In this document: positions 1 to 64,000 of the stretch, piece after piece
Numbering within the stretch: the first letter of the stretch is position 1
How the letters are laid out: each line of letters begins with the position of its first letter
From: Halioglobus sp.
GTDB lineage: Bacteria > Pseudomonadota > Gammaproteobacteria > Pseudomonadales > Halieaceae
Length of the DNA stretch: 64,000 nucleotides
Reading direction: 5' to 3'
Assembly (NCBI GenBank): GCA_034521205.1
Contig: JAXHMT010000002.1
Span: 37,896-101,895 of the forward strand
Notes under the pieces: generated by a model
Seen by the model: the letters and a program-made list of their open reading frames with translations, nothing else
The model's database searches: none
Told to the model about the DNA's origin: nothing
Position numbers and translations under genes: made by a program

Positions 1-318
1 ATTGTCCAACCATCTGGTAATTCTGCCATAGGATAGGGTGGTAGGTTTTTAAACCCTGACGCTTCATTTGAGAAGTTGGATCTGTCGGAAGACCATTACC
101 CGGACACCGGCTGAAACGGGGTCAGATGTTCCGTCGGGTCAATACTCCCACCAGGGCCGACCTTGAGGGCTTGGCAAACGATGAATCAGCGCAGTCAGCC
201 CCATGGCGAGCATCAGGGCTCCCACAAGGACGAACCAGCCGGCGCTATCGATGATCAGCGCTCAAGGTTGCAAATGCAAAGCCAGCCTTGCCGGAGAAGC
301 GCCAGTGTCCCGGCTGAA

Positions 319-773
319 TCAATCGTGCTTGCTCGTGCGCCGGCGCGTTTCAGTTTCGGCATAGCGGCTGTACATATCGAGAAGTACTTTCTGGAAGGAT
401 TCGCTGTAACCCGCCGCGACGCCCAGTAACAGTGTGGCGATTGCAGCGCGGCCCGGGTTGCTGCGCACCCATTCACTGATGACCGGGTCGGCATGCTCCT
501 GCAGCAATTGCTCGATCTGATCGGGCAATTCGCGAGAATGTGGCTGTGCACGCCTGGATCGCCTGGTCGCAATTTGCGTAATCAAAAGAACCACAGCGAT
601 TACAACAATGCCCGCTGCCGCCGTGACCAGGGCAGACAATGCCGGTGTCAGCGACTCGCGAAGCGCGAAGTAGCAGGACAGTCCCAGGAAGGAACAACAG
701 TCAACGCCACCGGCAGGATGATGGCACTGGCGATTGCCTTCTTCTCCAGACGATCTTTCAGTCGGTCGAACAT
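319..773 (-). pseudogene. Small membrane protein (phage-holin-like/YqjE-type partner of DUF883), frameshifted near 695
   Basis: ATG at 773 reads MFDRLKDRLEKKAIASAIILPVAL, then a frame change gives FLGLSCYFALRESLTPALSALVTAAAGIVVIAVVLL (ORF 319..639). Two hydrophobic segments; directly downstream of DUF883. Confidence 0.55.
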
Positions 774-875
774 ATCGAGCCCGTCATTTTTGTGTTCCGG
801 GTAACGGTCAATACGACGGGGTGAGGCGAGCCCTCATTCGTCAGGTAGCCGTGCCGTGGTTCCTGTACCGGCATG

Positions 876-1152
876 CTATCTCGACAGCAGCTTGCCGAGC
901 ACAAAACCGACGCCGAGCGCCACGGCAAGACTGGTGATGGGCCTGTTCTTTGATCTCGTGTTCAAGCAGTCCCCAGGTTTCCCGGGCTTGGTCACGAGAA
1001 TGCCTGGCCGCACCGCGAATTTGCTTGCGGCCCTCGGCCACGCCATCGTGGGCCAGATTTGAAATTGTCTCGCTCATCTCGGTAAGATCGGATTTCAGAC
1101 TGGCATATTCATGTTTGAGTTCGTTCAAGTCTTTTTCGGGTGCCGTACTCAT
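876..1152 (-). pseudogene. DUF883/ElaB-YqjD family tail-anchored protein, +1 frameshift near 950
   Basis: MSTAPEKDLNELKHEYASLKSDL... helical N-terminus; the shifted frame gives the typical C-terminus RPITSLAVALGVGFVLGKLLSR*. Confidence 0.75.
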
Positions 1153-1304
1153 GAGCACTGCTCCATTTTGGGATGAATCGAGACTGACGGGAACAGCTGA
1201 TCCGTCAAGGCTCCTGGTCAAGAGAAGTGGCCCGGACACGCCGGACCAGCTTATGCTCCTGAGAACAGGATCTCTGCATGATGCTCTGTCTGGAAATCGA
1301 TTGC

Positions 1305-1320
1305 TGTTCGGCAGCGCACA
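1305..1320. promoter_or_regulatory. CRP-like palindromic operator upstream of DUF883 (TGTTCG-GCAG-CGCACA)
   Basis: Matches the island motif; minus-strand -10-like CATCAT (1278-1283) is 21 bp away. Confidence 0.65.
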
Positions 1321-1555
1321 GATCGTCGGAGCCCAGGTGACGCGAATCCGGGTCGTCAATCGAGTTCGCACCATCGGTGCCGACGGCTGCGTGAAGCATC
1401 TGCATCAGAACGGTGCAGCAATCCAGGCGCTATGTGCTTTGCCGTACTGAAAACCTGATGCCCGATTAATAAGCTGATACGGAGAAAGATTTGCGAACAA
1501 CCTGGTTCGTAACTGCAATTATCCGTGCGGGCGGCTCCAAATCGAATGATCAGCG

Positions 1556-2683
1556 ATGACAACACCAGTATTGATCTACTACGACACGCGGATGCTCGGT
1601 CACAACCCGCACGGGTGGGACCCTGGCCATCCGGCCTGGACCGACGCCGTCAAGGCGATGATTGCACTGCAATATCCCAGCAGCAACCTGGAAACCTATA
1701 GCCACCCGGAGCGCCCGGATCGACTGACTGCGATCGTCGACCGACTGATGCTTGATCCAATCGAAGGGGTGCGCTGGATGCTGCCGACGGCGGCCAGCAC
1801 GGCTCAACTTGAGCGGGTTCATGACAAAACCTATGTCGCTCATATCGAGTCGTTGGAGGGTGAATCCTGCTGGCTGGCCAAAGATACCACCGCAGTGTCG
1901 CCGGGCAGTGTGGAAGCGGCCCGCCTGGCTGCCGGAAGCGGGAATCAGCGCTGTCGAGGCTATCTCGGCTGGGTGAGGCCCGGCGGGCGTTCTGTATCGT
2001 GCGGCCACCAGGGCATCATGCCCATTCCGGCCGCGCCTCGGGCTTTTGTCTGTACAACAACCTTGCGGTTACCGCTGCCCATGCGCGTGAGAGCCTTGGC
2101 TATCAGCGAGTGATGGTCTGGGACTGGGATATGCACCACGGTAATGGCACGCAGGAAATCTTCTACTCCGATCCTTCCGTGCTGGTGGTTGATAGCCACT
2201 GTGCGGCGCCGTTCTATCCGGGCACGGGCCTACAGTATGAAACCGGGACCGGAGCGGGAGTCGGCTCTCAACTCAACGTTCCGCTGCCTCTGGGCAGCGG
2301 CAACGCGGCACTGCTGAAGGTGTTCGACGAGGTGGTGAAGCCGGCGGCGAAGGCATTCCAACCCGATATTCTGCTGGTTTCCTCAGGTTTCGATTGCCAT
2401 TACCTCGACATGACCTGCGTCCATGGATGAGACGGGCTTTGCCATTCTTGCCCAGCGCATGAGTGACCTGGCAGATGAGCTATGCGACGGCCGTCTGGTG
2501 GTTCTGCTTGAGGGCGGCTACAACGCCCAGGCATTGGCCGATAGCGCTCATGCTGTCGTAAAGGTGCTGGCGGGGAACCCCGTAAATGCGTGCAATGTCA
2601 TGCTGGATGATCCTGGCTGCGGGGCTGTGGCGGATGTCATCCAGTTTCATCAAGGGACATATACCCGGCGTGCACGGGGGTAG
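1556..2683 (+). pseudogene. Histone deacetylase family (class II/AcuC/APAH-like) Zn hydrolase, frameshifts near 1942 and 2420
   Basis: HPERPDRL, RPPGHHA, GFCLYNN, DWDMHHGNGTQ, GFD and LEGGY motifs across ORFs 1556-2113, 1999-2430 and 2423-2683. Confidence 0.9.
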
Positions 2684-2913
2684 TAAAGGTGCCACACAGA
2701 TTCGCTGCAAGCACGATTCCCCAGAGGCGCGCGATGCAATAGAACCCGTTACGCGTTCTGCAGCGCTCCCGCTGCGTCGCCAGGCGGAGTCGCCATGCCT
2801 GCAAGGTCTTGCCCCGATACTGTACTCGTATCGCCGAGTTTATTTTTCGCATTATTGGATAGCCGCCAGGAGAACTCCGCTCCGCTGGTTTACCGGAATC
2901 ATGCACTGCCGTT

Positions 2914-2933
2914 TCTGTGCGATCGCGCACAGA
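2914..2933. promoter_or_regulatory. Perfect CRP-like operator TCTGTGCG-ATCG-CGCACAGA upstream of the PRC-barrel gene
   Basis: 8-bp perfect inverted repeat; -10-like CATTAT at 2953-2958, 21 bp from the core. Confidence 0.75.
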
Positions 2934-3031
2934 CTCAAGCCGGGGCACCGGTCATTATGATTGAACAGAACGAAGGGATGCCGCCTGTTCTGGAAAATCA
3001 GGTATTCAAACCACACGAGTGATGGAGAAAG

Positions 3032-3583
3032 ATGATGCTTGCTCAATTAGTTCAGAACACATTAAGCGCCACCCTGCTGACAGGGGGCTTGGCCCTGAGT
3101 ATGTCCGCGGTGGCAGCTCAAGGACTGTACTCGGCTGACGATCTTCTGGACGCCGATGTCTATGCCTCCGACGGCGAGGAAATCGGCGAAGTGGAAGATC
3201 TGCTCCTGGGGGATGACATGTCAATCCATTCCCTGGTTATCGAACTGGATTCCATGCTGGGAATGGGCGGACGCGAAGTGGTTGCCATGCGTGGAACCTT
3301 TACCGTACGGCCCGAAGAGTCGAAAAAAGGTGAAAACGAATTTGGCGATATCGATTACGAAGTACACCTCGATTCGAGCAAGGATGCAATAAAAGACCTG
3401 CCGGAGTACAGCAAAAGCTGGTGGCAAAAAACTCAGGCAGCCCTGGTCAACGCCTGGGAAGAAACCATGGACACCAGTGAGAGTGCCTGGGAAAGCACCA
3501 AGGAGGCTACCTCCTCAGCCTGGCACAAACTGCGCGAAGGCGCCGAAGGACTGGGAGACGATGTAGAGGCAGCGACGGACTAG
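3032..3583 (+). CDS. Exported PRC-barrel domain protein
   Basis: Signal peptide; SADDLLDADVYASDGEEIGEVEDLLLGDD...LVIE PRC-barrel pattern; acidic helical tail. Confidence 0.85.
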   Translation: MMLAQLVQNTLSATLLTGGLALSMSAVAAQGLYSADDLLDADVYASDGEEIGEVEDLLLGDDMSIHSLVIELDSMLGMGGREVVAMRGTFTVRPEESKKGENEFGDIDYEVHLDSSKDAIKDLPEYSKSWWQKTQAALVNAWEETMDTSESAWESTKEATSSAWHKLREGAEGLGDDVEAATD

Positions 3584-3667
3584 CCAGGATCAACCCAATA
3601 GATCGGATTCTGACGGACGCGCACAGGTCGATGCTGGATTTTCAGTGTCCGAATCCATGAGCCTGTG

Positions 3668-3683
3668 TGCGCGGAAACGAACA
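3668..3683. promoter_or_regulatory. CRP-like operator (TGCGCG-GAAA-CGAACA) upstream of a small lipoprotein
   Basis: CATAAT at 3705-3710, 21 bp downstream. Confidence 0.65.
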
Positions 3684-3746
3684 GACCATTCCACTACCTG
3701 CTGCCATAATCTGTTTCTACCCACTGGAAACTGGAGACCAATCACC

Positions 3747-3911
3747 ATGAAACTCAGCAGAACCATTACAGCCGCCATACTCGCAAGTGCCTTGATGATC
3801 ACACTGTCTGCCTGCGAGAACGAAGGTCCTCTTGAAGACGCGGGTGAGGAGATGGACGACGCAGTCGAGAACACAGGCGATGCCATCGAAGATGCCACCG
3901 ACGGCGGTTGA
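3747..3911 (+). CDS. Small acidic lipoprotein (54 aa)
   Basis: MKLSRTITAAILASALMITLSAC lipobox, then ENEGPLEDAGEEMDDAVE; GGAG SD upstream. Confidence 0.8.
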   Translation: MKLSRTITAAILASALMITLSACENEGPLEDAGEEMDDAVENTGDAIEDATDGG

Positions 3912-3969
3912 GCCAAAATCGGAGTGATGATTCTTCGGGTATATGCCCTCGGAGATCTTTTCACGTGGT

Positions 3970-5035
3970 ATGAAAGTGATTCTGATCTTGTCGGCCCTTA
4001 TTGTGGTGATAATAACGGCCCTTCCGCTGCTGCGTTTCGACCAGTGGTGGATTCGCGTTCTCGATTTTCCAAGAGCGCAAATCACCGTCGCTGGCATTGT
4101 GCTTCTTGCTCTCCATCTCTACTTCTGGGAAGCGCACCGGATTTACGAATCCGTTGTTCTTGGCCTGTTGGTGCTGGCGGTCGGGTATCAGATTGTGAAG
4201 ATATTCCCGTACACGGTGCTTATGCCCAGGCAGGTATTAGCGGCTGAATCGCGTTCGAACGGTGCTAACCTCAAGTTGCTTGTTGCCAACGTGCTGATGG
4301 ACAACCGGGAGTCTGAAGCCTTTCTGGATATCGTGCGCGAGTTTGACCCTGACATGGTCCTGACCGTGGAGACAGACGATTGGTGGGAGAAAGCACTCAG
4401 GGCATTGGAAGAGAAGTATCCATACACGCTCAAGAATCCGCTAGACAATACCTACGGCATGCTTTTGCACAGTCGACTGGAGGTGATAGATCCCGAAATC
4501 CGCTTTATTCTGAAAGACAGCATCCCGTCGATGCACATGCAGGTGGTGCTGCCTTCGGATGACCGGGTCTTCATGCACTTCGTCCATCCCGATCCGCCAA
4601 ACCCGAAGTATGCGACGGAGACGACCGAGCGGGATGCAGAACTGCTGATCCTCGGCCGGGAGACGGAGAAGCGTGACAAGCCGACAATCATTGCAGGGGA
4701 CTTCAACGATGTTGCATGGTCCGATACCACGCGTCTCTTTCAGAAAGCCAGTGGTCTGCTCGACCCGCGTGACGGACGGGGGATGTACTGCACCTTCAAT
4801 GCCAGAAATCCTCTGACTGCGCTGGCCGCTCGATCACGTCTTCCACTCCGATCATTTCAAGCTCGTCCGCATGGAGAAGGGGCCTGCCTGGGGATCGGAT
4901 CATTTTCCCATTTTCATCGAATTGAGTCTGGAGCACGAAGCAGAAGCTGAGCAGGACGAACCGGATACAGACCAGTCGGAAGCGGATCGGGTAGACGAAA
5001 AAATCAAAGACGGCAGGCAGAAAGCCGAGGAATGA
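3970..5035 (+). pseudogene. Membrane-anchored endonuclease/exonuclease/phosphatase (EEP, YafD-like), frameshift near 4815
   Basis: N-terminal TM helices; ANVL, LTVE and AGDFNDV motifs; the shifted frame restores RWPLDHVFHS...GSDHFP and ends at TGA 5033-5035. Confidence 0.85.
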
Positions 5036-5262
5036 TTCTGTCAGGTCTGGTCTTCTGGAAAATTATCATTAATTGGTTCGCAATCGAACTGAGGAGTGAA
5101 GAACATCAAGGTGACCTCGAAGTAATTCTGTGGGATAGCAAACAGTGAGGGCGCCAACAGCATGTCAGTCTGGCGCACGCAGCCCGCTGCCGCCGACACA
5201 AAATTGCTCACTGATTCATTCGATTCTGATCCATTCAACACCGGAAGCCAAGGAAGCCATAA

Positions 5263-5843
5263 ATGCCTTTCGAATTAACCGATCTACCTTACGCTCGCGA
5301 TGCACTGCAACCGCACATGTCAAAGGAGACCCTGGACTTTCATTACGGCAAACATCACGCCGGCTATGTGAAAAAGCTGAACAAGGCGCTGGAGAAAAAG
5401 GGGCTTGACGTTCCGCTGGAGGAGCTGATACGCACGCAGTCCGGCGACGTATTCAACAATGCGGCGCAGGTCTGGAACCATACGTTTTTCTGGCACCGTC
5501 TTAGCCCTGACGGCGGAGGAGAACCAGAAGGCGCACTGCTGGATGATTTGAATGCGGCGTTTGGTTCCGTGCAGGAGTTCAAGGACAAATTCAAATCTGA
5601 CCGCCAAGTCCAATTTCGGCTCCGGATGGACATGGCTGGTACAGAATGCGAACGGAGAACTGGAGGTCGTGAACACCGATGATGCGGATACGCCGGTGCG
5701 AGACACTGCTAAACGGCCGCTACTGACGGTTGACGTCTGGGAACATGCGTACTATCTGGATTACCGCAACTGACAGAGGCGCCTACCTTGACGCCTTCTG
5801 GAAGCTCGTCAACTGGTCGTTCGTCGCGGGCAATCGTCCGTGA
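5263..5843 (+). pseudogene. sodB: Fe/Mn superoxide dismutase (Fe-type signature), frameshifts near 5595 and 5772
   Basis: [41 protein letters not shown]; a third frame gives AYLDAFWKLVNWSFV...*. Confidence 0.92.
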
Positions 5844-5930
5844 GCTGCGACCGACCACGACAACTCTCGACAAAAGGCCTGTGGACCCGCGACTCGAGAT
5901 TGGCATACCCACCTTGAAAGGAGAACGCTG

Positions 5931-6225
5931 ATGCGTGTAACAACATTTTTGTGCGCTGTAACTGCGGTCACAGCACTGAGCAGCCTGTGATTTCAAACAG
6001 GGGCCGATGGAGGAAGCGGGGGAGAAAGTTGACGAAAGCTATCAGGAGGCGCTGACCGATATTGAAGAGACCGCCGACAAGATGAGTGAACGTCTTGAGG
6101 AGAGCCGCAACGAGGCCGAGGAGGCCATGCAACAGAGCAAAAAGGAAGCGCAGGCAGTTATGCAAGACACCGCCGATGAACTGGAGATGAATATGAACGA
6201 GGAGCAGACAGCGTCAGAAAAATAG
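5931..6225 (+). pseudogene. Small acidic lipoprotein, paralog of 3747..3911, frameshift near 5985
   Basis: AGGAGA SD, MRVTTFLCAVTAVTALS signal, then shifted C-DFKQGPMEEAGEKVDE helical repeat. Confidence 0.6.
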
Positions 6226-6356
6226 GCTTGCAGGCGGCGTCTTCTGCTGAAAAAACTCCCGCTCTCGCAGCTCGCTATATTTTTTGAGGGTCGCCTCGAT
6301 ATGGGGCGCTCCTTCGGCGAAGTCGTGACCTGTCTCCGGTTGTGTCGTGGAGTTGT

Positions 6357-6537
6357 TCATTTCGTTGCCTTCTTGACGTCGCTCTTGATGTCACCGTACT
6401 TGGCTTGTGCCTTGCCGGCATGCTTCTCGGCCTTTCCCTTGTACTCCGTGCTTTTGTCGCCCGTCACCTTGCCGGCAGCCTCCTTGATCTTGCCTTTTGC
6501 CTCGTTTCGCACGACCTTTGACCTGATTCTTGTCCAT
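6357..6537 (-). pseudogene. csbD: CsbD/YjbJ general stress protein, +1 frameshift near 6507
   Basis: MDKNQVKGRA.EAKGKIKEAAGKVTGDKSTEYKGKAEKHAGKAQAKYGDIKSDVKKATK*. Confidence 0.85.
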
Positions 6538-6648
6538 GCAGCTGATCTCCAGAGAACTGTCTCGTTTGAGTTTTGCCACTTACCGCGAATCCATTCAGAT
6601 CTGAGGGTGGCAAGCGATGCACTCTAAGTTGAAGCTCAGATTCTGGTC

Positions 6649-6721
6649 GGTGCGGTGCCAACGTAGCCCACAGCTGCACTGATTACAAAACCGGCTTGGC
6701 GGATCGGTACGATATAGCACA
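6649..6721. promoter_or_regulatory. Divergent pair of CRP-like operators (6649-6664 facing csbD; 6706-6721 facing DUF2254)
   Basis: GGTGCG-GTGC-CAACGT with minus-strand TAGAGT (6621-6626); GGTACG-ATAT-AGCACA with TAACAT (6744-6749). Both gaps are 22 bp. Confidence 0.55.
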
Positions 6722-6937
6722 GACGGCTCGTCGAAGATCGGGATAACATTCGCACCTTGACCGGGCTGGCATACAATACCCGGGTCAGGCGCGATGTCTG
6801 CACTTTGACAGTGGCAACCTCCGCCGCTGTGATCTGGCCGTACCTGCTCTTCGGTAAATTGACAGGAGTGAGTGTGCCGCGGAAGCATCCGTCTTTGGCA
6901 TGCAGAAAGCGCTCCCTGCCGAAGTGGGCACAGGGAA

Positions 6938-8035
6938 ATGAAGATGACTTCGACGATTTCGACGGAACGCCGCAGGTTCCTGGTCAGCCAACTCCGCGAG
7001 CGACTCTGGGTAAGGCCGCTGCTGGTGTGCCTGCTATCAATTGGCGCGGCTTTCTTCGCAAAGCTCATCGATGACACGGGGTTGGGGCGGTATGTGCCGG
7101 AAGTCACAACCGAGTCTGTCGAGATGCTGTTGTCCGTCATGGCCGCCAGTATGATGGTGATTGCTACATTTTCAGTAGCCTCAATGGTTTCAGCCTATGC
7201 GGCGGCAAGCAACACGGCTACGCCGCGATCCTTTGCCCTGGTGGTTGCCGACGACGCCTCGCAGAATGCGCTTTCAGCCTTTGTCGGCGCATTCATCTTT
7301 TCCATTGTGGCGCTTACTGCGGTCAAGAACGGTTATTTCGGTTCTGCCGGGATTTTCATTCTCTTTGTGCTAACGGTGCTGGTTTTCACCATGGTTATCT
7401 TTACCTTCGTGCGCTGGGTCGATGGTATCGCCCGCCTCGGGCGAATTGGCTCAACGCTGGAAAAGGTCGAGAAGGCAACGGGCGAAGCGCTGAAGCGGCG
7501 GCGGAATGCACCCGCTCTTCAGGGGTCCGCAGCGCGGGCCCGGCCAGCGGGACAGGCGGTGTTTGCGAACCAGGTCGGCTACGTGCAACACATCGATGTC
7601 GAGACGCTTCACGGCTGGGCAGAAAAGGCCGACGTCCGGGTACTTGTCGCCGCGTTGCCGGGCACTTTTGCCACGCCGGAACGGCCATTGGCGTACGTGG
7701 TCACCGAACGCGAGGGTCAACCCGTGCCTGAGTGCGAGTGTGTCGTCGAGGCTTTTGACGTCGCTACCGATCGCCGATTCGATGACGACCCGAGGTTTGG
7801 TCTGGTTGTTCTCGCGGAGATAGCCGGAAGGTCACTATCGCCCGCGATCAATGATCCCGGCACCGCGATAGAAGTTCTGGGTAGAATGGGCCGGCTCTTT
7901 TATCTGTGGTCTCAACCGGCAACAAATCAGGATGAACACTGGACGCTGTATGAGCGGGTGGAAGTACCCGAGGTGTCGGTGCGAGATATGTTTGACGACG
8001 CCTTCACCGTGATTGCCCGGGACGGTGCCGGTCAG
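6938..8035 (+). pseudogene. DUF2254 family membrane protein, C-terminally broken after ARDGAG
   Basis: LRERLWVRP, ATFSVASMVSAY..AS..ATPR, DDPRFGLVVLAEIA.RSLSPAINDPGTAI, FDDAF..IARDGAG; the normal tail is missing. Confidence 0.85.
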
Positions 8036-8343
8036 GCCTGCTGGCCGCGCATTTGCCAACGTTTCGTATGCCCCCGACCCGGAAGAGGGTCTGCGTGCCA
8101 TCGAACGGGCACTGATTTGCATGAATCCCGACCACCGGTGGAAGGTCGGGTTTGACGGTGACGAGAACGTCTACGACATCCGCTATACTCTGATTCATGA
8201 GGGAGAAGTAGTATCGCTCCGTCAGTGGGTGCTCCTCGCGGTAGCGTCAACCCGGGCAGCTCCCGGGCTCGGGATCGCGGCAGGAGCGGTCAATTCGTAC
8301 TCGTCCCTCAGTGTGCCCGCCAAGCGTGAGGCGGGCTCGAGCT

Positions 8344-8418
8344 TCAGCCCACTCCCAAAAAACCCAAGACTACCGCTACAATGACGACTGCACCTACAAG
8401 CCAGACAATTGAGTTCAT
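8344..8418 (-). CDS. 24-aa single-pass membrane small protein MNSIVWLVGAVVIVAVVLGFLGVG
   Basis: ATG with GGAG SD upstream, one hydrophobic helix, own operator-like site at 8481-8496. Confidence 0.6.
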   Translation of the reverse strand: MNSIVWLVGAVVIVAVVLGFLGVG

Positions 8419-8480
8419 GATTCGCTCCGTTTCGATGTTGTTACCAAAACATCCTTTTACCACCGCATGGACCCGGTGTA

Positions 8481-8592
8481 AGTACGTTATCGAACATTTG
8501 TATGAAAGCCTCGTCAGAAAAATTCCCGCGGCTTTGATTGCGACAAGCCTTTCGAATAGCCAATCGACAGCCAGTGCCTGCGGTGACGCACA
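8481..8592. promoter_or_regulatory. Divergent pair of CRP-like operators (8481-8496 facing the sORF; 8577-8592 facing yqaE)
   Basis: AGTACG-TTAT-CGAACA with minus-strand TAAAAG (8454-8459); CCTGCG-GTGA-CGCACA with CAGGCT (8614-8619). Both gaps are 21 bp. Confidence 0.55.
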
Positions 8593-8656
8593 GACAAGGC
8601 CGCGCCCGTGCCTCAGGCTGGCGGCTGACAAGTCATTCAACGTTGAGGAGTTCCCG

Positions 8657-8830
8657 GTGGCCGTCACAGCAACCGATCCGATCAAGATTCTTTTTGCCAT
8701 CCTCTTGCCGCCGCTCGGCGTCTTTCTTGAGGTAGGCCTGAAAGGCCATTTCTGGCTGAATATCCTGTTGACCCTGCTGGGATTCATTCCCGGGATCATT
8801 CACGCTCTGTACGTTATTCTCAAGCATTAG
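8657..8830 (+). CDS. yqaE: YqaE/Pmp3 (UPF0057) membrane protein
   Basis: GAGGAG SD plus GTG start; ILFAILLPPLGVFLEVGLKGHFWLNILLTLLGFIPGIIHALYVI. Confidence 0.92.
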   Translation: MAVTATDPIKILFAILLPPLGVFLEVGLKGHFWLNILLTLLGFIPGIIHALYVILKH

Positions 8831-9148
8831 CGCGATGGCCGGGCGCCTGGTGCATCAAACAGATGCTTTTTAGTGGACGGGAGAGCCTGTTCCGAAGTGC
8901 CCGATTTTTCTACGTCATCCCAGCCTATTGCCACCTATTTCCAAACCATGCTCAGGAACCCGCCGACACCAATTCCGATGAAGCGCTTTCCGGCGGTAGC
9001 AGACGGGCCACTGTCCGTGCCTTGAAAGCCTTGCCATAACGTGCCATACGTCACCTCGTTGCCCTCTGCTTCCATTGTAAGGGAAGCGGCACCTATCTTG
9101 ACGCAGAGGGGAGCGAGGCAGGCGGAATCCCCCGGTCTGTATGCAAGC

Positions 9149-9922
9149 TCACGCCGGCGCGCGAGGGTGCAGGACCTTGGGTCTGTAGGTCATCAACCGG
9201 TCGGTCTCCTTCTTTACCACCTCGTAGCACTCGCAGCTGAGCTGTTCAAGTCTGGGCCGGTCCATAACCTCTATCTTGCCGCGCCTATAAGTGATGACGC
9301 CGAGTTTTTGTAGTTTGCCCGCCGCCTCGGTCACGCCCTCCCGGCGCACGCCGAGCATATTTGCGATCAGCTCCTGGGTCATGACCAGGTGGGGGCCTTC
9401 CAGGCGGTCAAGGGAAAGCAGCAGCCAGCGGCACAGTTGCTGGTCGATGTTATGGTGGCGATTGCAGACCGCGGTCTGGGCCATCTGGGTGATCAGTGAT
9501 TGGGTATAGCGCAACATCAAAAAGAGCAGTTCGCCGTGGCGGTTGAATTCCGCCTTCATTCGCTGTCCCGCCAATCGATAGGCGTATCCGGCACTTTGAA
9601 CAACGGTACGACTGGGCGTGCTTTCGCCACCCATGAACAGGGAAACACCCACAATGCCCTCTTTGCCCACCACCGAGATTTCCGCCGATTCGCCATTTTC
9701 CATTACATAGAGTAATGAGACGATGCTGTCGATGGGGAAATAGACATACCTCATGGTATCCCCGGATTCACAGATCACGTGGCCAAGGGGCAGGGGCACC
9801 AATTCAAGGAATGGGTAGATGCGCTCCTTTACCTCCGGGGACAACTCTCCCAGCAGGTGATTTTGCTCGGGACTCTGAGCGGTCTGTTGCCTCGAAGTGG
9901 CGGCCTGAGATGCTTGCGTCAT
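9149..9922 (-). CDS. Crp/Fnr family transcriptional regulator
   Basis: cNMP-binding-like domain (VYFPIDSIVSLLYVMENGESAEISVVGKEG) and HTH TQELIANMLGVRREGVTEAAGKLQ. Confidence 0.93.
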   Translation of the reverse strand: MTQASQAATSRQQTAQSPEQNHLLGELSPEVKERIYPFLELVPLPLGHVICESGDTMRYVYFPIDSIVSLLYVMENGESAEISVVGKEGIVGVSLFMGGESTPSRTVVQSAGYAYRLAGQRMKAEFNRHGELLFLMLRYTQSLITQMAQTAVCNRHHNIDQQLCRWLLLSLDRLEGPHLVMTQELIANMLGVRREGVTEAAGKLQKLGVITYRRGKIEVMDRPRLEQLSCECYEVVKKETDRLMTYRPKVLHPRAPA

Positions 9923-9967
9923 ATAAATCCCTGCTGACTGAAAGTTGGATAACGGTGTTCCTGCTCG

Positions 9968-10000
9968 GCACCTGATTCCGCACCTGATTCGGCACCTGTT
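9968..10000. repeat. 12-bp tandem repeat (GCACCTGATTCC) x2.7 in the regulator leader
   Basis: gcacctgattcc gcacctgattcg gcacctgtt read directly. Confidence 0.7.
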
Positions 10001-10067
10001 TACGACGGAACATAACGGCGGCACGCCAACCGCTCCGATAAATTATGTAGCAGTTTCGGCCGCTGTC

Positions 10068-10152
10068 TGTGCGATAACGCACATAGAGCCGATAACTTCG
10101 GGGCGCGGGGCGGAAGAAAACTGTTTGTCGACAATATGTGTCCTGACGTACA
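10068..10152. promoter_or_regulatory. Divergent CRP-like operators: TGTGCG-ATAA-CGCACA (10068-10083, faces the regulator) and TGTGTC-CTGA-CGTACA (10137-10152, faces the sugar transferase)
   Basis: Minus-strand CATAAT (10042-10047) 20 bp from the first; TACTCT (10174-10179) 21 bp from the second. Confidence 0.7.
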
Positions 10153-10189
10153 TACGCAAAAATTCTGGAGTTGTACTCTCCTTCCTCTG

Positions 10190-10876
10190 TTGATAGAGCC
10201 AACTCAGGCAGGAGCAATTCAACGTGCAGCAGGCGCAATTCAACGTGCAGCAGGCGCAATTCGAACGCCAGCCCGCAGGCGGCTTCGGCAAGAGAGCATT
10301 GGATATCGGCACGGCCTGGTCTGCCTGCCGGTCACCTGGCCGGTGATGTTGCTCGCCATTCTTGCGATCAAGATCGAGGATGGGGGCGGTGCCCCGGTGA
10401 TCTTGCGTCAGCGGCGTGTGGGTTTGCATGGAGCCGTGTTCAGCGTGATGAAGTTTCGCAGCATGGCGACCATTGCGAAAAGTGACGGCGAGGCGCGCTG
10501 GGCGATTGCAAATGATGCCAGGCTTACCCGGGTCGGGCAGCTTATCCGCAAATTGCATATTGATGAGCTGCCGCAGATTTTCAATCTATTAAGAGGGGAT
10601 ATGTCCCTCGTCGGCCCACATCCCGAGCGCCCCGAAATTGTCGGCGAACTGGCCAGGAAAATTCCCCAGGTCCACACACGCCACTGTGTCAAGCCCGGTA
10701 TAACCGGCTGGGCACAAATCAACTATCCTTATCGTGCATCAGTGGCTGATGCCAGAAACAAGTTCAAGTCTGATTTGTACTACGTGAAGAACCAGAGTCT
10801 GTATCTGGATTTCATGGTCTTGCTGCGGACCGTTAAATTGGCGCTGTTTGGCAAGCGAATACAGAAACAAGGGTAA
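10190..10876 (+). pseudogene. Polyprenyl-phosphate sugar-1-P transferase (Bac_transf, WcaJ/PssA-like), short form with an N-terminal frameshift
   Basis: KRALDI (10290-10307) is out of frame with QRRVG, KFRSM, TRVGQLIRKLHIDELPQ, GDMSLVGP.PERP, KPGITGWAQIN and DLYYVKN. Confidence 0.85.
10205..10267. repeat. 21-bp tandem repeat CAATTCAACGTGCAGCAGGCG (two full copies plus partials)
   Basis: Copies at 10215-10235 and 10236-10256, partial from 10257. Confidence 0.85.
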
Positions 10877-10888
10877 CGGTTTTCGCCG

Positions 10889-13456
10889 TCAGGATTTCGA
10901 GTCCTGCCGCAGGGTCTGCTCCAGTTTCTTGGTTGCGGTGATATCCAGCAAGGTAATGACCACCCCGTCAATCACATTGTCCAGCCTGCGATAGGGCATT
11001 ATCCTTACCGTGAACCAGCGGCCGTCTGTGGCCAGTATCTGCTTCTCCGAAAATACCAGGGTACGCAGGGTTTCCAGCGCATCACTATGCAGGTCCGGGT
11101 ACTGGAGATTGCTGGTAAGGTCACTGAGTGGCCGCCCCAGGTCGCTCTCCCGGACATTGATGATTTTTGTTGCCCGGTCAGTGTAGCGTCTGACGTTCAA
11201 GTCCTGATCCAGAAACAGAATTGCGATCTCGATGCTGTTGAGCAGGTTGCGCATGTCACTCTGGGCCAGCGCGAGATCATCCAGCTTGGACTGCATCTCT
11301 GCATTGATGGTTTGCAGCTCCTCGTTCATCGATTGCATTTCTTCCTTGGAGGTTGTGAGCTCCTCATTCGTGGATTGCAGCTCTTCGTTGGTAGATTGCA
11401 ATTCCTCGTTCGCGGACTGCAGTTCTTCCTTGGATGCGTGAGCTTCCTCACGCAGGCTCTGTATTTCGTCGCGGTATTGCTGGATCTCGTGTTCATGAGA
11501 GCTTGCCAGGGTTGTTTTCCCCTTTTTCCGTGCAACGTCCGCACTTGTCCGGGCGATATCGTGAAACACGATCATGCTCGTGCCGCGCGGGCTGTCCGGC
11601 GGTGCCAGCGCCTGTATCGTGATATCGACCTGCTGCCCGCCGCCGCCCGGTAACTGTACCTGCAGCCCGTGCAGATGTTGCGTTTCACCCTCCTTGGCCA
11701 ACTTCTTCAGGGCGGTACTGATCGGTATCTGCAGACTCTCACGCACCATTGCGTGGAGGTTCCAGTTGGCTTTCCCCGTAGCGGGCTCCAGGTACTTCCC
11801 CGTGCGACCGCTGATATAGAGAATGTCACCGTCCTGGTTGATGACGACCGCAGCGGGGGCATAGACCTGCAGCAGGACCTGATCGGCGGTCGCCTGCAGG
11901 TTATCGCTTAAGGGAGGGGTAGTGGCCATGGGTTGCTCCCTGGCTTTTTTTGACAGTGGTGGAAAGGAATTTAGCAGAAACTCCGTCTTGCCACTAAGGG
12001 TGCTATCCTGGCGTCGGTACAGGCGCAGTTTGGACTCCAGCGGCGCGAACAGCCGGGTGTGCTGCCCCACCGTTTCAGCAGTACCCAGCAGCAGCACTCC
12101 GCCCCGGCGCAGGCTGTAGTGAAACATCGGTATCAGGCGGCGCTGCAGGTTGGCATCGAAGTAAATGAGCAAATTGCGGCAGCAAATCATGTCGAGTTTG
12201 GTAAACGGCGGATCCAGTATCACATCCTGCTGGGCGAACAGCACCATGTCCCGAATGTCGCTGTTGATCTGGTAACTGCCGGTGTGGGCAGTGAAAAATC
12301 GCTCCAGCCGCTCTGTTGATACCTCGGCTTCGATCGCGGCGGGATAGCGCCCACGGCGGGCGGTATCTATGGCCTCCCGGCTAAGGTCTGTGGCAAAGAT
12401 CTGCAGGGAGAAATCCCGGAAACTGCTGTGCTGGCGGATCACCTCTTTGAAGCTTATCGCCAGCGAATAGGCCTCTTCACCCGTTGAGCAGCCGACCACC
12501 CAGGCCCGCAATCTTCGCAGCTCGCTGCGCTGGGCCAGCAACTCCGGCAGCGCGACCGTTGCCAGGTGCTCCCAGACCGCAGGGTCGCGGAAAAAGCTGG
12601 TCACGCCGATCAGCAGTTCCTTGAAGAGCAGGTCTATCTCCTGAGGGTTCGCCTGCAGATATTCTGCGTAGTCTTCAGGCGTGGCAATAGCATGGATGGC
12701 CATACGGCGTTCTATGCGCCGGTTCAGGGTGCTGCGCTTGTAGAGAGAAAAATCGTGCCGGGTTCTCTGCAGCAGCAGATCGAAGGTGGTCTGTAGTGGT
12801 TCGTGGTCTATTTCCTGATCCCGGGCGGGATAATTCGGGTCTCGAACATGGGCGATGTAGGCCAGAATTCGTGCCGGCAATTCCTCCGGCGGCGCCACGA
12901 TGTCACCGCACTCCGCGGCGATGGCGCTTTTGGGCATCGAGTCGAATTGCGCGGTATCCGGGCGCTGCACCACGGTTAAACCGCCGACAGCCCTGACTGC
13001 CTGCAGGCCCAGGGTGCCGTCGGAACCCATACCGGAAAGGACCACGGCGATGGCGCGCTCACCCAGTGCGCCCGCCAGGGAAGAGAACAGCACGTTGATT
13101 GGCAATTGCATGCCCCGGGGTTCCACGGGCGTCTCCAGTTGCAAGGTGCCGTGGCTTACGCTGAGTTCGGTATTGGGAGCGATGACGTAGACACAGTCGG
13201 GCTCTATGCGCATATTCTGGCGCGCCTCGCGCACCGGCATCGGGGTAGTCCGCTGTAGTAGCTCTGATAGCACTGTTTCGTGGGTGGGATCGAGATGCTG
13301 CACAACGATGTAAGCCATGCCGCTGTGCGCTGGAGTATTCCCGAGAAATGACTCCAGCGGCGCCAGGCCTCCGGCAGACGCGCCAATGCCAACAATGCGG
13401 GTCGCCGCGGATCGGGGTGTTGCGGGTGGTGAGTCGGCGGGTATCAGGGCAGCCAT
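10889..13456 (-). CDS. CheB methylesterase-CheR methyltransferase-PAS-coiled coil-PAS fusion, no kinase domain
   Basis: GASAGG/QHL/LSGMGSDG triad; TSFFRD, GCSTGEEAYS, CRNLLIYF; EELQSTN heptads; C-terminal PAS (GRPLSDL). Confidence 0.93.
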   Translation of the reverse strand: MAALIPADSPPATPRSAATRIVGIGASAGGLAPLESFLGNTPAHSGMAYIVVQHLDPTHETVLSELLQRTTPMPVREARQNMRIEPDCVYVIAPNTELSVSHGTLQLETPVEPRGMQLPINVLFSSLAGALGERAIAVVLSGMGSDGTLGLQAVRAVGGLTVVQRPDTAQFDSMPKSAIAAECGDIVAPPEELPARILAYIAHVRDPNYPARDQEIDHEPLQTTFDLLLQRTRHDFSLYKRSTLNRRIERRMAIHAIATPEDYAEYLQANPQEIDLLFKELLIGVTSFFRDPAVWEHLATVALPELLAQRSELRRLRAWVVGCSTGEEAYSLAISFKEVIRQHSSFRDFSLQIFATDLSREAIDTARRGRYPAAIEAEVSTERLERFFTAHTGSYQINSDIRDMVLFAQQDVILDPPFTKLDMICCRNLLIYFDANLQRRLIPMFHYSLRRGGVLLLGTAETVGQHTRLFAPLESKLRLYRRQDSTLSGKTEFLLNSFPPLSKKAREQPMATTPPLSDNLQATADQVLLQVYAPAAVVINQDGDILYISGRTGKYLEPATGKANWNLHAMVRESLQIPISTALKKLAKEGETQHLHGLQVQLPGGGGQQVDITIQALAPPDSPRGTSMIVFHDIARTSADVARKKGKTTLASSHEHEIQQYRDEIQSLREEAHASKEELQSANEELQSTNEELQSTNEELTTSKEEMQSMNEELQTINAEMQSKLDDLALAQSDMRNLLNSIEIAILFLDQDLNVRRYTDRATKIINVRESDLGRPLSDLTSNLQYPDLHSDALETLRTLVFSEKQILATDGRWFTVRIMPYRRLDNVIDGVVITLLDITATKKLEQTLRQDSKS

Positions 13457-13478
13457 GGCGCGGAGCCGCTAATCGGGG

Positions 13479-14084
13479 TTAGCCGACACTCGCGCACTCA
13501 CAGCAGGCCAACAGCGTAAACCCGCTCCCGGGCAAGGCGGATGCCAGGAACTGCAAGGGTGGTCTGGCTCCGCTCGGGCCGGGTTGCCTTGGCACCGCGC
13601 AGGAAGCCCTGCCCCCATTATTTACTACACGCCGCAGCAAATCCCCCAGTAGGGGCCTGAATTCCGGTGTCAGGAGAGTGTCGATTCGGCGCCCCCCCAG
13701 GTCGATCCCGGCAACGCCAAAGAGCTCCGAGGCAGCGGGATTGCCCTCGATGACGATGCCATCGTGATCAAGGATAAAGTAGGCCAGGGGCGCGCATTCG
13801 TAAAGCGCCCGGTAGCGGCTGAGCTCTTCCACCATCGCCCGTTCATTGGCGGCAATCTCCTCGTTCTGCAGGTCCAGCTCCACCTGATGAACCTGTAATT
13901 CATGCAGGAACCTGAGGGCGTCGTCCGCGGTTTCGGGATTACCGGCCAAGCGGTGCAGCAGGCGCAGGGCATCCACACTCATTGCGCAGTGGGTTGTGGG
14001 GGGCGTTGTTCCCGCCGCCAGTTGCGCTTCTGCCTTGTCGCGCAATTGCGTATAGACAGCGGGTTCACTAATGGATGTCAACAT
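13479..14084 (-). CDS. Coiled-coil (HELQVHQVELDLQNEE) plus single PAS domain protein
   Basis: Signalling helix followed by RYRALYECAPLAYFILDHDGIVIEGNPAASELFG PAS; no output domain. Confidence 0.8.
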   Translation of the reverse strand: MLTSISEPAVYTQLRDKAEAQLAAGTTPPTTHCAMSVDALRLLHRLAGNPETADDALRFLHELQVHQVELDLQNEEIAANERAMVEELSRYRALYECAPLAYFILDHDGIVIEGNPAASELFGVAGIDLGGRRIDTLLTPEFRPLLGDLLRRVVNNGGRASCAVPRQPGPSGARPPLQFLASALPGSGFTLLACCECASVG

Positions 14085-14160
14085 ACAATGTGCAGCCTCT
14101 CCTGCAGCTATTCAGTCTAGCGTATCGCAGCAGTAGATAGTATCGTCTCACTACCCCTTC

Positions 14161-14176
14161 GGTGCAGAGACGCCCA
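14161..14176. promoter_or_regulatory. CRP-like operator (GGTGCA-GAGA-CGCCCA) upstream of the PAS/cheBR pair
   Basis: Degenerate motif match; weak minus-strand TATCTA (14134-14139) 21 bp away. Confidence 0.4.
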
Positions 14177-14345
14177 GAAAGGGCCCTCTGGATGGCCATT
14201 GACGGATTCTATCCACGCTTGGCCATGCTCTCCAGCTATCTGCAGACCATGGCTAACTGTGGATACAGCCCCCTCGTCGCTATACAGCTCGCTCCCTGGC
14301 CAACTTTACGCCGAAGGGGGCGAGTAGTTATTACCTTCAGACTAA

Positions 14346-15545
14346 TCATGTGACCGTCCCGTATGCCACTGCCTGTTCCCGCTCTCGATGATAGAACTGG
14401 AAATTATTCCGACCCTGCCCCTTTGTCATGTACATGGCGGTATCCGCATTCTGCAGCAAGCTCATCGCATCTTGACCGTCCGCAGGGTAGGAGCTGATGC
14501 CGATACTCAAGCTTACATTCAGATCGTGACCGTCAATAACCCGAGGCCGTGTAAATTTGGCCAGCAACTTTTTAGCGACCTCAGCAGCATCCTCCATTTT
14601 CTCAACCTGGGGCAGCAGAATAACAAACTCATCCCCGCCGAGGCGACCAACGGTATCCGTGCCGCGCACGCAGGACACCATCTCCGCCGCTGCTTCCTGC
14701 AAAAGTTGATCGCCAACCGCATGACCACAGGAATCATTGATCTGCTTGAAATAATCCAGATCGAGAAAAAGCACAGCGACCTGCTTGCGGTTCCGCTTTG
14801 CCATGCCGATAGCCTGGGTCAGGCGCTCCATCAACAGCAGGCGGTTGGGCAAGCCAGTAAGACTGTCGTGCTGTGCAAGATAGCTCATATTATCTCTCAC
14901 ATGCCGGGATTCCTGCGCATCATGGAAGACTATGACGGCACCAGCCAGTTTTCCGTGTCGGTTGAGGATAGGCGCCGCCGAGTCCTCAATCGCAAGATCA
15001 CTGCCGTCATGGCGTATGAGTACGCTACCGAGTTCAAGCTCGACTATCCGGCCCTCGTTCATCGCCCGTTTCGACGGGCTGATTCGAGGCTTCCGGGTGG
15101 TACCGTCAACAATGGAAAAGACATCAGCTTCGGGACGTCCACATGCCTCTGCGCTGGCCCAGCCGGTCAGCTTTTCAGCAACCCTGTTGAGATAAATCAC
15201 GATTCCATCCGGGTCGGTAACCAATACGGCGTCGCCGATAGCGTTCAGCGTGATCTGCGCCATGTCGCCAAAGGACATCTCACTAAAGGCGGTCCTGGTC
15301 GTCTCATCATTGCAGTCTGTCTGAGTAGACAAGTTGCCCGTCCAGGTGCAGACGGGGTCCCCATTTCCTGCGGCACACCGGTAACGATGAACAGGGAAGA
15401 AAAGGCTCATCAGCCGATCGACGGGGCGACGCTCAATAGGGATCAGCGAGCTGTTACAACGCGGACATGCCGGCGTGGTAACGGCGGGAGCACTGCGGTT
15501 CCAAGCCCCACCCGTATGCTTTATAAGACTGTTTTTAGTTCCCAT
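14346..15545 (-). CDS. Diguanylate cyclase: N-terminal 4-Cys motif, PAS/PAC and GGDEF
   Basis: CPRC...RYRC...C; ITLNAIGDAVLVTD PAS; HDSLTGLPNR, FLDLDYFKQIND, RLGGDEF. Start codon uncertain. Confidence 0.92.
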   Translation of the reverse strand: MGTKNSLIKHTGGAWNRSAPAVTTPACPRCNSSLIPIERRPVDRLMSLFFPVHRYRCAAGNGDPVCTWTGNLSTQTDCNDETTRTAFSEMSFGDMAQITLNAIGDAVLVTDPDGIVIYLNRVAEKLTGWASAEACGRPEADVFSIVDGTTRKPRISPSKRAMNEGRIVELELGSVLIRHDGSDLAIEDSAAPILNRHGKLAGAVIVFHDAQESRHVRDNMSYLAQHDSLTGLPNRLLLMERLTQAIGMAKRNRKQVAVLFLDLDYFKQINDSCGHAVGDQLLQEAAAEMVSCVRGTDTVGRLGGDEFVILLPQVEKMEDAAEVAKKLLAKFTRPRVIDGHDLNVSLSIGISSYPADGQDAMSLLQNADTAMYMTKGQGRNNFQFYHREREQAVAYGTVT

Positions 15546-15579
15546 ATTCCAGATAATTTCAAGTAATCTTTGCTCAGTC

Positions 15580-15632
15580 TGTGCGAAAACACACATAAAG
15601 CCCCTGCGACCCGCTCAGTGCGCCGCCGAACC
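15580..15632. promoter_or_regulatory. Divergent CRP-like operators: TGTGCG-AAAA-CACACA (15580-15595, faces the DGC) and AGTGCG-CCGC-CGAACC (15617-15632, faces GlsB/YeaQ)
   Basis: Minus-strand AATTAT (15553-15558) and plus-strand TAAATT (15654-15659), each 21 bp away. Confidence 0.65.
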
Positions 15633-15731
15633 GACGGACTCTATCGCGCGGCGTAAATTAACCCTTGCGCGTTGGACGTAATCTGACTGGACTGACGCTT
15701 TGTGCGTCGATATCAACGGGAGTAAGGAATC

Positions 15732-15998
15732 ATGGGTATTATCATATGGCTCATCATGGGTGGCATCGTCGGCTGGATCGCGAGCATGATCATGGGAACC
15801 AACGGGCGGCAAGGCATTATCCTCAACATTGTGGTCGGGATAGTTGGTGCACTCATCGGCGGCTGGCTGATCGGACCACTGATCGGCGCTGGATCCATCA
15901 ACGACGGCATCACCTTCATGAGCTTTATCGTGTCGCTGATCGGTGCGGTGATTCTGCTCTTCGTAGTCGGCCTGTTCCAGCGCAAGTCTGCACACTAA
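15732..15998 (+). CDS. GlsB/YeaQ/YmgE transglycosylase-associated stress membrane protein
   Basis: MGIIIWLIMGGIVGWIASMIM...ILNIVVGIVGALIGGWL...SLIGAVILL. Confidence 0.92.
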   Translation: MGIIIWLIMGGIVGWIASMIMGTNGRQGIILNIVVGIVGALIGGWLIGPLIGAGSINDGITFMSFIVSLIGAVILLFVVGLFQRKSAH

Positions 15999-16319
15999 GT
16001 TGCTGCTGCCGGTCGTGTGCCCCAATAGAGCATCAGACCGGCTTGCGGAGATCCCTGGGGCTGTCGAGGCCGAGCAGGCTTGGAGCCTCTCTCCCATCCC
16101 CGGCTCCCTCCGTCGCCAGCCGTTGCTCCCACCTCGCGCGGACAGCTGACCAGGTAACGGTAAACTGAAGACCAATACGAAGGGCGAAGGCCAACAGGCC
16201 GTCGGTCAGCACAACCTTATTCTTTTGCAAGTTGGAAAAGCCGCCCTCTCCGGGAAAATTTCTCCGAAAAGCTTCTGCTGCCTATCAAGTCGCGGCTTTG
16301 GAAAAAATCACGCCGTATA

Positions 16320-16335
16320 AGTTGGCCAGCGCACC
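16320..16335. promoter_or_regulatory. CRP-like operator (AGTTGG-CCAG-CGCACC) upstream of the second csbD
   Basis: TACCCT at 16357-16362, 21 bp downstream; same half-site type as at csbD1. Confidence 0.5.
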
Positions 16336-16441
16336 GACCAGACACTGGCATTTGATTACCCTGATGAGCTCACGCTGCCTCCTGCCATGAACCCATGCGA
16401 GGAGGAAGCCCGTAAACAAACACTTATCTGGAGATCGGCCA

Positions 16442-16621
16442 ATGAACAAGGATCAAGTAAAAGGACGTGTCAACGAGGCAAAAGGCAAGGTCAAGGAGAC
16501 CGCAGGCAAAGTGACCGGCGACAAGAGTACCGAGATAAAAGGCAAAGTCGAAAAGCAGGGCGGCAAGGCCCAATCGAAATACGGCGACATCGCAAGCGAC
16601 GTCAATAAAACAAAAAAATAG
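16442..16621 (+). CDS. csbD: CsbD/YjbJ general stress protein (59 aa, below the ORF-track cutoff)
   Basis: GGAGA SD; MNKDQVKGRVNEAKGKVKETAGKVTGDKSTEIKGKVEKQGGKAQSKYGDIASDVNKTKK*. Confidence 0.92.
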   Translation: MNKDQVKGRVNEAKGKVKETAGKVTGDKSTEIKGKVEKQGGKAQSKYGDIASDVNKTKK

Positions 16622-16684
16622 CCCCATCACTGACACGGTCGAAGAGTATGCCTGACGCCATATGGCATTTGACCGACAAGCCCT

Positions 16685-16796
16685 AGGATTTGGGGTCAGG
16701 ATTTGGGGTCAGAGTAAAAATTCAACCGTAAGCCGCGTATTACATGCATGAAAGCAACGCAAAAGAAAATGGGTAGTTTTTACTCTGACCCCAAAT
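16685..16796. mobile_element. 96-bp MITE/REP-like element with 20-bp perfect terminal inverted repeats, plus a 13-bp tandem duplication at the left end
   Basis: ATTTGGGGTCAGAGTAAAAA (16701-16720) and its reverse complement (16777-16796); AGGATTTGGGGTC twice (16685-16710). Confidence 0.65.
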
Positions 16797-16800
16797 ATTC

Positions 16801-17964
16801 TTATGGCAACTGTTCACGCAGAAAACGCAGGACGTTGCCGCCCATGACCGCGCGAATTTCCGTCTCGCTGAAATTCGCGTCGAGCATGGCCTGTGTCAGT
16901 GCGGCCAGTTCGGATGTGTCGGTGTGCGTCTTCACGGTGCCGTCGTAATCCGAGCCCAGTGCGATGTGGTCGACGCCGAGCAGTTCAATACCGTAGCGGA
17001 TAGCGCCGGCGATGCCGGCCGGACTGGCGTCGCAGACCGCGCCCTCCCAGTAGCCCACGCCGACGAGGCCACCGGCGGCGGCGATATCCCGCATGAGCTC
17101 ATCGTCCAGGTTGCGCGGTGTATCGCAGTGGCCGCGAAATCCGCCGTGGGAGAGAACGACCGGGCGTTTCGACATGGCCAGTACGTCGCGCACCATCGCC
17201 GGCGAGGCGTGGGCCACGTCGATGGTCATGCCGAGCTGTTCCGCGCGCGCGACCACCGCGCGCCCGAATTCCGTCAGGCCCTCGCCGCTGGTGCCGTGCA
17301 GCGAGCCGCCCAACCTGTTGTCGAAAAAGTGCGTGAGGCCGACGAAGTGCAGCCCCTGCTTGTGCAGCGCGTCGAGATTGTCGAGCTCGCCCTCCAGGGG
17401 GTGCGCCCCCTCGATCAGGTACATGGCACCGACCGTATCGGGGTCGGCGGCCCGGGCCTCCCGCAGGCGCTGCAGGTCCTCCCGATTGCGCACCAGTATC
17501 AGCCGGTTGTCCGGTTCGGCCTCCAGTTCGCGCAGGCGCCGCAGCTGGTATTCCGCCCGCGCGTACAGCGATGTCCAGGTGGCGATCGGCCAGCCCTGAA
17601 CGACGGCCAGGGCGGTAATATTGTCCGTGGAGCCGGTGTTGCTTTCGTAATTCTGGCCGCGGGGACTCTTGGTCGTGGCGGAAAATACCTGGAGGGCGAC
17701 ATTGCCCCGTCGCAGGCGCGGCAGATCGACATGGCCGCGCTGTGATTCCTCGGCGAGGTCCCGGGCCCACAGCAACGAGTCGGTGTGCAGATCCGCGATG
17801 AACAGCGAGTCGTGCAGCGCCTGTGCGCGCGGCGCAATGACATAGGGATCATGGGGTTCAACACGGTTGAGAGAGGACTCCAGCACGGGGGGCAGCAACA
17901 GGCGACCCGCGACGAGCACGACGATCAGTATGAGCACGGAAAAAATCAGGGTGCGTTTCAGCAC
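16801..17964 (-). CDS. Membrane dipeptidase (M19/renal dipeptidase family)
   Basis: GTG start after GGAG; N-terminal TM; DLHTD, IEGAH, THFFDN, DVAHAS, SHGG, GSDYDG. Confidence 0.92.
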   Translation of the reverse strand: MLKRTLIFSVLILIVVLVAGRLLLPPVLESSLNRVEPHDPYVIAPRAQALHDSLFIADLHTDSLLWARDLAEESQRGHVDLPRLRRGNVALQVFSATTKSPRGQNYESNTGSTDNITALAVVQGWPIATWTSLYARAEYQLRRLRELEAEPDNRLILVRNREDLQRLREARAADPDTVGAMYLIEGAHPLEGELDNLDALHKQGLHFVGLTHFFDNRLGGSLHGTSGEGLTEFGRAVVARAEQLGMTIDVAHASPAMVRDVLAMSKRPVVLSHGGFRGHCDTPRNLDDELMRDIAAAGGLVGVGYWEGAVCDASPAGIAGAIRYGIELLGVDHIALGSDYDGTVKTHTDTSELAALTQAMLDANFSETEIRAVMGGNVLRFLREQLP

Positions 17965-18074
17965 GGCGGTGGCTCCCGGCCTGTAACAGCCATTGTTGTT
18001 GTAGCCGAAGGGTAGCAGAGGCGGGCCGGCCACGCTTGCCGGGGCACACGTCGCGTGAGAGCCTTGGCCTGAGG

Positions 18075-18151
18075 CAGCGCGGGTGCAGCGCGGGGATAGC
18101 GCGGGGGTAGCGCAAGGGCACGGCAAGGGCAGCGCGGGCGCAGCGCAGGTA
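18075..18151. repeat. Degenerate 11-bp tandem repeat (YAGCGCGGGNN) x7 in the divergent dipeptidase/aidB promoter
   Basis: Units start at 18075, 18086, 18097, 18108, 18119, 18130 and 18141; TATAAT at 18166-18171. Confidence 0.7.
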
Positions 18152-18234
18152 AAATGCGTGGGCGGTATAATGCCCTTACCGGCGGCTGCCCCCGGCCCGC
18201 CGCGCGAACCGCGCGACCAGAGAGGAGCACGATC

Positions 18235-19947
18235 ATGACTCGACACAAGGGCGCTGAACAACCGATCGACGACCGCCGCGAAGACAGCGCAATCTCGATC
18301 GGGGCACAGACTCACCAGGTATTCAACCAGCCGCCGCCGCTGGAGGATTTCAACACCTACACAGCGGACAGGCCCCTGATGGACGCGTTGAAGTACGGCG
18401 GCGGAGAGTGGGGCGAGGCCCAGGTGGCCGGTCTCGGCGCCCTGCTGGGACAGGCGGAGTGGATCGAGCGCGGGTTCCGGGCCAATGAAAACAAACCGGT
18501 ATTCCGCTCCCACGACCGCTACGGACACCGCATCGATCGCGTCGATTTTCATCCCGCCTATCACGAGTTGATGGCGCTGGCCATCGAGCACAATATTCAC
18601 GCGCTGCCGTGGAGCGGACCCCAGCCCGGCGCCCACGCCGTGCGCCTGGCCATGAACTATCTCTACAACCAGAACGAGGCGGGCACGGCGTGTCCGCTCA
18701 CCATGACTTTCGCCTGCGTGCCGGCGTTGCAGAAAACCCCGGCGCTGGCCGATACCTGGTTGCCGAAGGTTTTCAGCCGCGAATACGACCCGGGCTTTGC
18801 GCCGATCGAGAACAAGCGCGGCGCCACCATCGGCATGGCGATGACCGAAAAGCAGGGCGGCACGGATGTTCGCGCCAATACCACCACGGCGATACCGGAG
18901 GCGGGAGACGAGGGATCGGGCGCGGCCTATTCGCTCGTCGGTCACAAATGGTTCTGCAGCGCGCCGATGAGCGACGCCTTTCTCACACTGGCCCAGACCG
19001 ACGACGGGCTTAGCTGTTTCCTGCTGCCGCGCTGGCGTCCGGACGGCTCGCTGAACGCCTTCCACATCCAGCGGTTGAAGGACAAGATGGGCAACCGCTC
19101 CAACGCGTCCAGCGAAGTCGAGTTTCGCGGCGCCCACGCCCGGATGCTCGGTGACCCGGGGCGCGGTGTGCCCACGATTATCGAGATGGTCGCGCTCACG
19201 CGCTACGACTGCATGATCGGTTCCACGTCGCTGATGCGGCAGGCCGTGGCCCAGGTCACGCACCACATCGCGCACCGCGACGTCATGGGCAAACGCCTGA
19301 TCGAACAGCCGCTGATGCAGAACGTCGCCGCCGATCTGTGTCTGGAGGTCGAGGGCGCGCTGGCCATGACCATGCGCCTGGCCATGGCCATGGACCGGCC
19401 CGGGGACGAGCGCGAGCAACAACTGGTCCGCCTCGCCACCGCCGTCGGCAAATACTGGATCTGCAAGCGCGCCACGCAACATATCGGCGAGGCCCAGGAA
19501 TGCCTCGGCGGTATCGGCTACGTGGAAGAGTCGATAATGGCCCGGCTCTACCGGGAGGCCCCGGTCAACTCCATCTGGGAGGGCAGCGGCAACGTGCAGT
19601 GCCTCGACGTGCTGCGCGCGGTGAGCAGGGCGCCCGAGGTTCTGGAGGTCTTTTTAGAGGAGCTGCACAGGGCGCGCGGCCGCCACAGCGACTACGATCG
19701 CAGTCTGGACGCCCTGGTCGCGGCCTTCGAGGACCGGGACAATCTGGAGTACCGCGCGCGCGGCCTCGTCGAACACATGGCCCGGCAGATGCAGGCCTGC
19801 CAGTTGCTACTGATGGGCGATGAGCAGGTGGCCGATGCTTTTTGCAGCGCGCGGTTGGGTGTACAGCGCGGGCTGAACTTCGGCAATCTGCCCGCGACCG
19901 TGGACTGCGCCGCACTGATCGAACGCGCCCGCCCCGTATTGGCTTAG
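18235..19947 (+). CDS. aidB: AidB-like acyl-CoA dehydrogenase
   Basis: FNQPPPL, CPLTMT, MAMTEKQGGTDV, GHKWFCSAPMSD, RLKDKMGNRSNASSEVEF, IWEGSGNV. Confidence 0.85.
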   Translation: MTRHKGAEQPIDDRREDSAISIGAQTHQVFNQPPPLEDFNTYTADRPLMDALKYGGGEWGEAQVAGLGALLGQAEWIERGFRANENKPVFRSHDRYGHRIDRVDFHPAYHELMALAIEHNIHALPWSGPQPGAHAVRLAMNYLYNQNEAGTACPLTMTFACVPALQKTPALADTWLPKVFSREYDPGFAPIENKRGATIGMAMTEKQGGTDVRANTTTAIPEAGDEGSGAAYSLVGHKWFCSAPMSDAFLTLAQTDDGLSCFLLPRWRPDGSLNAFHIQRLKDKMGNRSNASSEVEFRGAHARMLGDPGRGVPTIIEMVALTRYDCMIGSTSLMRQAVAQVTHHIAHRDVMGKRLIEQPLMQNVAADLCLEVEGALAMTMRLAMAMDRPGDEREQQLVRLATAVGKYWICKRATQHIGEAQECLGGIGYVEESIMARLYREAPVNSIWEGSGNVQCLDVLRAVSRAPEVLEVFLEELHRARGRHSDYDRSLDALVAAFEDRDNLEYRARGLVEHMARQMQACQLLLMGDEQVADAFCSARLGVQRGLNFGNLPATVDCAALIERARPVLA

Positions 19948-20001
19948 CGGAGCGAACGTCCGGCCTTGTAGATCAAGTGGGTGGAGGCCTGTTGCGCTTT
20001 G

Positions 20002-20340
20002 TTATAAGGCAAGAACAAGGCGAATACCCTCCTCAACTTCACGGAGTGTCATATCGTGCAGTTTCCCAACGCGCTTTCGTAGAAAGGACTTGTCGAGTGT
20101 TACAATCTGAGAAACATTTACGACGGATTCGCGACCAAGCTTCGTACTACGTTTAGGGAGTAGGACATTTCCTGGAGCAGCAGCAAGTTTTGTGTTTGAT
20201 GTAATCGCGACAACCACAACAGTATTGATTCGACTGCGATTGAATTCATTGGACTGTAGAATCAGCACCGGTCGTCTGAAGCCTGGCTCGGAAGCGGTTG
20301 GCTCGGGAAGTTCTGCCCACCAAAGCTCCCCTCGCTTCAT
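20002..20340 (-). CDS. mazF: PemK/MazF family endoribonuclease toxin
   Basis: MKRGELWWAELPEP..SEPGFRRPVLILQSNEFN...VVVAITS...SVVNVSQIVTLDK. Confidence 0.93.
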   Translation of the reverse strand: MKRGELWWAELPEPTASEPGFRRPVLILQSNEFNRSRINTVVVVAITSNTKLAAAPGNVLLPKRSTKLGRESVVNVSQIVTLDKSFLRKRVGKLHDMTLREVEEGIRLVLAL

Positions 20341-20577
20341 TTACCAGTCATCCTTTTCGATGCTCTTGCTCTGCATTTGGCCAAGATGTTCATCCAATTC
20401 GGAATCTTCTGAAGCATAGAGGTCATTGAGTCGCGATGTTACGTCTTCGACCCTATGCCGCTCGATAAATTCATATACCGCGGTCGAATATAGCTCACTC
20501 CTGGACACACCAAGCTTCTTGGCCGCCCTGTCTGCAGCTTCGAATATATCATCTGGTACTGAGATTGCCGTTTTCAT
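20341..20577 (-). CDS. Ribbon-helix-helix antitoxin
   Basis: MKTAISVPDDIFEAADRAAKKLGVSRSELYSTAV; abuts the toxin start. Confidence 0.88.
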   Translation of the reverse strand: MKTAISVPDDIFEAADRAAKKLGVSRSELYSTAVYEFIERHRVEDVTSRLNDLYASEDSELDEHLGQMQSKSIEKDDW

Positions 20578-20584
20578 GAATGTA

Positions 20585-20602
20585 GTATAACTATGGTTAT
20601 AC
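20585..20602. promoter_or_regulatory. Putative TA operator GTATAAC-TATG-GTTATAC
   Basis: Perfect 7-bp inverted repeat 7 bp upstream of the antitoxin ATG. Confidence 0.7.
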
Positions 20603-20712
20603 CCGGATGCAAGCATCATAACGCTCTGAAGGATGGCAGTGAAACTGCTGAGTAGTTTTACCCTCCACCTCTGGCGGGACGGTCCTGCTATCGGGTGCGG
20701 GTCTCGCGCCGC

Positions 20713-21912
20713 TCAGGCCGAATGCGTCTCCGTATCCGTTTCCAGCTCCCGAACTTTCGGCTGCCGCCGCCGCCGCGCTCTCGCCGGGATCATGTCGCGC
20801 ATGGCCTCGAGCTTGCCGAAGCACAGCAGTTTGTCGCCGGCCTCGAGGACGCGGTGGTAGCGTGGATTGGGAATCACTTTGGCGCCGCGATACAGCGTCA
20901 ATACGTTGATGTCCTTTTCCGTCAGGCCGGCCTCGGTAATGGTCCGCCCCACGAAATTGGAGCCCTCCGGGACGTAGATTTCGCTGACGCCGTAGCCCTT
21001 GCTGACGGTCAGTCTCTGGCGCACGTCTATCTCCGGGAAGTCCACCTGCGCCGCAATGTATTCGATGACCGCACCGGCGATATCCAGCCCGGTGCACGTC
21101 TCGATACCCTCCAGCCCGGGGGATGAATTGACTTCCATGACCTGCGGTCCGTCCTTGCCCTCGAGCATGTCCACGCCTGCCACGCGCAGGCCCATAATCT
21201 GTGTGCAGCGCACCGCGGTCTCCAGATAATCCTCGTCCAGATCCACCGGTTCGGCGACACCGCCGCGGTGTACGTTGCTGCGAAACTCCTGCCCCTGGGC
21301 CACACGACGCATGGCGGCGACCACGCGATCGCCGACCACGAAAGCCCGGATATCCCGGCCCTTGCTCTCCGCCACGAATTTCTGGATCAGCACGTTCTGC
21401 TTCTGACTCTGCAGCAGTTCGATAATCGACTCCGCCTGCTTCACCGAATCCGCCAGCAGCACGCCGATGCCCTGGGTGCCCTCGATCAGCTTGATCACCA
21501 CCGGCGCGCCCCCGACCCGTTCGATCGCCGGCAGCACATCCTTCTTGTCGCGCACGAAGGTGGTGCGGGGAATACCGACGCGGTGCCGGCTGAGGATTTG
21601 CAGGCTGCGCAGTTTGTCGCGGGAGTTGAGGATGCCGTGGGCGGTATTGGCGCAGAACACGTCCATCTCCTGAAACTGCCGCACCACCGCGGTCCCGTAG
21701 TAGGTTATCGAGGCCCCGATCCGCGGCAGCGCGGCGTCATAGGTACTCAGGTGCTTCTGGCGATAGAAGAGATCCGGGGCGCCGCGTTCCAGGTCGATCG
21801 CGAACTTGAGCGTGTTGAGCGTCTTGGCCTGGTGACCGCGGTGCGCCGCGGCTTCGCGCAGGCGCCGGGTGCTGTAGGAATTCGGCGCGCAGGACAGGAT
21901 GGCGAGTTTCAT
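20713..21912 (-). CDS. rimK: RimK family ATP-grasp glutamate ligase with a C-terminal TrkA-C (RCK_C) domain
   Basis: MKLAILS...YSTRRL, PRIGASITYYG, RSRDK-like RDKLRSLQIL, GTQGIGV, FRSNVHRGG, EVNSSPGLEGIE; tail VPEGSNFVGRTI...VLEAGDKLLCFG. Confidence 0.9.
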   Translation of the reverse strand: MKLAILSCAPNSYSTRRLREAAAHRGHQAKTLNTLKFAIDLERGAPDLFYRQKHLSTYDAALPRIGASITYYGTAVVRQFQEMDVFCANTAHGILNSRDKLRSLQILSRHRVGIPRTTFVRDKKDVLPAIERVGGAPVVIKLIEGTQGIGVLLADSVKQAESIIELLQSQKQNVLIQKFVAESKGRDIRAFVVGDRVVAAMRRVAQGQEFRSNVHRGGVAEPVDLDEDYLETAVRCTQIMGLRVAGVDMLEGKDGPQVMEVNSSPGLEGIETCTGLDIAGAVIEYIAAQVDFPEIDVRQRLTVSKGYGVSEIYVPEGSNFVGRTITEAGLTEKDINVLTLYRGAKVIPNPRYHRVLEAGDKLLCFGKLEAMRDMIPARARRRRQPKVRELETDTETHSA

Positions 21913-22033
21913 GTCAAAGACTCCCGGATCGAAGAAATGGCGGCGAGGTCGACATATTTACATGCCGACCGTCCACCGGGCAACACATCAGCGAATGGAA
22001 AACAGCACCAGCGGTTGAGATCACAGCCCGAGC

Positions 22034-22166
22034 GAGGGGCGGTTACGGTGCACTGAAACCGTGTGGCGACAGGAGAGCCTGCCCTCTTTTTCGGGCACGT
22101 CGACCCGAGCCTGCACAGGGAGGTGCGCTTTTTGGCGTGTTTCAGTGCGACCGTATACCGCCCCTT
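22034..22166. repeat. Dispersed structured repeat (GGA-loop element), copy 1
   Basis: Outer IR TACGGTGCACTGAAAC / GTTTCAGTGCGACCGTA; inner GGCGAC-AGGA... and GCAC-AGGGAG-GTGC hairpins; homologous to 25.3-25.6 kb and 42.3 kb. Confidence 0.85.
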
Positions 22167-22344
22167 GCGACCCTCACTGGACCCGAGAACCCTGGCTGCG
22201 ACCTCATATGAGACCCCTGGTTGCGGCTTCATGTGAAAACACTGGAATCAACACACCGCCACCGGTCGATGCGGAATCGACAGACCTTCCCCCCTCGCCC
22301 GCGAACAAGCCGACGCCAACCAGTGTCGCTGCTCTGCTGTTGCC

Positions 22345-23631
22345 TTACAGCAGCCCCGCCAACAGAGTCGCCGTACCCAGAAAGGCAAAGAAACCCGACA
22401 CGTCGGTGACGGTCGTGAGAATAATGGAGGAGGCCGTGGCCGGATCCTGTCCCAGACGCGACAGCACCATGGGCACCAGTGCGCCGGAAATACCCGCCAT
22501 GACCATGGCGGTGACCATGGCGATGGCGATCACCAGCCCCAGCCCCGGCGACTGGCTCCACAGCCAGACGCCCAGGCCGCAGGTAATCGCCAACGCGACA
22601 CCGTTGATCAGGCCGATCTGCAACTCCTTGTTCATCACCGCGCGCCAGTGCAGCGTGCTGATCTCGCGCAGCGCCAGACCCCGCATGGTCACCGCCAGTG
22701 CCTGCGAGCCCGCATTGCCGGACTGTCCGGCGACCACCGGCAGCAGAATCGCCAGGGCGGTGAATTGCGCGATGATCGACTCGAACAGACCCACCACCGC
22801 CGCCGCCAGAAAAGCGGTGAGGAGATTGATATGCAGCCAGGGCAGACGGCGCTTCACCGCGAATAGCGGCGTGGACAGGGCGCGCTCGTCGGCGCTCGCG
22901 CCCACCATGCGCTGGATATCGGCGGTGGCGGCCTCTTCGGCTGCCTGGAACAGGTTGGCGTAGCGAATGATGCCGATCAGCCTGAAATCCTGGTCGACCA
23001 CGGGAATGGAGTCCACCCGGGAGCGATCAAACAGTTGCACCAGGTCTTCCTCGGTCGACGTGAGGGAAGCGACGTCCTCGACCGTGTTGAGCAGTTCCGA
23101 CATCGGCGTGTCGGGGTCCGCCAGCGCCATATCCTGCAGATCGACGCGCCCGGCCAGCACGTCGTTGTCGCTCACCACATACAGCGAGCGCACGCGCTGG
23201 GCCCTGGACTTGCGCAGGACCGACAGCGCTTCGCCGACGCTCTGGTCGATGTGGTAGCGCGCCAGCAGGCGCTCCATGAACCGGCCCGCGGTGCGTTCCG
23301 GCGACTGCAGAAGTTCCAGGTATTCCTGGCGCACGCGGGCAGGCAGGCGCGCCAGCGTGCCGTCGAGTTCCTCTTTTGTGAGGGCGCGCATGACTTGCAT
23401 CGCGGTGCGCACATTGGCCAGTTGCAGAACCTCTGCGCGGCGCGTCTCGTCCAGCGCCAGAAACAGTTCTCTCTGCCGGTGCGGCTCGACGTGCTCCAGC
23501 AACCGGGTGTAGGCCTCCGCCGACAACTCGTCCAGCCCGGTCGGCAGAGTATCCTGGGCCTCGACCGCCAGCGCCGCGTCCATCGGATGCGCCCGCACGT
23601 AGTAGTCGCGCAGTGTCTCCGGGAGGCTCAT
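22345..23631 (-). CDS. mgtE: Magnesium transporter MgtE
   Basis: MgtE_N, CBS pair, KRRLPWLHINL, PVVAGQSGNAGSQ, DPATASSIILTTVTDVSGFF. Confidence 0.93.
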   Translation of the reverse strand: MSLPETLRDYYVRAHPMDAALAVEAQDTLPTGLDELSAEAYTRLLEHVEPHRQRELFLALDETRRAEVLQLANVRTAMQVMRALTKEELDGTLARLPARVRQEYLELLQSPERTAGRFMERLLARYHIDQSVGEALSVLRKSRAQRVRSLYVVSDNDVLAGRVDLQDMALADPDTPMSELLNTVEDVASLTSTEEDLVQLFDRSRVDSIPVVDQDFRLIGIIRYANLFQAAEEAATADIQRMVGASADERALSTPLFAVKRRLPWLHINLLTAFLAAAVVGLFESIIAQFTALAILLPVVAGQSGNAGSQALAVTMRGLALREISTLHWRAVMNKELQIGLINGVALAITCGLGVWLWSQSPGLGLVIAIAMVTAMVMAGISGALVPMVLSRLGQDPATASSIILTTVTDVSGFFAFLGTATLLAGLL

Positions 23632-24440
23632 CGGGATTTTCCGAGCACCGACTCGACCACGCTGGCGCAGGCATTGAGGTAGCCGCCGGCCAGTTCTGTC
23701 AGCAGTTGTTCAAGATTGTATTCACGGGCCGTTGTGTTGCCCGCTGCCCGTTCCAGGGCGGCGCGGGTCACGATACCCAGCAGCCGATGCCTGGCGTCGA
23801 CCACGGGCAGTTCCGAATGGTTGAGCCACTGACGAGCGGTCAGCGCGCTCTCCACTCGCGTGAGGCCGTTGAGCGGTGACACCGACAGCGCAAAGTCAGC
23901 CAGCGGCCGCGAGCGGTTCTTGCGCGCGTAAACCGCCTGCAGATTGAGTCTTCCCAGGTAGCGGCCCTGCGCGTCCACCACCAGCACGGGCCGGGGCTTG
24001 TTGTCGGTACTGTTGGCCAGTTGCTCGGCGAAGTCGCCGCACAATGTCGCTGCGCTCACCCGGATGAACTCCGTGGTCGCAAAGGCGGCGACACTGTGCG
24101 CGGGGAAGTTGAACAGCTCCCGCAGGTCGGGGTGTGCGCGCTTTGGCGCGGCCTCGAGAACCGCCGGGTAAAGCGAGGTATGCAGGTGCGAAACCAGGGC
24201 GATGGCCTCGTCCGTGCGCGCGGCGATCAGCAGATCGGCGGTCAGCGCCGGTTCCAGGGTGCCCAGCAGTGTGGTGAGTTGCCAGCTGGCCAGGTGCGCC
24301 GCGACGCTTGCACCGACGCCGGGGGGCAGTGCCTGCAGCAGTTCGCACAGCTCGGACAAGTCCGCGTTCGACAGAACGGCCGCCATTTCCTGCGGCCGGC
24401 TGGAGGCGAACTGCAGTACCAGTGGGTCATGTTCCGGCAT
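23628..24440 (-). CDS. Soluble MgtE N-domain plus CBS-pair protein (no TM domain)
   Basis: Helical N-domain, two CBS repeats (VVDAQGRYLGRL; PVVDARHRLLGIVT); overlaps mgtE by 4 bp. Confidence 0.8.
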   Translation of the reverse strand: MPEHDPLVLQFASSRPQEMAAVLSNADLSELCELLQALPPGVGASVAAHLASWQLTTLLGTLEPALTADLLIAARTDEAIALVSHLHTSLYPAVLEAAPKRAHPDLRELFNFPAHSVAAFATTEFIRVSAATLCGDFAEQLANSTDNKPRPVLVVDAQGRYLGRLNLQAVYARKNRSRPLADFALSVSPLNGLTRVESALTARQWLNHSELPVVDARHRLLGIVTRAALERAAGNTTAREYNLEQLLTELAGGYLNACASVVESVLGKSR

Positions 24441-25209
24441 CGGCGTCCCCCTCGTCCGCGTCGCCGACGACGAGCAGCACTTCGGAGTCGACAAAGCGCG
24501 CGGTGGGTATGGTCAGCAGGCCGCGCTCCGTCTCCAGGATGATCGAGGTGCTGAGTATCTCGACGATCCTGCCGCTGCTGTTTCCGACGACGACGGTGTC
24601 GCCGACGCGGTAGCGGTCCAGCGCCCGGCGGGCCAGCAGGTTCTCCACCAGGGAGCGGCTGCCCAGGGCGAACGCCAGGGACAATCCGCCGAAGAAAAAC
24701 GCCAGCAGAATGACCATCACGTTGGAGATAAACGAGATATCGAATGCCGTCTGCGCCAGGCCGGTCAGTACCGCCGTGGTGATGACCAGCAATTGCGCCA
24801 GCCGCGGCACCAGATGGTCCGGTGCCACCCCCATCAGCCCGGCCAGCAGGGTGCGCACGACCACGCCAATGAGGTAGCCGGAGAGAATGATCAGTCCGCC
24901 CAGGATCAACTGGGGGACATGTTGCAGCAGAAGGTCCAGCCACTGCTGCACGACCGCGATACCGAGGGTTTGCAGCGCGGCGAGTACGAATATGAGAAGC
25001 AGGCCGTAGTACAGGCAGGCTGTCAGGGCGCGCCGCACCAGTGCCAGGTTCAGGCGTTCGAAACGTTGCGGCGCCGTGCGCCGCAGATAGCCTTCGAGGG
25101 CGATGAGCCAGCGCCTCAGCAATCTCGCGGCGAGTGCCGCGATAGCGAAACCCGCCAGCGCGATCAGCACCGCCAGTATTTCGGGATGGGCGCTGAAAAA
25201 TTCACTCAC
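24427..25209 (-). CDS. Small-conductance mechanosensitive channel family protein (TM-helix repeat type)
   Basis: Five TM segments; LSLAFALGSRSLVENLLA, YRVGDTVVVGNSSGRIVEI...LTIPT. Confidence 0.88.
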   Translation of the reverse strand: MSEFFSAHPEILAVLIALAGFAIAALAARLLRRWLIALEGYLRRTAPQRFERLNLALVRRALTACLYYGLLLIFVLAALQTLGIAVVQQWLDLLLQHVPQLILGGLIILSGYLIGVVVRTLLAGLMGVAPDHLVPRLAQLLVITTAVLTGLAQTAFDISFISNVMVILLAFFFGGLSLAFALGSRSLVENLLARRALDRYRVGDTVVVGNSSGRIVEILSTSIILETERGLLTIPTARFVDSEVLLVVGDADEGDADAGT

Positions 25210-25297
25210 CTTGAGCGGGCCTCCGCAGTGTTTTCGTGCATGTTAGCCGCAGGGAACGCCAAAGGCCATACCGTCATGGTGTGTGTCACATCGAATT

Positions 25298-25558
25298 GAA
25301 AGCAGTGCGTGAGCATGGGTTGGGTACGGCCCACTGGAACCGTGTGGCGACAGGAGAGCCTGCCCCTCTTTTTCGGGCACGTCGCCCCGCAAGCCTGCAC
25401 ACGAATGGTGGTGTGTGCTGCATCAGCTGGAAAGCAGTGCGTGAGCATGGGTTGGGTACGGCCCACTGGAACCGTGTGGCGACAGGACGTCGCCACCCGA
25501 GCCTGCACATGGAAGTGCGCTTTTTGGCGTGTTCCAGTGGGCCGTACCCAACCCATGC
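25298..25558. repeat. Tandem pair of the GGA-loop dispersed element (58-bp direct repeats; 27-bp inverted repeat)
   Basis: 25298-25355 equals 25430-25487; CATGGGTTGGGTACGGCCCACTGGAAC is inverted at 25531-25557. Confidence 0.9.
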
Positions 25559-25608
25559 GATTTCCATGCGGTAACAATTGAAACTGACGCACTACCGTGG
25601 CACAGGAG

Positions 25609-26160
25609 TTATGCACCGGTCCTGGGTTCGGCCGGGGGAGCGGGCGGCGGCGCAAATATTTTTTGCGGAAAATCCGTGTTGCCCCGGTCCAGCTTGATAA
25701 CCGGTTTCTGCAGGATCAGGGAATTGGGGTAGGTAACGATGTTCCCTGCAGGCGTGCGAATCAGCACGTGGAACAGGCTGATTTCCTCGACCGTGCCGGA
25801 GAGATCGAAATCGGCATCCGTCACCTTGATCGCGTCGCCCACCCGATAGGGAAAGCCGAAAAAGATAACCATGCTGGCGGTGATGTTGCTGAGGATGGAC
25901 CACTGGGCGAAGAAGGCGATGCCGACGACCGCGAAGGCGGAGGAGAGAAACAGGGACACGTCGCCGTAGCCCAGTCCCAGCACCAGGCAGACGACGAAGA
26001 CGAGCATGGCGAACAGCGCGATGTTGGTGGTCTTGAGCAGGTAATTGATACGCACCTGTGCAACATCCTTGAGCGCACCCAGGCGGCGGATAGCCATGCG
26101 GGCAGCGCGCAGCGCGAACAGGTAGACGGCAATACAGATCACGACGGACAGGATTTTCAT
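25609..26160 (-). CDS. MscS family mechanosensitive channel (short form)
   Basis: WSILSNITASMVIFFGFPYRVGDAIKV...GTVEEISLFHVLIRT...VTYPNSLILQK. Confidence 0.9.
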   Translation of the reverse strand: MKILSVVICIAVYLFALRAARMAIRRLGALKDVAQVRINYLLKTTNIALFAMLVFVVCLVLGLGYGDVSLFLSSAFAVVGIAFFAQWSILSNITASMVIFFGFPYRVGDAIKVTDADFDLSGTVEEISLFHVLIRTPAGNIVTYPNSLILQKPVIKLDRGNTDFPQKIFAPPPAPPAEPRTGA

Positions 26161-26272
26161 GGCTTCTTCCAGGCTCGAACAGTATCAGCGGCGTAGGACC
26201 GCGCCAGCGTCAGTATACAACGCGCGCAAAGGCGGGCCGCGATGGCAGGGTGATCCGGGTACCAGGGCTCGC

Positions 26273-27778
26273 TCATGCTTCCAGCGCGGCGATGATCTCG
26301 TTGCGCAGCGCCGCCGGGGAGATCACCCGGTCGAAGGCCATGGCGTCCGCGGCCACCCAGGCGCCGGACTGTATTTCCCGCAAACGCCCGGCCTCCTCCT
26401 CGCTCGCTTTCGCCGCCTCGGCGCCGCCGATCGCGGGCACGCCGCCGAGATTGACCGCCGGCAGGGCGAGGCTGACGACCTGGCGGTCCCAGGGGTTCAT
26501 GCCCATGACGGAGCTGCCGAAACCGAAGGCCTTGCGCAGCGTGGCGACAATCTTGCGGCCGCGATAGCGGCGCTGGGCGAGAAACATTGCGGCGGCGGCC
26601 TTGAGTACACCGTCGGCTTCGGCGGCGGGTCCGGGCATCACTCCCGGGTTGTCCACCAGGCTGATCAGCGGCAGATCAAAACGGTCGGCCACGCCGATGA
26701 AATGGGTGGCTTTTTCGGCGGCGGTCCGGGTGACCGCCCCGGCTTCCACCGCCGGCTGGTTGGCGATGATCATGCAGGGCGCGCCGCCGATGCGGGCGAG
26801 GGCGGCGATCAGGCTGCGCCCGTAGTCGGGTTGCAGTTCGAACAGGGATTGCGAGTCCACCAGCTCGGCGAGCACGTCGCGCATGTCGTAGGTCTGGTGC
26901 GCGTGGGGCGGTATGATTTCCAGCAGCCCGTCGAGAGAGCGCCGGGCTGCTGAGGGGCCGGTCGTGCGGGGAGGCGGGTCCCCGGCCCGGGCCGGCAGCA
27001 GCGAGAGAAAGTAGCGCGCCATGGCGAAGCAGTCCTGCTCCGTGTTGCCGATATTGTGCGCGACACCGCTGCGGGCTGTGTGCATTCGCGCGCCGCCCAG
27101 TTCCTCCGGTGTTGTCGCGATACCCAGCGCGGCCTGCACCAGTGGCGGCCCGGCGGAGAACATGGCGCTGCCCTCGGCCATGACGATGAGGTCGGCGAAC
27201 ATCCCGGTGAGGGCGCCGTGCCCCGCGGATGTCCCCAGTACCAGCGTTACCACCGGCGCCACCCCCTGCAGATCCGCCACCAGCTGCAGGTCGCCGGGCG
27301 CGTTGGGATAGCGCGCGGTCTGGTTGCCGGTGCGCTCGCCCGCACCATCCAGCATCAGCACCAGCGGCACCGCGCGTTCCAGCGCAAGCCGCACCAGTCG
27401 CGCCCGCTTGGCCGCGTTGGGGTGGCCGATGGAGCCGCCCTTCACGGTAAAGTCCTCGGCCAGTACCACTACCGTGCGGCCGTCGATGCGCGCGGTTCCC
27501 CCCACCAGGGCGTCCGCGGGCAGCGGGGCGCCGCCGGCGGGGTCCTGGCCGCCGGCGAGTGCGCCGTACTCGCTGAAACTGTTCCGGTCGCAGAGCGCCG
27601 CGATCCGCTGGCGCGCCGTGAGACGGCCGCGGCCGTGCTGCGCGCCGATCTTCTCCTCGCCGCCCATGCCCTCGGCGAAGCCGGTGCGTGACTGCAGTTC
27701 GTCGAGCAGGGCCTGCCAGCCCTCGCGGTGTGTGGCCAAAAGTCGGTGTCTCCGGTCAGGTATCCAGCCGCCAAACAT
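26273..27778 (-). CDS. Acyl-CoA carboxylase carboxyltransferase (beta) subunit; start uncertain (TTG 27739 has a GGAGA SD)
   Basis: GRLTARQRI, DFTVKGGSIG, LDGAGER, SAGHGAL, AGPPLV, ELGGARMH, VDNPGVMPG, LRKAFGFG. Confidence 0.92.
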   Translation of the reverse strand: MFGGWIPDRRHRLLATHREGWQALLDELQSRTGFAEGMGGEEKIGAQHGRGRLTARQRIAALCDRNSFSEYGALAGGQDPAGGAPLPADALVGGTARIDGRTVVVLAEDFTVKGGSIGHPNAAKRARLVRLALERAVPLVLMLDGAGERTGNQTARYPNAPGDLQLVADLQGVAPVVTLVLGTSAGHGALTGMFADLIVMAEGSAMFSAGPPLVQAALGIATTPEELGGARMHTARSGVAHNIGNTEQDCFAMARYFLSLLPARAGDPPPRTTGPSAARRSLDGLLEIIPPHAHQTYDMRDVLAELVDSQSLFELQPDYGRSLIAALARIGGAPCMIIANQPAVEAGAVTRTAAEKATHFIGVADRFDLPLISLVDNPGVMPGPAAEADGVLKAAAAMFLAQRRYRGRKIVATLRKAFGFGSSVMGMNPWDRQVVSLALPAVNLGGVPAIGGAEAAKASEEEAGRLREIQSGAWVAADAMAFDRVISPAALRNEIIAALEA

Positions 27779-28075
27779 ACGGGATGATTTTTCGCGGCAC
27801 AACGGTCCGGTCGGGGGTACGACCCGCATTGCGTGGACCGTCAGGACGCATCGCGGCTCAGGCGCCAGGCGCCGTGGCAGACGGAGAAACCGCTGCTCGA
27901 GGCAAAGCCGATGACGCTAGTGAGTGATTATTGTAGCAAGCACAGTATAGGTGTTTCGGGCCACCGCAAGGGCGCGCGAGGGGACGCCAGTGCGCCGGTC
28001 AGAGGCGGAAAACGTGAAAAATTACCCCTTTTGATGTATACTTTATGGATTCACTAACACATCAAAGGAACAGCC

Positions 28076-28264
28076 ATGCCACGCAAGCCCACTCGCGCCG
28101 CAGCCAAAAGAAAAGTGCCCGCCGCAGTAGAGACTTCCGACTCCATCGCTCAGCAAACCGCCGCCTTTCTGAAGGCCGGCAACAAGATCGATGTGATCGA
28201 TTCCGGTATCAGCGGGCAGGCCAGCATGGCGGTCAACAAGAACATCAAGCTCGGCAATCGCTAG
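28076..28264 (+). CDS. Small basic protein resembling SutA-like RNAP-binding proteins
   Basis: AAGGAA SD; IAQQTAAFLKAGNKIDVI..GISG pattern recalled from SutA-type domains. Confidence 0.5.
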   Translation: MPRKPTRAAAKRKVPAAVETSDSIAQQTAAFLKAGNKIDVIDSGISGQASMAVNKNIKLGNR

Positions 28265-28377
28265 CAGGAACATCGTGCCAGACAACCGTCATTAAACCGC
28301 GGTAATCCGGGGAGAGTGTACGCAATTCCCGCGCTCCCGGAATCAAGGCGGCCACGCTGAACGGGGACATTGTCCCC

Positions 28378-28449
28378 GAGATACAGAGTGTCCCCGGAAT
28401 GCAGAGTGTTCCCGGGTTTCCGGGTTTCTCCGGAATGCAGACGCTCCCC
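28378..28449. repeat. Degenerate 18-bp tandem repeat (GGAATGCAGAGTGTYCCC) x4
   Basis: Units at 28378, 28396, 28414 (divergent) and 28432, between convergent genes. Confidence 0.6.
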
Positions 28450-28454
28450 TGAAT

Positions 28455-30215
28455 TCAAAGTCTCAGGTCGACAATAACCGGGTTGTGGTCGGTCGACCGC
28501 CAGGGCTCGTTCGGGTCCGGACTCATGACGCCCTGGTAGCCGAGTGCCCGCGGCTCATCGGCATTCACCAGCCAGCTCCGGGCCGCAATGACACGGGGCC
28601 GGAGTTTTTCGCCGGCCAGGGCATAATCCAGAGAGCCTTTTTCGCCCCTGTACCGATAGGTGTAGTGGCGACAGTTGCTGTCCGTGCACGGATGGAACTG
28701 GTGAACCATGCTGGCGAATCCGGCTCTCGCCAGCACGGCGAGAGGTTGCTCGCGGGCGTAGCTGTTGAGATCGCCGACAATCAGGGTGCCCGCTGAACGA
28801 GGGTCGGCGGATGCGGTGCCGGACCAGCTGGCGAGTGCCGCGGCCTCGGCCGTTCGCCGGCTGGCGTAGCACCCCTGGCCGTCGGACTGGTCCCGCTCTT
28901 CGTCCCGGGCCCCACGGCAGGACTTGGATTTCAGGTGGGGGACAACGACCCTCACCGTATGCTCGCCGCCAGCGCGACGGAAATCCTGGGCCAGCGGCGG
29001 GCGACCCCTGAACCTGAAAGGACCGCCGGCCAGTCGTGCGGCCGGCCCGATGGCGACAACGCGGTCGGCGCGATACAGCAAACCGGTCCGGATGGCGTCG
29101 TCGCCATCCTCGCCGGGCGTACCGACAAACCGCCAGTGACTGCCCAGAGCCGCGGCCAGCGCGGCGATTGCGCTGTCCGGGCCGTAACCGTCGTTTTCCA
29201 GCTCCGTGACCGCGAGGATGTCCGGAACCGGGGCGAGTAGCGCCTCGATCAGCCGTTGTTGCTGTCGCTGAAACTGCGCCTTCGTCGCCGCGCCTCGCGG
29301 GGTCGGAAAGTCGCCGCCCCGGCCATCACCGTTAAAGTAATTGCCGAGATTCAGGGCCACGACCCGGACGGAATCGCCCGGCGGTGGCGGCGGTGCCGGT
29401 GTTCGCGGGTTGGTGCTCAGGAAGCGCGGCGCCCGGGCCGGCTGAATTCGCCAGGCACCAAAGCGGAAATCCAGGATACCGGCGAGCCCGTCGATCCGGT
29501 CGCCGGCCCGCACGGTTGCCGATGAAGAAGCCGCCGGCGGCCAGGGCAGGGGACGTGGATCGCGCAGGGACCGGTTGTCGTCCAGCAACACGCGATTGCG
29601 CCGGTTTGTGGCGGACTTGCGGTGCGCCGGGTTGCCGGGCGACAAATACTCGGTCGGCTGTACCTGATCCGAGGCCGCCAGAGCCAGCTCTCCGTAACGG
29701 GCGAGCTCAGCGTTGTCCACCACCGTCAGCGGCTGGCGGAAGGTGACCCGCATGTTTTCCAGAGTCTCCGGGTCGACGGTCCATGGCAATGCCAGGATGA
29801 CCGGCTCGGGCAGCGCAGCCGGGCCGCACAACCGGATTTCCCGCACGGCCACCAGTTCCGTCAGCCCATGGTATTCCTTCACCTTGCCGGTCACTCGCAG
29901 ACGCATGCCGGGTTCGCCCGCAGCGCGATCGGTGTACACAAAAAGCGCTTCGGAAGTGGCCGGGTCGCCGTCGGTCTCGCGGTCCGCCTGCTGCAGGTAG
30001 AAGCCGCCGAATGCGTTCTCCGAGCGCAAATCCCGGGTCAGAATGCCTTCCACGGTCACGGTCCGGCCAGTCAGGGGAGACGCCGGCCCATTGCCCTGGA
30101 CAGCGGATATCGGCGTCGCGGCATCGCCACAGGCCGATGCTGCCGTTGCCGCCATGGGCGGGAACGACAGAATCGGCAGGCAGAAATAGCAATACAGCTG
30201 TTTTTTCAAGCTCAC
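28455..30215 (-). CDS. ExeM/NucH family extracellular endonuclease
   Basis: Signal peptide; ISAVQG.G.ASPL.G..VTVEG OB-fold; NLGNYFNG, HLKSK, GDLNSYA.E.P, SLDY, RSTDHNPV. Confidence 0.92.
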   Translation of the reverse strand: MSLKKQLYCYFCLPILSFPPMAATAASACGDAATPISAVQGNGPASPLTGRTVTVEGILTRDLRSENAFGGFYLQQADRETDGDPATSEALFVYTDRAAGEPGMRLRVTGKVKEYHGLTELVAVREIRLCGPAALPEPVILALPWTVDPETLENMRVTFRQPLTVVDNAELARYGELALAASDQVQPTEYLSPGNPAHRKSATNRRNRVLLDDNRSLRDPRPLPWPPAASSSATVRAGDRIDGLAGILDFRFGAWRIQPARAPRFLSTNPRTPAPPPPPGDSVRVVALNLGNYFNGDGRGGDFPTPRGAATKAQFQRQQQRLIEALLAPVPDILAVTELENDGYGPDSAIAALAAALGSHWRFVGTPGEDGDDAIRTGLLYRADRVVAIGPAARLAGGPFRFRGRPPLAQDFRRAGGEHTVRVVVPHLKSKSCRGARDEERDQSDGQGCYASRRTAEAAALASWSGTASADPRSAGTLIVGDLNSYAREQPLAVLARAGFASMVHQFHPCTDSNCRHYTYRYRGEKGSLDYALAGEKLRPRVIAARSWLVNADEPRALGYQGVMSPDPNEPWRSTDHNPVIVDLRL

Positions 30216-30439
30216 GGCGACAGTTTAGGGCCCGCGCAAGAATAATTCCCGTTTTTTTGGGGCGTCGAGGCGCCTGCCTGGCAAGGCGCGAGGAGGGCGC
30301 ATAGCGCCACTATGCAACCGACGAGCAACGCAGCCAGGCAGGATGCATCGGCGGCCCAAATCGGGAACTTATTCTTGCGCGGGCCCTTAGCCGAGACCGC
30401 CGGCAGCTTCCCGTGCTTGTGCATGTCTGTCGGCTTTAC

Positions 30440-32250
30440 CTGCGGTCTGGGATTAGATGCTAACGGCCGGTCGCAGCACCCGCTCGCGGATTGTCCCGCA
30501 GATGTGGATGTGCCAACGAGTAGTACTTGCCACCTGCGACATCAACCAGCGATTGGATCGTGCCGTCGGGCCATTCGTATGGATGCCCTGGTCGCGATGA
30601 CCTCCTGAATCGCCGAATCCGAAGCGCAGGGTCGACCGGGATTTCCGACCCTGGTAACCGCCGTTCGCCAGCACCGGCCGCATTTGGCGTTCTCCATTGA
30701 TTTCGATTGTAACGGTCGCACCAATCGCGCCGGTGTTCGAGCTGCGTAGCCAATCAGATGAAAACCGACGAAGCCGTCAGCATCGTTGCCGCGAAAAGCG
30801 TTTTCGTAGAAGCGGGGCGCATCGGAATTTTGCGCCGTCACAACATCAACGTCACCATCACGGTCAAATCAACACAAACGCTAAGCCGCGGCCATCGGTC
30901 GCCTCATGCAGCCCCCAGGCTTCACCGACTTCGTCAAACGTGCCATTGCTGCTATTCAGGAAAAGTCGAGGGTGGGCTGCGCAGAAATTGTGCCAACTGG
31001 TTCTGAGTCAACTCAACAATGGTGTTGGGAACAAGGCGACGACCTCATCGGGCAATAAACCGAAACCGTTTTCATGGAAGATATCGACCCAGCCATCATT
31101 GTTGAAATCCGCTGCACAAGCTCCCCACCCCCATCCGCCGTCTCTAAGCCGGACGACTCGGTTGCGTCAATGAATTTCAGACCGTCGCCGGTTCCCCTGT
31201 ACAGGCGATTCCCACTGTCGCCCCAGAAAACGCTACGCCGTCATCCTGCTTAAAAATGGCCGTCACAAACCAATCGAGAAGACCATCGTTGTCAAAATCG
31301 ACAACGGCCTGCCCCATGCCATTCTCGTCTGTGATCACAGCGTGGTCGGCGATAACAGAAAAAATACCCTCACCGTCGTTTTACGCAGCATTCTGGCGGT
31401 GCCAAAGTCGGACGCGATACAATATCCTGATCGCCGTCAGCATCGAAGTCGGCGAACGCGCTGGTGAGAATGAAGATTCTGCTCCAGATCCGCGCCCGTC
31501 GTGCCGGCAATATCATCTGCCGCACGCATGACGCCACCGACATTCCGCATTAACGCCGGAGCCTGTGCGGGCCGTGTAACTTCGTTATCCCAGTGCGCCG
31601 CAAAGATGTCCAGCCAACCGTCGCCAGAAATGGTCGCCGAACGCAAAACCGAAGACGCTTTTGGACATACTGATCTGCTGCCGCAGTTGGAGGGCCGCGT
31701 CGTTCCCGCATATTCCACAGCGCCGTTCCGCGCGCCAAAGAGATTGCCAACGGCAAGGTCGAGTCGGTAATCGGCATCCAGATCCGCGAGCCGAGGGCCC
31801 CGATTATGTCCGGCAGGCCAGGCAAGCTAGAACCTGCTGCTCGAATCCATCATCGGTGCGCAGGCCAGCAGCACTGGGCCGCCGGCGGTGTAGGTTCCAA
31901 ACAACTGATCCGGCCTGCAGTCACCTTCATGTCTCCACTGAACCAGGGGGCCGGAACTCATTGCGAATTCAACCTGGAAGGATGAAGCCGGGCCATACCA
32001 CATATCTGGCGGTAGAAACGCGCTCGCGCTCTATACCGAGCGCCAGCGTTCTGTCGACAAATCGGGATTGACCAGAGTAGGCCCGCTCCGGTTCGTGATC
32101 GTGGCAGGCTAAAGCTCCTCGAGCTGCCCAGGGGCCAGCGGAGGCACGCTGCCAGCGCGCTCGACCTTACTTGGTGCGACGTTCTCGCTTGCAACATCGA
32201 ACGGTCGCGATGCCTGTTGATTCGTCGAAAACCGGCTGGAGCAGACGCCC
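30440..32250 (-). pseudogene. FG-GAP repeat / ASPIC-UnbV (CRTAC1-like) protein, heavily frameshifted
   Basis: Fragments DGWLDIFAAHWD, DFDADGDQDI, ENGMGQAVVDFDNDGLLDWFVTAI, WGWGACAADFNNDGWVDIFHENG and VLANGGYQG...FGFGD...WPDG. Ends approximate. Confidence 0.75.
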
Positions 32251-32399
32251 GTCAAAATCATCGCGATAGCTCGCGATCCATGGCTGCAGGCGATCCCGCG
32301 ATTTGACGCAAGGATCGGTCAGCGCGGTCATGGAAGCCTCTAGCGCGCCTGACCTCGGCATTCAGGTCAGCGCACGATGAGGTAGCAGGGGGCTGAGCC

Positions 32400-33560
32400 G
32401 GTCAATGGCCCGACCGGTCAGCTGTCTCGCCGCCGGATAGGCATCAGATTTGCCGCAAACTGGCGCAGGTTGGATAGCGAAAAATCGAACTGTTCGAACT
32501 GTGCCGCAGGGTCTGCACACCAGAGCGAAGCACCGCTTCCAGACTTTCGAATGCGCCTGTGTGCCCGTAGGGCGCTGTGACCTCGATGTTCAATAGCGAG
32601 GGTGTACGAAACCGGTACCTGTCGTCATCAGCCTGGGTCACCAGATAAGCGCCAGGATCGTCGCCATCGGCGCGCTTGCCTCTTCCCAGCTGCGGGAAAC
32701 CTACCACGTGGAAAGACTCATCGGAAAGCAGGCGCCCGCTGTGGGATGCGCAGCGAGGCCGCCCTCGGCCGTATCCCAAGAAAAGCCGGGCGCCGCGTTT
32801 CGCATTCTCGGAAAGCGCGTCCCGGTTGCCGCCGCGTAGTCGCGCCAGGGCGAGTCGATGAAGGTTTGGGTCTGTTGTAGGCGCTGAGCGCACGGGCAAC
32901 ATTATCGTACGTTACGAATTTTTCTGGCGGGGATTTTGGATAATTGCTGAAACGCCGATCGAAAAGCTTCAACCCAACCCTCCTTTGATCGCAGTCGCTC
33001 AGCAATATGATGGCGAACTTCCGCAGAGGTCAGATCATAAAACTCACCGAATCCTCGCATTTCCTGAAATGAAACGATCGGGAAAGCGCGCCTGAACGGC
33101 GAGTAGATCGCCCACCGCATTTCGGTCCGGATTGCCTCGAAGCGCGGCTCTCCTGGCGTTCTGTAAAGCGGCCGATTTAGATCGTCAGTGCCTGGATAAC
33201 CCGGATGCGACCATCAAAGAGTAGTGCATGATTGAACAGGCCCGCGTTAAAGGTCGTCTGCGAGTTGCGCCAACGTTCGGCCCGCCGATACGTGCCGCTT
33301 TGGGGTCACGATCGAGGCTGATATCCACGCGGCCGGGGACCGACGACCTCGGGCAGGTGCGCTCCAATACCGACCGGCAGCGAAAGTGATCGCTTCCACC
33401 CAGCAGCGGTGGTGGCAGGAGGCGCAAGCAACGTCGCGATCGCCGCTCAGTTGCCTGGAGAAAAACAGCGCTCGGCCAAGTGACGGCAAAGCGTCCGTCG
33501 GCGAGCCCGGGCCGACTCATCAATGGTCGCATACTCATCGCCGAGCTCAGACAAATCTAT
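32400..33560 (-). pseudogene. Di-haem cytochrome c peroxidase / MauG-like protein, heavily frameshifted
   Basis: LGRALFFSRQLSGDRDVACASCHH, TTFNAGLF..ALLFDGR, AKRGARLF, SDESFHVVGFPQLG, FRTPSLLNIEVTAPYGHTG. Confidence 0.8.
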
Positions 33561-34199
33561 AAGCGTAGCCAGATTGTCATCTATCGACGCGCTAACAACA
33601 TTACACGAAAGAAAAAGCGCCGTTAGAAAAACCGTCGAGCGCCGGCTCGCCAGAACGCCTAGTGCAGTTCGACTTCTTCATCCCTGATCTCGGAAACCGC
33701 TATGGGAATCCTCATTCCTTCTGCGTTGATGTATCTGACGAAGGCCCTGGCCGACCTGCAGCAATTCAAAGGCAGCCTGACTGCCGCCAAGCAGCTTCAT
33801 TCCCCCAGGAAACATAAGCGGGTCAAAATCATAGCGGTATTCACTGATAACGGCCTGGCGTTCTACCAGATGCGTTGCGGGGATAAAGACGATTGACTCC
33901 AGCACGGTGTTCCTCATCAAGTTCGGCAGAGGTGTCCAAGTATAGATATCGTCTTCCTTCGCAACCAGTATTTACGTCTTTTTTACGTCTTTTTCGACTT
34001 TTTTGACAATAACATGCCCCCAATCACGGTTTTCCTCGCGTGCGCTGTGACAGTTGCCATGCCGAACAGCCGGTGAGCCAATGGATGCTGAGCATCCCGT
34101 TTCCATTGCGCTTCTTGTTCGCGGCCCGCCCGAGATCATGGGCCGAGTGCTGGGCATTACGCGATTGTGCCGGTTTGTGGCGGACCTGCGCGCGCCGGG

Positions 34200-35339
34200 C
34201 TGCCGGGTGACAGGTATGCGGTCGGTTGTACCTGATCCGAGACCGCCGGCAGCATCCGCGATGCATCGCCGGATGCATGGGGCCGCCGTGTGATACTGAA
34301 TCGGCAATTTGGCGTGAAGCATGGATATCCTGATGGCCCGGAACTCTCCGAGATCGGGTTTCTGCTGGAATCGGGGTCCGACCGAATCGGAGCTCTCGAC
34401 TTCCAACTATCTCCGACGAGCTATGAGCCTCGCTCGCACGTAAATGCGACGCTGGATGAGCTTCTGGAGTCAGCGCACCGCGTAGAAGAGGGCATTCCAC
34501 TGACCGCCGAACTCGACCAGGCACTGCATCGTGGCAGCTCCATCGGGGGCGCACGTCCCAAGGCACTCATAGACGACGGTGACGTCAAGCACGTCGCCAA
34601 ATTCTCATCAACCTCGGACACTTACAGTGTCGTCAAGGCTGAATTCATTGCCATGCGTCTCGCGTCGCTGACTGGCATCAATGCGGCACCGGTGTCCCTG
34701 GTGTCTGCTTCCGGGAAGGATGTTCTGCTTATTGAGCGGTTTGATCGTGTCAAGGCTGAAGATGGCTGGCAGCGAAGACTCATGGTCTCGGCACTGACGC
34801 TGCTTGAACTGGACGAGATGATGGCGCGCTACGCAAGCTATTCCGAGCTTGCGCAGATCATCCGACACCGCTTTGCCGATCCATCCGGGACATTGGCGCA
34901 GCTATACAGCAGAATTGTCTTCAATATCCTTTGCGGGAACACTGATGATCATGCGCGAAACCACTCAGCTTTCTGGGACGGTGAATCCCTGAGCCTGACG
35001 CCGGCATACGATCTCTGCCCTCAGTCCCGTTCCGGCCGGGAAGCCAGTCAGGCAATGCTGATTTCGCCGGATAACCGCATGAGCCGCATTGCCACCTGTA
35101 TCGGGGCGTGCCATTTTTTCCTACTCTCGTCCGATGATGCGATACGGATCGCGGAGGCACAGCTTCGATGTATTGGTGAAAACTGGCGGGCCGTGTGTGA
35201 TGAAGCAGGTCTGGGCGAAACAGAGCGGAATAGGCTCTGGGGACGCCAGTTTTTGAACCCTTACGCCTTCACTGAACTCGATGGCGAGGCCGCACGGATC
35301 GCCAGGCTCGCTGAAGATATTCAGGCCTCGGCAGGTTAG
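34200..35339 (+). pseudogene. hipA: HipA family Ser/Thr kinase toxin, N-terminus truncated or scrambled
   Basis: PDAWGRRVI upstream of the called start; SIGGARPKA, VAKFSS, KAEFIAM, LLIERFDR, GNTDDHARNH, LTPAYD. Confidence 0.85.
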
Positions 35340-35437
35340 GCCTACTCAAGGCCGCCATCCCCCGCAGGCCCAGATGACGATGGCGCGTATAACCACCGCA
35401 ATCTATGCAATGATGCCGTGGGGGCAATCGATGTCGT

Positions 35438-36487
35438 TCAGCGCTCCCCGCCCAACGGCAGATAGAACTGCTCGTACCAGCGGCGCAGCTTGTTGATGGG
35501 GCCGTCGCCGTCGCACAGGATGGGGTCGGCGCGGTAGATCTTGTCCTTCCAGATCTCGACATCCTGCCCGAAGGCGATGTGGGCGACCTGCGGATACATC
35601 TGCAGGAATTCCTCGGGCAGCGGTCGCTCGTCCAGGCTGCTGACGATGACCGCCGAGCACAGATCCAGCTCGCGCTCATCGACCGGGGTATGGCAGTTCA
35701 CCCACCAGCTGCGAAAACTCACTTCCGGGCTTCTCGACTCGGTGTAGTAGTACATGATCGACGGCCCGTGGTAGGTGGCGTCGCCCCAGGCGTCGGATTC
35801 CCCGCCGGCGGTCTCCTCGCGCATGGCCTCCAGGTCGAAGGGCACTCCCGGCGGGATGATCATCTTCGCGTCGGGATCGCGGTCCACCGTGGATACCTGC
35901 GTCACGGTGCGCTCCGTGAAGCGGTTTTCCCATTTGCGCACAGAGCCGGCGTGCACGTGGGGGAAGTGAGCGATATCGACAATGTTCTCGATCACGTCAC
36001 AGGGGCGGGCGCGAATACGCGAACGGTAGAACTGCCAGTCGCCCCAGCCGTCGTCTCCCCACACGTCGATGTCGGGGAGGTAGTCCTCCGTCGGGTTGCC
36101 GTCGGGGTCGTACCACATGGCGATAAAGCCGTTTTTCTCCAGTACCGGCCAGGCCCGCAGTGCGTTCAGCGCTCTGTCCGGAATGGCGCTGGCGTAGGGA
36201 ATATCCACGCAGCGGCCCTGCCGGTCGAAGGTCCAGCCGTGAAACGGGCAGGCGATGTGATCGCCGCAGACACGGCCCTCGCCGCTGGCCAGATGGGCCC
36301 CCAGGTGCGGGCAGTGGGCGTCGAGCACGCCCACCTGTCCGGAATCGCCGCGGTAGGCAACCAGGTCGCGGTCGAAGTAGCGCAGGGCCTTCACCTCGCC
36401 GGCGGCCAGCTCCTTCGAGAACAGCACGATATGCCAGCCGCGGGCGAAGCTGCCGGGCTCGAGAAACGCGTACCTGTAATCACTCAT
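35438..36487 (-). CDS. kshA: Rieske non-haem oxygenase, KshA (3-ketosteroid 9-alpha-hydroxylase) type
   Basis: CPHLGAHL and CPFHGW Rieske; ENIVDIAHFPHVH; DVEIWKDK...LCDGDGPINKLRRWYEQFY. Confidence 0.82.
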   Translation of the reverse strand: MSDYRYAFLEPGSFARGWHIVLFSKELAAGEVKALRYFDRDLVAYRGDSGQVGVLDAHCPHLGAHLASGEGRVCGDHIACPFHGWTFDRQGRCVDIPYASAIPDRALNALRAWPVLEKNGFIAMWYDPDGNPTEDYLPDIDVWGDDGWGDWQFYRSRIRARPCDVIENIVDIAHFPHVHAGSVRKWENRFTERTVTQVSTVDRDPDAKMIIPPGVPFDLEAMREETAGGESDAWGDATYHGPSIMYYYTESRSPEVSFRSWWVNCHTPVDERELDLCSAVIVSSLDERPLPEEFLQMYPQVAHIAFGQDVEIWKDKIYRADPILCDGDGPINKLRRWYEQFYLPLGGER

Positions 36488-36488
36488 A

Positions 36489-38257
36489 TCATGGGGTTCC
36501 CGCGTCGGATTGGTCGAATGCGTGCAGCGCCGCGAGGTAGGCGAAGGTCATCGCCGAACCGATGGTCGCGCCGGCGCCCGGATAGGTGTCGCCCATCGCG
36601 GCGGCGCTGGCATTGCCCGCGGCGTACAGTCCCGCAATGGGATCGCCGGCATCATTCAGTACCCGGCCGTGTTCGTCGCACAACAGCCCTCCCTTGGTGT
36701 CCAGGTCCCCCGGCTCGCAGCGCATGGCATAGAAGGGTGGTTCGTCCAGCGGCGCCAGGGAAGGGTTGGGTTTGACCCTGGGGTCGGCGTAGTAGCGGTC
36801 GTGTTCCGTGGCGCCGCGCTTGAACTGCGGATCCTCGCCGCGGCGGGCGTGTTCGTTGAAGCGCGTAACCGTCTCGACCAGTGCCTGGGCCGGCATGTCC
36901 AGTTTTTCCGCCAGTGCCGGCAGGGAATCGGCCCGTGTGAGCAGCCCGCTGTCGAAATTCTCGGGAGCCACCTGGCGGTCGGTCTCGACCTTGCCAGGCT
37001 TGATGTGGCCGACGGCGTATTTGCGGCGGTAGGCCGCATCGAACACAAGATAACAGGGGATCGCCCGCTCGCCGCGGGCATGTGCGGCGTACTGGGCCTT
37101 GACCAGGTCCTCGTAGGGCTGGGCCTCGTTGGCGAAACGCCTGCCCTCGCCGGACACCATGATGGAACCGGGATTGGATTTGCCGGCAATCAGCGCCAAC
37201 ACGCGCCCGTCGGGAATCGTATAGGTGGGCGACCACCAGGCGCACGGCATGAAGCCCAGTGCCGCGCCGACTTCCTGCCCCAGGGTCACCGCGTCACCGG
37301 TTGCCCCGGGGGCGGAGGCCGTCCAGTCGGCGCCAATGGGCGCCTGCTGATACTGGCGGCGCATGGCGGCATTGCGGGAAAAGCCACCGGTGCCCAGCAG
37401 GACGCCGCGGCGGGCGCGAATGCGTCGGGCCGAGCCCTCATGGCGCACGACCGCGCCCAGGACACGACCCTCACCGGTGATCAGCGTTTCCATCGGCGCG
37501 TTCAGCCACAGGGGAATATCCCGGTCCATCAGCGAGCGCCGCAGGCGCGCGACAAGCGCGGGGCCCAGGCAGATGCGGTTGTCCCGCTGCCGCCGCAGCC
37601 GCGCCGGCAGATCCAGCCAGTAGCGCAGCAGCAGGGCGGCGCCCGTGGTCAGCGTGCGCAGGTTCATCGCCTGCAGCCGCTGTCCCTCGGCGATGGTGAT
37701 ATTGAAGGGCAGGAGCAGGCCGTCGTAGTGCGCGATGCGAATGTGCCGCGCCTCCTCGCCGAGGGCGCGCAGGCTGAACGGCTTGTTGTCCATGGAGCGG
37801 CTGCCGGATTGTAACCCGCGACGTTCTCGTAGTAATCCATGTAATTGGGGATGGCGCTGTAATCGACGCGGCTGTGCCGCATCATGAATTGCAGCATTTC
37901 CCGCGCCCGCTCGGCGTAGGCGCGGACCCGGGCATCCGGCACCGACTCGCCGATCAGTCCCTTGAGGTAGCTGTAGCCTTCCGCCACCGTGTCGGCGATG
38001 CCGGCCTGTGCCTGGCGGTGATTGGCGGGTACCCAGGCAACGCCGCCCGATTTGGCGGTTGTGCCGCCGTACAGGGATTCCTTTTCCACCACCAGTACAG
38101 TGCCGCCCAACTGGTGCGCCACCACCGCGCCGGTCATGCCGGCGGCTCCCGCACCGGCGACCAGCCAGTCTACTTCCAGATCCCAGTCCAAATTCGTACC
38201 CGTGTGGTTGCCCGGGCCCCTCGGCCCGTTGGCGACTGCGCAGTGTGGCAGGGCCAT
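36489..38257 (-). pseudogene. kstD: 3-ketosteroid-delta1-dehydrogenase-like FAD oxidoreductase, frameshift near 37810
   Basis: AGAGAAG, GGTTAKSGGVAWVPAN, GTGGF, GRRFANEA, DLDTKGGL, GLYAAGN, YPGAGATIG. Confidence 0.82.
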
Positions 38258-38379
38258 CGTCCCCGAATCCAGTGGCTTTCCCAATTGGCACACCACAGTT
38301 CAATATTCCGGCCGCGGCAGTTGACCGCGCAACGCGCCCGCCCTACTGTTCCGGACATGCTCAACGACCCGGTTCATTC

Positions 38380-39399
38380 ATGATGCAGATTCCCCAGGCC
38401 AGAATTCACGCCGTCGACGATCTGCGACTGGATACCATTGCACCTCCCGAGTGCGGGCCCGACGATGTCGTCGTCCGGGTACGCCAGTGCGGCATCTGCG
38501 GATCCGATCTCTCTTATCTCGCCATGGGCGGTATCGCGGCCCCCGATACACCGATGCCGATCGGCCACGAACTGTGGGGCGAAATCGGCGAAGCCGGTGC
38601 CAACGTCACGCACGTCGCCGCCGGCGATCGCGTGGTCGTTCAGCCTCTGTGCAACGATACCAATATCGGCAACGGCGGCAGCGAGGGCGGTTTCACGCCG
38701 CTGTTGCTGGTGCGCAACGCCGCAAACAATCCCGACAGCGTGATCAAACTGCCCGACGATCTGCCCGTCGCGTACGGGGCCCTGGTGGAACCGCTGGCGG
38801 TGGCGCAGCACAGCGCCAATCGTGTCATGGCCGCGCCGACCGACAGGGCCGTGATCTACGGCGCGGGCCCGATCGGGCTGTCCATCCTGCAGGTCCTGAA
38901 GTACCGTGGTCTCGAGGATATCGTGGTGATAGACCTGTCGCCGCTGCGTCTGGAGACCGCTGCCGGGCTGGGGGCGGTGGCGCTGCGCGGCGACGATCCG
39001 GAACTCGCGCGGCAACTGATCGATATTCACGGCAGCGCCGACTTCTTCGGGCTGCCCATGCCCGCCAGCACGCTGTATTTCGAGGCCACGGGAGCGCGTT
39101 CGGTGTTCGAGGGGATGCTCGACGTCGCCGGTCCCGGCAGCCGCATTTGCCTGACGGGAGTGCACAAGGAGCCGGCCACACTGGATCTGGTAATGTTGCT
39201 GGCCAAGGAGATATCCCTGGTGCCCGCCCTGGCTTACGCCGGGGAATTCGCTGAGGTGATTGACATGCTGGGCTCCGGCGCGATCGATCCGTCGGTGATG
39301 GTCACCCATGAGTTCCCGCTCTCGAACATCGACAGCGCCTTTGCCACCGCGCGCGATACGGGCAGGGCCATCAAGGTGATTGTCGACTGCCAGGCCTGA
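38380..39399 (+). CDS. Zn-dependent alcohol dehydrogenase (MDR)
   Basis: CGICGSD, GHE, VGDRV-like, VEPLAVA, GAGPIG; lacks the structural-Zn Cys cluster. Confidence 0.92.
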   Translation: MMQIPQARIHAVDDLRLDTIAPPECGPDDVVVRVRQCGICGSDLSYLAMGGIAAPDTPMPIGHELWGEIGEAGANVTHVAAGDRVVVQPLCNDTNIGNGGSEGGFTPLLLVRNAANNPDSVIKLPDDLPVAYGALVEPLAVAQHSANRVMAAPTDRAVIYGAGPIGLSILQVLKYRGLEDIVVIDLSPLRLETAAGLGAVALRGDDPELARQLIDIHGSADFFGLPMPASTLYFEATGARSVFEGMLDVAGPGSRICLTGVHKEPATLDLVMLLAKEISLVPALAYAGEFAEVIDMLGSGAIDPSVMVTHEFPLSNIDSAFATARDTGRAIKVIVDCQA

Positions 39400-39430
39400 G
39401 GCGAACCGTTTCGTAGACAAGGAAGAACCC

Positions 39431-40255
39431 ATGCAGAATCTACAGTCCAAAGTCGCCGTCGTGACCGGCGCCGGTTCGGGCATCGGCGAGGGCATAGCGC
39501 GCGCCGCGGCGGCCGCGGGCATGCGGGTCGTCGTCGCCGATATTGACCTGGAGGGCGCCCGGGCGGTTGCCTCGGACATCGGCGAGAGCGCGTTCCCCTG
39601 CCGGGTCGACGTATCCAGTCTCGCGTCCGTGGAGGCGATGCGCGACACCGCATTGGAGCAATTCGGGGCGGTGCACCTGCTGTGCAACAACGCCGGCGTC
39701 TGGGTCGGCGCGTTGATGATCGATGCGGACATCAAGGACTGGCAATATCTGATCAGTGTGAACCTCTACGGTGTGATCCACGGTGTGAAAGCCTTTCTGC
39801 CGTTGCTGGCCGAGCAGGGGGAGGGCCACATCGTCAACACCGCCTCCATGGGCGGCCTCATTTCCGGGCCGCCGGAAGGCTTGTACACCACCACCAAGTT
39901 CGCGGTGGTCGGCCTGTCCGAATCTCTGGCGATGGAAGTTGCCGAGCTGGGCGTCGGTGTGTCCGTGCTGTGCCCGGGCCTGGTCGATACGCGACTGACC
40001 ACGAAGTCCTTCGAGGTGCGGCCGCCGGAGATGGATCCGGGTATCGATCACGGTCATGCCGGCCCCGATACGGCCAGCGGCATCCCGCCGCGTGTGGTCG
40101 GCGATCGCGTGATCGATGCGGTGCGCGAGGGCGAGTTCTATATCATCACGCACGATGACTACCGGGATATCATCGCCATGCGGCACCAGAACATCATGGA
40201 TGCGCTGGACAAGCACGTGCGGCGCTACGGTTCGACGTCGGGGCGTGAACTATGA
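39431..40255 (+). CDS. Short-chain dehydrogenase/reductase
   Basis: TGAGSGIG, NNAG, NTAS, YTTTK, CPG. Confidence 0.93.
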   Translation: MQNLQSKVAVVTGAGSGIGEGIARAAAAAGMRVVVADIDLEGARAVASDIGESAFPCRVDVSSLASVEAMRDTALEQFGAVHLLCNNAGVWVGALMIDADIKDWQYLISVNLYGVIHGVKAFLPLLAEQGEGHIVNTASMGGLISGPPEGLYTTTKFAVVGLSESLAMEVAELGVGVSVLCPGLVDTRLTTKSFEVRPPEMDPGIDHGHAGPDTASGIPPRVVGDRVIDAVREGEFYIITHDDYRDIIAMRHQNIMDALDKHVRRYGSTSGREL

Positions 40256-42151
40256 ACAGCAATGCACTGAGTGTTTTGATTCTCGCGCTGGCCCTGTTGA
40301 GCGGCGAAGCGTCCGCCGGCGTCGACTACACCGAGGAGCGCCAACCCTGCGTCCACCGGGACCCGTTGCGCCAGCCCTTTTTCGGCGACCTGCACGTCCA
40401 CACCCGCTATTCGCTGGATGCCAGCACACAGGGCACGCGCACGAGTCCGGACGAGGCATACCGTTTCGCCCTGGGCGCCAGAATTGGTATTCAACCCTGG
40501 ACCGACGAGGGCGAAGCCCTGCGCTCGTTGCAACTGCGCCGCCCGCTGGATTTTGCCATGGTCTCCGACCACGCGGAGCTGATCGGCGAGGTCTCCATGT
40601 GCACCACGCCGGGGGCGCCGGGCCACGATTCCTGGCAGTGCCGTCTCTACCGTTACTGGCCGCGCGGGGCGTACTACCTGTTCAATTTCTATTCCTCCAT
40701 GCGCGCGTCCCACCTCGGCCTGTGCGGCGAGGACGACGAGTTGTGTCTGCGGGCGGCGCGCGTGCCCTGGCTGGAAATGCGCGCAGGCCGCGGAGGCGCA
40801 CTACGACCGCAGCGCCGAGTGCTCCTTCTCCACCTTCGTCGGCTACGAGTGGACGGGTGTCGAGCCCGGCTCGGGCGGCAACCTGCACCGCAACGTGGTA
40901 TTCCGCAACGCGGCGGTGCCCGAACTGCCGGCCAGTTACATCGACGAGCCCGACCACGAGCGGCTCTGGCAGGCCCTGGAAGATCAGTGCATCGGTGCGC
41001 CGGGGCCTGCGACTCCCTGGTCATTCCCCACAATTCGAACCTCAGCGCCGGCGCATATGTTTGCCGGGCCGCGGGACACGGACGTACCGATCACGCGCGA
41101 GTACGCCGAGCGGCGCCGCCGCTTCGAGCCTCTGATGGAAATCATGCAGCACAAGGGCACCTCCGAGTGCTACTACGCGGCGGGTGTGACAACGGACGAG
41201 CTGTGCGCATTCGAACAGATGGCCAGGGACAACATCGCCATTCTCGCCAATCCGCCGCAACCGGACACGGGTTTTGCGCGCGAAACGCTGGCAGAGGGCC
41301 TGCGCCTGGAACAGGAGCTCGGCGCCAATCCCTATCAGTTCGGCTTTGTCGCCAGCACCGACACCCACCTGGGAACGCCGGGGGCTGTCGAGGAAGATCG
41401 CTTCCTCGGCCACGGCGGCGCCGGTGTTCCCGCGCGCAAGCGGGTACCGCCGGGGCTGCCGGATTTCCTGGAATACAATCCCGGCGGACTGGCGGTGATC
41501 TGGGCCGAGGAAAACAGCCGCGACGCGCTGTTCGATGCGCTGCGCCGCCGCGAGAGCTACGGCACCAGCGGGCCGCGCATCCGGGCGCGGTTTTTCGGCG
41601 GCTGGGACTATGCCGACGACCTGTGTTCCCATCCCGAGCGCGTCGAACAGGCCTACGCCGGCGGTGTGCCGATGGGCGGCGAGCTGCAGCCGGGGCCGCA
41701 GGGGCCGCCGCGATTCATGGTGGCCGCGAGTCAGGACCCCGGCACGTCGGAGAAACCCGGTACGCCGCTGCAGCGCATCCAGATCATCAAGGGACAGGTG
41801 GATGCGCAGGGCGAGTACACGGAGCGCGTTATCGATGTGGCGGGCGACCCGCGCAACGGCGCGTCGGTCGATACCGGCACCTGCGAGAGGCGGGGCGAGG
41901 GCTTTGCCCAGTTGTGCACAGTGTGGACCGACGAGGCGTTCGATCCGGGCGAGCGCGCCTACTACTACGCGCGTGTGGTGGAGAACCCCACCTGCCGCTG
42001 GAGCCAGCGCATGTGCGTCGCCAACGGGGTCGACTGCAGTCGTCCCGAGACCATCGGCAAGGGGTTCGAGGGCTGTTGCGCCGACGAGCACAGGCCGGTT
42101 ATCCAGGAGCGGGCCTGGACATCGCCGATCTGGTACTCACCGGACAGTTGA
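40252..42151 (+). pseudogene. DUF3604 exported PHP-like protein, frameshifts near 40785 and 41015
   Basis: FGDLHVHTRYSLDA, DFAMVSDHAE, YEW, NLHRNVVFR, PHNSNLS, STDTH, YGTSGPRI, IQERAWTSPIWY. Confidence 0.88.
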
Positions 42152-42261
42152 GCCCGCGGCAGCGCTTCAGCATGGATGCCCGGCCCGCGCGGTCGTAATT
42201 GCGGACGCCGTCGACGATCATGCCGATTTTGGAATTGTGCCCGGAGCGTCGGAAGGCGCGC

Positions 42262-42347
42262 GCTCTCCCTGGAACCGTGCGGCGACAGGACGTCGCCGCC
42301 CGAGCCTGGCCAGGGAGGGCCGCTTTTTGGCGTGTTCCAGGGAGAGC
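42262..42347. repeat. Dispersed GGA-loop element, copy between convergent genes
   Basis: 14-bp perfect IR GCTCTCCCTGGAAC / GTTCCAGGGAGAGC enclosing GCGGCGAC-AGGAC-GTCGCCGC and GGCC-AGGGAG-GGCC. Confidence 0.88.
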
Positions 42348-42410
42348 ATACCCTCCTGACGCTGCAACTCCGACAAAAATTCGAAATGAGCCACTACCAT
42401 GCAGTCGGGA

Positions 42411-43058
42411 TCACTTGACTGTCGGACCCGTTTCGAGCGCGCGCCGGGCGAACTCGAGGGCCGAGGCGGCATCGACCCGCAGCATGAAGTCGGCCGGAAA
42501 CAGTTTGGCGACCACCTTGTTGTCCGAATCGAGAACCAGCATGCCGGGATGCGGAAGGCCGTAGTGCGTATCTCCCGGTTCATGTCTCTCGTCGAGGATG
42601 CCCAGTGTGCGAAATGTCAGTGCGCCATCGTCGGACAGGACCGGAATGCTGATGTCGTTGCGCTCGATGAATGATCGCAGGTCTTCCGGCGGGTCGTAGG
42701 TAATCACGACAAGCCCGATGCCGGCGGCTTCGAACCGCGGCAGGTAGTCCTGCAACTGCAGCAGCTGTCGCCGGCAGTACTGACACCAGTCGAGTGAGAG
42801 CGTGGCCACAACGACCGTGCCTTTGGTCCCGGCGAATTCCTGCACCAGCGTAATGCGCCGGCCCCGGTAACTGGCCTGCAGCCCGGGGAAATGCGAACCG
42901 ATGGCGGGGCCCGGCTCGAAGTCCGCTGTCGAGGACGGGACGAACCTCTTATCCTCGTGCGGGGCACCCGATGGCCCGGAGTTGACGGTCCGGTACAGAT
43001 AGGCCAGCGCAAGGGCGGCGACCAGCAGCAGCGCCAGAACAGACAGCGTCCTCTTCAC
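42411..43058 (-). CDS. Membrane-anchored peroxiredoxin-like (AhpC/TSA) protein
   Basis: N-terminal TM; SLDWCQYCRRQL; VLSD; PHPGMLVLD. Confidence 0.82.
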   Translation of the reverse strand: MKRTLSVLALLLVAALALAYLYRTVNSGPSGAPHEDKRFVPSSTADFEPGPAIGSHFPGLQASYRGRRITLVQEFAGTKGTVVVATLSLDWCQYCRRQLLQLQDYLPRFEAAGIGLVVITYDPPEDLRSFIERNDISIPVLSDDGALTFRTLGILDERHEPGDTHYGLPHPGMLVLDSDNKVVAKLFPADFMLRVDAASALEFARRALETGPTVK

Positions 43059-43185
43059 GGGACGGCGGAATTTATTGCGGATTGCATCGTGCGGATTCTA
43101 CCGGATTGCGGGCTCCGTGCCTTGCTATTGTCGCGTCACCCCGGGAGCGCGTATGCTTTGCCCGACCGATAATAAGGAACGCTGA

Positions 43186-44910
43186 ATGTTTGACCAGCTG
43201 CTGGTCGCGGGACTGTTTGCCGCGCTACTGTTCTGTCTCATTTTCACCAGCTGGTCCGCGGTGTGGGTTTTCGTCTGTGCCATGCTGGCGGCGTATTTTT
43301 CCGGACTGGTGGAAACCGACCAGGTACTGGACAAGGCCACCAACACGGGACTGGTGACGTTGATATTATTGCTGCTGGTCTCCATTGGCCTGGAGAAACT
43401 GCCCTGGCTGTCGCGCCTTTCCCACACATTGATCACGCCCAGTTATACGGGCAGTCTCTTGCGTCTGGGCGCCACGACGGCATTCTTTTCCGCCATCGTC
43501 AACAATACCGCCGTGGTGGCGACCCTGGCCCACACGGTGCGCAGCAATCGTCATCACCCCGTCAGCAAGCTGCTTATACCCTTGTCCTACGCGGCAATAC
43601 TCGGCGGCACAATGACACTGATCGGTACTTCCACCAACCTGATTGTCAGCAGTTTTCTCGAGGATGCCACGGGCAGTGGCCTGGCGTTTTTCGACTTTCT
43701 GGCGGTGGGCGCGACGGCGACCGTGGCCGGTCTCCTGGTTATTCTGGTCAGCTCGCGACTATTGCCCGAAGGCAGCATGGAACCCCTGGATATCAAGGAA
43801 TACGTGATCGAGGCAGAGGTCAGCGAGGGTTCGAGCCTCGTGGGCAAGAGCGTCCTGGAAAACAGGCTGCGCGACCTCGAGGATCTCTTTCTGGTCGAGA
43901 TCGTGCGCGGCGACTACCTGATTTCGCCCGTGACACCGCAGGAGCACATCGAGGCGGGGGACAAGTTGATCTTCTCCGGCGACATTACGAAAGTACAGGC
44001 CCTCGAAGCCTTCGACGGCCTGCACCTGTTCGCGGTGGACGAGGGCCTGCTGCGGGAAAACATGATTGAAGTGATTGTCATGCCCAACGCCACGATCGAG
44101 GGCAAGACGGTCAAGGACAGCGCCTTCCGTTCGGTGTTCGACGCGGCGGTGGTCGGCATGCGGCGCGGCGGCCAGCGGCTCTCGGGCAAGCTCGGCAATA
44201 TCACGATCCAGGCCGGCGACAGCATGATGCTCGCGGTCGGCCCCGACTTCAATGAGCGCAAGAATCTGGACAAGAATTTCGTGGTGATCGACGATGAGGT
44301 GGGCGAGGTCACCACCACAACCTTCAACAACTATTTCATCACGGGGGCGCTCATACTGGTTATCGCGCTGGCCACGCTGGAAATCGTGCCGTTGATCAAG
44401 GGGGTCGGCGCCTTGCTGGTCGCGATGCTGCTGTCGGGCGTGGTCAGCGGCGGCGAATTGCGGCGGCGCTTTCCGTTCGAACTGTGGTTGATTATCGCCT
44501 CGGCCCTGACGTTGTCACAGGCGCTGAGCAACTCGGGGCTGGTGGCGGCGTTGGCGGATACGCTGCACAGCAATCTGTCGATCGTCGGACCCTGGGGTGC
44601 CATGATCGGCATCTATCTCGGCACGCTGCTTCTCACCGAGACCATGACCAACAATGCCGCCGCGGCACTCAGCTTTCCCGTGGCCTTCGGCCTGGCGGAG
44701 AGCTACGGCGTGAATTTCATGCCCTTCGTGATGGCGGTCGCCTACGGCGCCAGTGCCAGTTTCATGACGCCCTACGGCTACACCACCAACCTGATGGTGC
44801 AGAACCTGGGCGGTTACGAGTTCCGGGATTATCTGCGCGCGGGCCTTCCCATGTCGCTGGTCTACAGCGCGATTGTGATACTGCTTATCCCGCGGTTTTT
44901 CCCGTTCTAG
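43186..44910 (+). CDS. SLC13 family permease with two TrkA-C domains
   Basis: SAIVNNTAVV, PLSYAAILGGTMTLIGTSTNL, TETMTNNAAA, ASASFMTPYGYTTNLMV. Confidence 0.93.
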   Translation: MFDQLLVAGLFAALLFCLIFTSWSAVWVFVCAMLAAYFSGLVETDQVLDKATNTGLVTLILLLLVSIGLEKLPWLSRLSHTLITPSYTGSLLRLGATTAFFSAIVNNTAVVATLAHTVRSNRHHPVSKLLIPLSYAAILGGTMTLIGTSTNLIVSSFLEDATGSGLAFFDFLAVGATATVAGLLVILVSSRLLPEGSMEPLDIKEYVIEAEVSEGSSLVGKSVLENRLRDLEDLFLVEIVRGDYLISPVTPQEHIEAGDKLIFSGDITKVQALEAFDGLHLFAVDEGLLRENMIEVIVMPNATIEGKTVKDSAFRSVFDAAVVGMRRGGQRLSGKLGNITIQAGDSMMLAVGPDFNERKNLDKNFVVIDDEVGEVTTTTFNNYFITGALILVIALATLEIVPLIKGVGALLVAMLLSGVVSGGELRRRFPFELWLIIASALTLSQALSNSGLVAALADTLHSNLSIVGPWGAMIGIYLGTLLLTETMTNNAAAALSFPVAFGLAESYGVNFMPFVMAVAYGASASFMTPYGYTTNLMVQNLGGYEFRDYLRAGLPMSLVYSAIVILLIPRFFPF

Positions 44911-45709
44911 GCGTCAGGGGGTTGCAGTGCGGGCCGGCTTTCCACAACTGCGGCAGGGACTCTTCCACCAAGCCCGCGTTCCAGCCGCCATCGGCGATGA
45001 ATTCCGAGCCGGTGCTGTAACTCGCTTCATCGGAAGCCAGGAACGCGGTGACCGCCGCCACCTCCCGCGGCAGGCCGACCCGGGGCAGGGCGTGGCGCTG
45101 GTAAAACCGGTCGGCATCCTGTTGCGACATGAATTCGGACCCGTGCATGGATGTATAGATGCCGCCGGGGTGCACACTGTTCACGCGAATGTTGTATCTG
45201 CCCATCTCCAGGGCGGCCGCCTTGGTCATGCCGCGTACCGCCCACTTGGTGCCCGAATAGGCGGCAAGGGAGTTTTTCGACTGCAGGCCGTCGATGGAAG
45301 AGACGTTGATGATGGACCCGCCGCCCGCGTCCCTGAGTGGCTCGAACACCGCCTGCATGCCCAGAAACACACTGAGCTGGTTGATGCGCACGATATTCAT
45401 GAAGTCCTCTTCGGTGGTATCGACGATCGTCTTCTGCAGAACGATAGCCGCGTTGTTCACCAGTATCCGCAGCGGCCCCAGGGCTTTTGCGGCGGCGACC
45501 GCCGCTTCCCAGTCGGACTTTTGTGTCACATCCATGTGCACGTAGCGCGCCGCGTCGCCTAGTTCGTCGGCCAGGGCCTGCCCGGGTTCGTCGAGAATAT
45601 CGCCGATGAGTACCCGCGCGCCTTCCTCGACCATCAGTCGCGCAGTGGCCTCGCCCATGCCCCGGGCGCCGCCCGTGACGATGGCGACCTTGCCTGTCAA
45701 ACGCTGCAT
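44885..45709 (-). CDS. SDR, 3alpha/20beta-hydroxysteroid dehydrogenase-like
   Basis: TGGARGMG, NNAA, INVSS, YSGTKWAVRG, RVNSVHPG, TGSEFIADGG. Confidence 0.92.
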   Translation of the reverse strand: MQRLTGKVAIVTGGARGMGEATARLMVEEGARVLIGDILDEPGQALADELGDAARYVHMDVTQKSDWEAAVAAAKALGPLRILVNNAAIVLQKTIVDTTEEDFMNIVRINQLSVFLGMQAVFEPLRDAGGGSIINVSSIDGLQSKNSLAAYSGTKWAVRGMTKAAALEMGRYNIRVNSVHPGGIYTSMHGSEFMSQQDADRFYQRHALPRVGLPREVAAVTAFLASDEASYSTGSEFIADGGWNAGLVEESLPQLWKAGPHCNPLTPRTGKTAG

Positions 45710-45774
45710 GCTTGTGCCCCTTTTGTTTTCAATGGAAAGGAAGGCGCGGGATTATAAAACAGTGCCCGCCGACT

Positions 45775-45895
45775 TGCCCGTCAATCTTTCTCACCGCGGT
45801 TTTGTGCCATGACCTGCCCGCGCCGCTGCTCGATCATCTGGCTCGTGGCCTTCTCCGCCCAGGCCATGGCGCGCTCCGACTCCCAGGCCAGCGCC
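45775..45895. repeat. Direct-repeat copy of the enoyl-CoA hydratase 3' end (att-like)
   Basis: 119 of 121 bp identical to 47177-47297 by eye. Confidence 0.92.
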
Positions 45896-46046
45896 AGCGC
45901 GAGCTGCTCGGCGTGCACGATCACGGCTGCCTTTATGGCGTTGCAGGTCTGCGGGATCATGAACTCCTCCACGGCGGCCACGCTGCCGATGACACGGCAT
46001 GACTCGGGCACGCCATGCGCCATGCCGTTCACCGCCTGCGGCCAGC

Positions 46047-46474
46047 TTAATGATCAGCGAAAGGATTCTCGATCACCAGGGTACCGATTCGTTGTCCATC
46101 CTGCATATCTTCCGTGAACAGACGCTTGCAATCCGCCTCCAGCGCGGCAGAGATGATCAGAGAGTCATAGAATCCGTATCGGTAGCGTTCCTGAATATCC
46201 AGCCCCCGGCGAAACAGGATAGAGCTGGCGGGGACTTTTAACAGTGGATTGAGCACGTGGTCCAGATACAGTCGGGTACCGCTACATCCAGCGGTACCTG
46301 GGCCTTACGCAGGATAGTATTCAGGCATTCCTGAACGACCTGGTAGCTGATACAAGCATTAGCTGTCGCTATGGCCTTGCGGATGATGCCGTCCGCTATC
46401 GCCGTTTTTCGGGGATTCGATTTATCGAGTTGATAGATAAAAAGATTGGTATCGAGAAATGTATCAACGCTCAT
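46047..46474 (-). pseudogene. vapC: PIN domain (VapC) toxin, frameshift near 46280
   Basis: FLDTNLFIY, ISYQVVQECLN, YGFYDSLIISAALEADCKRLFTEDMQDG...IENPF. Confidence 0.9.
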
Positions 46475-46685
46475 TCATTTCTTCCCGACTCAAATGGCGC
46501 CCGAGCGTTACCCGACCCTGTAACGCCTCGATGACCGTATCATACTGCTGCAGCCGGCCGGATTGGCGCGCATACATTTCGAGCCACTCGCGGAACTGCA
46601 CATTGAGCGTCGTGTGCTCAGCGCGTGCACGGGACCGGGCAGCCTCAATCAGTTTTCCATCCGCACTTAACGTGATATTTTTCAT
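46464..46685 (-). CDS. VapB-like antitoxin
   Basis: MKNITLSADGKLIEAARSRARAEHTTLNVQFREWL...LSREEMNER; overlaps the PIN start. Confidence 0.85.
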   Translation of the reverse strand: MKNITLSADGKLIEAARSRARAEHTTLNVQFREWLEMYARQSGRLQQYDTVIEALQGRVTLGRHLSREEMNER

Positions 46686-46706
46686 AGTCGCATAATCGCT
46701 TACAAA

Positions 46707-46734
46707 CACGAGAGTAGTGTACACTGTTTTCGTG
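46707..46734. promoter_or_regulatory. Imperfect palindrome centred on AGTGTACACT; putative VapBC operator
   Basis: 11 of 14 arm positions pair; 21 bp upstream of the antitoxin ATG. Confidence 0.5.
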
Positions 46735-46911
46735 GTTTTTGCATAACGGACATCGATCTGAACCTGAACCCTCAGGGCAACGAAGGTAGCGAATTTCGCT
46801 TTATCGCCCTACATCTTTTCTGCCCGCAGCAGTCATTCAATCAATCAATTATCTGCGGTAGTGGCTGACATCGCCGGTAATATCACGTGACTTCCGAGGG
46901 GGACGGGGACA

Positions 46912-47110
46912 ATAGTAGGTACAGCGCGTGCGGTGACGCGGCCGGGCCTTGAACTCCGGCCGCTGGCCGCGCTGCCACAGAGCCAGGTCGATCTCGCGCG
47001 CGCTGGTGTGCAGGCCCGCTTGGCGCAGCGCCGCGACGAGCCGCTCGACGCGTGCACGCTGAGCGCGCGGATCTCGACAGTCTGTCCATTCGCGCCAACG
47101 CCATGGCCAG
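46912..47110 (-). pseudogene. C-terminal fragment of a queuosine-salvage hydrolase (Qng1/DUF2419-like)
   Basis: VEIRALSVHA(V)ERL...SAREIDLALWQRGQRPEFKARPRHRTRCTYY after restoring one base near 47045. Confidence 0.6.
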
Positions 47111-47182
47111 TAGAGTCCGACCGCCTGCTGCTGCGCCATTGACTGATAGAGGGTACGATTGGCGACGCGCACAACCTGCCCG

Positions 47183-47953
47183 TCAGTCTTTCTCACCGCG
47201 GTTTTGTGCCATGACCTGCCCGCGCCGCTGCTCGATCATCTGGCTCGTGGCCTTGTCCGCCCAGGCCATGGCGCGCTCCGACTCCCAGGCCAGCGCCTCG
47301 TCGAAAGGCATCGAGTAGCCCTCGCTGATCAACTGCTGATAACCGGCCAGCACCTCGGGCACGCAGGCGCACATGTTGCGCGCCATCTCCATGGCGCGGG
47401 GCAGCAATTCATCCTGTGGCAGCACGTGATTCACCAGCCCCCATTCGTAGGCCTGGGCAGCGCCGATGGGCGCGCCGGTGAAGGACATCTCGCGCGCCCG
47501 CGACAGACCGATCAGGCGCGGCAGCTTCTGGCTCAGACCCCAGCCCGGCAGCATGCCGACCCGGGCGTGGGTATCGGCGAAGCGCGCGTTCTCCGAGGCG
47601 ATCAGCACGTCGCAGGCCAGCGCCATTTCGAAGCCGCCGGTAATGCAGTGCCCGTTGATCGCGCCGATGATGGGCCCCTCGAACGCGGCCATCGCGTCGC
47701 CCACGGCGTTGTCCGCTTCCCCCGCCGTGCTACTCGCCTCCGGGGAGCCGAGTTCCTTCAGGTCAAAACCGGCGCAGAACGCCCTGCCGTTGCCGGTCAG
47801 TATCACCACTCGCGTGTCCTCGTCCCGGGTGCAGGTTTCGAATACCGACACAAAGTCCGCGCGCAGTTCCCGCGATAGCGCATTCATGGCATCGGGCCGG
47901 TTGAGGGTGACGACGGCGAAACCGTCGTGTTTTTCCAGCAGCACAGTGTTCAT
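47183..47953 (-). CDS. Enoyl-CoA hydratase/isomerase
   Basis: TLNRPDAMNALS, FCAGFDLKE, INGHCITGGFEMALACD, FADTHARVGMLPGWG. Confidence 0.94.
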   Translation of the reverse strand: MNTVLLEKHDGFAVVTLNRPDAMNALSRELRADFVSVFETCTRDEDTRVVILTGNGRAFCAGFDLKELGSPEASSTAGEADNAVGDAMAAFEGPIIGAINGHCITGGFEMALACDVLIASENARFADTHARVGMLPGWGLSQKLPRLIGLSRAREMSFTGAPIGAAQAYEWGLVNHVLPQDELLPRAMEMARNMCACVPEVLAGYQQLISEGYSMPFDEALAWESERAMAWADKATSQMIEQRRGQVMAQNRGEKD

Positions 47954-48350
47954 TGTGAAGAAGTCCGCATGTATGACCACATCCTGTGTCGGGGAGTTCG
48001 ACGATGGAACGGGCGAGCCGAGTGGGGAGTCCGTCGTCAGACAGAGCCTGGCCGCAAGGCCATGATGCACCGGGCAGAATAGCGTTATACAGTGACGGGG
48101 TCGAGCAGGCAGCACAAGCCTGGCCGCGGGCCTTGTTCGCCCCTTTCTCCAGAGCCTGCGGGGTCGTTCAGCTTGCCCGACAACGTCGCCACGCCGGGTC
48201 CGGCCATCCTGTGCTTTTCAGGTATATGCTTCATCGTGATCACACCCCCTCGTGAAATGTTGCACCCGCCAGCGCCAGCCGAAGCTCGCGCAAGGCCTGG
48301 CGCAGGATATGGCGCGCACTGGCGAGAAACAGCAGTGCCATGCCACTCGG

Positions 48351-48692
48351 TCAGGGAGCCCGCGGCGCAAAAGCGTGCGAGTCCTCTGCGCCGTCGTCGA
48401 TACGGATTGCGCGCAGGATTTTCGTGATCATGACCCGGCCGTCACCGGCGTGGCCCGGTCCCGTACGGCCCTCGGTGACAATACAGCGGGCTGCCCGATC
48501 GGCATCCTCGATGCTGCCGACATCCACTTCGATCTTGACCATGTCCACCCGAGTCAGCTTGCCGTCCGGCAGCGCATGCCCGTACTGGTGCAGGCCAACG
48601 ACTGCCACACCCGTGACGCATTCGAGCCTGGCAAGCGCGTCGATCACGGCCTCCATCTTGACCTGCTTTACATACCCCTTCACTTCATACAT
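48351..48692 (-). CDS. PII-like protein associated with heavy-metal efflux
   Basis: MYEVKGYVK..KMEAVIDAL, KIEV, GRTG...GDGRVMI, AIRIDDG; short T-loop; last gene of the czc operon. Confidence 0.85.
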   Translation of the reverse strand: MYEVKGYVKQVKMEAVIDALARLECVTGVAVVGLHQYGHALPDGKLTRVDMVKIEVDVGSIEDADRAARCIVTEGRTGPGHAGDGRVMITKILRAIRIDDGAEDSHAFAPRAP

Positions 48693-48711
48693 GAGCACTC
48701 TCCTGTCGGCA

Positions 48712-51700
48712 TCAGACTTCCACTTCCTTGCGGGGCATCGCGAACCAGCGATACACGCTCGGCAGCACCACGAGGGTAAGCAGCGTGGATGTCACCAGAC
48801 CGCCCACCACGACTGCAGCCAGTGGCCGCTGGACATTCGAGCCGATGCCATCGGCCAGCAACAGGGGCACCAGCCCCAGAATGGCGACGGTCGCCGTCAT
48901 CAGCACCGGTCGCAGCCGCCGCTCCGCGCCCATGGCCACGGCCTCGTCCGCGGGCATCCCCTCGTCGCGCAGCTGATTGATGTAGCTCACCAGCACGACG
49001 CCGTTCAGCACCGCCACGCCGAATACCGCGATGAAGCCCACCGCGGCCGGCACCGAGAGGTACAGCCCCGACACCAGCAGGGCGATGATGCCTCCGGTGA
49101 TGGCGAAGGGGACGTTCAGGAAGATCAACGTGGCATAGCGCAGGCTGCCGAACGCCGAGAACAGCAGCAGAAAGATCAGTGCGAGGGTAATCGGCACCAC
49201 CAGATACAGGCGTGCCATCGCCCGTTCCTGGTTCTCGAACTGCCCGCCGAACTCGACGAAATAGCCGGGCGGCATGTCGACCCGCTCGCGGACCAGCCCG
49301 CGCAGCTCTTCCACGACGCCGCCCATGTCGCGCCCGCGTACGTTCATCTGCACGTACAGGCGCCGACTGGCGTTGGACCGCGAGATCTGTTTGGGCCCGG
49401 TGTAGAGACCCACGTCAGCCACCCGCGACAGCGGCACCACGGCGCCCTCCGTGCTGCGCAGCGGCAGCTCGCGAATGAGATCGAGACGGCTTCGCTGGGA
49501 TTCTTGCAGGCGCAGGAAGATGTCGAAACGCCGGATGCCATCGAACACCAGGCCGGCGGTCGCGCCGCCGACACCGGTTTCGAGCGTGCCCAGGACATCG
49601 TCGATGTTGATACCGTAGCGGGCGAGCGCATCGCGGTCCGGACGCACCACAATCTGGCGCTTGCCGCCCTGCTGCTGGGTACGCACGTCGGTGGCGCCGG
49701 GAACCTCGCGGGCCAGCGCCTCGACCTCGCTGCCGATGCGGGCGAGCTCGTCGAGATCGTCACCGTAAATGCTGGCCACGAGCTGCGCCTGTACCCCCGA
49801 AAGCAGCTCGTCGGTGCGAAGCTGAATCGGCTGGGAGAAGTTATTTGCCAGGCCCGGCACGACCTCGCCAACGCGCTCCGCCATGACCGACTGCAGTTCC
49901 TCGTAGGATCGGCCGCTCTCCCACTCGTTGAGCGGCTTCAATGTCACCACCGTGGCGACGACGTTGACCGGCTCAGGATCGCCGCCGACTTCGGCACGGC
50001 CGATTCGAGAATAGGTGCCGGTGACCTCCGGATATTCCCCGAGCACTTTCTGAATGCGTTTGCCGTACTCGATAGCGGAATCGAGACTGGCGCCCGGCGG
50101 CAACGTCGAACGCACCTGGACCGTCCCTTCCCGGAGCGTCGGCACGAATTCCGTGCCGAGCAGCGGGAACAGGGCGAGGCTGCCGAGGAAGACCGCCAGC
50201 GCGATACCGAACACCGTCCCGGGTGCGCCGAGCGCGCCCTTGAGCAACGGTCGGTAGCGTGCCTTCAGCCACAGGACCAGCCGGGGCTCGCCGTGAATGC
50301 TCCCTTTGGAAAACGCCAAAGTGGCCAGCACCGGCACCAGCGTGAGCGCCAGGATCAGCGCGCCAACCAGCGCGAAGCTGATGCTGTAGGCCATCGGGCT
50401 GAACAGCTTGCCTTCCACCCCCTCCAGGGTGAACAGCGGCAGGAAGACGATGATGATGATGGCCATGGCGAAGACGATGGGCCGCGCCACCTCCCGGGCC
50501 GCCTCGCTGACCAGCCGCCACATCGACAGGTCTTCTTCCGATCGCTCCTCGAGATGCCGGAATATGTTCTCGATCATCACGACCGAGCCGTCGACCATCA
50601 TGCCGATACCGATCGCCAGCCCGCCCAGGCTCATCAGATTGGCGGACAGGCCGGAGTAGCGCATCGCGATGAACGCCACGAGTACCGACAGCGGCAGGCT
50701 GGCGATGACGATGAGTGTCGAGCGGAGGTTGCCGAGGAACAGATACAGGAAGATCAGCACCAGCACCGCACCCTCCAGCAGCGCACGCTCCACGGTGCCT
50801 ATCGCCTTGTCCACCAGATCAGCCTGTGAGTAGAACGGCTCGATCGCGCAGGCCGTCCGGCAGTGACTCGTTGATCTCGGCGATCTTCGCATCCACGTCC
50901 TCGAGCACCTGCTGGGTGTTGGTGCCGATGAGCTTGAACACGTACCCGCCGGCGGATTCTTCACCGTTGGCCACCTGAGCGCCGCGCCGGATGGCCGCAC
51001 CATAGGTGACCTCGCCGACATCGCGGACATACACGGGCTTGCCTTCGTGTTCGGCCACGATCACGTTGCCGATGTCCTCGATACCTTGCTCGTCCGGTCG
51101 AAACCCAGCCGAAGCCGCGGACGATGTACTCGTCGCCGGCCCGTTTGATGAACGACGCGCCGACATTGCGATTATTGGCCACCAGCGCCTTGCGCACGTC
51201 GGCAATAGACAGATCCCGGGCTATGAGCGCATTGGCGTCGAGCTGTACCTGATACTGTTTCTCGTAGCCGCCGATGGAGAGCACGCCGGTCACGCCCGGA
51301 ACGGTGCGCAGCTGCTGTTTGACGATCCAGTCCTGGATCGTGCGCTTTTCCATCAGCGAGTAATCCGCTCCGGCTTCGTTCACCAGGGTATACATCAGGA
51401 TGCGGCCGAGACCGGTGGTGATGGGCCCGAGCTCCGGCTCGCCGAGGCCGGGCGGAATCTGGCGGCGGGCATCGGCCAGACGCTCCATCACCAGCCGCCG
51501 GGCGAAGTAGATGTCGGTGCCATCCTCGAAGTACGCATCGACCCGGGACAACCCGAAAATGGACGTACTCTGGACCTTTTCGAGATTGGGCAGACCGTAC
51601 ATGCTGATCTCGACGGGGTAGGAGATCAGCGTTTCCACGTCCACGGGCGAGAGCCCCGGACTCGAGGTGAACACCTGAACCAGGGTGGGCGTGGCGTCGG

Positions 51701-51818
51701 GAAAGGCGTCAACCGGCAATGTCCGGAATGACAGCAAGCCCCCGATGGTGACGGCGGCCACCGCCACCAGCACCATCAGCCGGTTGGCGAGGGCGTAACG
51801 AACCAGTGCTTCGATCAT
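48712..51818 (-). pseudogene. czcA: CusA/CzcA heavy-metal RND permease, frameshifts near 51100 and 50845
   Basis: LPVDAFPD, PVEISMYGLP, GPITTGLG, NLMSLGGLAIGIGMMVDGSVVMIEN, AVLNGVVLVS, RLRPVLMTA. Confidence 0.93.
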
Positions 51819-51833
51819 GTTATTGCTCCCGCC

Positions 51834-53126
51834 TCAGTGTGAGTGTTCGGCGCTTCTGGATGCGGCCGTGAGCGCGGACATGAGGTCGAATGCTCCTTCG
51901 AAGACGACGGGTTCGCCAGCGACGATGCCCTCGACCACTTCGACCCAGCCGTTGCCTTCGTGGCTGAGTGTGACCGGCACGGCGCGGAACGCGTATTCCT
52001 CCTCGGCCGGCACAAACACAACATCCGTCTCACCGAGCCGCTGCACGGCATCAATCGGAACGCGGGGAGGACCTTCGCCGCTGCCCGTATCGATCCTGGC
52101 CGTACCGAACAGGCCCGCCCGCAGGATACCCCGGGGGTTCTCCAGCACGGCTCTCAGCGTCACCGTGCGAGACTGCTCGTCGAGTTCCCGGGATATCCAG
52201 TCGATCTGCCCGGAAAAGCGTGCATCGTTCAGAACACGGGACGTGAATTCGACGTCCTGGCCGAGGCGTATGCGGTCGAGACTGTTTTCGAAGGCATCGA
52301 TCATGAGCCACATGCGGCTGTTGTCGACGATGTGGATGGGCGTATCGTCCGGCCCCAGCGTCTGTCCCGGGGACAGGTCGCGCCGTTGCACAACGCCGTC
52401 CATGCTGGCGGTCAAGCTAAGGCGCGACAGTGCTTTTCCCGGTTCGGTGCTGTCGATTTCCTCGGAACTGAGGCCGAACAAACGCAGCGCCTCCATCGCG
52501 GCCTGCTGGTCCGCCTCCGCCTCGCGCAACGCGGCCCTGGCGTCGAGCAGTTCTGCCTCGGAGGCAATCTGCTGCTCGGCGAGACGTCGCTCGCGCTCAA
52601 ATTCCGCTCGCGCATTTTCGAGCAGCGCGCTCGCCGTCAGATAACGGGCCCGGGTTCGGCCCAGCTGGACGCTGGCCAGCACGGCGAGCACGTCACCGGA
52701 CTCGACGACGTCGCCCAGATCGACCAGTACCTGTACGACTTTGGCTTCCAGCCGCGGGCCGATACGGGCGACTCTGTCCGGATCGAAACGTACCACCGCC
52801 GGCGCGCTCAAAAGGGCATCCGCATGGCCCCTGGGAGAATTGGCAATCTCGATGTTCAGCAGTCCATGCTGCTCCGGTGTCAGGTGGATTTCCCGTGCCT
52901 GCCCGTCCGCTGGCTCCTCGTGCGGTGCCTGCTCCTGCTCACCATGCTCCTCGGCCCCGGCCTCGTCGTGCCGTGCAGCGGACGGTGTCTCTCCCTCTTG
53001 CTGGCAGGCCGCGAGGAAGGGCAGCAGAAGGACGAAGACGACTAGCGTGAATGGTCGGCGCAGCCGTCGCGGCCACGTTCCGAAAATGGATGATGGGTAC
53101 ATGATGTTGAGCTCCAATTGATTCAT
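51834..53126 (-). CDS. czcB: CzcB/CusB membrane fusion protein
   Basis: Lipobox LAAC, His/Glu-rich linker, lipoyl-like VDLGDVVESGDVL, SRTVTLRAVLENPRGILRAGLF. Confidence 0.92.
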   Translation of the reverse strand: MNQLELNIMYPSSIFGTWPRRLRRPFTLVVFVLLLPFLAACQQEGETPSAARHDEAGAEEHGEQEQAPHEEPADGQAREIHLTPEQHGLLNIEIANSPRGHADALLSAPAVVRFDPDRVARIGPRLEAKVVQVLVDLGDVVESGDVLAVLASVQLGRTRARYLTASALLENARAEFERERRLAEQQIASEAELLDARAALREAEADQQAAMEALRLFGLSSEEIDSTEPGKALSRLSLTASMDGVVQRRDLSPGQTLGPDDTPIHIVDNSRMWLMIDAFENSLDRIRLGQDVEFTSRVLNDARFSGQIDWISRELDEQSRTVTLRAVLENPRGILRAGLFGTARIDTGSGEGPPRVPIDAVQRLGETDVVFVPAEEEYAFRAVPVTLSHEGNGWVEVVEGIVAGEPVVFEGAFDLMSALTAASRSAEHSH

Positions 53127-54430
53127 GGCGTGCTGTCCTTCTGCACTTTGTTTTCCTCAAGTACGATCAGGCCACCGGTCGCCCGCTCGAGCTCCGTCAC
53201 CGACACGATCAGGGCGCCCAGCGACCCCAGGTAGCTGCGACGGACGTCGATGAGGTTGTTCTGGGCCGCGGTGATTGCAGGCGCCCCGACCTTGCCGGCC
53301 TCGAATGCTTCCTGGGTCAGCTCCAGGTTGGCTTCGGCCCGTTCAAGCATGGACGTGCCCAGCAGCTCCGCCCGGCGCCGGGCCGCGCGGTAGTCGGCGA
53401 TTGCGCTCAGTACCTCGCGGCGGACAGTGAGGCGCAATTCGTCTTCCTGGAGTTGCTGTTCGAGAAGCTTTCCCGCCGCCTGTTCGCGCTCGCCGCCATA
53501 GCGGTGCAGCAACGGAAGCGGCAGGCTCGCGCCAATGCCGGTGATTTCCGCCTGTTCTTCTTCCTCGTAGAAGCCGAAAACCGTCAGATTGGGAATGAGC
53601 TGGCGGCGGCTCAAGCGCAGCTCCTCACGTGCGGCCTGCACGCGCTCGGCGGCGGCTGCCAGGTCGCCGCGCCGGCGGGCCGCCGCGTTCAGCACCCGCG
53701 TTTCCCCTGGCAGGCTCACGGGCCAGGGCTGAATATCGCCGGTGACCCGAATCGGCGCGGTCGGATCGCGAGCCAGCACGTCGGCCAGCGCCAGCCGCGC
53801 CTGTGCCGATTGACGCTCCGCCTCCACCAGCTCGGTGCGGGCGCGGGCGGCGCCGATGAGTGCGGAATTGAGATCGAGCGCGGTGGCGCTGCCCGCCTCG
53901 AGCCGGCGCCGGGCATAGTCGGCCAGCCTGTGTGTGAGCTGCACCAGGCGCCCCGCCGTTTCCTCGGCCCGTTCGGTCAGCAGGACGTTCAGGAACGCGC
54001 GGCGCGCCCGGGCGGCGGTCGCGGTGCGGAGGAAGCGAAGATCCTCCTCGACCGCGGTCAACCGGGCCGCTGCGGCACCGCGCTGCAGGCCCCGCTGCCC
54101 GCCGATCCAGAATTCCTGGCTGAGGCTTATGCTGAAGTCCCGGCTATTGTCCTCCGCGTCGACCTCCCGATCACTGGTAGCTACCTCGAGCGAGGGATTC
54201 GAAGGGGTCCAGCGGCGGGCATGTGTCAGGGCCCCGCCTTGCTGGCGGACCCGCGCCATGGCCTGGCGTACCGCATAGTTCCCCTCAAGGGCCTCGTCGA
54301 TTGCGCCGTCGAGCGTGAGGGGGCCTGTTCTGTCCCGGGCAGTGGTTGCCCGGTTGTCCGCTGCAACGGCCTGCAGCGACAACGCTGCACACAGTCCGAG
54401 CAACGCAACGCTGCACATCCATCGGTGCAT
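53123..54430 (-). CDS. czcC: CzcC/TolC outer membrane factor
   Basis: Signal peptide; PNPSLEV, LSQEFWIGGQR, LIPNLTV, SLPLPL, EAGKVG. Confidence 0.9.
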   Translation of the reverse strand: MHRWMCSVALLGLCAALSLQAVAADNRATTARDRTGPLTLDGAIDEALEGNYAVRQAMARVRQQGGALTHARRWTPSNPSLEVATSDREVDAEDNSRDFSISLSQEFWIGGQRGLQRGAAAARLTAVEEDLRFLRTATAARARRAFLNVLLTERAEETAGRLVQLTHRLADYARRRLEAGSATALDLNSALIGAARARTELVEAERQSAQARLALADVLARDPTAPIRVTGDIQPWPVSLPGETRVLNAAARRRGDLAAAAERVQAAREELRLSRRQLIPNLTVFGFYEEEEQAEITGIGASLPLPLLHRYGGEREQAAGKLLEQQLQEDELRLTVRREVLSAIADYRAARRRAELLGTSMLERAEANLELTQEAFEAGKVGAPAITAAQNNLIDVRRSYLGSLGALIVSVTELERATGGLIVLEENKVQKDSTP

Positions 54431-54516
54431 GCGAATTGTCTCCGTGCTGGAATGGAAATCCGCCTCGCCGCCCGCGCATTCAGCGGCGGGTAGCAAAACT
54501 CAGTATTGACGGAAGA

Positions 54517-54867
54517 TCAGACCAGGGAGATAGGTGGGCGGAAAAGCCGGTCGAAGTGACCGGACGGGGGGGCATCGAGACAGTGGACAGGCCGAAAATT
54601 GCGCTGCGAATCACAGCTCTGTTTTGCGACCGCTGTGCCTGCGAGATGGATGCAACAGATATGGATGTGAACGTGCGCGGCACCGCCGGTTTGTTCATTG
54701 TCCGGGTTCGGTGCCGGTCGCTCGCCGGGCGCGTCGATATAAAAGCCGCCGGGTTGGTGGCTCGGGGCGCCGCCCTGATGAATATCCGCAAAAGGGATGC
54801 CGTTGAAGACCAGAACCAGCGTCAGCACCAGGCGAAGTGAATGACTGTTGCGAAACACTCTCGACAT
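54517..54867 (-). CDS. CzcI/DUF2946-like His/Cys-rich exported protein
   Basis: Hydrophobic N-terminus, HVHIHICCIH, C-terminal RPP; first gene of the efflux operon. Confidence 0.6.
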   Translation of the reverse strand: MSRVFRNSHSLRLVLTLVLVFNGIPFADIHQGGAPSHQPGGFYIDAPGERPAPNPDNEQTGGAAHVHIHICCIHLAGTAVAKQSCDSQRNFRPVHCLDAPPSGHFDRLFRPPISLV

Positions 54868-55049
54868 GCTAGCAAAATAACACCGGCAACAGGATATAAC
54901 AACCGGCCAACCTTGTCTGGCAGTCGTGGTCGCTTCGGCCTTCACCTCGTCCGACTGCACAGACAGTCAAGCGGCGCCGCGCGACCTCGATGTGAGAGCC
55001 GCAGGCCCGAATGCCGGCGGTGCGCTCTAGCCGTGACCGCCAGCAGGCC

Positions 55050-55633
55050 CAGGTTGAACGCCCGCAGGCCGCTGTCGGGATGTTCGGCCCGCAGCGAGGG
55101 CGCCATGCGCGACAGCGCGGCCTTGGAGGAGGTGAAGCGCAGCCCCAGCCGCCGCCGTCGCCGGCGCCGGGATGGATGTGCGCGCTGTCGCGGTAACCAT
55201 GTTGAGAATCGTGCCGCCGCCGCGTGCCAGCATGCCCGGCAGCAGTGTCTGGACCAGTGTCAGCGGCGTGAAGACATTGGCGCGGTAGATGGCCGCGAGC
55301 TGGTCGTCGGCGACCTCCAGCAGTGGTTCATGTTCCCGTGCCCGGTAACGGCATTGTTGAACAGCAGGTCGAGCCGCCCAATGTTCCGTCGCGGCCCGCG
55401 CCGCGTCCGCCAGCGATCGGGTCGAGGATACCGCGCGCAGGCACAATGCCTCGCTGCCGCGCGCTCCACCGCCGCGGCGGTGGCCCTGAGGCTGCCGGCA
55501 GGGGACTGTCGGAACCCTCGGCGAGGGTGCGCGCGGTGATCGCCACGCGGTAGCCGGCCCGCGCCAGCGCCACCGCGGACTCGGCGCCGATGCCGCGGCT
55601 CGCGCCGGTGATGAAGGCCACTTTGTCAGTCAC
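55050..55633 (-). pseudogene. SDR, multiply frameshifted and 3'-truncated
   Basis: VTDKVAFITGASRGIG, LFNNA, TILNMV, KAALSRMAPSL...RAFNL, then homology is lost. Confidence 0.8.
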
Positions 55634-56078
55634 GCTTTGCGTCTCCCGCTGCCAGCAGTTGATTGAGATTGTCGAAGGTCTGCACGGCCACCCGCTCGCC
55701 GAGTATCGCGGCGTACTGCCGCCACACGGTTTCCGTGGACTGGGACAGTTCATCGATGAACGCGCGCCCGCCTTCGGTGAAGTCGATCAGCTTGGCGCGC
55801 GAGTCGGCGGGGTCCGGATGCCGTTCCACCAGACCCATGGCCTCCAGTTCGTGGACGATCTTCATCATCGACTGGGGACGGATGCGCGCGGCCTGGGCCA
55901 GATCCACCGCCCGGCTGGCGCCGTTGCGGCCGAGGAACAGGAATACCGACCGGTGGCGCGCGCCGACGCCGCGAACACCCCGCGCGGCCAGGTCGGCGTC
56001 GAGCCGCTGTTGGAAATCGCGGGTCATCAGCATCAGAATCTGGCCCACTTCGTAGCGCAGTTGTCGACGGCGCGTCAT
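55626..56078 (-). CDS. MarR family transcriptional regulator
   Basis: VDLAQAARIRPQSMMKIVHELEAMGLVERHPDPADSRAKLIDFT. Confidence 0.92.
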   Translation of the reverse strand: MTRRRQLRYEVGQILMLMTRDFQQRLDADLAARGVRGVGARHRSVFLFLGRNGASRAVDLAQAARIRPQSMMKIVHELEAMGLVERHPDPADSRAKLIDFTEGGRAFIDELSQSTETVWRQYAAILGERVAVQTFDNLNQLLAAGDAKRD

Positions 56079-56143
56079 TGCAATTGCGAAACAATCAGCT
56101 AATCTTATAGTCAGTCTAGCTTACTATAAGGAGGGGTCAAGCC

Positions 56144-57169
56144 GTGTTTCAGGTATTCGCCGCCACGCCGGAGGACATGGGCCCCGGCGAGATCGGCGCC
56201 CACGCCGCCCGGGCCGAGGCCATGGGTTTCGACGGTCTGCAGGTGCCGGACGCCATCCACGACGGCCTGTTGCTGGCGACCATGGCCCTGGCCGCCACGG
56301 AGCGCCTGATTGTGGGCACGGCGGTGCTCGTGGCCTTTCCCCGCAGTCCGATGATCACGGCGGTTGCCGCCTGGGATCTGCAGCGCATGTCCGGCGGGCG
56401 CTTCGAACTGGGTCTGGGCACGCAGGTGCAGGCCAATATCGAAAAGCGTTACAGCGCCCGCTGGGACTCGCCGGTGCCGCAAATGCGCGAATACGTGCAG
56501 TCGATACAGGCGATTTTTCACAGTTTCCAGACCGGCGAACGGCTCGACTTCCGGGGCGATCACTACGCGTTCACCAAACTGCAGCCGTTCTTCAATCCGG
56601 GCCCGATCGAGCACCCGCATATTCCGATCCTCTGCGGGGCGGTGGGGCCGGCGATGACCCGGATGGTCGGACGCGTGGCGGATGGCATGATCACGCACCC
56701 GACCAACACGCCGCCGGAGTACATCCGGGACGTGTGCCTGCCGCGCCTGTCTGCGGGGTTCGACGGGCGCGGCGGCGAGCCGCGGGATTTCAAGCTGGTG
56801 CTCGGGCCGCTGACAGCGACGGGGCCCGATGAAGCCGCGGTGGCGGCCAACTGGGAAAAGCAGCGCCACCTGCTGGGCTTTCTCTACTCCACACCCGCCT
56901 ACTGGCCCAGCCTGGAACTGTTCGGCTGGCAGGACAAGGGGCAGCAGTTGCTGGACCTGACGCGGCAGGGCCGCTGGGAGCGGCTCCCGGAGATCATCAC
57001 CGACGATATGCTCGAGCGTTTCGTGCCGCGGGGCACCTACGACGAGATCGCCGGCGTCTACCTGGCGCGCTACGGCGGGCTGAGCCGGCGCGTGACCTTT
57101 CCCATGCCCGACGATCCGGCCGACGACCCGCATGCGGCGCGGGTGGTTCACGAACTGCAGGTGGCTTGA
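56144..57169 (+). CDS. LLM-class oxidoreductase, TIGR03617-like (predicted F420-dependent)
   Basis: HDGLL, VAFPRSPM, AWDLQ.MSGGRFELGLGTQV, TKLQPFFNPGP, FLYSTPAY. Confidence 0.88.
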   Translation: MFQVFAATPEDMGPGEIGAHAARAEAMGFDGLQVPDAIHDGLLLATMALAATERLIVGTAVLVAFPRSPMITAVAAWDLQRMSGGRFELGLGTQVQANIEKRYSARWDSPVPQMREYVQSIQAIFHSFQTGERLDFRGDHYAFTKLQPFFNPGPIEHPHIPILCGAVGPAMTRMVGRVADGMITHPTNTPPEYIRDVCLPRLSAGFDGRGGEPRDFKLVLGPLTATGPDEAAVAANWEKQRHLLGFLYSTPAYWPSLELFGWQDKGQQLLDLTRQGRWERLPEIITDDMLERFVPRGTYDEIAGVYLARYGGLSRRVTFPMPDDPADDPHAARVVHELQVA

Positions 57170-57272
57170 AAAATCATGCCGCGGGGAAAAAACTCGCGCT
57201 CGCGCTCTACCCGGGGATGCCGCCATGTTATACAGGGCGTGTGCGCAAAAGCAGAGACACAGGAGGCGAACG

Positions 57273-57719
57273 ATGACAGCTCCCGACGCGGTACATCTCG
57301 GCCAGGATGAACTGCCCTTTGTCGATATCGGCGACGGCAGCCTGTTGAAAGTGCTCCAGGTCCGGCCCGCCGAGGGTCTGTGGATCGTGGAGAATATCTT
57401 TCGGGCCGGCTACGAGGTCGAAACCCACAAACACACCGGCCCCGTATTCGGCTACACGCGTTCCGGCGCGTGGAAATACAAGGAATACGATTACGTCAAT
57501 CGCGCCGGTTCGTTCCTCTATGAACCCGCCGGCTCGGTGCATACGCTGCAGTGTATCGAGGACGACACCCGGGTCTGGTTCCAGATGTACGGCACCAACC
57601 TCAACCTGGATGCCGAGGGCAATATCACCTCGGTGGCGGACGGTCCACTGGCACTGGAATTCTACCTCGCCATGTGCGCGGAGATGGGGCATCCCGAACC
57701 GCCGGTGCTGGTGGGGTAA
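57273..57719 (+). CDS. Cupin, 2,4'-dihydroxyacetophenone dioxygenase/ChrR-like
   Basis: HKHTGPV...SGAWKY.EY...AGSFLYEPAGSVHTL; AGGAGG SD. Confidence 0.88.
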   Translation: MTAPDAVHLGQDELPFVDIGDGSLLKVLQVRPAEGLWIVENIFRAGYEVETHKHTGPVFGYTRSGAWKYKEYDYVNRAGSFLYEPAGSVHTLQCIEDDTRVWFQMYGTNLNLDAEGNITSVADGPLALEFYLAMCAEMGHPEPPVLVG

Positions 57720-57734
57720 ACTGGGCTCCGTGAA

Positions 57735-58932
57735 ATGAAGATAGACGTCTACGACCCGGACAGCTACACACAGGGCATCCCCCACGAGCAGTTCGCCTGG
57801 CTGCGGGCCAACGATCCGGTTCACTGGCACGAGCACCCGGCGGGTTACGGTTACTGGGTACTGAGTCGGCACGCGGATGTGCTGCAGGTGTCGCGGGACT
57901 TCAAGACGTTTTCCGCCGAGCAGGGCTTCGTGATGGTGGATGATCTGCCGCCGGATATTCTCGACATGGCCCGCAACCAGTTGCTGGGCATGGATCCGCC
58001 CCGGCACGCGCTCCTGCGCCGGGCGGTGATCACGCGCTTTACCTCGCGCATGCTGGCGGCGCTGGAACCGAAAATACGCGCCATTGCCCGCGACATCATG
58101 GCGCGGGTCGACGAGCCGGCGCGGGTCAATTTCGTGGAGAGCCTGGCCGGTGACCTGCCGACGGCGGTGATCTGTTCCATGCTGGATATTCCCCGGGACA
58201 GGTGGGAACAGATCCGCCGCTGGTCCGACCTGCAGACCTCCAGTACCGACCCCGATCTGGGCGGGACGCCGGAGGAGGTCAATCGGGCCAGCGTCGAGAT
58301 GGGCACCTACGGCTTCGAACTCGCCACCGAGCGCAAGGACAGCGGCGCGGATGATCTGATTTCATTGCTGATCAATCAGGAAGTGGAAGGGCAAAAGCTG
58401 TCCGAAACGGAATTCGCCGCGCTGTTCGTGCAGCTGACCGTCGCCGGCAACGAAACGACCCGCGGGTTGATCAGCAGCGGCATGTACGAACTGATGCAGC
58501 GCCCCGAGCTGATGGCGGGCGCTGCGCAGCGATCCCGGACTGCTGCCGGCCGCCGTCGAGGAGATGCTGCGCTGGACGTGTCCCCTGCATTATTTTCGCC
58601 GCACCGCGGTTGACGAGGCGCGGGTCGGCGGCCGGCGTATATCCCCCGGGGACCGGGTGGTCATGATGTACAGCTCGGCGAATTTCGACGAAAGCGTGTT
58701 TGACGAGCCCATGACCTTCGATATCGCACGCGATCCCAATCCGCACCTGGCGTTTGGTCACGGTATTCATCTGTGTCTGGGGGCCAACCTGGCTCGCCTC
58801 GAGGCGCGCATTTTTTTCGAGGAATTCTTCGAACACTTCAGTGCGATCGAGGGGGACGGCGAGCCGGTGTACATCCGTTCCAACAACATCCACGGCTTCA
58901 AGGAAATGCCGGTACTGCTGACGCCGGCGTGA
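57735..58932 (+). pseudogene. Cytochrome P450, frameshift near 58520
   Basis: MDPPRH, AGNETTR, EEMLRW, FGHGIHLCLGANLARLE. Confidence 0.95.
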
Positions 58933-58941
58933 CGGGCATCG

Positions 58942-60099
58942 ATGTATTTCGACCTGCAATACTACTGGCGCGTGCTGCGCCATGTCTGGTCCCTGAAGGG
59001 CTGGGCCGGACGGCGTCGCACCCTGCGGCGGCTGTTGCTGAATGTGCCGCTGGAATACCTGTTCAACGCGAGCTGCTTTCTGCTCGATTACCTGTTGTTT
59101 CCCTCGCTCTGGCGGCAGCGGGTGGAGCGGCCGGTGTTTATCGTCGGACACGCGCGCTCCGGCACCACGCTGGCCCATCGGCTGCTGGCGGCGGACGCAC
59201 AGACTTTCAGCTACTTTCTGTACTGGGAGATGTTTTTTCCCTCGCTGCTGCAGAAAAAGGTGATTCGCGGACTGGGCGTGCTCGATAAAAAACTGCTGGG
59301 CCGGTATTTCCACAAAAAGATCGTCGCCTGGGACGACAAGACGTTCGGCCCGACGCGTCACATGCACGATATGAGTCTGTGGAACTCGGAAGAGGACCAG
59401 TTCGTGATGCGGGGCGCCTGCGTCACGCAGCAGTGGTCCCTGGAAATTCCGATGATGGATATCGTCGACATTTTCCATGTCGATGCGATGCCGCCGCGCA
59501 AGCGCCGGCGCTGGCTGCACCACTACCGCGAGTGCGTCAAGCGGCAACTGCTGCTCAACGGCGGCGATCGAATCCATCTGGCCAAGAACCCCGTGATGAG
59601 CGGTTGGGTGCAGTCGCTGATCGACACCTTCGCGGACGCGCGCATCGTGGTAATGATGCGCGACCCGGCCAACTGTATACCCAGCGTGCTGAAACTGGTG
59701 GAGCTGAACTGGCGCGGCAGGGGCTGGCGCCGCGAGGACTACCGGCGCTCACTGGAGATCCTGACCGATATCTCCTTCGAAAGCTTTCAGCATCCGCGCG
59801 ACGTGCTGGCGCGCAATCCGGCAACACCGCAGATCGTGGTCGACTACCGGGAACTGACAGCGCGGCCGCGGGAGACTGTGCGCGCCATCTATCGCGCGCT
59901 GGAGCTGGATTACAGCGAGGACTACGATCGCTTCCTCGCCGCGCAGGAGGAGCGCGAGAAGCGTCACAGTACGTCTTTCGAGTACAGTATTGACGACTAC
60001 GACCTGTCCGCGCAGCGCATTGAAGCGGAACTGGCGGATTTCTACGAACAGTACGATTGGCCGCGCGCCACCGCGCGGGCCGCGAGCGGGGAGCAATGA
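58942..60099 (+). CDS. Sulfotransferase family protein
   Basis: RPVFIVGHARSGTT PAPS-binding loop; LAKNP; MRDP..CIPS. Confidence 0.9.
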   Translation: MYFDLQYYWRVLRHVWSLKGWAGRRRTLRRLLLNVPLEYLFNASCFLLDYLLFPSLWRQRVERPVFIVGHARSGTTLAHRLLAADAQTFSYFLYWEMFFPSLLQKKVIRGLGVLDKKLLGRYFHKKIVAWDDKTFGPTRHMHDMSLWNSEEDQFVMRGACVTQQWSLEIPMMDIVDIFHVDAMPPRKRRRWLHHYRECVKRQLLLNGGDRIHLAKNPVMSGWVQSLIDTFADARIVVMMRDPANCIPSVLKLVELNWRGRGWRREDYRRSLEILTDISFESFQHPRDVLARNPATPQIVVDYRELTARPRETVRAIYRALELDYSEDYDRFLAAQEEREKRHSTSFEYSIDDYDLSAQRIEAELADFYEQYDWPRATARAASGEQ

Positions 60100-60953
60100 T
60101 GCAGGATCAACTGCAGGGCAGGGTGGCACTGGTCACCGGCGCCAGCCGCGGCATCGGGCGCGCCATTGCGCGGCGGTTCGCCGCCGAGGGCGCCGCGGTG
60201 GTGGTTTGCGCCTCGCGCCCGGGACGCCATGGGGATCTCGAGGGCACGCTGGAGCAGACAGTTGAACTGATCGAGAACGCCGGGGGCAGGGCGGCCGCCG
60301 AAGCCTGTAATCTCGCCGACGCCGAGGCGCGGTCGGATCTGGTGGCGCGGGCCGGGAAGCACTTCGGCGCCCTGGATATCATCGTCAACAATGCCGCTGT
60401 TTCGCGCATGCGTCTGCCCAGTGAAAGTCCCGCCGCGGAGCGCAGCTGGATGTTCGACGTGAACGTCAATGCGCCGGTCGATCTCGCGCAGCAGGCGCTG
60501 CCGGAAATGCGCCGGCAGGGGCGGGGCTGGATTCTGAATATTTCCAGTGCCTCCGCGCGGCAGCCCGTGGTGCCGTACCGCGACACGCCGCTGGCGGCGC
60601 ATGTCATCGCGCCCTACGGCGCGACCAAGGCGGCGCTGGATCGCTACACCGAGGGCCTGGCCCATGAAGTTGCCGGGGAGGGTGTGTGTATCAACACGCT
60701 GGCGCCGGAAGGCATCGTGCTCACCGCGGGCGCCGATTACGTGCGCGATATCGCCCGGCGCAATCCCGACATGGCCGAACCGGTCGAAATGATGGCCGAG
60801 GCGGCACTGGCGTTGTGTTCCGGCAGTCTGCTGGGGCAGGTCTGTTACAGCCGGCAGTTGTTGCACTCGCTGGGCCGCCGCGTCATGAGTCTGGATGGCG
60901 CGACGGAATTGGGCGATGCGTTTCTCGCCGCCGATCCGGAGGAAACGGCGTAG
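60096..60953 (+). CDS. Short-chain dehydrogenase/reductase
   Basis: TGASRGIG, VNNAA, NISS, YGATKAAL. Confidence 0.92.
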   Translation: MMQDQLQGRVALVTGASRGIGRAIARRFAAEGAAVVVCASRPGRHGDLEGTLEQTVELIENAGGRAAAEACNLADAEARSDLVARAGKHFGALDIIVNNAAVSRMRLPSESPAAERSWMFDVNVNAPVDLAQQALPEMRRQGRGWILNISSASARQPVVPYRDTPLAAHVIAPYGATKAALDRYTEGLAHEVAGEGVCINTLAPEGIVLTAGADYVRDIARRNPDMAEPVEMMAEAALALCSGSLLGQVCYSRQLLHSLGRRVMSLDGATELGDAFLAADPEETA

Positions 60954-61000
60954 TGCGGCCGGGCTGCGTGTCGGGGGGATTTCTATTGTTTGCTCTTGCT

Positions 61001-61517
61001 GGATTCCCGCTTGCGCGGGAATGACGGCGGGTGGGCGCGAGTAATGACGGCGCCGTGGGCGCGAGTAATGACGGCGGGTGGGCGCGAGTGTAGAGTGACG
61101 GCGGGGGGCACGGGAATGACAGCGGGGAGCACGGGAATGACAGCGGGGAGCACGGGAATGACAGCGGGGAGCACGGGAATGACAGCGGGGTGGAGGCATC
61201 GGCCGCCTTCCAATGCCGTCATCACCGGTAGGCCGGAACGCGAGCCGCCTTCCAATGCCGTCATCACCGGTAGGCCGGAACGCGAGCCGCCTTCCAATGC
61301 CGTCATCACCGGTAGGCCGGAACGCGAGCCGCCTTCCAATGCCGTCATCACCGGTAGGCCGGAACGCGAGCCGCCTTCCAATGCCGTCATCACCGGTAGG
61401 CCGGAACGCGAGCCGCCTTCCAATGCCGTCATCACCGGTAGGCCGGAACGCGAGTCGCCTTCCAATGCCGTCATTCCCTCGCCCGCCCGCCGTCATTCCC
61501 GCGCAAGCGGGAATCCA
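61001..61517. repeat. Composite tandem array between two inverted REP/dRS3-like palindromes
   Basis: GGATTCCCGCTTGCGCGGGAATGAC (61001-61025) and its inverse (about 61492-61517); 23-24 bp x3 (61020-61089), 21 bp x4 (61108-61190), 42 bp x6 plus a partial (61202-61474). Confidence 0.95.
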
Positions 61518-61572
61518 GTAAGCTGGCCAGCGGCTCAACGGCTGGAATCAATGGTTTGTATCGGAACACAGT

Positions 61573-62964
61573 ATGAGTGACGACAACATGGCGAAAGCGG
61601 AGCTGCGCGCTGCCTGGGATGACATGATCGGGGCGCTGCAGGAAGCCCGGGACGCAATCGACCGTCCCGAACTGATGCCCGCGCCGGGAACCGAGCGCAA
61701 CCTCGCCGAGGGTTATCGCTACCTGATGGGCTATGTACACGCGGCGGTGGAGCGGGCCTTTCACGCCGATCCCGAGCGCCCGCAGTTTCGCAACGCGCTG
61801 TCCATCATTACCCGCAGTACGATCGACAACGCCGACGCGATTTATTTCTACGCGCCGATCGATGGGCAACGACAATACCGCATCAGCGGTGTGGCGGGCG
61901 ACTGGCGCCACTGGCGCGGCGAGCAGGCTTCGGCGGGCGTCACCAAAGCGCCGCACTACATGATCTTCGAGGCGACCGCCGGCGAACTGCCCGGCGACAG
62001 CGGCTCGCTGGCGGAACTGGCGCCGGGTGTCAAGACTCAGACCGGGCGCCTGGATTCCAGCGCCCTGCAGGTGGAGAGCGACGGGCATTTCGAGATTCTG
62101 CTCGCCCCGGAGCGGCCGGCGGGCCACAGCGGCAACTTCGTGTGTACCGCGAAATCGGTAGCCTCGGAGTCTGGCGACAGCGACGGCTCCACGACACGGT
62201 ATGCCACCTATATCAGCGGGCGCCAGTTGTTCTGCGACTGGGAACGCGAGGAGGCCGTCCACCTGGCAATCACCCGGGTCGGGGCCGAGGGAGGTCATGG
62301 CCCGGTCTACGGGCCGGCGGCGGCCGCCGACGAGCTGCGCCGCTGTGGCGAGATCGTGCGCAACCAGATGCATTTCTGGAACGCTTTCTGGACCATTCTC
62401 ATGGGCACCTACGGCGAGCGCGAGGGCAGCATCCCGGGCGTCGCGTTTCCGCGCAATGCCTTCAATCGCGTCAACGCCGCGTCGGGCGCCACGGGCGGCG
62501 GCCAGAGCACCAATCTCTATGCGGGCGGCGTGTTCGAACTGGAGGACGACGAAGCCCTGCTGATCGAGAACCGCGTGCCGGTGGCGCCGCAGTACATGGG
62601 TTTTCAGCTCGGCAACCTCTGGGGCGAGTCCATGGAGTACGCCGACCGCACCGGCAGCCTCAACGGCTGCCAACTGGTCGCCGACGCGGACGGCATTTAC
62701 CGTATGGTCGTCGCGCATCGCGACCCGGGCGTATCGAACTGGCTGGATACCAGCGGTCACCGGGAGGGCTTTCTGACGGCGCGCTGGGCCTACAGCGAAA
62801 AACCCGACGAGGCGGAGTGGCCGGGTATCGAAGCGCGCAAGGTGCCGTTCGATGCGGTGCGTGATCATCTGCCGGCCGATACAGCGACAGTGTCGCCGCG
62901 GGAACGCCGCGCACAGATCGCCGTGCGCCAGCGCCACGTGCAGCGGCGCTTCCGGGTTTTCTGA
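61573..62964 (+). CDS. DUF1214-type conserved protein
   Basis: LAEGYRYL, DNADAIY, DGHFEILLAPE, RQLFCDW, FELEDDEALLIE, DGIYRMVVAHRDPGVSNWLDTSGH. Confidence 0.82.
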   Translation: MSDDNMAKAELRAAWDDMIGALQEARDAIDRPELMPAPGTERNLAEGYRYLMGYVHAAVERAFHADPERPQFRNALSIITRSTIDNADAIYFYAPIDGQRQYRISGVAGDWRHWRGEQASAGVTKAPHYMIFEATAGELPGDSGSLAELAPGVKTQTGRLDSSALQVESDGHFEILLAPERPAGHSGNFVCTAKSVASESGDSDGSTTRYATYISGRQLFCDWEREEAVHLAITRVGAEGGHGPVYGPAAAADELRRCGEIVRNQMHFWNAFWTILMGTYGEREGSIPGVAFPRNAFNRVNAASGATGGGQSTNLYAGGVFELEDDEALLIENRVPVAPQYMGFQLGNLWGESMEYADRTGSLNGCQLVADADGIYRMVVAHRDPGVSNWLDTSGHREGFLTARWAYSEKPDEAEWPGIEARKVPFDAVRDHLPADTATVSPRERRAQIAVRQRHVQRRFRVF

Positions 62965-63734
62965 TGGAGGGCAAAATCGCACTGGTCATGGGCGGCGGCG
63001 CCGGTACGGGGCGCGCCATTGCCCTGGCATTCGCCCGGGAAGGGGCCGCGGTGGTGGTCGCCGATATCAATGAACAGGGCGGCGACGAAACGCTGGCGCA
63101 ACTGGAAACCCTGGGCGCCAGGGGCCTTTTCGTGCGCGCCGATACGTCGAGTGCAGAGGACGTGGCGCGGGTGATCGACACGACGCGCGAGCAATTCGGC
63201 GGCCTGCATATGGCGGTCAACAACGCGGCCAGGGGTGTGCCGAACAGGCCGGTCACGCAGTTGAGCGAGGACGAGTGGGACCGCTGCATGGCAGTCACCT
63301 TGCGCGGCGTCTGGCTGTGCATGAAGCATCAGCTGCCGCTGATCGAAGCTTCCGGCGGCGGCGCCATTGTCAACGTCGCCTCCGTCTCCGGATTGCGCGG
63401 CGAAGTGTTTCTCGGTGCCTACGCGGCGGCCAAGGGCGGCGTTCTCGCGCTGACCAAGTCGGTCGCCGTGGAATATGCAAAACGCGGTGTGCGCGTCAAT
63501 ACCGTCTGCCCCGGCGGTATCAATTCCGGCGGGATGGCCTTCTACCTGAAAGAGATGCCGGATGAGCTGCGCGAGAAAACCCTGCAAGCCCACGCCATGG
63601 AGCGCCTCGCCGAGCCGGCGGAGATCGCCGACGCCGCGGTGTACCTGTGCTCCGAGCGCGCCTCGTTTATCACCGGCCACGACCTGGTGGTTGACGGCGG
63701 GGTGCTGGTGCGCTCGAACGTGATCGACCTGTAG
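62964..63734 (+). CDS. Short-chain dehydrogenase/reductase
   Basis: GGGAGTG, VNNAA, YAAAKGG, RVNTVCPG, ITGHDLVVDGG. Confidence 0.93.
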   Translation: MEGKIALVMGGGAGTGRAIALAFAREGAAVVVADINEQGGDETLAQLETLGARGLFVRADTSSAEDVARVIDTTREQFGGLHMAVNNAARGVPNRPVTQLSEDEWDRCMAVTLRGVWLCMKHQLPLIEASGGGAIVNVASVSGLRGEVFLGAYAAAKGGVLALTKSVAVEYAKRGVRVNTVCPGGINSGGMAFYLKEMPDELREKTLQAHAMERLAEPAEIADAAVYLCSERASFITGHDLVVDGGVLVRSNVIDL

Positions 63735-63741
63735 ACGTCGG

Positions 63742-64000
63742 TCAGATTTGCTGGTTGTCCAGCGCCGTCAGATCGAAATCCGGTATGTACATCTGCGGCG
63801 TCTTGCCGCCGTCCACCGGCAGTACCACGCCCGTGATAAACGCGGCCGCGTCGGAAGCCAGAAAGCAGATCGCCGCGGCCATCTCTTCCGGCGTGCCGAT
63901 ACGCCCCATGGGAATGGCGCCCGCCATGGCGTCCTGCATCGCTTTGCTTTTCATGGTCGACGCTTCCAGACCGGGCGTCATGACGGCGCCCGGCGCCACC
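63742..64000 (-). CDS. SDR C-terminal part (5' end outside the window)
   Basis: [42 protein letters not shown]. Confidence 0.9.

Follow-up and report, generated by a model that had tools for sequence, protein, structure and literature searches.

Inserts that are flanked by long target duplications are known for restriction-modification gene complexes (Nobusato et al. 2000, Gene 259:99; Furuta, Abe and Kobayashi 2010, PMC2853133). The published repeats are 46-420 bp long and often overlap the 3' end of a gene, and they correspond to a single unique sequence in a relative with an empty site (PMC2853133). The mechanism behind this class has never been demonstrated experimentally (PMC2853133), and a "virus-like life cycle" was proposed for restriction-modification genes but never shown. 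In Rhs, CDI, and T6SS loci, orphan 3' ends and immunity arrays have been ascribed to homology-facilitated illegitimate recombination (Kirchberger et al. 2017, PMC5361080), for which that article cites de Vries and Wackernagel 2002 and Prudhomme et al. 2002. VapBC modules, which are type II toxin-antitoxin systems, have been described as chromosomal "genomic islets" (Van Melderen and Saavedra De Bast 2009, PMC2654758). The route by which toxin-antitoxin modules enter chromosomal slots far from mobile elements is poorly understood.

Here we describe a vapBC islet from Halioglobus sp. that lies between two copies of the end of a neighboring gene. (Positions are those of the window, which is the whole 64,000-nt stretch of DNA that was analyzed.) A repeat search and BLAST identified two direct copies of a 124-nt sequence, at 45772-45895 (copy L) and 47174-47297 (copy R), which are 121/124 identical (E ~2e-55) and are separated by exactly 1278 bp. 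BLAST against the whole 4.4-Mb genome did not find a third copy. Each copy comprises the final 115 nt of the coding sequence of an enoyl-CoA hydratase (ECH) and 9 nt past its stop codon, and the repeat flanks reconstitute the end of this target gene. A first-pass annotation of this DNA had reported a 121-nt core with 2 mismatches (45775-45895 and 47177-47297), which the same searches bore out; the repeat extends for another 3 nt, and these add the third mismatch. It had also stated that both copies encode the same C-terminal peptide of ECH. The minus-strand translations do agree, as both read ALAWESERAMAWA(D/E)KATSQMIEQRRGQVMAQNRGEKD and then stop, and it is the right copy that forms the real 3' end of ECH. 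Thus, the two-copy repeat around the islet is confirmed.

We considered whether the assembler might have joined two strain variants, one of them empty and the other with different DNA 3' of ECH. As a point in its favor, the genome assembly (4.4 Mb) is in 7 contigs and has an estimated completeness of 94.8%. However, the copies differ at 3 sites, and the joint between copy L and the adjacent piece of the islet (fragA) offers no overlap for an assembler to join on, which argues against an artefact. Also, typical reads or inserts exceed 124 bp, the length of the repeat, and the genome contains two analogous structures elsewhere whose empty-site counterparts are found in other genomes. We therefore view an assembly artefact as extremely unlikely.

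Reading from right to left, ECH itself is intact (47183..47953, minus strand, 256 aa; Pfam ECH_1, E 9e-57). Its amino acid sequence is 95% identical to P0122 and 72-82% identical to the enoyl-CoA hydratases of Halioglobus. The gene ends in copy R (47174..47297, minus strand), which is the gene-attached tail and runs on into the body of ECH, as it does in relatives with empty sites. (Both copies were delimited by the repeat search, BLAST, and alignments.) Next to copy R is an 81-nt piece (47093..47173, no strand assigned, GC 0.63) that was set apart by sequence comparison. This piece is present once in the genome and has no significant similarity, in any frame, to homologs of queuosine-salvage proteins. 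It is followed by the decayed 3' stump of a gene of the queuosine-salvage type (PF10343; 46912..47092, minus strand, ~60 codons, GC 0.71), which was recognized by Pfam, tblastn, and frame analysis. The stump has one frameshift, near 47046. Its match to Pfam Q_salvage is weak and lies at the C-terminus of the profile, and 99 representative proteins align over its residues 41-87, each at its own C-terminus.

The toxin-antitoxin genes come next. A spacer of low GC content (46686..46911, minus strand, GC 0.49, defined by composition) lies 5' of vapB and contains a palindrome at 46704-46737, an inverted repeat with a stem-loop, which is probably an operator. The vapB-type antitoxin gene is intact (46464..46685, minus strand, 73 aa), and a homolog search returned 431 proteins, nearly all of them 73 aa, with the best at 79% identity. 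That nearest VapB is located in toxin-antitoxin arrays that are unrelated to ECH. vapB overlaps the start of vapC by 11 nt, and its homologs directly precede PIN genes with the same 11-nt overlap, as is the case in L044. The PIN-domain toxin gene vapC (46047..46474, minus strand) is a pseudogene: its halves match Pfam PIN with E values of 1e-3 and 8e-3, each under the Pfam cut-off, but in two different frames they match residues 1-63 and 66-139 of the intact 143-aa PIN protein of L044. One base is missing between codons 63 and 66 (46281-46285), within a GGTACCGCT..AGCGGTACC hairpin. So the layout is that of VapBC, with a small antitoxin gene that overlaps the PIN-domain toxin gene from its 5' side, and the toxin is frameshifted. 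Because vapC is inactivated by this 1-nt deletion, what remains today is a scar rather than an active element. The earlier reading of the ~1.28 kb between the repeats as VapBC plus gene fragments was correct.

The last piece of the islet is fragA (45896..46046, no strand assigned, 151 nt, GC 0.68, defined by sequence comparison). fragA has no match in Pfam, has no homolog in 41 relatives, does not resemble the body of ECH, and is present once in the genome. It is in frame with copy L, and together they form an 83-aa orphan ORF (45781-46032). We considered whether fragA might be a diverged C-terminal segment of a crotonase, but BLASTP against ECH and Pfam gave nothing beyond the repeat. We also considered whether it might be the upstream part of the queuosine-salvage gene, as in a circular permutation, but tblastn with three homologs matched only the last ~60 codons. 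Both ideas had seemed plausible on visual inspection. An in-frame join of fragA and fragB is a one-in-three event by chance.

Beyond fragA lies copy L, the orphan, displaced tail of ECH (45772..45895, minus strand). Then there are 62 nt of native intergenic DNA (45710-45771), which align with the intergenic region between ECH and the short-chain dehydrogenase gene (SDR) in all close relatives, and the native downstream neighbor of ECH, a short-chain dehydrogenase gene (SDR255; 44885..45709, minus strand; Pfam adh_short_C2, E 7e-57). Overall, at least 4 pieces that differ in GC content make up the mosaic of the islet, which has two frameshifts. This composition resembles a stretch of a variable region rather than a compact element with defined ends.

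The first-pass annotation had read the structure as an integration scar in a protein-coding gene and had suggested that empty sites should be sought in relatives. Such sites are present in 8 contigs of the closest relatives, with ECH at least 90% identical at the amino acid level (L046 and L131-L137), and each has a single copy of the repeat. Their gene order is MarR-SDR285-ECH-(71-90 nt)-SDR255, and both flanks of the islet structure align up to the edges of the repeat. In three congeners (G018, G022, and G024) as well, ECH adjoins the SDR gene and the repeat occurs once. The proposal of a true insertion scar, at the 3' end of this protein-coding gene, therefore holds.

The annotation went on to infer that ECH had served as the attB site of an integrative element, now reduced to its addiction module. 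Under this explanation, a tyrosine or serine integrase would have used the 3' end of ECH as attB, with a 124-bp mimic of it in attP, and internal deletions would have left vapBC and the fragments. The geometry is the classical one for attL and attR: the repeat is the 3' end of a gene, it stops 9 nt past the stop codon, and the ORF is restored. A weak dyad (TGGCCT-N9-AGGCCA) inside the repeat and the mosaic of fragments, which could result from serial internal deletions, are also consistent with it. However, we found no integrase or remnant of one, either in the islet (by Pfam) or on the 136-kb contig C2 that carries it (by a six-frame search for tyrosine recombinases, PF00589). The genome as a whole encodes two tyrosine recombinases of XerC/D size, one 342-aa integrase, and one fragment, according to the six-frame search, and no serine recombinase (PF00239). 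In addition, one of the mismatches between the copies falls within the sole candidate core spacer in the repeat, and the repeat is directly bordered by the unassigned piece and the truncated stump of the queuosine-salvage gene, which would be odd for a conserved attP arm.

Relatives do not support this explanation either. We surveyed ~38 related loci and scanned 28 of them (14 from congeners and 14 from metagenomes) for repeats; the cargo was inspected for integrases by Pfam (G016 and G010), by reading the ORFs (G019), or from precomputed Pfam results (L047/L048). Where the cargo was read or scanned, none of the ~38 loci had an integrase-bearing element at ECH, and none of the 28 had a duplicated ECH tail. 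Larger integrase-bearing elements, which the annotation suggested seeking at this gene, were thus not seen, and in the closest relatives the site is simply unoccupied. When viral, genome, and metagenome collections were scanned for exact matches, the repeat did not turn up in any other context, such as an attP-like copy. The annotation had also raised the case in which no related genome has any element at this position. By that measure, the attB proposal largely fails, yet the slot behind ECH does vary in gene content across the genus. As for the proposal that the islet is a leftover addiction module, the toxin-antitoxin module is the surviving cargo, but descent from an integrase-driven element is unsupported. 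Overall, a decayed integrative element is unlikely.

Other kinds of target fared no better. Searches found no tRNA and no Rfam family or other noncoding RNA at the repeat, and we rejected these as targets. We also rejected an integron attC-like site, as the repeat is native coding sequence that occurs once in relatives, and GTTRRRY-type ends were not seen on reading.

The differences between the copies bear on where they came from. Another potential explanation is that the structure arose within one chromosome, by a template switch or by the repair of a ~124-nt staggered break, so that filler DNA was captured and the ECH tail was copied again; the copies would have been identical at birth and would have mutated later. 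This would take just one event and no homologous donor, and double-strand breakage is invoked in the published hypothesis for restriction-modification genes (PMC2853133). It also fits with the copies sharing 9 lineage-specific differences from the relative L046. However, 2 of the 3 differences between copies L and R match states that are segregating among the relatives (columns 79 and 148 of alignment A2). Because the differences coincide with the relatives' polymorphism, two alleles from close strains fit better than a fresh intrachromosomal copy. Furthermore, it is the functional copy R, and not the orphan, that has the non-majority state at all three sites; this would be expected if the distal part of the gene derived from an integrative element. 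The genome also lacks Ku, so classical end-joining capture is unlikely. The filler, a mosaic of four old pieces of pseudogenes, is not present elsewhere in the genome, which means that foreign DNA would still be needed as its source. We consider an origin within a single chromosome to be very unlikely.

Instead, we favor, with moderate confidence, the insertion of 1278 bp with a long target duplication and without a dedicated recombinase, most likely by host recombination with DNA from a close relative. Foreign DNA that was already decaying would have entered the chromosome just behind the stop codon of ECH. Because each side of the insert retains the final 124 bp of the target, the reading frame of ECH stayed whole. 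The donor would have been a closely related strain that already carried the islet beside the tail of its own ECH. The integration could have occurred in two ways. First, a homologous exchange in or upstream of ECH might have been paired with a non-homologous joint that fell 115 nt short of the resident stop codon, as in homology-facilitated illegitimate recombination. Second, a circular fragment with the ECH tail might have integrated by a single crossover (Campbell type). Either way, the predicted result is the body of ECH, its tail (R), the islet, the orphan tail (L), the native intergenic DNA, and then SDR. The vapBC addiction module probably countered the loss of the insert via recombination between the repeats, and vapC would have been inactivated later. 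One genome does not separate the homology-facilitated, Campbell, and other routes.

Some observations sit less comfortably with host recombination. A gene end carried by attP would look exactly like this repeat, which stops 9 nt past the stop codon. The joint between fragA and copy L lacks clean microhomology: it has 1 shared nt and an adjacent GCGCTG tandem. No collection that we scanned contained the donor arrangement, in which the queuosine-salvage stump would come straight after an ECH tail. There were no look-alikes of the islet in 41 relatives, a distant-mode search of plasmids with the islet gave just one irrelevant match of 79 nt, and exact-protein look-ups of ECH and SDR gave no match. 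Finally, the body of ECH and SDR255 lie at proportionate distances from the relatives, which gives no phylogenetic hint of an imported ECH. A single donor fragment that spans a czc island, ECH, and the islet is less likely, as the remnant of SDR285 is 2.4 times accelerated and the orphan tail is barely decayed. Together with the proportionate distances, these rates suggest two events of different ages.

How does the locus compare with the known systems? The published operational criteria for inserts with long target duplications (PMC2853133) are a repeat of over 30 bp (124 nt here), an insert of under 20 kb (1278 bp here), no mobility genes in or beside the insert (we saw none), a unique repeat (here, neither a multi-copy repeat nor a tRNA), and a relative whose empty site has one copy (as described above). 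A further criterion is a cargo with restriction and modification genes; here the cargo is vapB, the vapC pseudogene, and fragments. The islet is thus the same structural kind of insert with a different cargo. Like the restriction-modification class, it is a small insert without mobility genes, has long direct repeats (124 bp), and carries an addiction-type cargo, but that cargo is a type II toxin-antitoxin pair with scraps of pseudogenes. VapC-type PIN toxins are RNases, so a DNA-cutting enzyme in the cargo cannot be invoked.

The likeness to the other systems is partial. As in tyrosine-recombinase islands and prophages in the ends of tRNA or protein genes, the repeats are the 3' end of the target, the ORF is intact, and the cargo is foreign and of lower GC content. 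In contrast to those islands, there is no integrase, no related element in ~38 loci, and no attP that we could find, and the repeat is long and lineage specific. As with the orphan ends of Rhs, CDI, and T6SS genes, there would be a homology anchor in a conserved upstream gene and a non-homologous far joint, and the resident 3' part is displaced downstream. But the displaced tail barely differs from the functional one, with no different toxin tip, and ECH shows no sign of diversifying selection. The locus shares with VapBC genomic islets the overlap of the antitoxin and PIN genes, the upstream palindrome, the standalone location in a slot that varies among strains, and a sign of lost addiction (the frameshifted toxin). 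However, a long duplication of the neighboring gene's end flanks this islet, and the review of such islets (PMC2654758) describes none.

The same genome contains two further inserts that have this architecture but no recombinase, and their repeats are different and unrelated in sequence. At C3:370593/371978, a lone Hist_deacetyl gene lies between copies of the 80-nt tail of a 175-aa gene, and two congeners (G018 and G022) have empty sites. At C4:1617792/1620676, a 121-nt repeat flanks hicAB and pseudogenes. These inserts also weigh against the decayed integrative element, as neither has an integrase and one holds just a single housekeeping-type gene. The insert on C3 has a deacetylase gene as its sole cargo, so an addiction cargo is not required for the scar. 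A motif shared by the starts of the three repeats (C[TC]GGC..TG, Chi-like) was dismissed as too frequent in DNA of 63% GC.

Thus, a long-target-duplication scar occurs around a toxin-antitoxin pair and, in the same genome, around an ordinary metabolic-type gene. The latter points to a general route of host recombination rather than to an action of the cargo. A bolder and quite unlikely idea is that these bacteria have small mobile cassettes without recombinases, chiefly toxin-antitoxin pairs, that have borrowed the end of a host gene; these would enter by homology, leave a long duplication, and be able to loop out via the repeats, in line with the "virus-like life cycle" that was suggested for restriction-modification genes. 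If so, the three scars in one Halioglobus genome would be the footprints of an active and general route of gene flow. Whatever the route, the vapBC locus is a clean and datable example, as 8 close relatives have empty sites, both junctions can be read base by base, and there is no recombinase. It is also a warning for annotation, as not every duplication of a gene end is an att site. Such scars leave behind small orphan ORFs, like the one of 83 aa here, and they can part the genes of an operon; SDR255 is now behind vapBC and no longer directly behind ECH.

The window contains a single two-copy direct repeat of 124 nt, at 45772-45895 (copy L) and 47174-47297 (copy R). The copies are identical at 121 of 124 positions, and BLAST against the whole genome found no third copy. 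The gene strand throughout this region is minus. Copy R is the genuine end of a gene for enoyl-CoA hydratase (ECH; 47183-47953, minus strand, 256 amino acids; Pfam ECH_1, E = 9e-57) and spans 115 nt at the end of the coding sequence and the 9 nt that follow the stop codon. Copy L is the end of an orphan 83-aa ORF, whose likeness to ECH is confined to the 37 repeated codons. The first-pass annotation had the coordinates, the mismatch count, and the encoded peptide right, and the repeat reaches 3 nt beyond the limits it set.

The sequence between the copies is an insertion. Seven other proteins share a 90%-identity cluster with ECH, and six of them are carried by eight contigs from separate samples (L046 and L131-L137). 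All eight have the gene order MarR - SDR285 - ECH - (71-90 nt) - SDR255 - CitMHS transporter, where SDR285 and SDR255 are the short-chain dehydrogenase genes upstream and downstream of ECH. In L046, the repeat is present once, and its alignment to the window falls into two stretches: SDR255 and the intergenic DNA up to the inner edge of copy L (93%), and copy R through the body of ECH (91%). Thus, the ancestral state was ECH, its tail, intergenic DNA, and SDR255, and the event added 1278 bp and a second 124-bp tail. The empty sites in relatives that the first-pass annotation had proposed as a check do exist: besides these eight contigs, three more distant congeners (G018, G022, and G024) have one. 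We consider it very improbable that the arrangement is an artifact of assembly.

The content of the inserted islet was also described correctly at first pass, as 1.28 kb with VapBC and gene fragments. In the direction of the genes, it begins with an 81-nt piece of no assignable origin (47173-47093), followed by the last ~60 codons of a queuosine-salvage (PF10343) type gene (47092-46912; GC 0.71; one frameshift). Ninety-nine representative proteins match this stump, each solely at its own C terminus. A low-GC spacer (46911-46686) with a palindrome at 46704-46737 precedes an intact 73-aa antitoxin gene, vapB (46685-46464, minus strand), which has 431 homologs with a top identity of 79%. The PIN toxin gene, vapC (46474-46047, minus strand), overlaps vapB by 11 nt and, read in two frames, matches residues 1-63 and then 66-139 of an intact PIN protein of 143 aa, which is encoded after a VapB homolog in a Pseudomonadales genome. 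One base is absent from vapC at 46281-46285, within a hairpin and not a homopolymer. A 151-nt piece (46046-45896) abuts copy L, and no homolog of it was found in Pfam or in 41 relatives. The vapBC core has a GC content of 0.49-0.56, versus a genome average of 0.63, and by BLAST no piece of the islet has a further copy in the genome. The nearest VapB homologs (L044 and L045) lie in other marine Gammaproteobacteria among densely packed toxin-antitoxin pairs, with five to seven different ones per array (PIN, PemK, MazE, RHH, and PRiA4_ORF3); such arrays are a plausible type of source for the islet.

We found no support for the first-pass proposal that ECH served as the attB site of an integrative element. 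Pfam identified no recombinase domain in the islet, and in six-frame searches the 136-kb contig gave no tyrosine recombinase and the genome no serine recombinase. Genome-wide, the tyrosine recombinases amount to a pair of XerC/D-sized genes, a fragment, and a 342-aa integrase encoded on a different contig. The region matches no tRNA and no known RNA family, and exact-pattern searches of the viral, genome, and metagenome collections gave no attP-like or other copy of the repeat. The first-pass annotation had also proposed looking in relatives for larger integrase-bearing elements at this gene. In 14 congener genomes with ECH and the SDR gene on one contig, the slot between them is empty in the three mentioned and otherwise holds ordinary cargo: for example, a ~300-aa porin-like gene at the place of a Porin_7 gene in others or, in some congeners, a 9- to 12-kb porin-GT2-B12/radical SAM-methyltransferase-GtrA cluster. 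Beyond these 14, L047 and L048 have a SnoaL_2 gene in the slot. Where the cargo was scanned, no mobility gene was found, and a scan of the porin-glycosyltransferase-radical SAM-methyltransferase clusters of G016 and G010 found no integrase. The ECH tail is duplicated in none of the 14 congeners and in none of 14 further metagenomic ortholog loci. A decayed integrase-driven island is unlikely, and we retain it because the geometry is classical. Across Halioglobus, this slot (L022-L035 and L047) is a hot spot of variation in gene content.

The differences between the two copies bear on how the second one arose. Both copies belong to this lineage, as they share nine differences from L046. We resolved the three differences between them by aligning the repeat region with the eight relatives. 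At column 79, copy R has C (Asp), as does L134, while copy L has G and the remaining relatives have A (both Glu). At column 148, copy R has C, again as in L134, and copy L has T, as in every other relative. At column 158, copy R has G, and copy L and all relatives have A. Thus, two of the three differences match variation that is segregating among relatives, and at all three sites the non-majority state is in the functional copy. These three sites hint that two alleles were joined by recombination between close strains, rather than that a copy made within the chromosome later mutated. Duplication and insertion inside one chromosome is also disfavored by the absence of Ku from the genome, and we rank it below the integrase-driven island. 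Distances to relatives do not suggest separate ancestries for the ECH body and SDR255 (0.093 and 0.070 to L136, proportionate to the L131-L136 distances), so any donor must have been a close relative.

Insertions with long target duplication were defined as a class by Furuta, Abe and Kobayashi (PMC2853133), following Nobusato et al. 2000 (also cited in PMC2654758); in this class, restriction-modification genes are flanked by long, variable target duplications without another mobile element. They required a repeat of >30 bp, an insert of <20 kb, and a single copy of the repeat in the empty-site genome; the repeat often overlaps the 3' end of a gene. The islet has all of these structural features and differs from the class in cargo alone. 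Those authors call the mechanism unknown and speculate about double-strand breaks and about a cycle in which insertion is followed by repeat-mediated amplification and release. At T6SS and Rhs loci, orphan 3' ends have been attributed to homology-facilitated illegitimate recombination (PMC5361080), in which homology to a conserved gene anchors the incoming strand and the far end of the strand is attached by a non-homologous joint. If that joint landed upstream of the end of the homology, the product would be the donor's gene end, the cargo, and the resident's orphan tail, which is the order observed. A single Campbell-type crossover with a circular fragment carrying the tail would give an identical product. 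We somewhat favor this family of host-recombination routes. We saw no clean microhomology where the 151-nt piece joins copy L, and found no donor arrangement, that would favor one variant over another.

Comparing the genome to itself identified 16 two-copy direct repeats (80-400 nt, spaced 0.4-20 kb), and two of these 16 have the same architecture as the ECH scar. First, on contig C3 (L129, 370587-372499), 80-nt repeats that are 91% identical (370593-370672 and 371978-372057) are the tail of a 175-aa gene and flank one intact Hist_deacetyl gene. The orphan tail lies inside an ORF of 58 aa, and the start of this ORF overlaps the stop codon of the deacetylase gene. In G018 and G022 this site is empty, with 53-54 nt between an EncFtn-like gene and the 175-aa gene. 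Second, on contig C4 (L130), 121-nt repeats that are 97.5% identical (1617792-1617912 and 1620676-1620796) flank 2.76 kb that encodes a membrane ORF, a frameshifted luciferase-like monooxygenase, hicA with an internal stop, and hicB. This repeat is the final 34 nt of an Oxidored_FMN gene and 87 nt downstream, including REP-like multicopy sequence. The REP-like element (~70-105 nt) recurs in intergenic DNA genome-wide, with many matches at 86-92% identity (for example, C4:1620676-1620760 and window ~42218-42583) and spurious ORFs with the signature ...PLEHAKKRPSL... The repeats of the three scars are mutually unrelated and none of the inserts contains a recombinase, so one site-specific enzyme cannot account for all three. 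The C3 scar, with its deacetylase only, shows that addiction cargo is not needed. Judged by title, none of the papers found on long target duplication appears to treat such a scar around toxin-antitoxin cargo. The ECH locus is a new, well-resolved case of a known type of scar, and it is usefully complemented by a sister case in this genome that has no addiction cargo.

At present, the intact genes are ECH and vapB; vapC carries a frameshift, and the queuosine-salvage stump is dead. As long as vapC was functional, deletion between the 124-bp repeats would have been penalized by post-segregational killing, which would explain the toxin-antitoxin core as the remnant of larger variable DNA. The islet now lies between ECH and SDR255, and with vapB, vapC, and the orphan ORF all in one orientation, read-through from the vapB promoter may add to SDR255 expression today. 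SDR255 itself is 274 aa here (end at window 44885-44941) versus 255 aa in relatives: the stop codon that usually follows ...SLPQL is missing, and the 19-aa extension leads to a 26-nt overlap with the convergent CitMHS transporter gene.

On the other side of ECH, a PII-like and czcCBA metal-efflux block (window 47954-55032, ~7.1 kb) is an insertion relative to all eight close relatives and has no flanking repeats; with the islet downstream, ECH is sandwiched between two independent insertions. The block begins 0-2 nt from the ECH start codon, and the native upstream ribosome-binding region is lost. It takes the place of the last 205 nt of SDR285, whose remnant (55033-55600) has a 41-nt gap and is evolving ~2.4 times faster than in relatives.

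What the first reader, a model, noticed from the sequence alone, without database searches (positions are those of the whole stretch)
56144..63734. F420-type LLM, cupin, P450, sulfotransferase, SDR, DUF1214, SDR run resembling the mycobacterial sterol locus
Seen: seven co-oriented genes divergent from a MarR. Established (from memory): M. tuberculosis has a sulfotransferase-SDR-DUF1214-type trio (Rv3529c-Rv3531c) near kshA and kstD with unresolved function, and TIGR03617 LLMs are mainly actinobacterial and predicted to use F420. Inference: an uncharacterised sterol/terpenoid oxidation and sulfo-transfer pathway shared with Actinobacteria, implying F420 use or cofactor switching in this gammaproteobacterium.
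Basis: partly seen in the sequence, partly recalled or inferred. Interest (0 to 1): 0.62.

Follow-up and report, generated by a model that had tools for sequence, protein, structure and literature searches.

The report
Sterol-type P450 and sulfotransferase operon
A marine bacterium carries a regulator-controlled operon that joins a sterol-type oxidising enzyme, an F420-type reductase and a sulfate-adding enzyme with its constant partner of unknown function. It is a distant cousin, not a copy, of an unexplained gene trio in the cholesterol locus of mycobacteria.

Summary
The seven co-oriented genes divergent from a MarR are real. Two corrections apply. The P450 frame carries a +1 frameshift at 58518-58521, probably an assembly error: 11 of 104 conserved genes sampled in this genome are split the same way. 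A 0.6-kb tandem-repeat array, not a gene, lies between the first SDR and the DUF1214-like gene.

The F420 question is settled. The genome has a complete fno-cofE-cofD-cofC-cofGH operon, and 50 of 61 sampled genomes of the family (Halioglobus-like by best protein hits) have cofH. No cofactor switch is needed.

The mycobacterial link is homology, not orthology. Against a mycobacterial-type kstD/hsaEGF/trio/kshA locus, the window sulfotransferase is 22-25% identical, and eight other paralogues in this genome are closer. Neither SDR is the Rv3530c type, and the gene order differs.

What holds is broader. The sulfotransferase and the DUF1214-like protein form a recurrent pair: six of seven DUF copies in this genome are paired, and the two are fused in two related species. 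F420-type LLMs often lie near the pair.

The operon is a mosaic. A cupin-P450-SDR unit of the steroid island (the P450 is CYP125/124-like) has received the sulfotransferase-SDR-DUF cassette. Function is inferred only. This scan found the same cassette before on other DNA.

The parts
55626..56078 (-). MarR-family regulator, divergent from the operon
   Evidence: Pfam MarR_2 42.7 bits and MarR 29.8 bits. It is 72% identical to the MarR at the same position in the related locus L041.
56079..56143 (.). Divergent promoter and candidate MarR operator. It holds the conserved AGCTAA-N13-TTAGCT and the inverted repeat 56104-56114/56120-56130.
   Evidence: The core is nearly invariant in three taxa whose flanking genes are only 72-82% identical as proteins. 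Promoter-like hexamers lie at 56084-56111(+), 56152-56123(-) and 56140-56113(-). Function as an operator is inferred.
56144..57169 (+). F420-type luciferase-like oxidoreductase (LLM), TIGR03617 family
   Evidence: TIGR03617 341.6 bits against a cut-off of 278.15. The nearest solved structures are the F420-dependent Mer enzymes at 58-63 bits. It is 82% identical to the L041 orthologue.
57273..57719 (+). Small metal-binding cupin (Cupin_7), related to 2,4'-dihydroxyacetophenone dioxygenase
   Evidence: Pfam Cupin_7 43.8 bits. PDB 3EBR E=6e-17 and DAD dioxygenase 5BPX/4P9G E~1e-13. The start is set by the 148-aa orthologue in L041. The HxH...H motif is visible in the sequence.
57735..58932 (+). 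CYP125/CYP124-clan cytochrome P450. The reading frame is broken by one extra base at 58518-58521.
   Evidence: The N part covers 57735-58517 and the C part 58522-58932. They are 84% and 75% identical to the intact 401-aa P450 of L041. The heme motif FGHGIHLCLG is intact. The L041 orthologue is 48.4% identical (400 bits) to the reconstructed CYP125 ancestor in PDB 8VXG, and scores 259 bits to CYP124 and 226-256 bits to CYP125.
58942..60099 (+). PAPS-type sulfotransferase (Sulfotransfer_3, mycobacterial Stf-like superfamily) of a divergent subfamily
   Evidence: Pfam PF13469 92.9 bits. The 5'-PSB loop GHARSGTT and the 3'-PB motif RDPANCIPS are conserved. It scores only 42 bits against PDB 2ZQ5. 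Orthologues at 51-70% identity occur in 24 of the 60 other family genomes sampled.
60096..60953 (+). SDR oxidoreductase 1, the cassette SDR. Its start overlaps the sulfotransferase stop (ATGA).
   Evidence: adh_short 141.9 bits. The best NCBIfam match is PRK08278 at 142.6 bits, below its cut-off, and not PRK07890. It travels with the sulfotransferase and the DUF protein in G050, G009, L041 and L044.
60990..61540 (.). Non-coding tandem-repeat array flanked by REP-like palindromes, inserted inside the operon
   Evidence: TRF finds 21 bp x 7.9 at 61013-61189 and 42 bp x 6.5 at 61202-61474 with 99% matches. There is no coding GC3 signal. The same SDR-DUF spacer is 9 bp in L041, 40-69 bp in G009 and G050, and 136 bp in L044.
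61573..62964 (+). DUF1214-related protein of the 'long' subfamily (463 aa), the constant partner of the sulfotransferase
   Evidence: Pfam DUF1214 24.4 bits. PDB 6ANS E=6e-24. The model has pLDDT 84.8 and matches 6ANS at TM 0.86. It is fused in frame behind the sulfotransferase in G038 and G062 and in the representatives P0121 and P0206. Six of seven copies in this genome lie within 1.5 kb of an Stf gene.
62964..63734 (+). SDR oxidoreductase 2. It belongs to the cupin-P450-SDR unit, and its start overlaps the DUF gene's stop by 1 nt.
   Evidence: adh_short_C2 213.9 bits. PRK06172 272 bits, below its cut-off. In the same-genus genome G050 its 77%-identical orthologue directly follows the P450.

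Best explanation
This is a MarR-controlled accessory operon of the steroid/lipid-catabolic island of a marine gammaproteobacterium whose closest protein hits are named Halioglobus. It was assembled from two separately travelling units.

Unit 1 is cupin - CYP125-like P450 - SDR2. It sits at this site, about 20 kb from kstD-kshA, in relatives too.

Unit 2 is a sulfation cassette: a PAPS-type sulfotransferase, SDR1 and a DUF1214-related partner protein. Its frequent companion is an F420-type LLM oxidoreductase. In this lineage Unit 2 is inserted between the P450 and SDR2, and MarR and the LLM lie upstream.

Proposed action (inferred, not shown): the P450 hydroxylates the terminal methyl of a sterol or isoprenoid-like side chain. 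The SDRs and the F420-dependent LLM interconvert hydroxy, oxo or enoyl groups. The sulfotransferase, working physically with the DUF1214-like protein, puts sulfate from PAPS on a hydroxyl of that greasy substrate. MarR releases the conserved operator when a pathway ligand binds.

The cell makes its own F420. The cassette is a distant paralogue of the mycobacterial Rv3531c-Rv3530c-Rv3529c operon, not its orthologue. The break in the P450 frame is most likely an assembly error.
For: Shown:
- Gene families and intact cofactor motifs.
- The same MarR | LLM-cupin-P450-Stf-SDR-DUF-SDR order, with an intact 401-aa P450, in a relative at 72-87% protein identity. A second, shorter contig has the order as far as the gene after the sulfotransferase.
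- In same-genus G050 the site holds ECH-SDR | cupin-P450-SDR2 | SDR-thiolase, and LLM|Stf-SDR1-DUF lies 600 kb away.
- The sulfotransferase and the DUF protein are fused into one 851/867-aa frame in two species and in two 50%-identity representative clusters.
- Six of seven DUF loci in this genome lie beside an Stf gene. The same adjacency is seen in the Actinomycetota genomes.
- The P450 is CYP125/124-like. Its orthologue is present in 19 of 22 family genomes that have the KshA orthologue.
- The complete operon fno-cofE-cofD-cofC-cofGH scores above all curated cut-offs. cofH is present in 39 of the 40 TIGR03617-positive family genomes.
- An APS kinase gene is present, so PAPS can be made.
- F420-type LLMs recur next to Stf/DUF genes: TIGR03619 at C4:1565956 in this genome and 3 kb from the mycobacterial trio, and TIGR03617 near a DUF-SDR pair in G004.
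- 11 of 104 orthologues are frame-split across five contigs, and cysC has two compensating shifts.
Against: - No substrate, product or expression data exist for any member.
- In most family genomes the P450 and the sulfotransferase cassette are not adjacent. In G050 they are 600 kb apart, so co-transcription here need not mean one pathway.
- Only 15 of 25 genomes with the sulfotransferase orthologue have the KshA orthologue. Two species have the fused Stf-DUF gene but neither cofH nor a TIGR03617 LLM.
- The DUF1214-like fold has no functionally characterised relative.
- The 0.6-kb repeat array may uncouple the last two genes from the rest.
Confidence: 0.5

Rival explanations
1. Two independent modules that are merely co-transcribed. 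The cupin-P450-SDR2 unit works on sterol side chains. The LLM and sulfotransferase-SDR-DUF cassette acts on a different, unrelated hydroxylated substrate and landed here by chance.
For: In same-genus G050 and G014 the two units are unlinked. The cassette occurs alone as Stf-SDR-DUF in G009 and as Stf-DUF in L043, L055 and L056. Five genomes with the sulfotransferase orthologue lack the P450 and eight show the reverse. This genome has five other DUF-Stf pairs in varied contexts.
Against: The cassette sits inside the older operon, with 9 bp between the P450 stop and the Stf start. This arrangement is kept in a lineage whose sulfotransferase is only 77% identical, and on a second contig as far as it reaches. 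Twenty of 25 genomes with the sulfotransferase orthologue also have the P450.
Confidence: 0.3
2. A true functional equivalent (orthologue) of the mycobacterial Rv3529c-Rv3531c trio, acting on the same cholesterol-derived intermediate.
For: The same three protein families are present. The PAPS motifs are conserved. The mycobacterial trio lies between hsaF and kshA, its first gene has a KstR site (PMC1995591), and here kstD and kshA are 21 kb away.
Against: The sulfotransferases are 22-25% identical (60 bits), while eight paralogues in this genome score 127-199 bits. The best hit of the mycobacterial SDR lies elsewhere in this genome (184 bits against 102), and neither window SDR matches PRK07890. 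The window DUF protein belongs to a longer subfamily (463 against 375-379 aa) and scores no better than other paralogues. The gene order is reversed. The local regulator is a MarR; a KstR-type TetR was not searched for.
Confidence: 0.1
3. A biosynthetic envelope-lipid sulfation pathway of the Cyp128/Stf3 (sulfomenaquinone) kind. A terminal hydroxylase and a sulfotransferase would make a sulfated isoprenoid lipid for the cell's own membrane.
For: The P450 lies directly upstream of the sulfotransferase. Some homologues are named omega-hydroxy-beta-dihydromenaquinone-9 sulfotransferase by JGI. CYP124/125-type enzymes hydroxylate terminal methyls of isoprenoid chains (established knowledge; PMC12100521).
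Against: The flanking genes are catabolic: enoyl-CoA hydratase, MaoC hydratase, thiolases, kstD and kshA. A relative has a sulfatase next to the operon. Distribution within the family is patchy. The names come from automatic annotation. No Stf3 or Cyp128 sequence was compared here.
Confidence: 0.12
4. A decaying, non-functional operon in this strain. The P450 is truly frameshifted, a repeat array has invaded the operon, and the SDR gene behind MarR has been destroyed.
For: There is a frameshift at 58518-58521. A 619-bp repeat spacer is absent from relatives. Only fragments remain of the SDR that follows MarR in relatives.
Against: About 10% of conserved genes genome-wide are frame-split, on five contigs, often two or three times per gene and with 70-90% identity on both sides. 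These include a thiolase and cysC. This is the signature of assembly indel errors, and it matches a completeness of 94.8% in a 7-contig assembly where relatives reach 97-100%. Both P450 halves are well conserved and the heme motif is intact.
Confidence: 0.12

Closest known systems
Rv3531c-Rv3530c-Rv3529c (stf1) operon of the KstR cholesterol regulon of Mycobacterium tuberculosis. It was examined here through a syntenic mycobacterial-type locus, L038, whose sulfotransferase aligns end to end with PDB 2ZQ5.
   Same: Both have a PAPS-type Stf-family sulfotransferase with conserved PSB and PB motifs, an SDR and a DUF1214-related protein in one transcription unit. Both lie near steroid ring-opening genes, have an F420-type LLM nearby, and have no known function.
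   Different: Identity is 22-28%. Reciprocal best hits fail, because other paralogues in this genome are closer. The order is Stf-SDR-DUF rather than DUF-SDR-Stf. The SDR is of another subfamily (not PRK07890). The DUF protein is about 85 residues longer. The local regulator is a MarR; a KstR-type TetR was not looked for. Here the unit is joined to a P450, a cupin and a TIGR03617 LLM.
Cyp128-Stf3 (Rv2268c-Rv2267c) sulfomenaquinone pathway of M. tuberculosis (from memory)
   Same: A terminal-methyl hydroxylating P450 is encoded directly beside an Stf-family sulfotransferase. The logic is to hydroxylate a lipid and then sulfate it.
   Different: That pathway is biosynthetic and acts on menaquinone. 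As far as I recall it has no DUF1214-like partner. The P450 here is CYP125/124-like and the context is catabolic.
CYP125 steroid C26-monooxygenases, including the reconstructed CYP125MRCA (PDB 8VXG; PMC12100521)
   Same: The orthologue of the window P450 is 48.4% identical to CYP125MRCA over 399 residues and has the heme-thiolate motif. The P450 co-occurs with KshA orthologues in the family.
   Different: The host is a proteobacterium. A 2016 survey (PMC4810484) reported no Cyp125/Cyp142 orthologues in steroid-degrading Proteobacteria. Extant CYP125s score only 226-256 bits and CYP124 scores 259. The substrate has not been tested.
TIGR03617 (MSMEG_2256-type) F420-dependent LLM oxidoreductases, and proteobacterial F420 biosynthesis (review PMC8498797)
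   Same: The LLM scores above the curated cut-off. The genome has fused CofGH (FbiC), as described for Proteobacteria, plus CofC, CofD, CofE and Fno.
   Different: No member of this subfamily has a known substrate. The window copy is the lowest-scoring of the three copies in this genome and belongs to a score band that tracks the sulfotransferase cassette.
PDB 6ANS, uncharacterised protein of Burkholderia cenocepacia, and the VPA0106/VPA0735 DUF1254/DUF1214 structures
   Same: The fold is the same (TM 0.86 to 6ANS, 27% identity), with a distant resemblance to the Vibrio proteins.
   Different: The window protein is longer. None of these structures has an assigned function, so they say nothing about mechanism.

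Membership tests
Orthologue of the mycobacterial Rv3531c-Rv3530c-Rv3529c operon | The sulfotransferase is the reciprocal best hit of the Stf1 (Rv3529c) type | tested here: not met
   The mycobacterial Stf1-type protein (L038, 731 bits to PDB 2ZQ5) hits eight other loci in this genome at 127-199 bits and the window gene at 60 bits, 22-25% identity. In the forward direction, the weak best hits in G003 and G004 are the trio copies at 36-45 bits.
Orthologue of the mycobacterial Rv3531c-Rv3530c-Rv3529c operon | Rv3530c-type SDR (NCBIfam PRK07890) | tested here: not met
   The L038 SDR scores 433 bits on PRK07890. Neither window SDR has PRK07890 among its best 25 families. The best match of the L038 SDR in this genome is at C3:1059215-1059988 (184 bits), against 102 bits for window SDR2.
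Orthologue of the mycobacterial Rv3531c-Rv3530c-Rv3529c operon | An Rv3531c-type protein in the same unit | tested here: inconclusive
   Homology is clear (27.5% identity, 129 bits). A paralogue at C3:112929-113990 scores the same (132 bits). In G003 and G004 other paralogues score slightly better than the trio copy.
Orthologue of the mycobacterial Rv3531c-Rv3530c-Rv3529c operon | Gene order DUF-SDR-Stf, within a KstR-regulated sterol locus | tested here: not met
The order here is Stf-SDR-(repeats)-DUF, and the divergent regulator is a MarR. KstR boxes were not searched for.
PAPS-dependent sulfotransferase (Sulfotransfer_3 / Stf superfamily) | Pfam score above threshold, a 5'-phosphosulfate loop and a 3'-phosphate motif | tested here: met
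   PF13469 scores 92.9 bits against 27. GHARSGTT and RDPANCIPS align with the same motifs of the mycobacterial and the other paralogues. An APS kinase gene is present in the genome. Enzyme activity is not testable here.
TIGR03617 F420-dependent LLM oxidoreductase | HMM score above the curated cut-off | tested here: met
   341.6 bits against 278.15.
TIGR03617 F420-dependent LLM oxidoreductase | The host can make F420 | tested here: met
   Fno 207.6, CofE 269.7, CofD 286.1, CofC 140.3 and CofGH 1162.7 bits, all above their cut-offs, in one operon at G000:C5 ~137.5-143.2 kb.
TIGR03617 F420-dependent LLM oxidoreductase | The enzyme actually uses F420 | not testable with these tools
   This needs cofactor-binding or activity assays. 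There is only co-occurrence: 39 of 40 TIGR03617-positive family genomes have cofH.
CYP125 family (steroid C26-monooxygenase) | At least 40% identity to a family member, and a heme-thiolate motif | tested here: inconclusive
   The intact orthologue is 48.4% identical to the reconstructed CYP125MRCA. Extant CYP125s score 226-256 bits and CYP124 scores 259. FGHGIHLCLG is present. Identity to extant members was not computed.
CYP125 family (steroid C26-monooxygenase) | An intact reading frame in this genome | tested here: not met
   There is one extra base at 58518-58521. It is probably an assembly artefact but has not been verified.
Pfam DUF1214 (PF06742) | Score at or above the gathering threshold | tested here: not met
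   24.4 bits against 25, covering only residues 163-194. The mycobacterial Rv3531c-type protein has no Pfam hit at all. The fold relation to VPA0106/VPA0735 is weak, at TM 0.36-0.42.
MarR-family regulator with a divergent target operon | A winged-helix MarR domain and a conserved palindrome in the divergent promoter region | tested here: met
   Pfam MarR_2 and MarR. The conserved AGCTAA-N13-TTAGCT and an 11-nt inverted repeat overlap promoter-like hexamers. Binding was not tested.

The most novel reading that the evidence does not exclude
Sulfation may be a so far undescribed activation step in aerobic bacterial breakdown of sterol or isoprenoid side chains. The CYP125-like P450 would make the terminal alcohol. 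The sulfotransferase would convert it to a sulfate ester. Its obligatory, sometimes fused, DUF1214-like partner would be the enzyme that uses sulfate as a leaving group, by elimination or substitution. The F420-dependent LLM would then reduce or oxidise the product. This would give a first physiological role for F420 in marine Proteobacteria and a function for Rv3529c-31c-type cassettes.
Probability: 0.12. Interest if true: 0.8.

Novelty: new variant of a known kind. Interest (0 to 1): 0.48.

Why it matters
The sulfotransferase/DUF1214-like/SDR cassette sits unexplained in the cholesterol regulon of M. tuberculosis and in many other bacteria. Here a divergent version is wired directly to a sterol-type P450 and an F420-type enzyme, under a ligand-sensing MarR, in a marine bacterium.

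This offers a tractable way to find the substrate of the cassette. It also offers a candidate physiological role for F420 in Proteobacteria, which the 2021 F420 review lists as an open question.

It also corrects two easy errors. The cluster is not an orthologue of the mycobacterial trio, and no cofactor switching needs to be invoked.

Tried and rejected
1. I tried to fetch the M. tuberculosis genome directly for reciprocal searches, using an IS6110 primer 20-mer on genome contigs. The species was not among the hits. The hits were short contigs in unrelated assemblies and four Actinomycetota MAGs. Two of the MAGs supplied the mycobacterial-type trio, and one of those (L038) a kstD/hsaEGF/trio/kshA locus, which I used instead.
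3. Contigs of the two closest sulfotransferase relatives (95% and 93% identity) start just upstream of that gene and do not cover the frameshift site.
4. A literature search for DUF1214, DUF1254, 6ANS and 2ZQ5 gave nothing on function.
5. A fold search with the DUF1214-like model found only uncharacterised structural-genomics proteins.
6. I considered and rejected the 196-aa ORF at 60990-61580 as an eighth gene. It is repeat DNA.
7. I considered a membrane anchor in the N-terminus of the sulfotransferase. The maximum Kyte-Doolittle score is 1.27, which is not convincing.
8. A sulfatase lies beside the operon in relative L041. It is absent from this site here, and elsewhere there is only a 31% match, so it is not a constant partner.

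Full report
**1. What is there**

The window is G000:C2:37896-101895 of a 4.4-Mb, 7-contig genome. The closest homologues of its proteins carry Halioglobus names.

Between 55626 and 63734 lie a minus-strand MarR gene (55626-56078) and seven plus-strand genes:
- A TIGR03617 LLM at 56144-57169, scoring 341.6 bits against a cut-off of 278.
- A Cupin_7 protein. Its start is best placed at 57273, from the 148-aa orthologue.
- A P450 at 57735-58932.
- A Sulfotransfer_3 protein at 58942-60099.
- An SDR at 60096-60953, whose start overlaps the preceding stop (ATGA).
- A 463-aa protein with a sub-threshold DUF1214 hit at 61573-62964.
- A second SDR at 62964-63734.

The next genes are on the other strand. 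All seven show coding-type GC3 of 0.74-0.87.

**2. Corrections**

(a) The P450 is in two frames. Aligned to the intact 401-aa orthologue of a relative (L041), the N part ends at 58517 and the C part begins at 58522. Four bases stand where one codon is expected, so there is one extra base. The heme motif FGHGIHLCLG is intact.

(b) The ORF at 60990-61580 is not a gene. It is a tandem array of 21 bp x ~8 and 42 bp x 6.5 (99% matches) between REP-like palindromes, and it has no coding signal. In relatives the same SDR-DUF spacer is 9 to 136 bp.

(c) 'DUF1214' is a weak label: 24.4 bits against 25.

**3. Is the frameshift real?**

Indirect evidence points to assembly error.
- In the syntenic block shared with L041, a thiolase that is 90-91% identical on both sides is also split.
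- kstD in the window is split.
- The APS kinase gene has two compensating shifts within 150 bp.
- I compared 400 kb of a same-genus complete genome (G050) with this genome. Eleven of 104 orthologues were split over frames, on five contigs. Some had two or three shifts per gene and 70-86% identity throughout.
- Completeness is 94.8% for this 7-contig assembly, where relatives reach 97-100%.

I put about 85% on an artefact.

**4. F420**

The genome has one operon, at G000:C5 ~137.5-143.2 kb, encoding Fno, CofE, CofD, CofC and fused CofGH. All score above the NCBIfam cut-offs.

In a sample of 61 genomes of the family:
- cofH is over its cut-off in 50.
- TIGR03617 LLMs are over their cut-off in 40.
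- 39 of those 40 also have cofH.
- 10 of the 11 cofH-negative genomes lack the LLM. Relatives are not independent, so this is descriptive only.

F420 in Proteobacteria, with fused FbiC, is already documented, but its role there is called unknown (PMC8498797).

**5. The mycobacterial trio**

M. tuberculosis itself was not among the hits of the collection scan. The scan did give handles to four Actinomycetota genomes.

One of them (L038) carries, in order, kstD (953 bits on the 3-oxosteroid 1-dehydrogenase model), hsaE/G/F-type genes, a 379-aa protein, a 260-aa SDR (PRK07890, 433 bits), a 384-aa sulfotransferase, and a convergent Rieske oxygenase.

That sulfotransferase aligns end to end, at 731 bits, with the 384-residue chain of PDB 2ZQ5. 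From memory, 2ZQ5 is Stf1/Rv3529c. The lengths and order match Rv3531c-Rv3530c-Rv3529c between hsaF and kshA, also from memory. The literature confirms that these three genes are uncharacterised and that Rv3531c has a KstR site (PMC6429209 and PMC1995591).

Against this trio:
- The window sulfotransferase is 22-25% identical (60 bits), whereas eight other loci of the same genome score 127-199 bits.
- The best hit of the trio SDR lies elsewhere in this genome (184 bits against 102), and neither window SDR is of the PRK07890 type.
- The DUF proteins are 27.5% identical (129 bits), no better than a paralogue at C3:112929 (132 bits).
- The gene order is reversed.

This is homology without orthology.

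**6. What is really conserved**

This genome has 10 Stf-like and 7 DUF-like loci. Six of the seven DUF loci have an Stf gene within 1.5 kb on the same strand, and five of them within 150 bp. The same adjacency appears around nearly every DUF paralogue in the Actinomycetota genomes.

In two species of a related genus the two proteins are one 851/867-aa reading frame. Fusions also appear as separate 50%-identity representatives (P0121 and P0206).

The DUF family is large: 1576 representatives at E<=1e-10. Its fold matches only uncharacterised structures: 6ANS at TM 0.86, and VPA0106/VPA0735 at about 0.4.

F420-type LLMs recur beside these genes:
- A TIGR03619 LLM lies between Stf genes at C4:1565956 in this genome, and another lies 3 kb from the mycobacterial trio.
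- A TIGR03617 LLM lies 6 kb from a DUF-SDR pair in G004.
- A TIGR03617 LLM is divergent from Stf-SDR-DUF in G050.

The lower score band of TIGR03617 hits (336-365 bits), to which the window LLM belongs, occurs in 23 sampled genomes, and 20 of these have the sulfotransferase orthologue. This grouping by score is crude.

**7. The operon is a mosaic**

A relative (L041) has the identical order MarR | LLM-cupin-P450-Stf-SDR-DUF-SDR, followed by a convergent sulfatase. A second contig (L042) has the order as far as the gene after the sulfotransferase, where it ends.

In the same-genus genome G050 the syntenic site reads ECH-SDR | cupin-P450-SDR2 | SDR-thiolase. There, LLM | Stf-SDR1-DUF lies 600 kb away.

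The sulfotransferase cassette therefore lies between the P450 and SDR2 only in some lineages. The closest relative by sulfotransferase identity (95%) even lacks SDR1.

In the sample of 61 genomes:
- The sulfotransferase orthologue occurs in 25.
- The P450 orthologue occurs in 28, and 20 genomes have both.
- The KshA orthologue occurs in 22.
- 19 of the 22 KshA-positive genomes have the P450.
- 15 of the 25 sulfotransferase-positive genomes have KshA, against 7 of the 36 without it.

The P450 lies 19-26 kb from kshA in all three genomes of the genus.

**8. The P450 and the other enzymes**

The intact orthologue is 48.4% identical to the reconstructed CYP125 ancestor, which hydroxylates cholesterol, phytosterols and vitamin D3 at the side-chain terminus (PMC12100521). 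The next hits are CYP124 and extant CYP125. A 2016 survey stated that steroid-degrading Proteobacteria lack Cyp125/Cyp142 orthologues (PMC4810484), so this P450 is worth testing.

The cupin has the HxH...H metal site and resembles 2,4'-dihydroxyacetophenone dioxygenase.

The flanking genes encode hydratases, SDRs and thiolases of the side-chain beta-oxidation kind.

**9. Regulation**

The 65-bp MarR-LLM spacer holds a core that is nearly invariant in three taxa (AGCTAA-N13-TTAGCT) and an 11-nt inverted repeat. Both overlap divergent promoter-like hexamers. This is the usual picture of a self-regulating MarR operator, but it is an inference.

**10. Mechanism and verdict**

Shown: the gene families, the motifs, the genetic capacity to make F420 and PAPS, the pairing and fusion of the sulfotransferase with the DUF protein, and the mosaic origin of the operon.

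Inferred: the P450 hydroxylates a sterol or isoprenoid side chain, the SDRs and the LLM carry out redox steps, and the sulfotransferase-DUF pair sulfates the substrate.

The main rival is that the two modules share a transcript but not a pathway.

This scan has met the same cassette on other DNA. My tests of pairing, fusion and distant relation to the mycobacterial trio agree with those notes, and I made them independently here.

The finding is a new variant of a known but unexplained cassette. Its interest is moderate.

Noticed in passing
G000 genome-wide; examples at window ~37800-37880 (kstD), G000:C2:105107 (thiolase) and G000:C3:139000-139563 (cysC): About one in ten conserved genes (11 of 104 sampled) is split over reading frames, some two or three times, on five contigs. 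The assembly probably carries many indel errors, so any 'pseudogene' call in this genome needs read support.
   Followed up: partly
window 55174-55633: Only fragments remain of the SDR gene that follows MarR in relatives (residues 1-41 and 68-164 of 279). The enoyl-CoA hydratase that follows it in relatives now lies about 8 kb away, and a czc efflux operon lies in between. This points to a real rearrangement or insertion at this site.
   Followed up: partly
L055:4178-6676 (G038) and L056:5602-8103 (G062): The sulfotransferase and the DUF1214-like protein are fused in one 851/867-aa frame in two species. These species have neither cofH nor a TIGR03617 LLM.
   Followed up: partly
G000:C4:1563499-1574154: This is a hot spot with two DUF1214-like genes and three sulfotransferase genes. 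It also holds a TIGR03619 F420-type LLM, an amine-oxidase-like flavoprotein and a phosphotransferase of the APH/ecdysteroid-kinase-like family.
   Followed up: partly
G000:C3:111766-121959: Another DUF-Stf pair lies next to a DUF3604 protein, a sulfatase-like gene, a probable TonB-dependent receptor and a glycoside-hydrolase-like gene. The last two are judged by eye from their translations and were not searched.
   Followed up: no
L041:14194-16301: In a relative, a convergent sulfatase (PF00884) and a 252-aa protein with no family hit follow the operon directly. Both are missing at this site in the window's genome.
   Followed up: partly
L011, L013-L015, L017, L019, L021-L028 (genome contigs): An exact IS6110 primer 20-mer occurs on very short contigs (mostly under 2 kb, several with coverage labels below 3x) of unrelated assemblies such as Bacillus, Streptomyces, Lentibacillus and Metamycoplasma. 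This looks like trace contamination with M. tuberculosis-complex DNA in public assemblies.
   Followed up: no
L062-L081 (G050:C1:1000001-1400000): The 'same genus' genome G050 has 51% G+C over 400 kb, against about 65% around the finding (48-64 kb of the window). This is an unusually large gap for one genus.
   Followed up: no
window 60990-61540: A 21-bp and 42-bp tandem array between REP-like palindromes lies inside the operon. No terminator-like site was found in it. Another finding of this scan covers it.
   Followed up: partly
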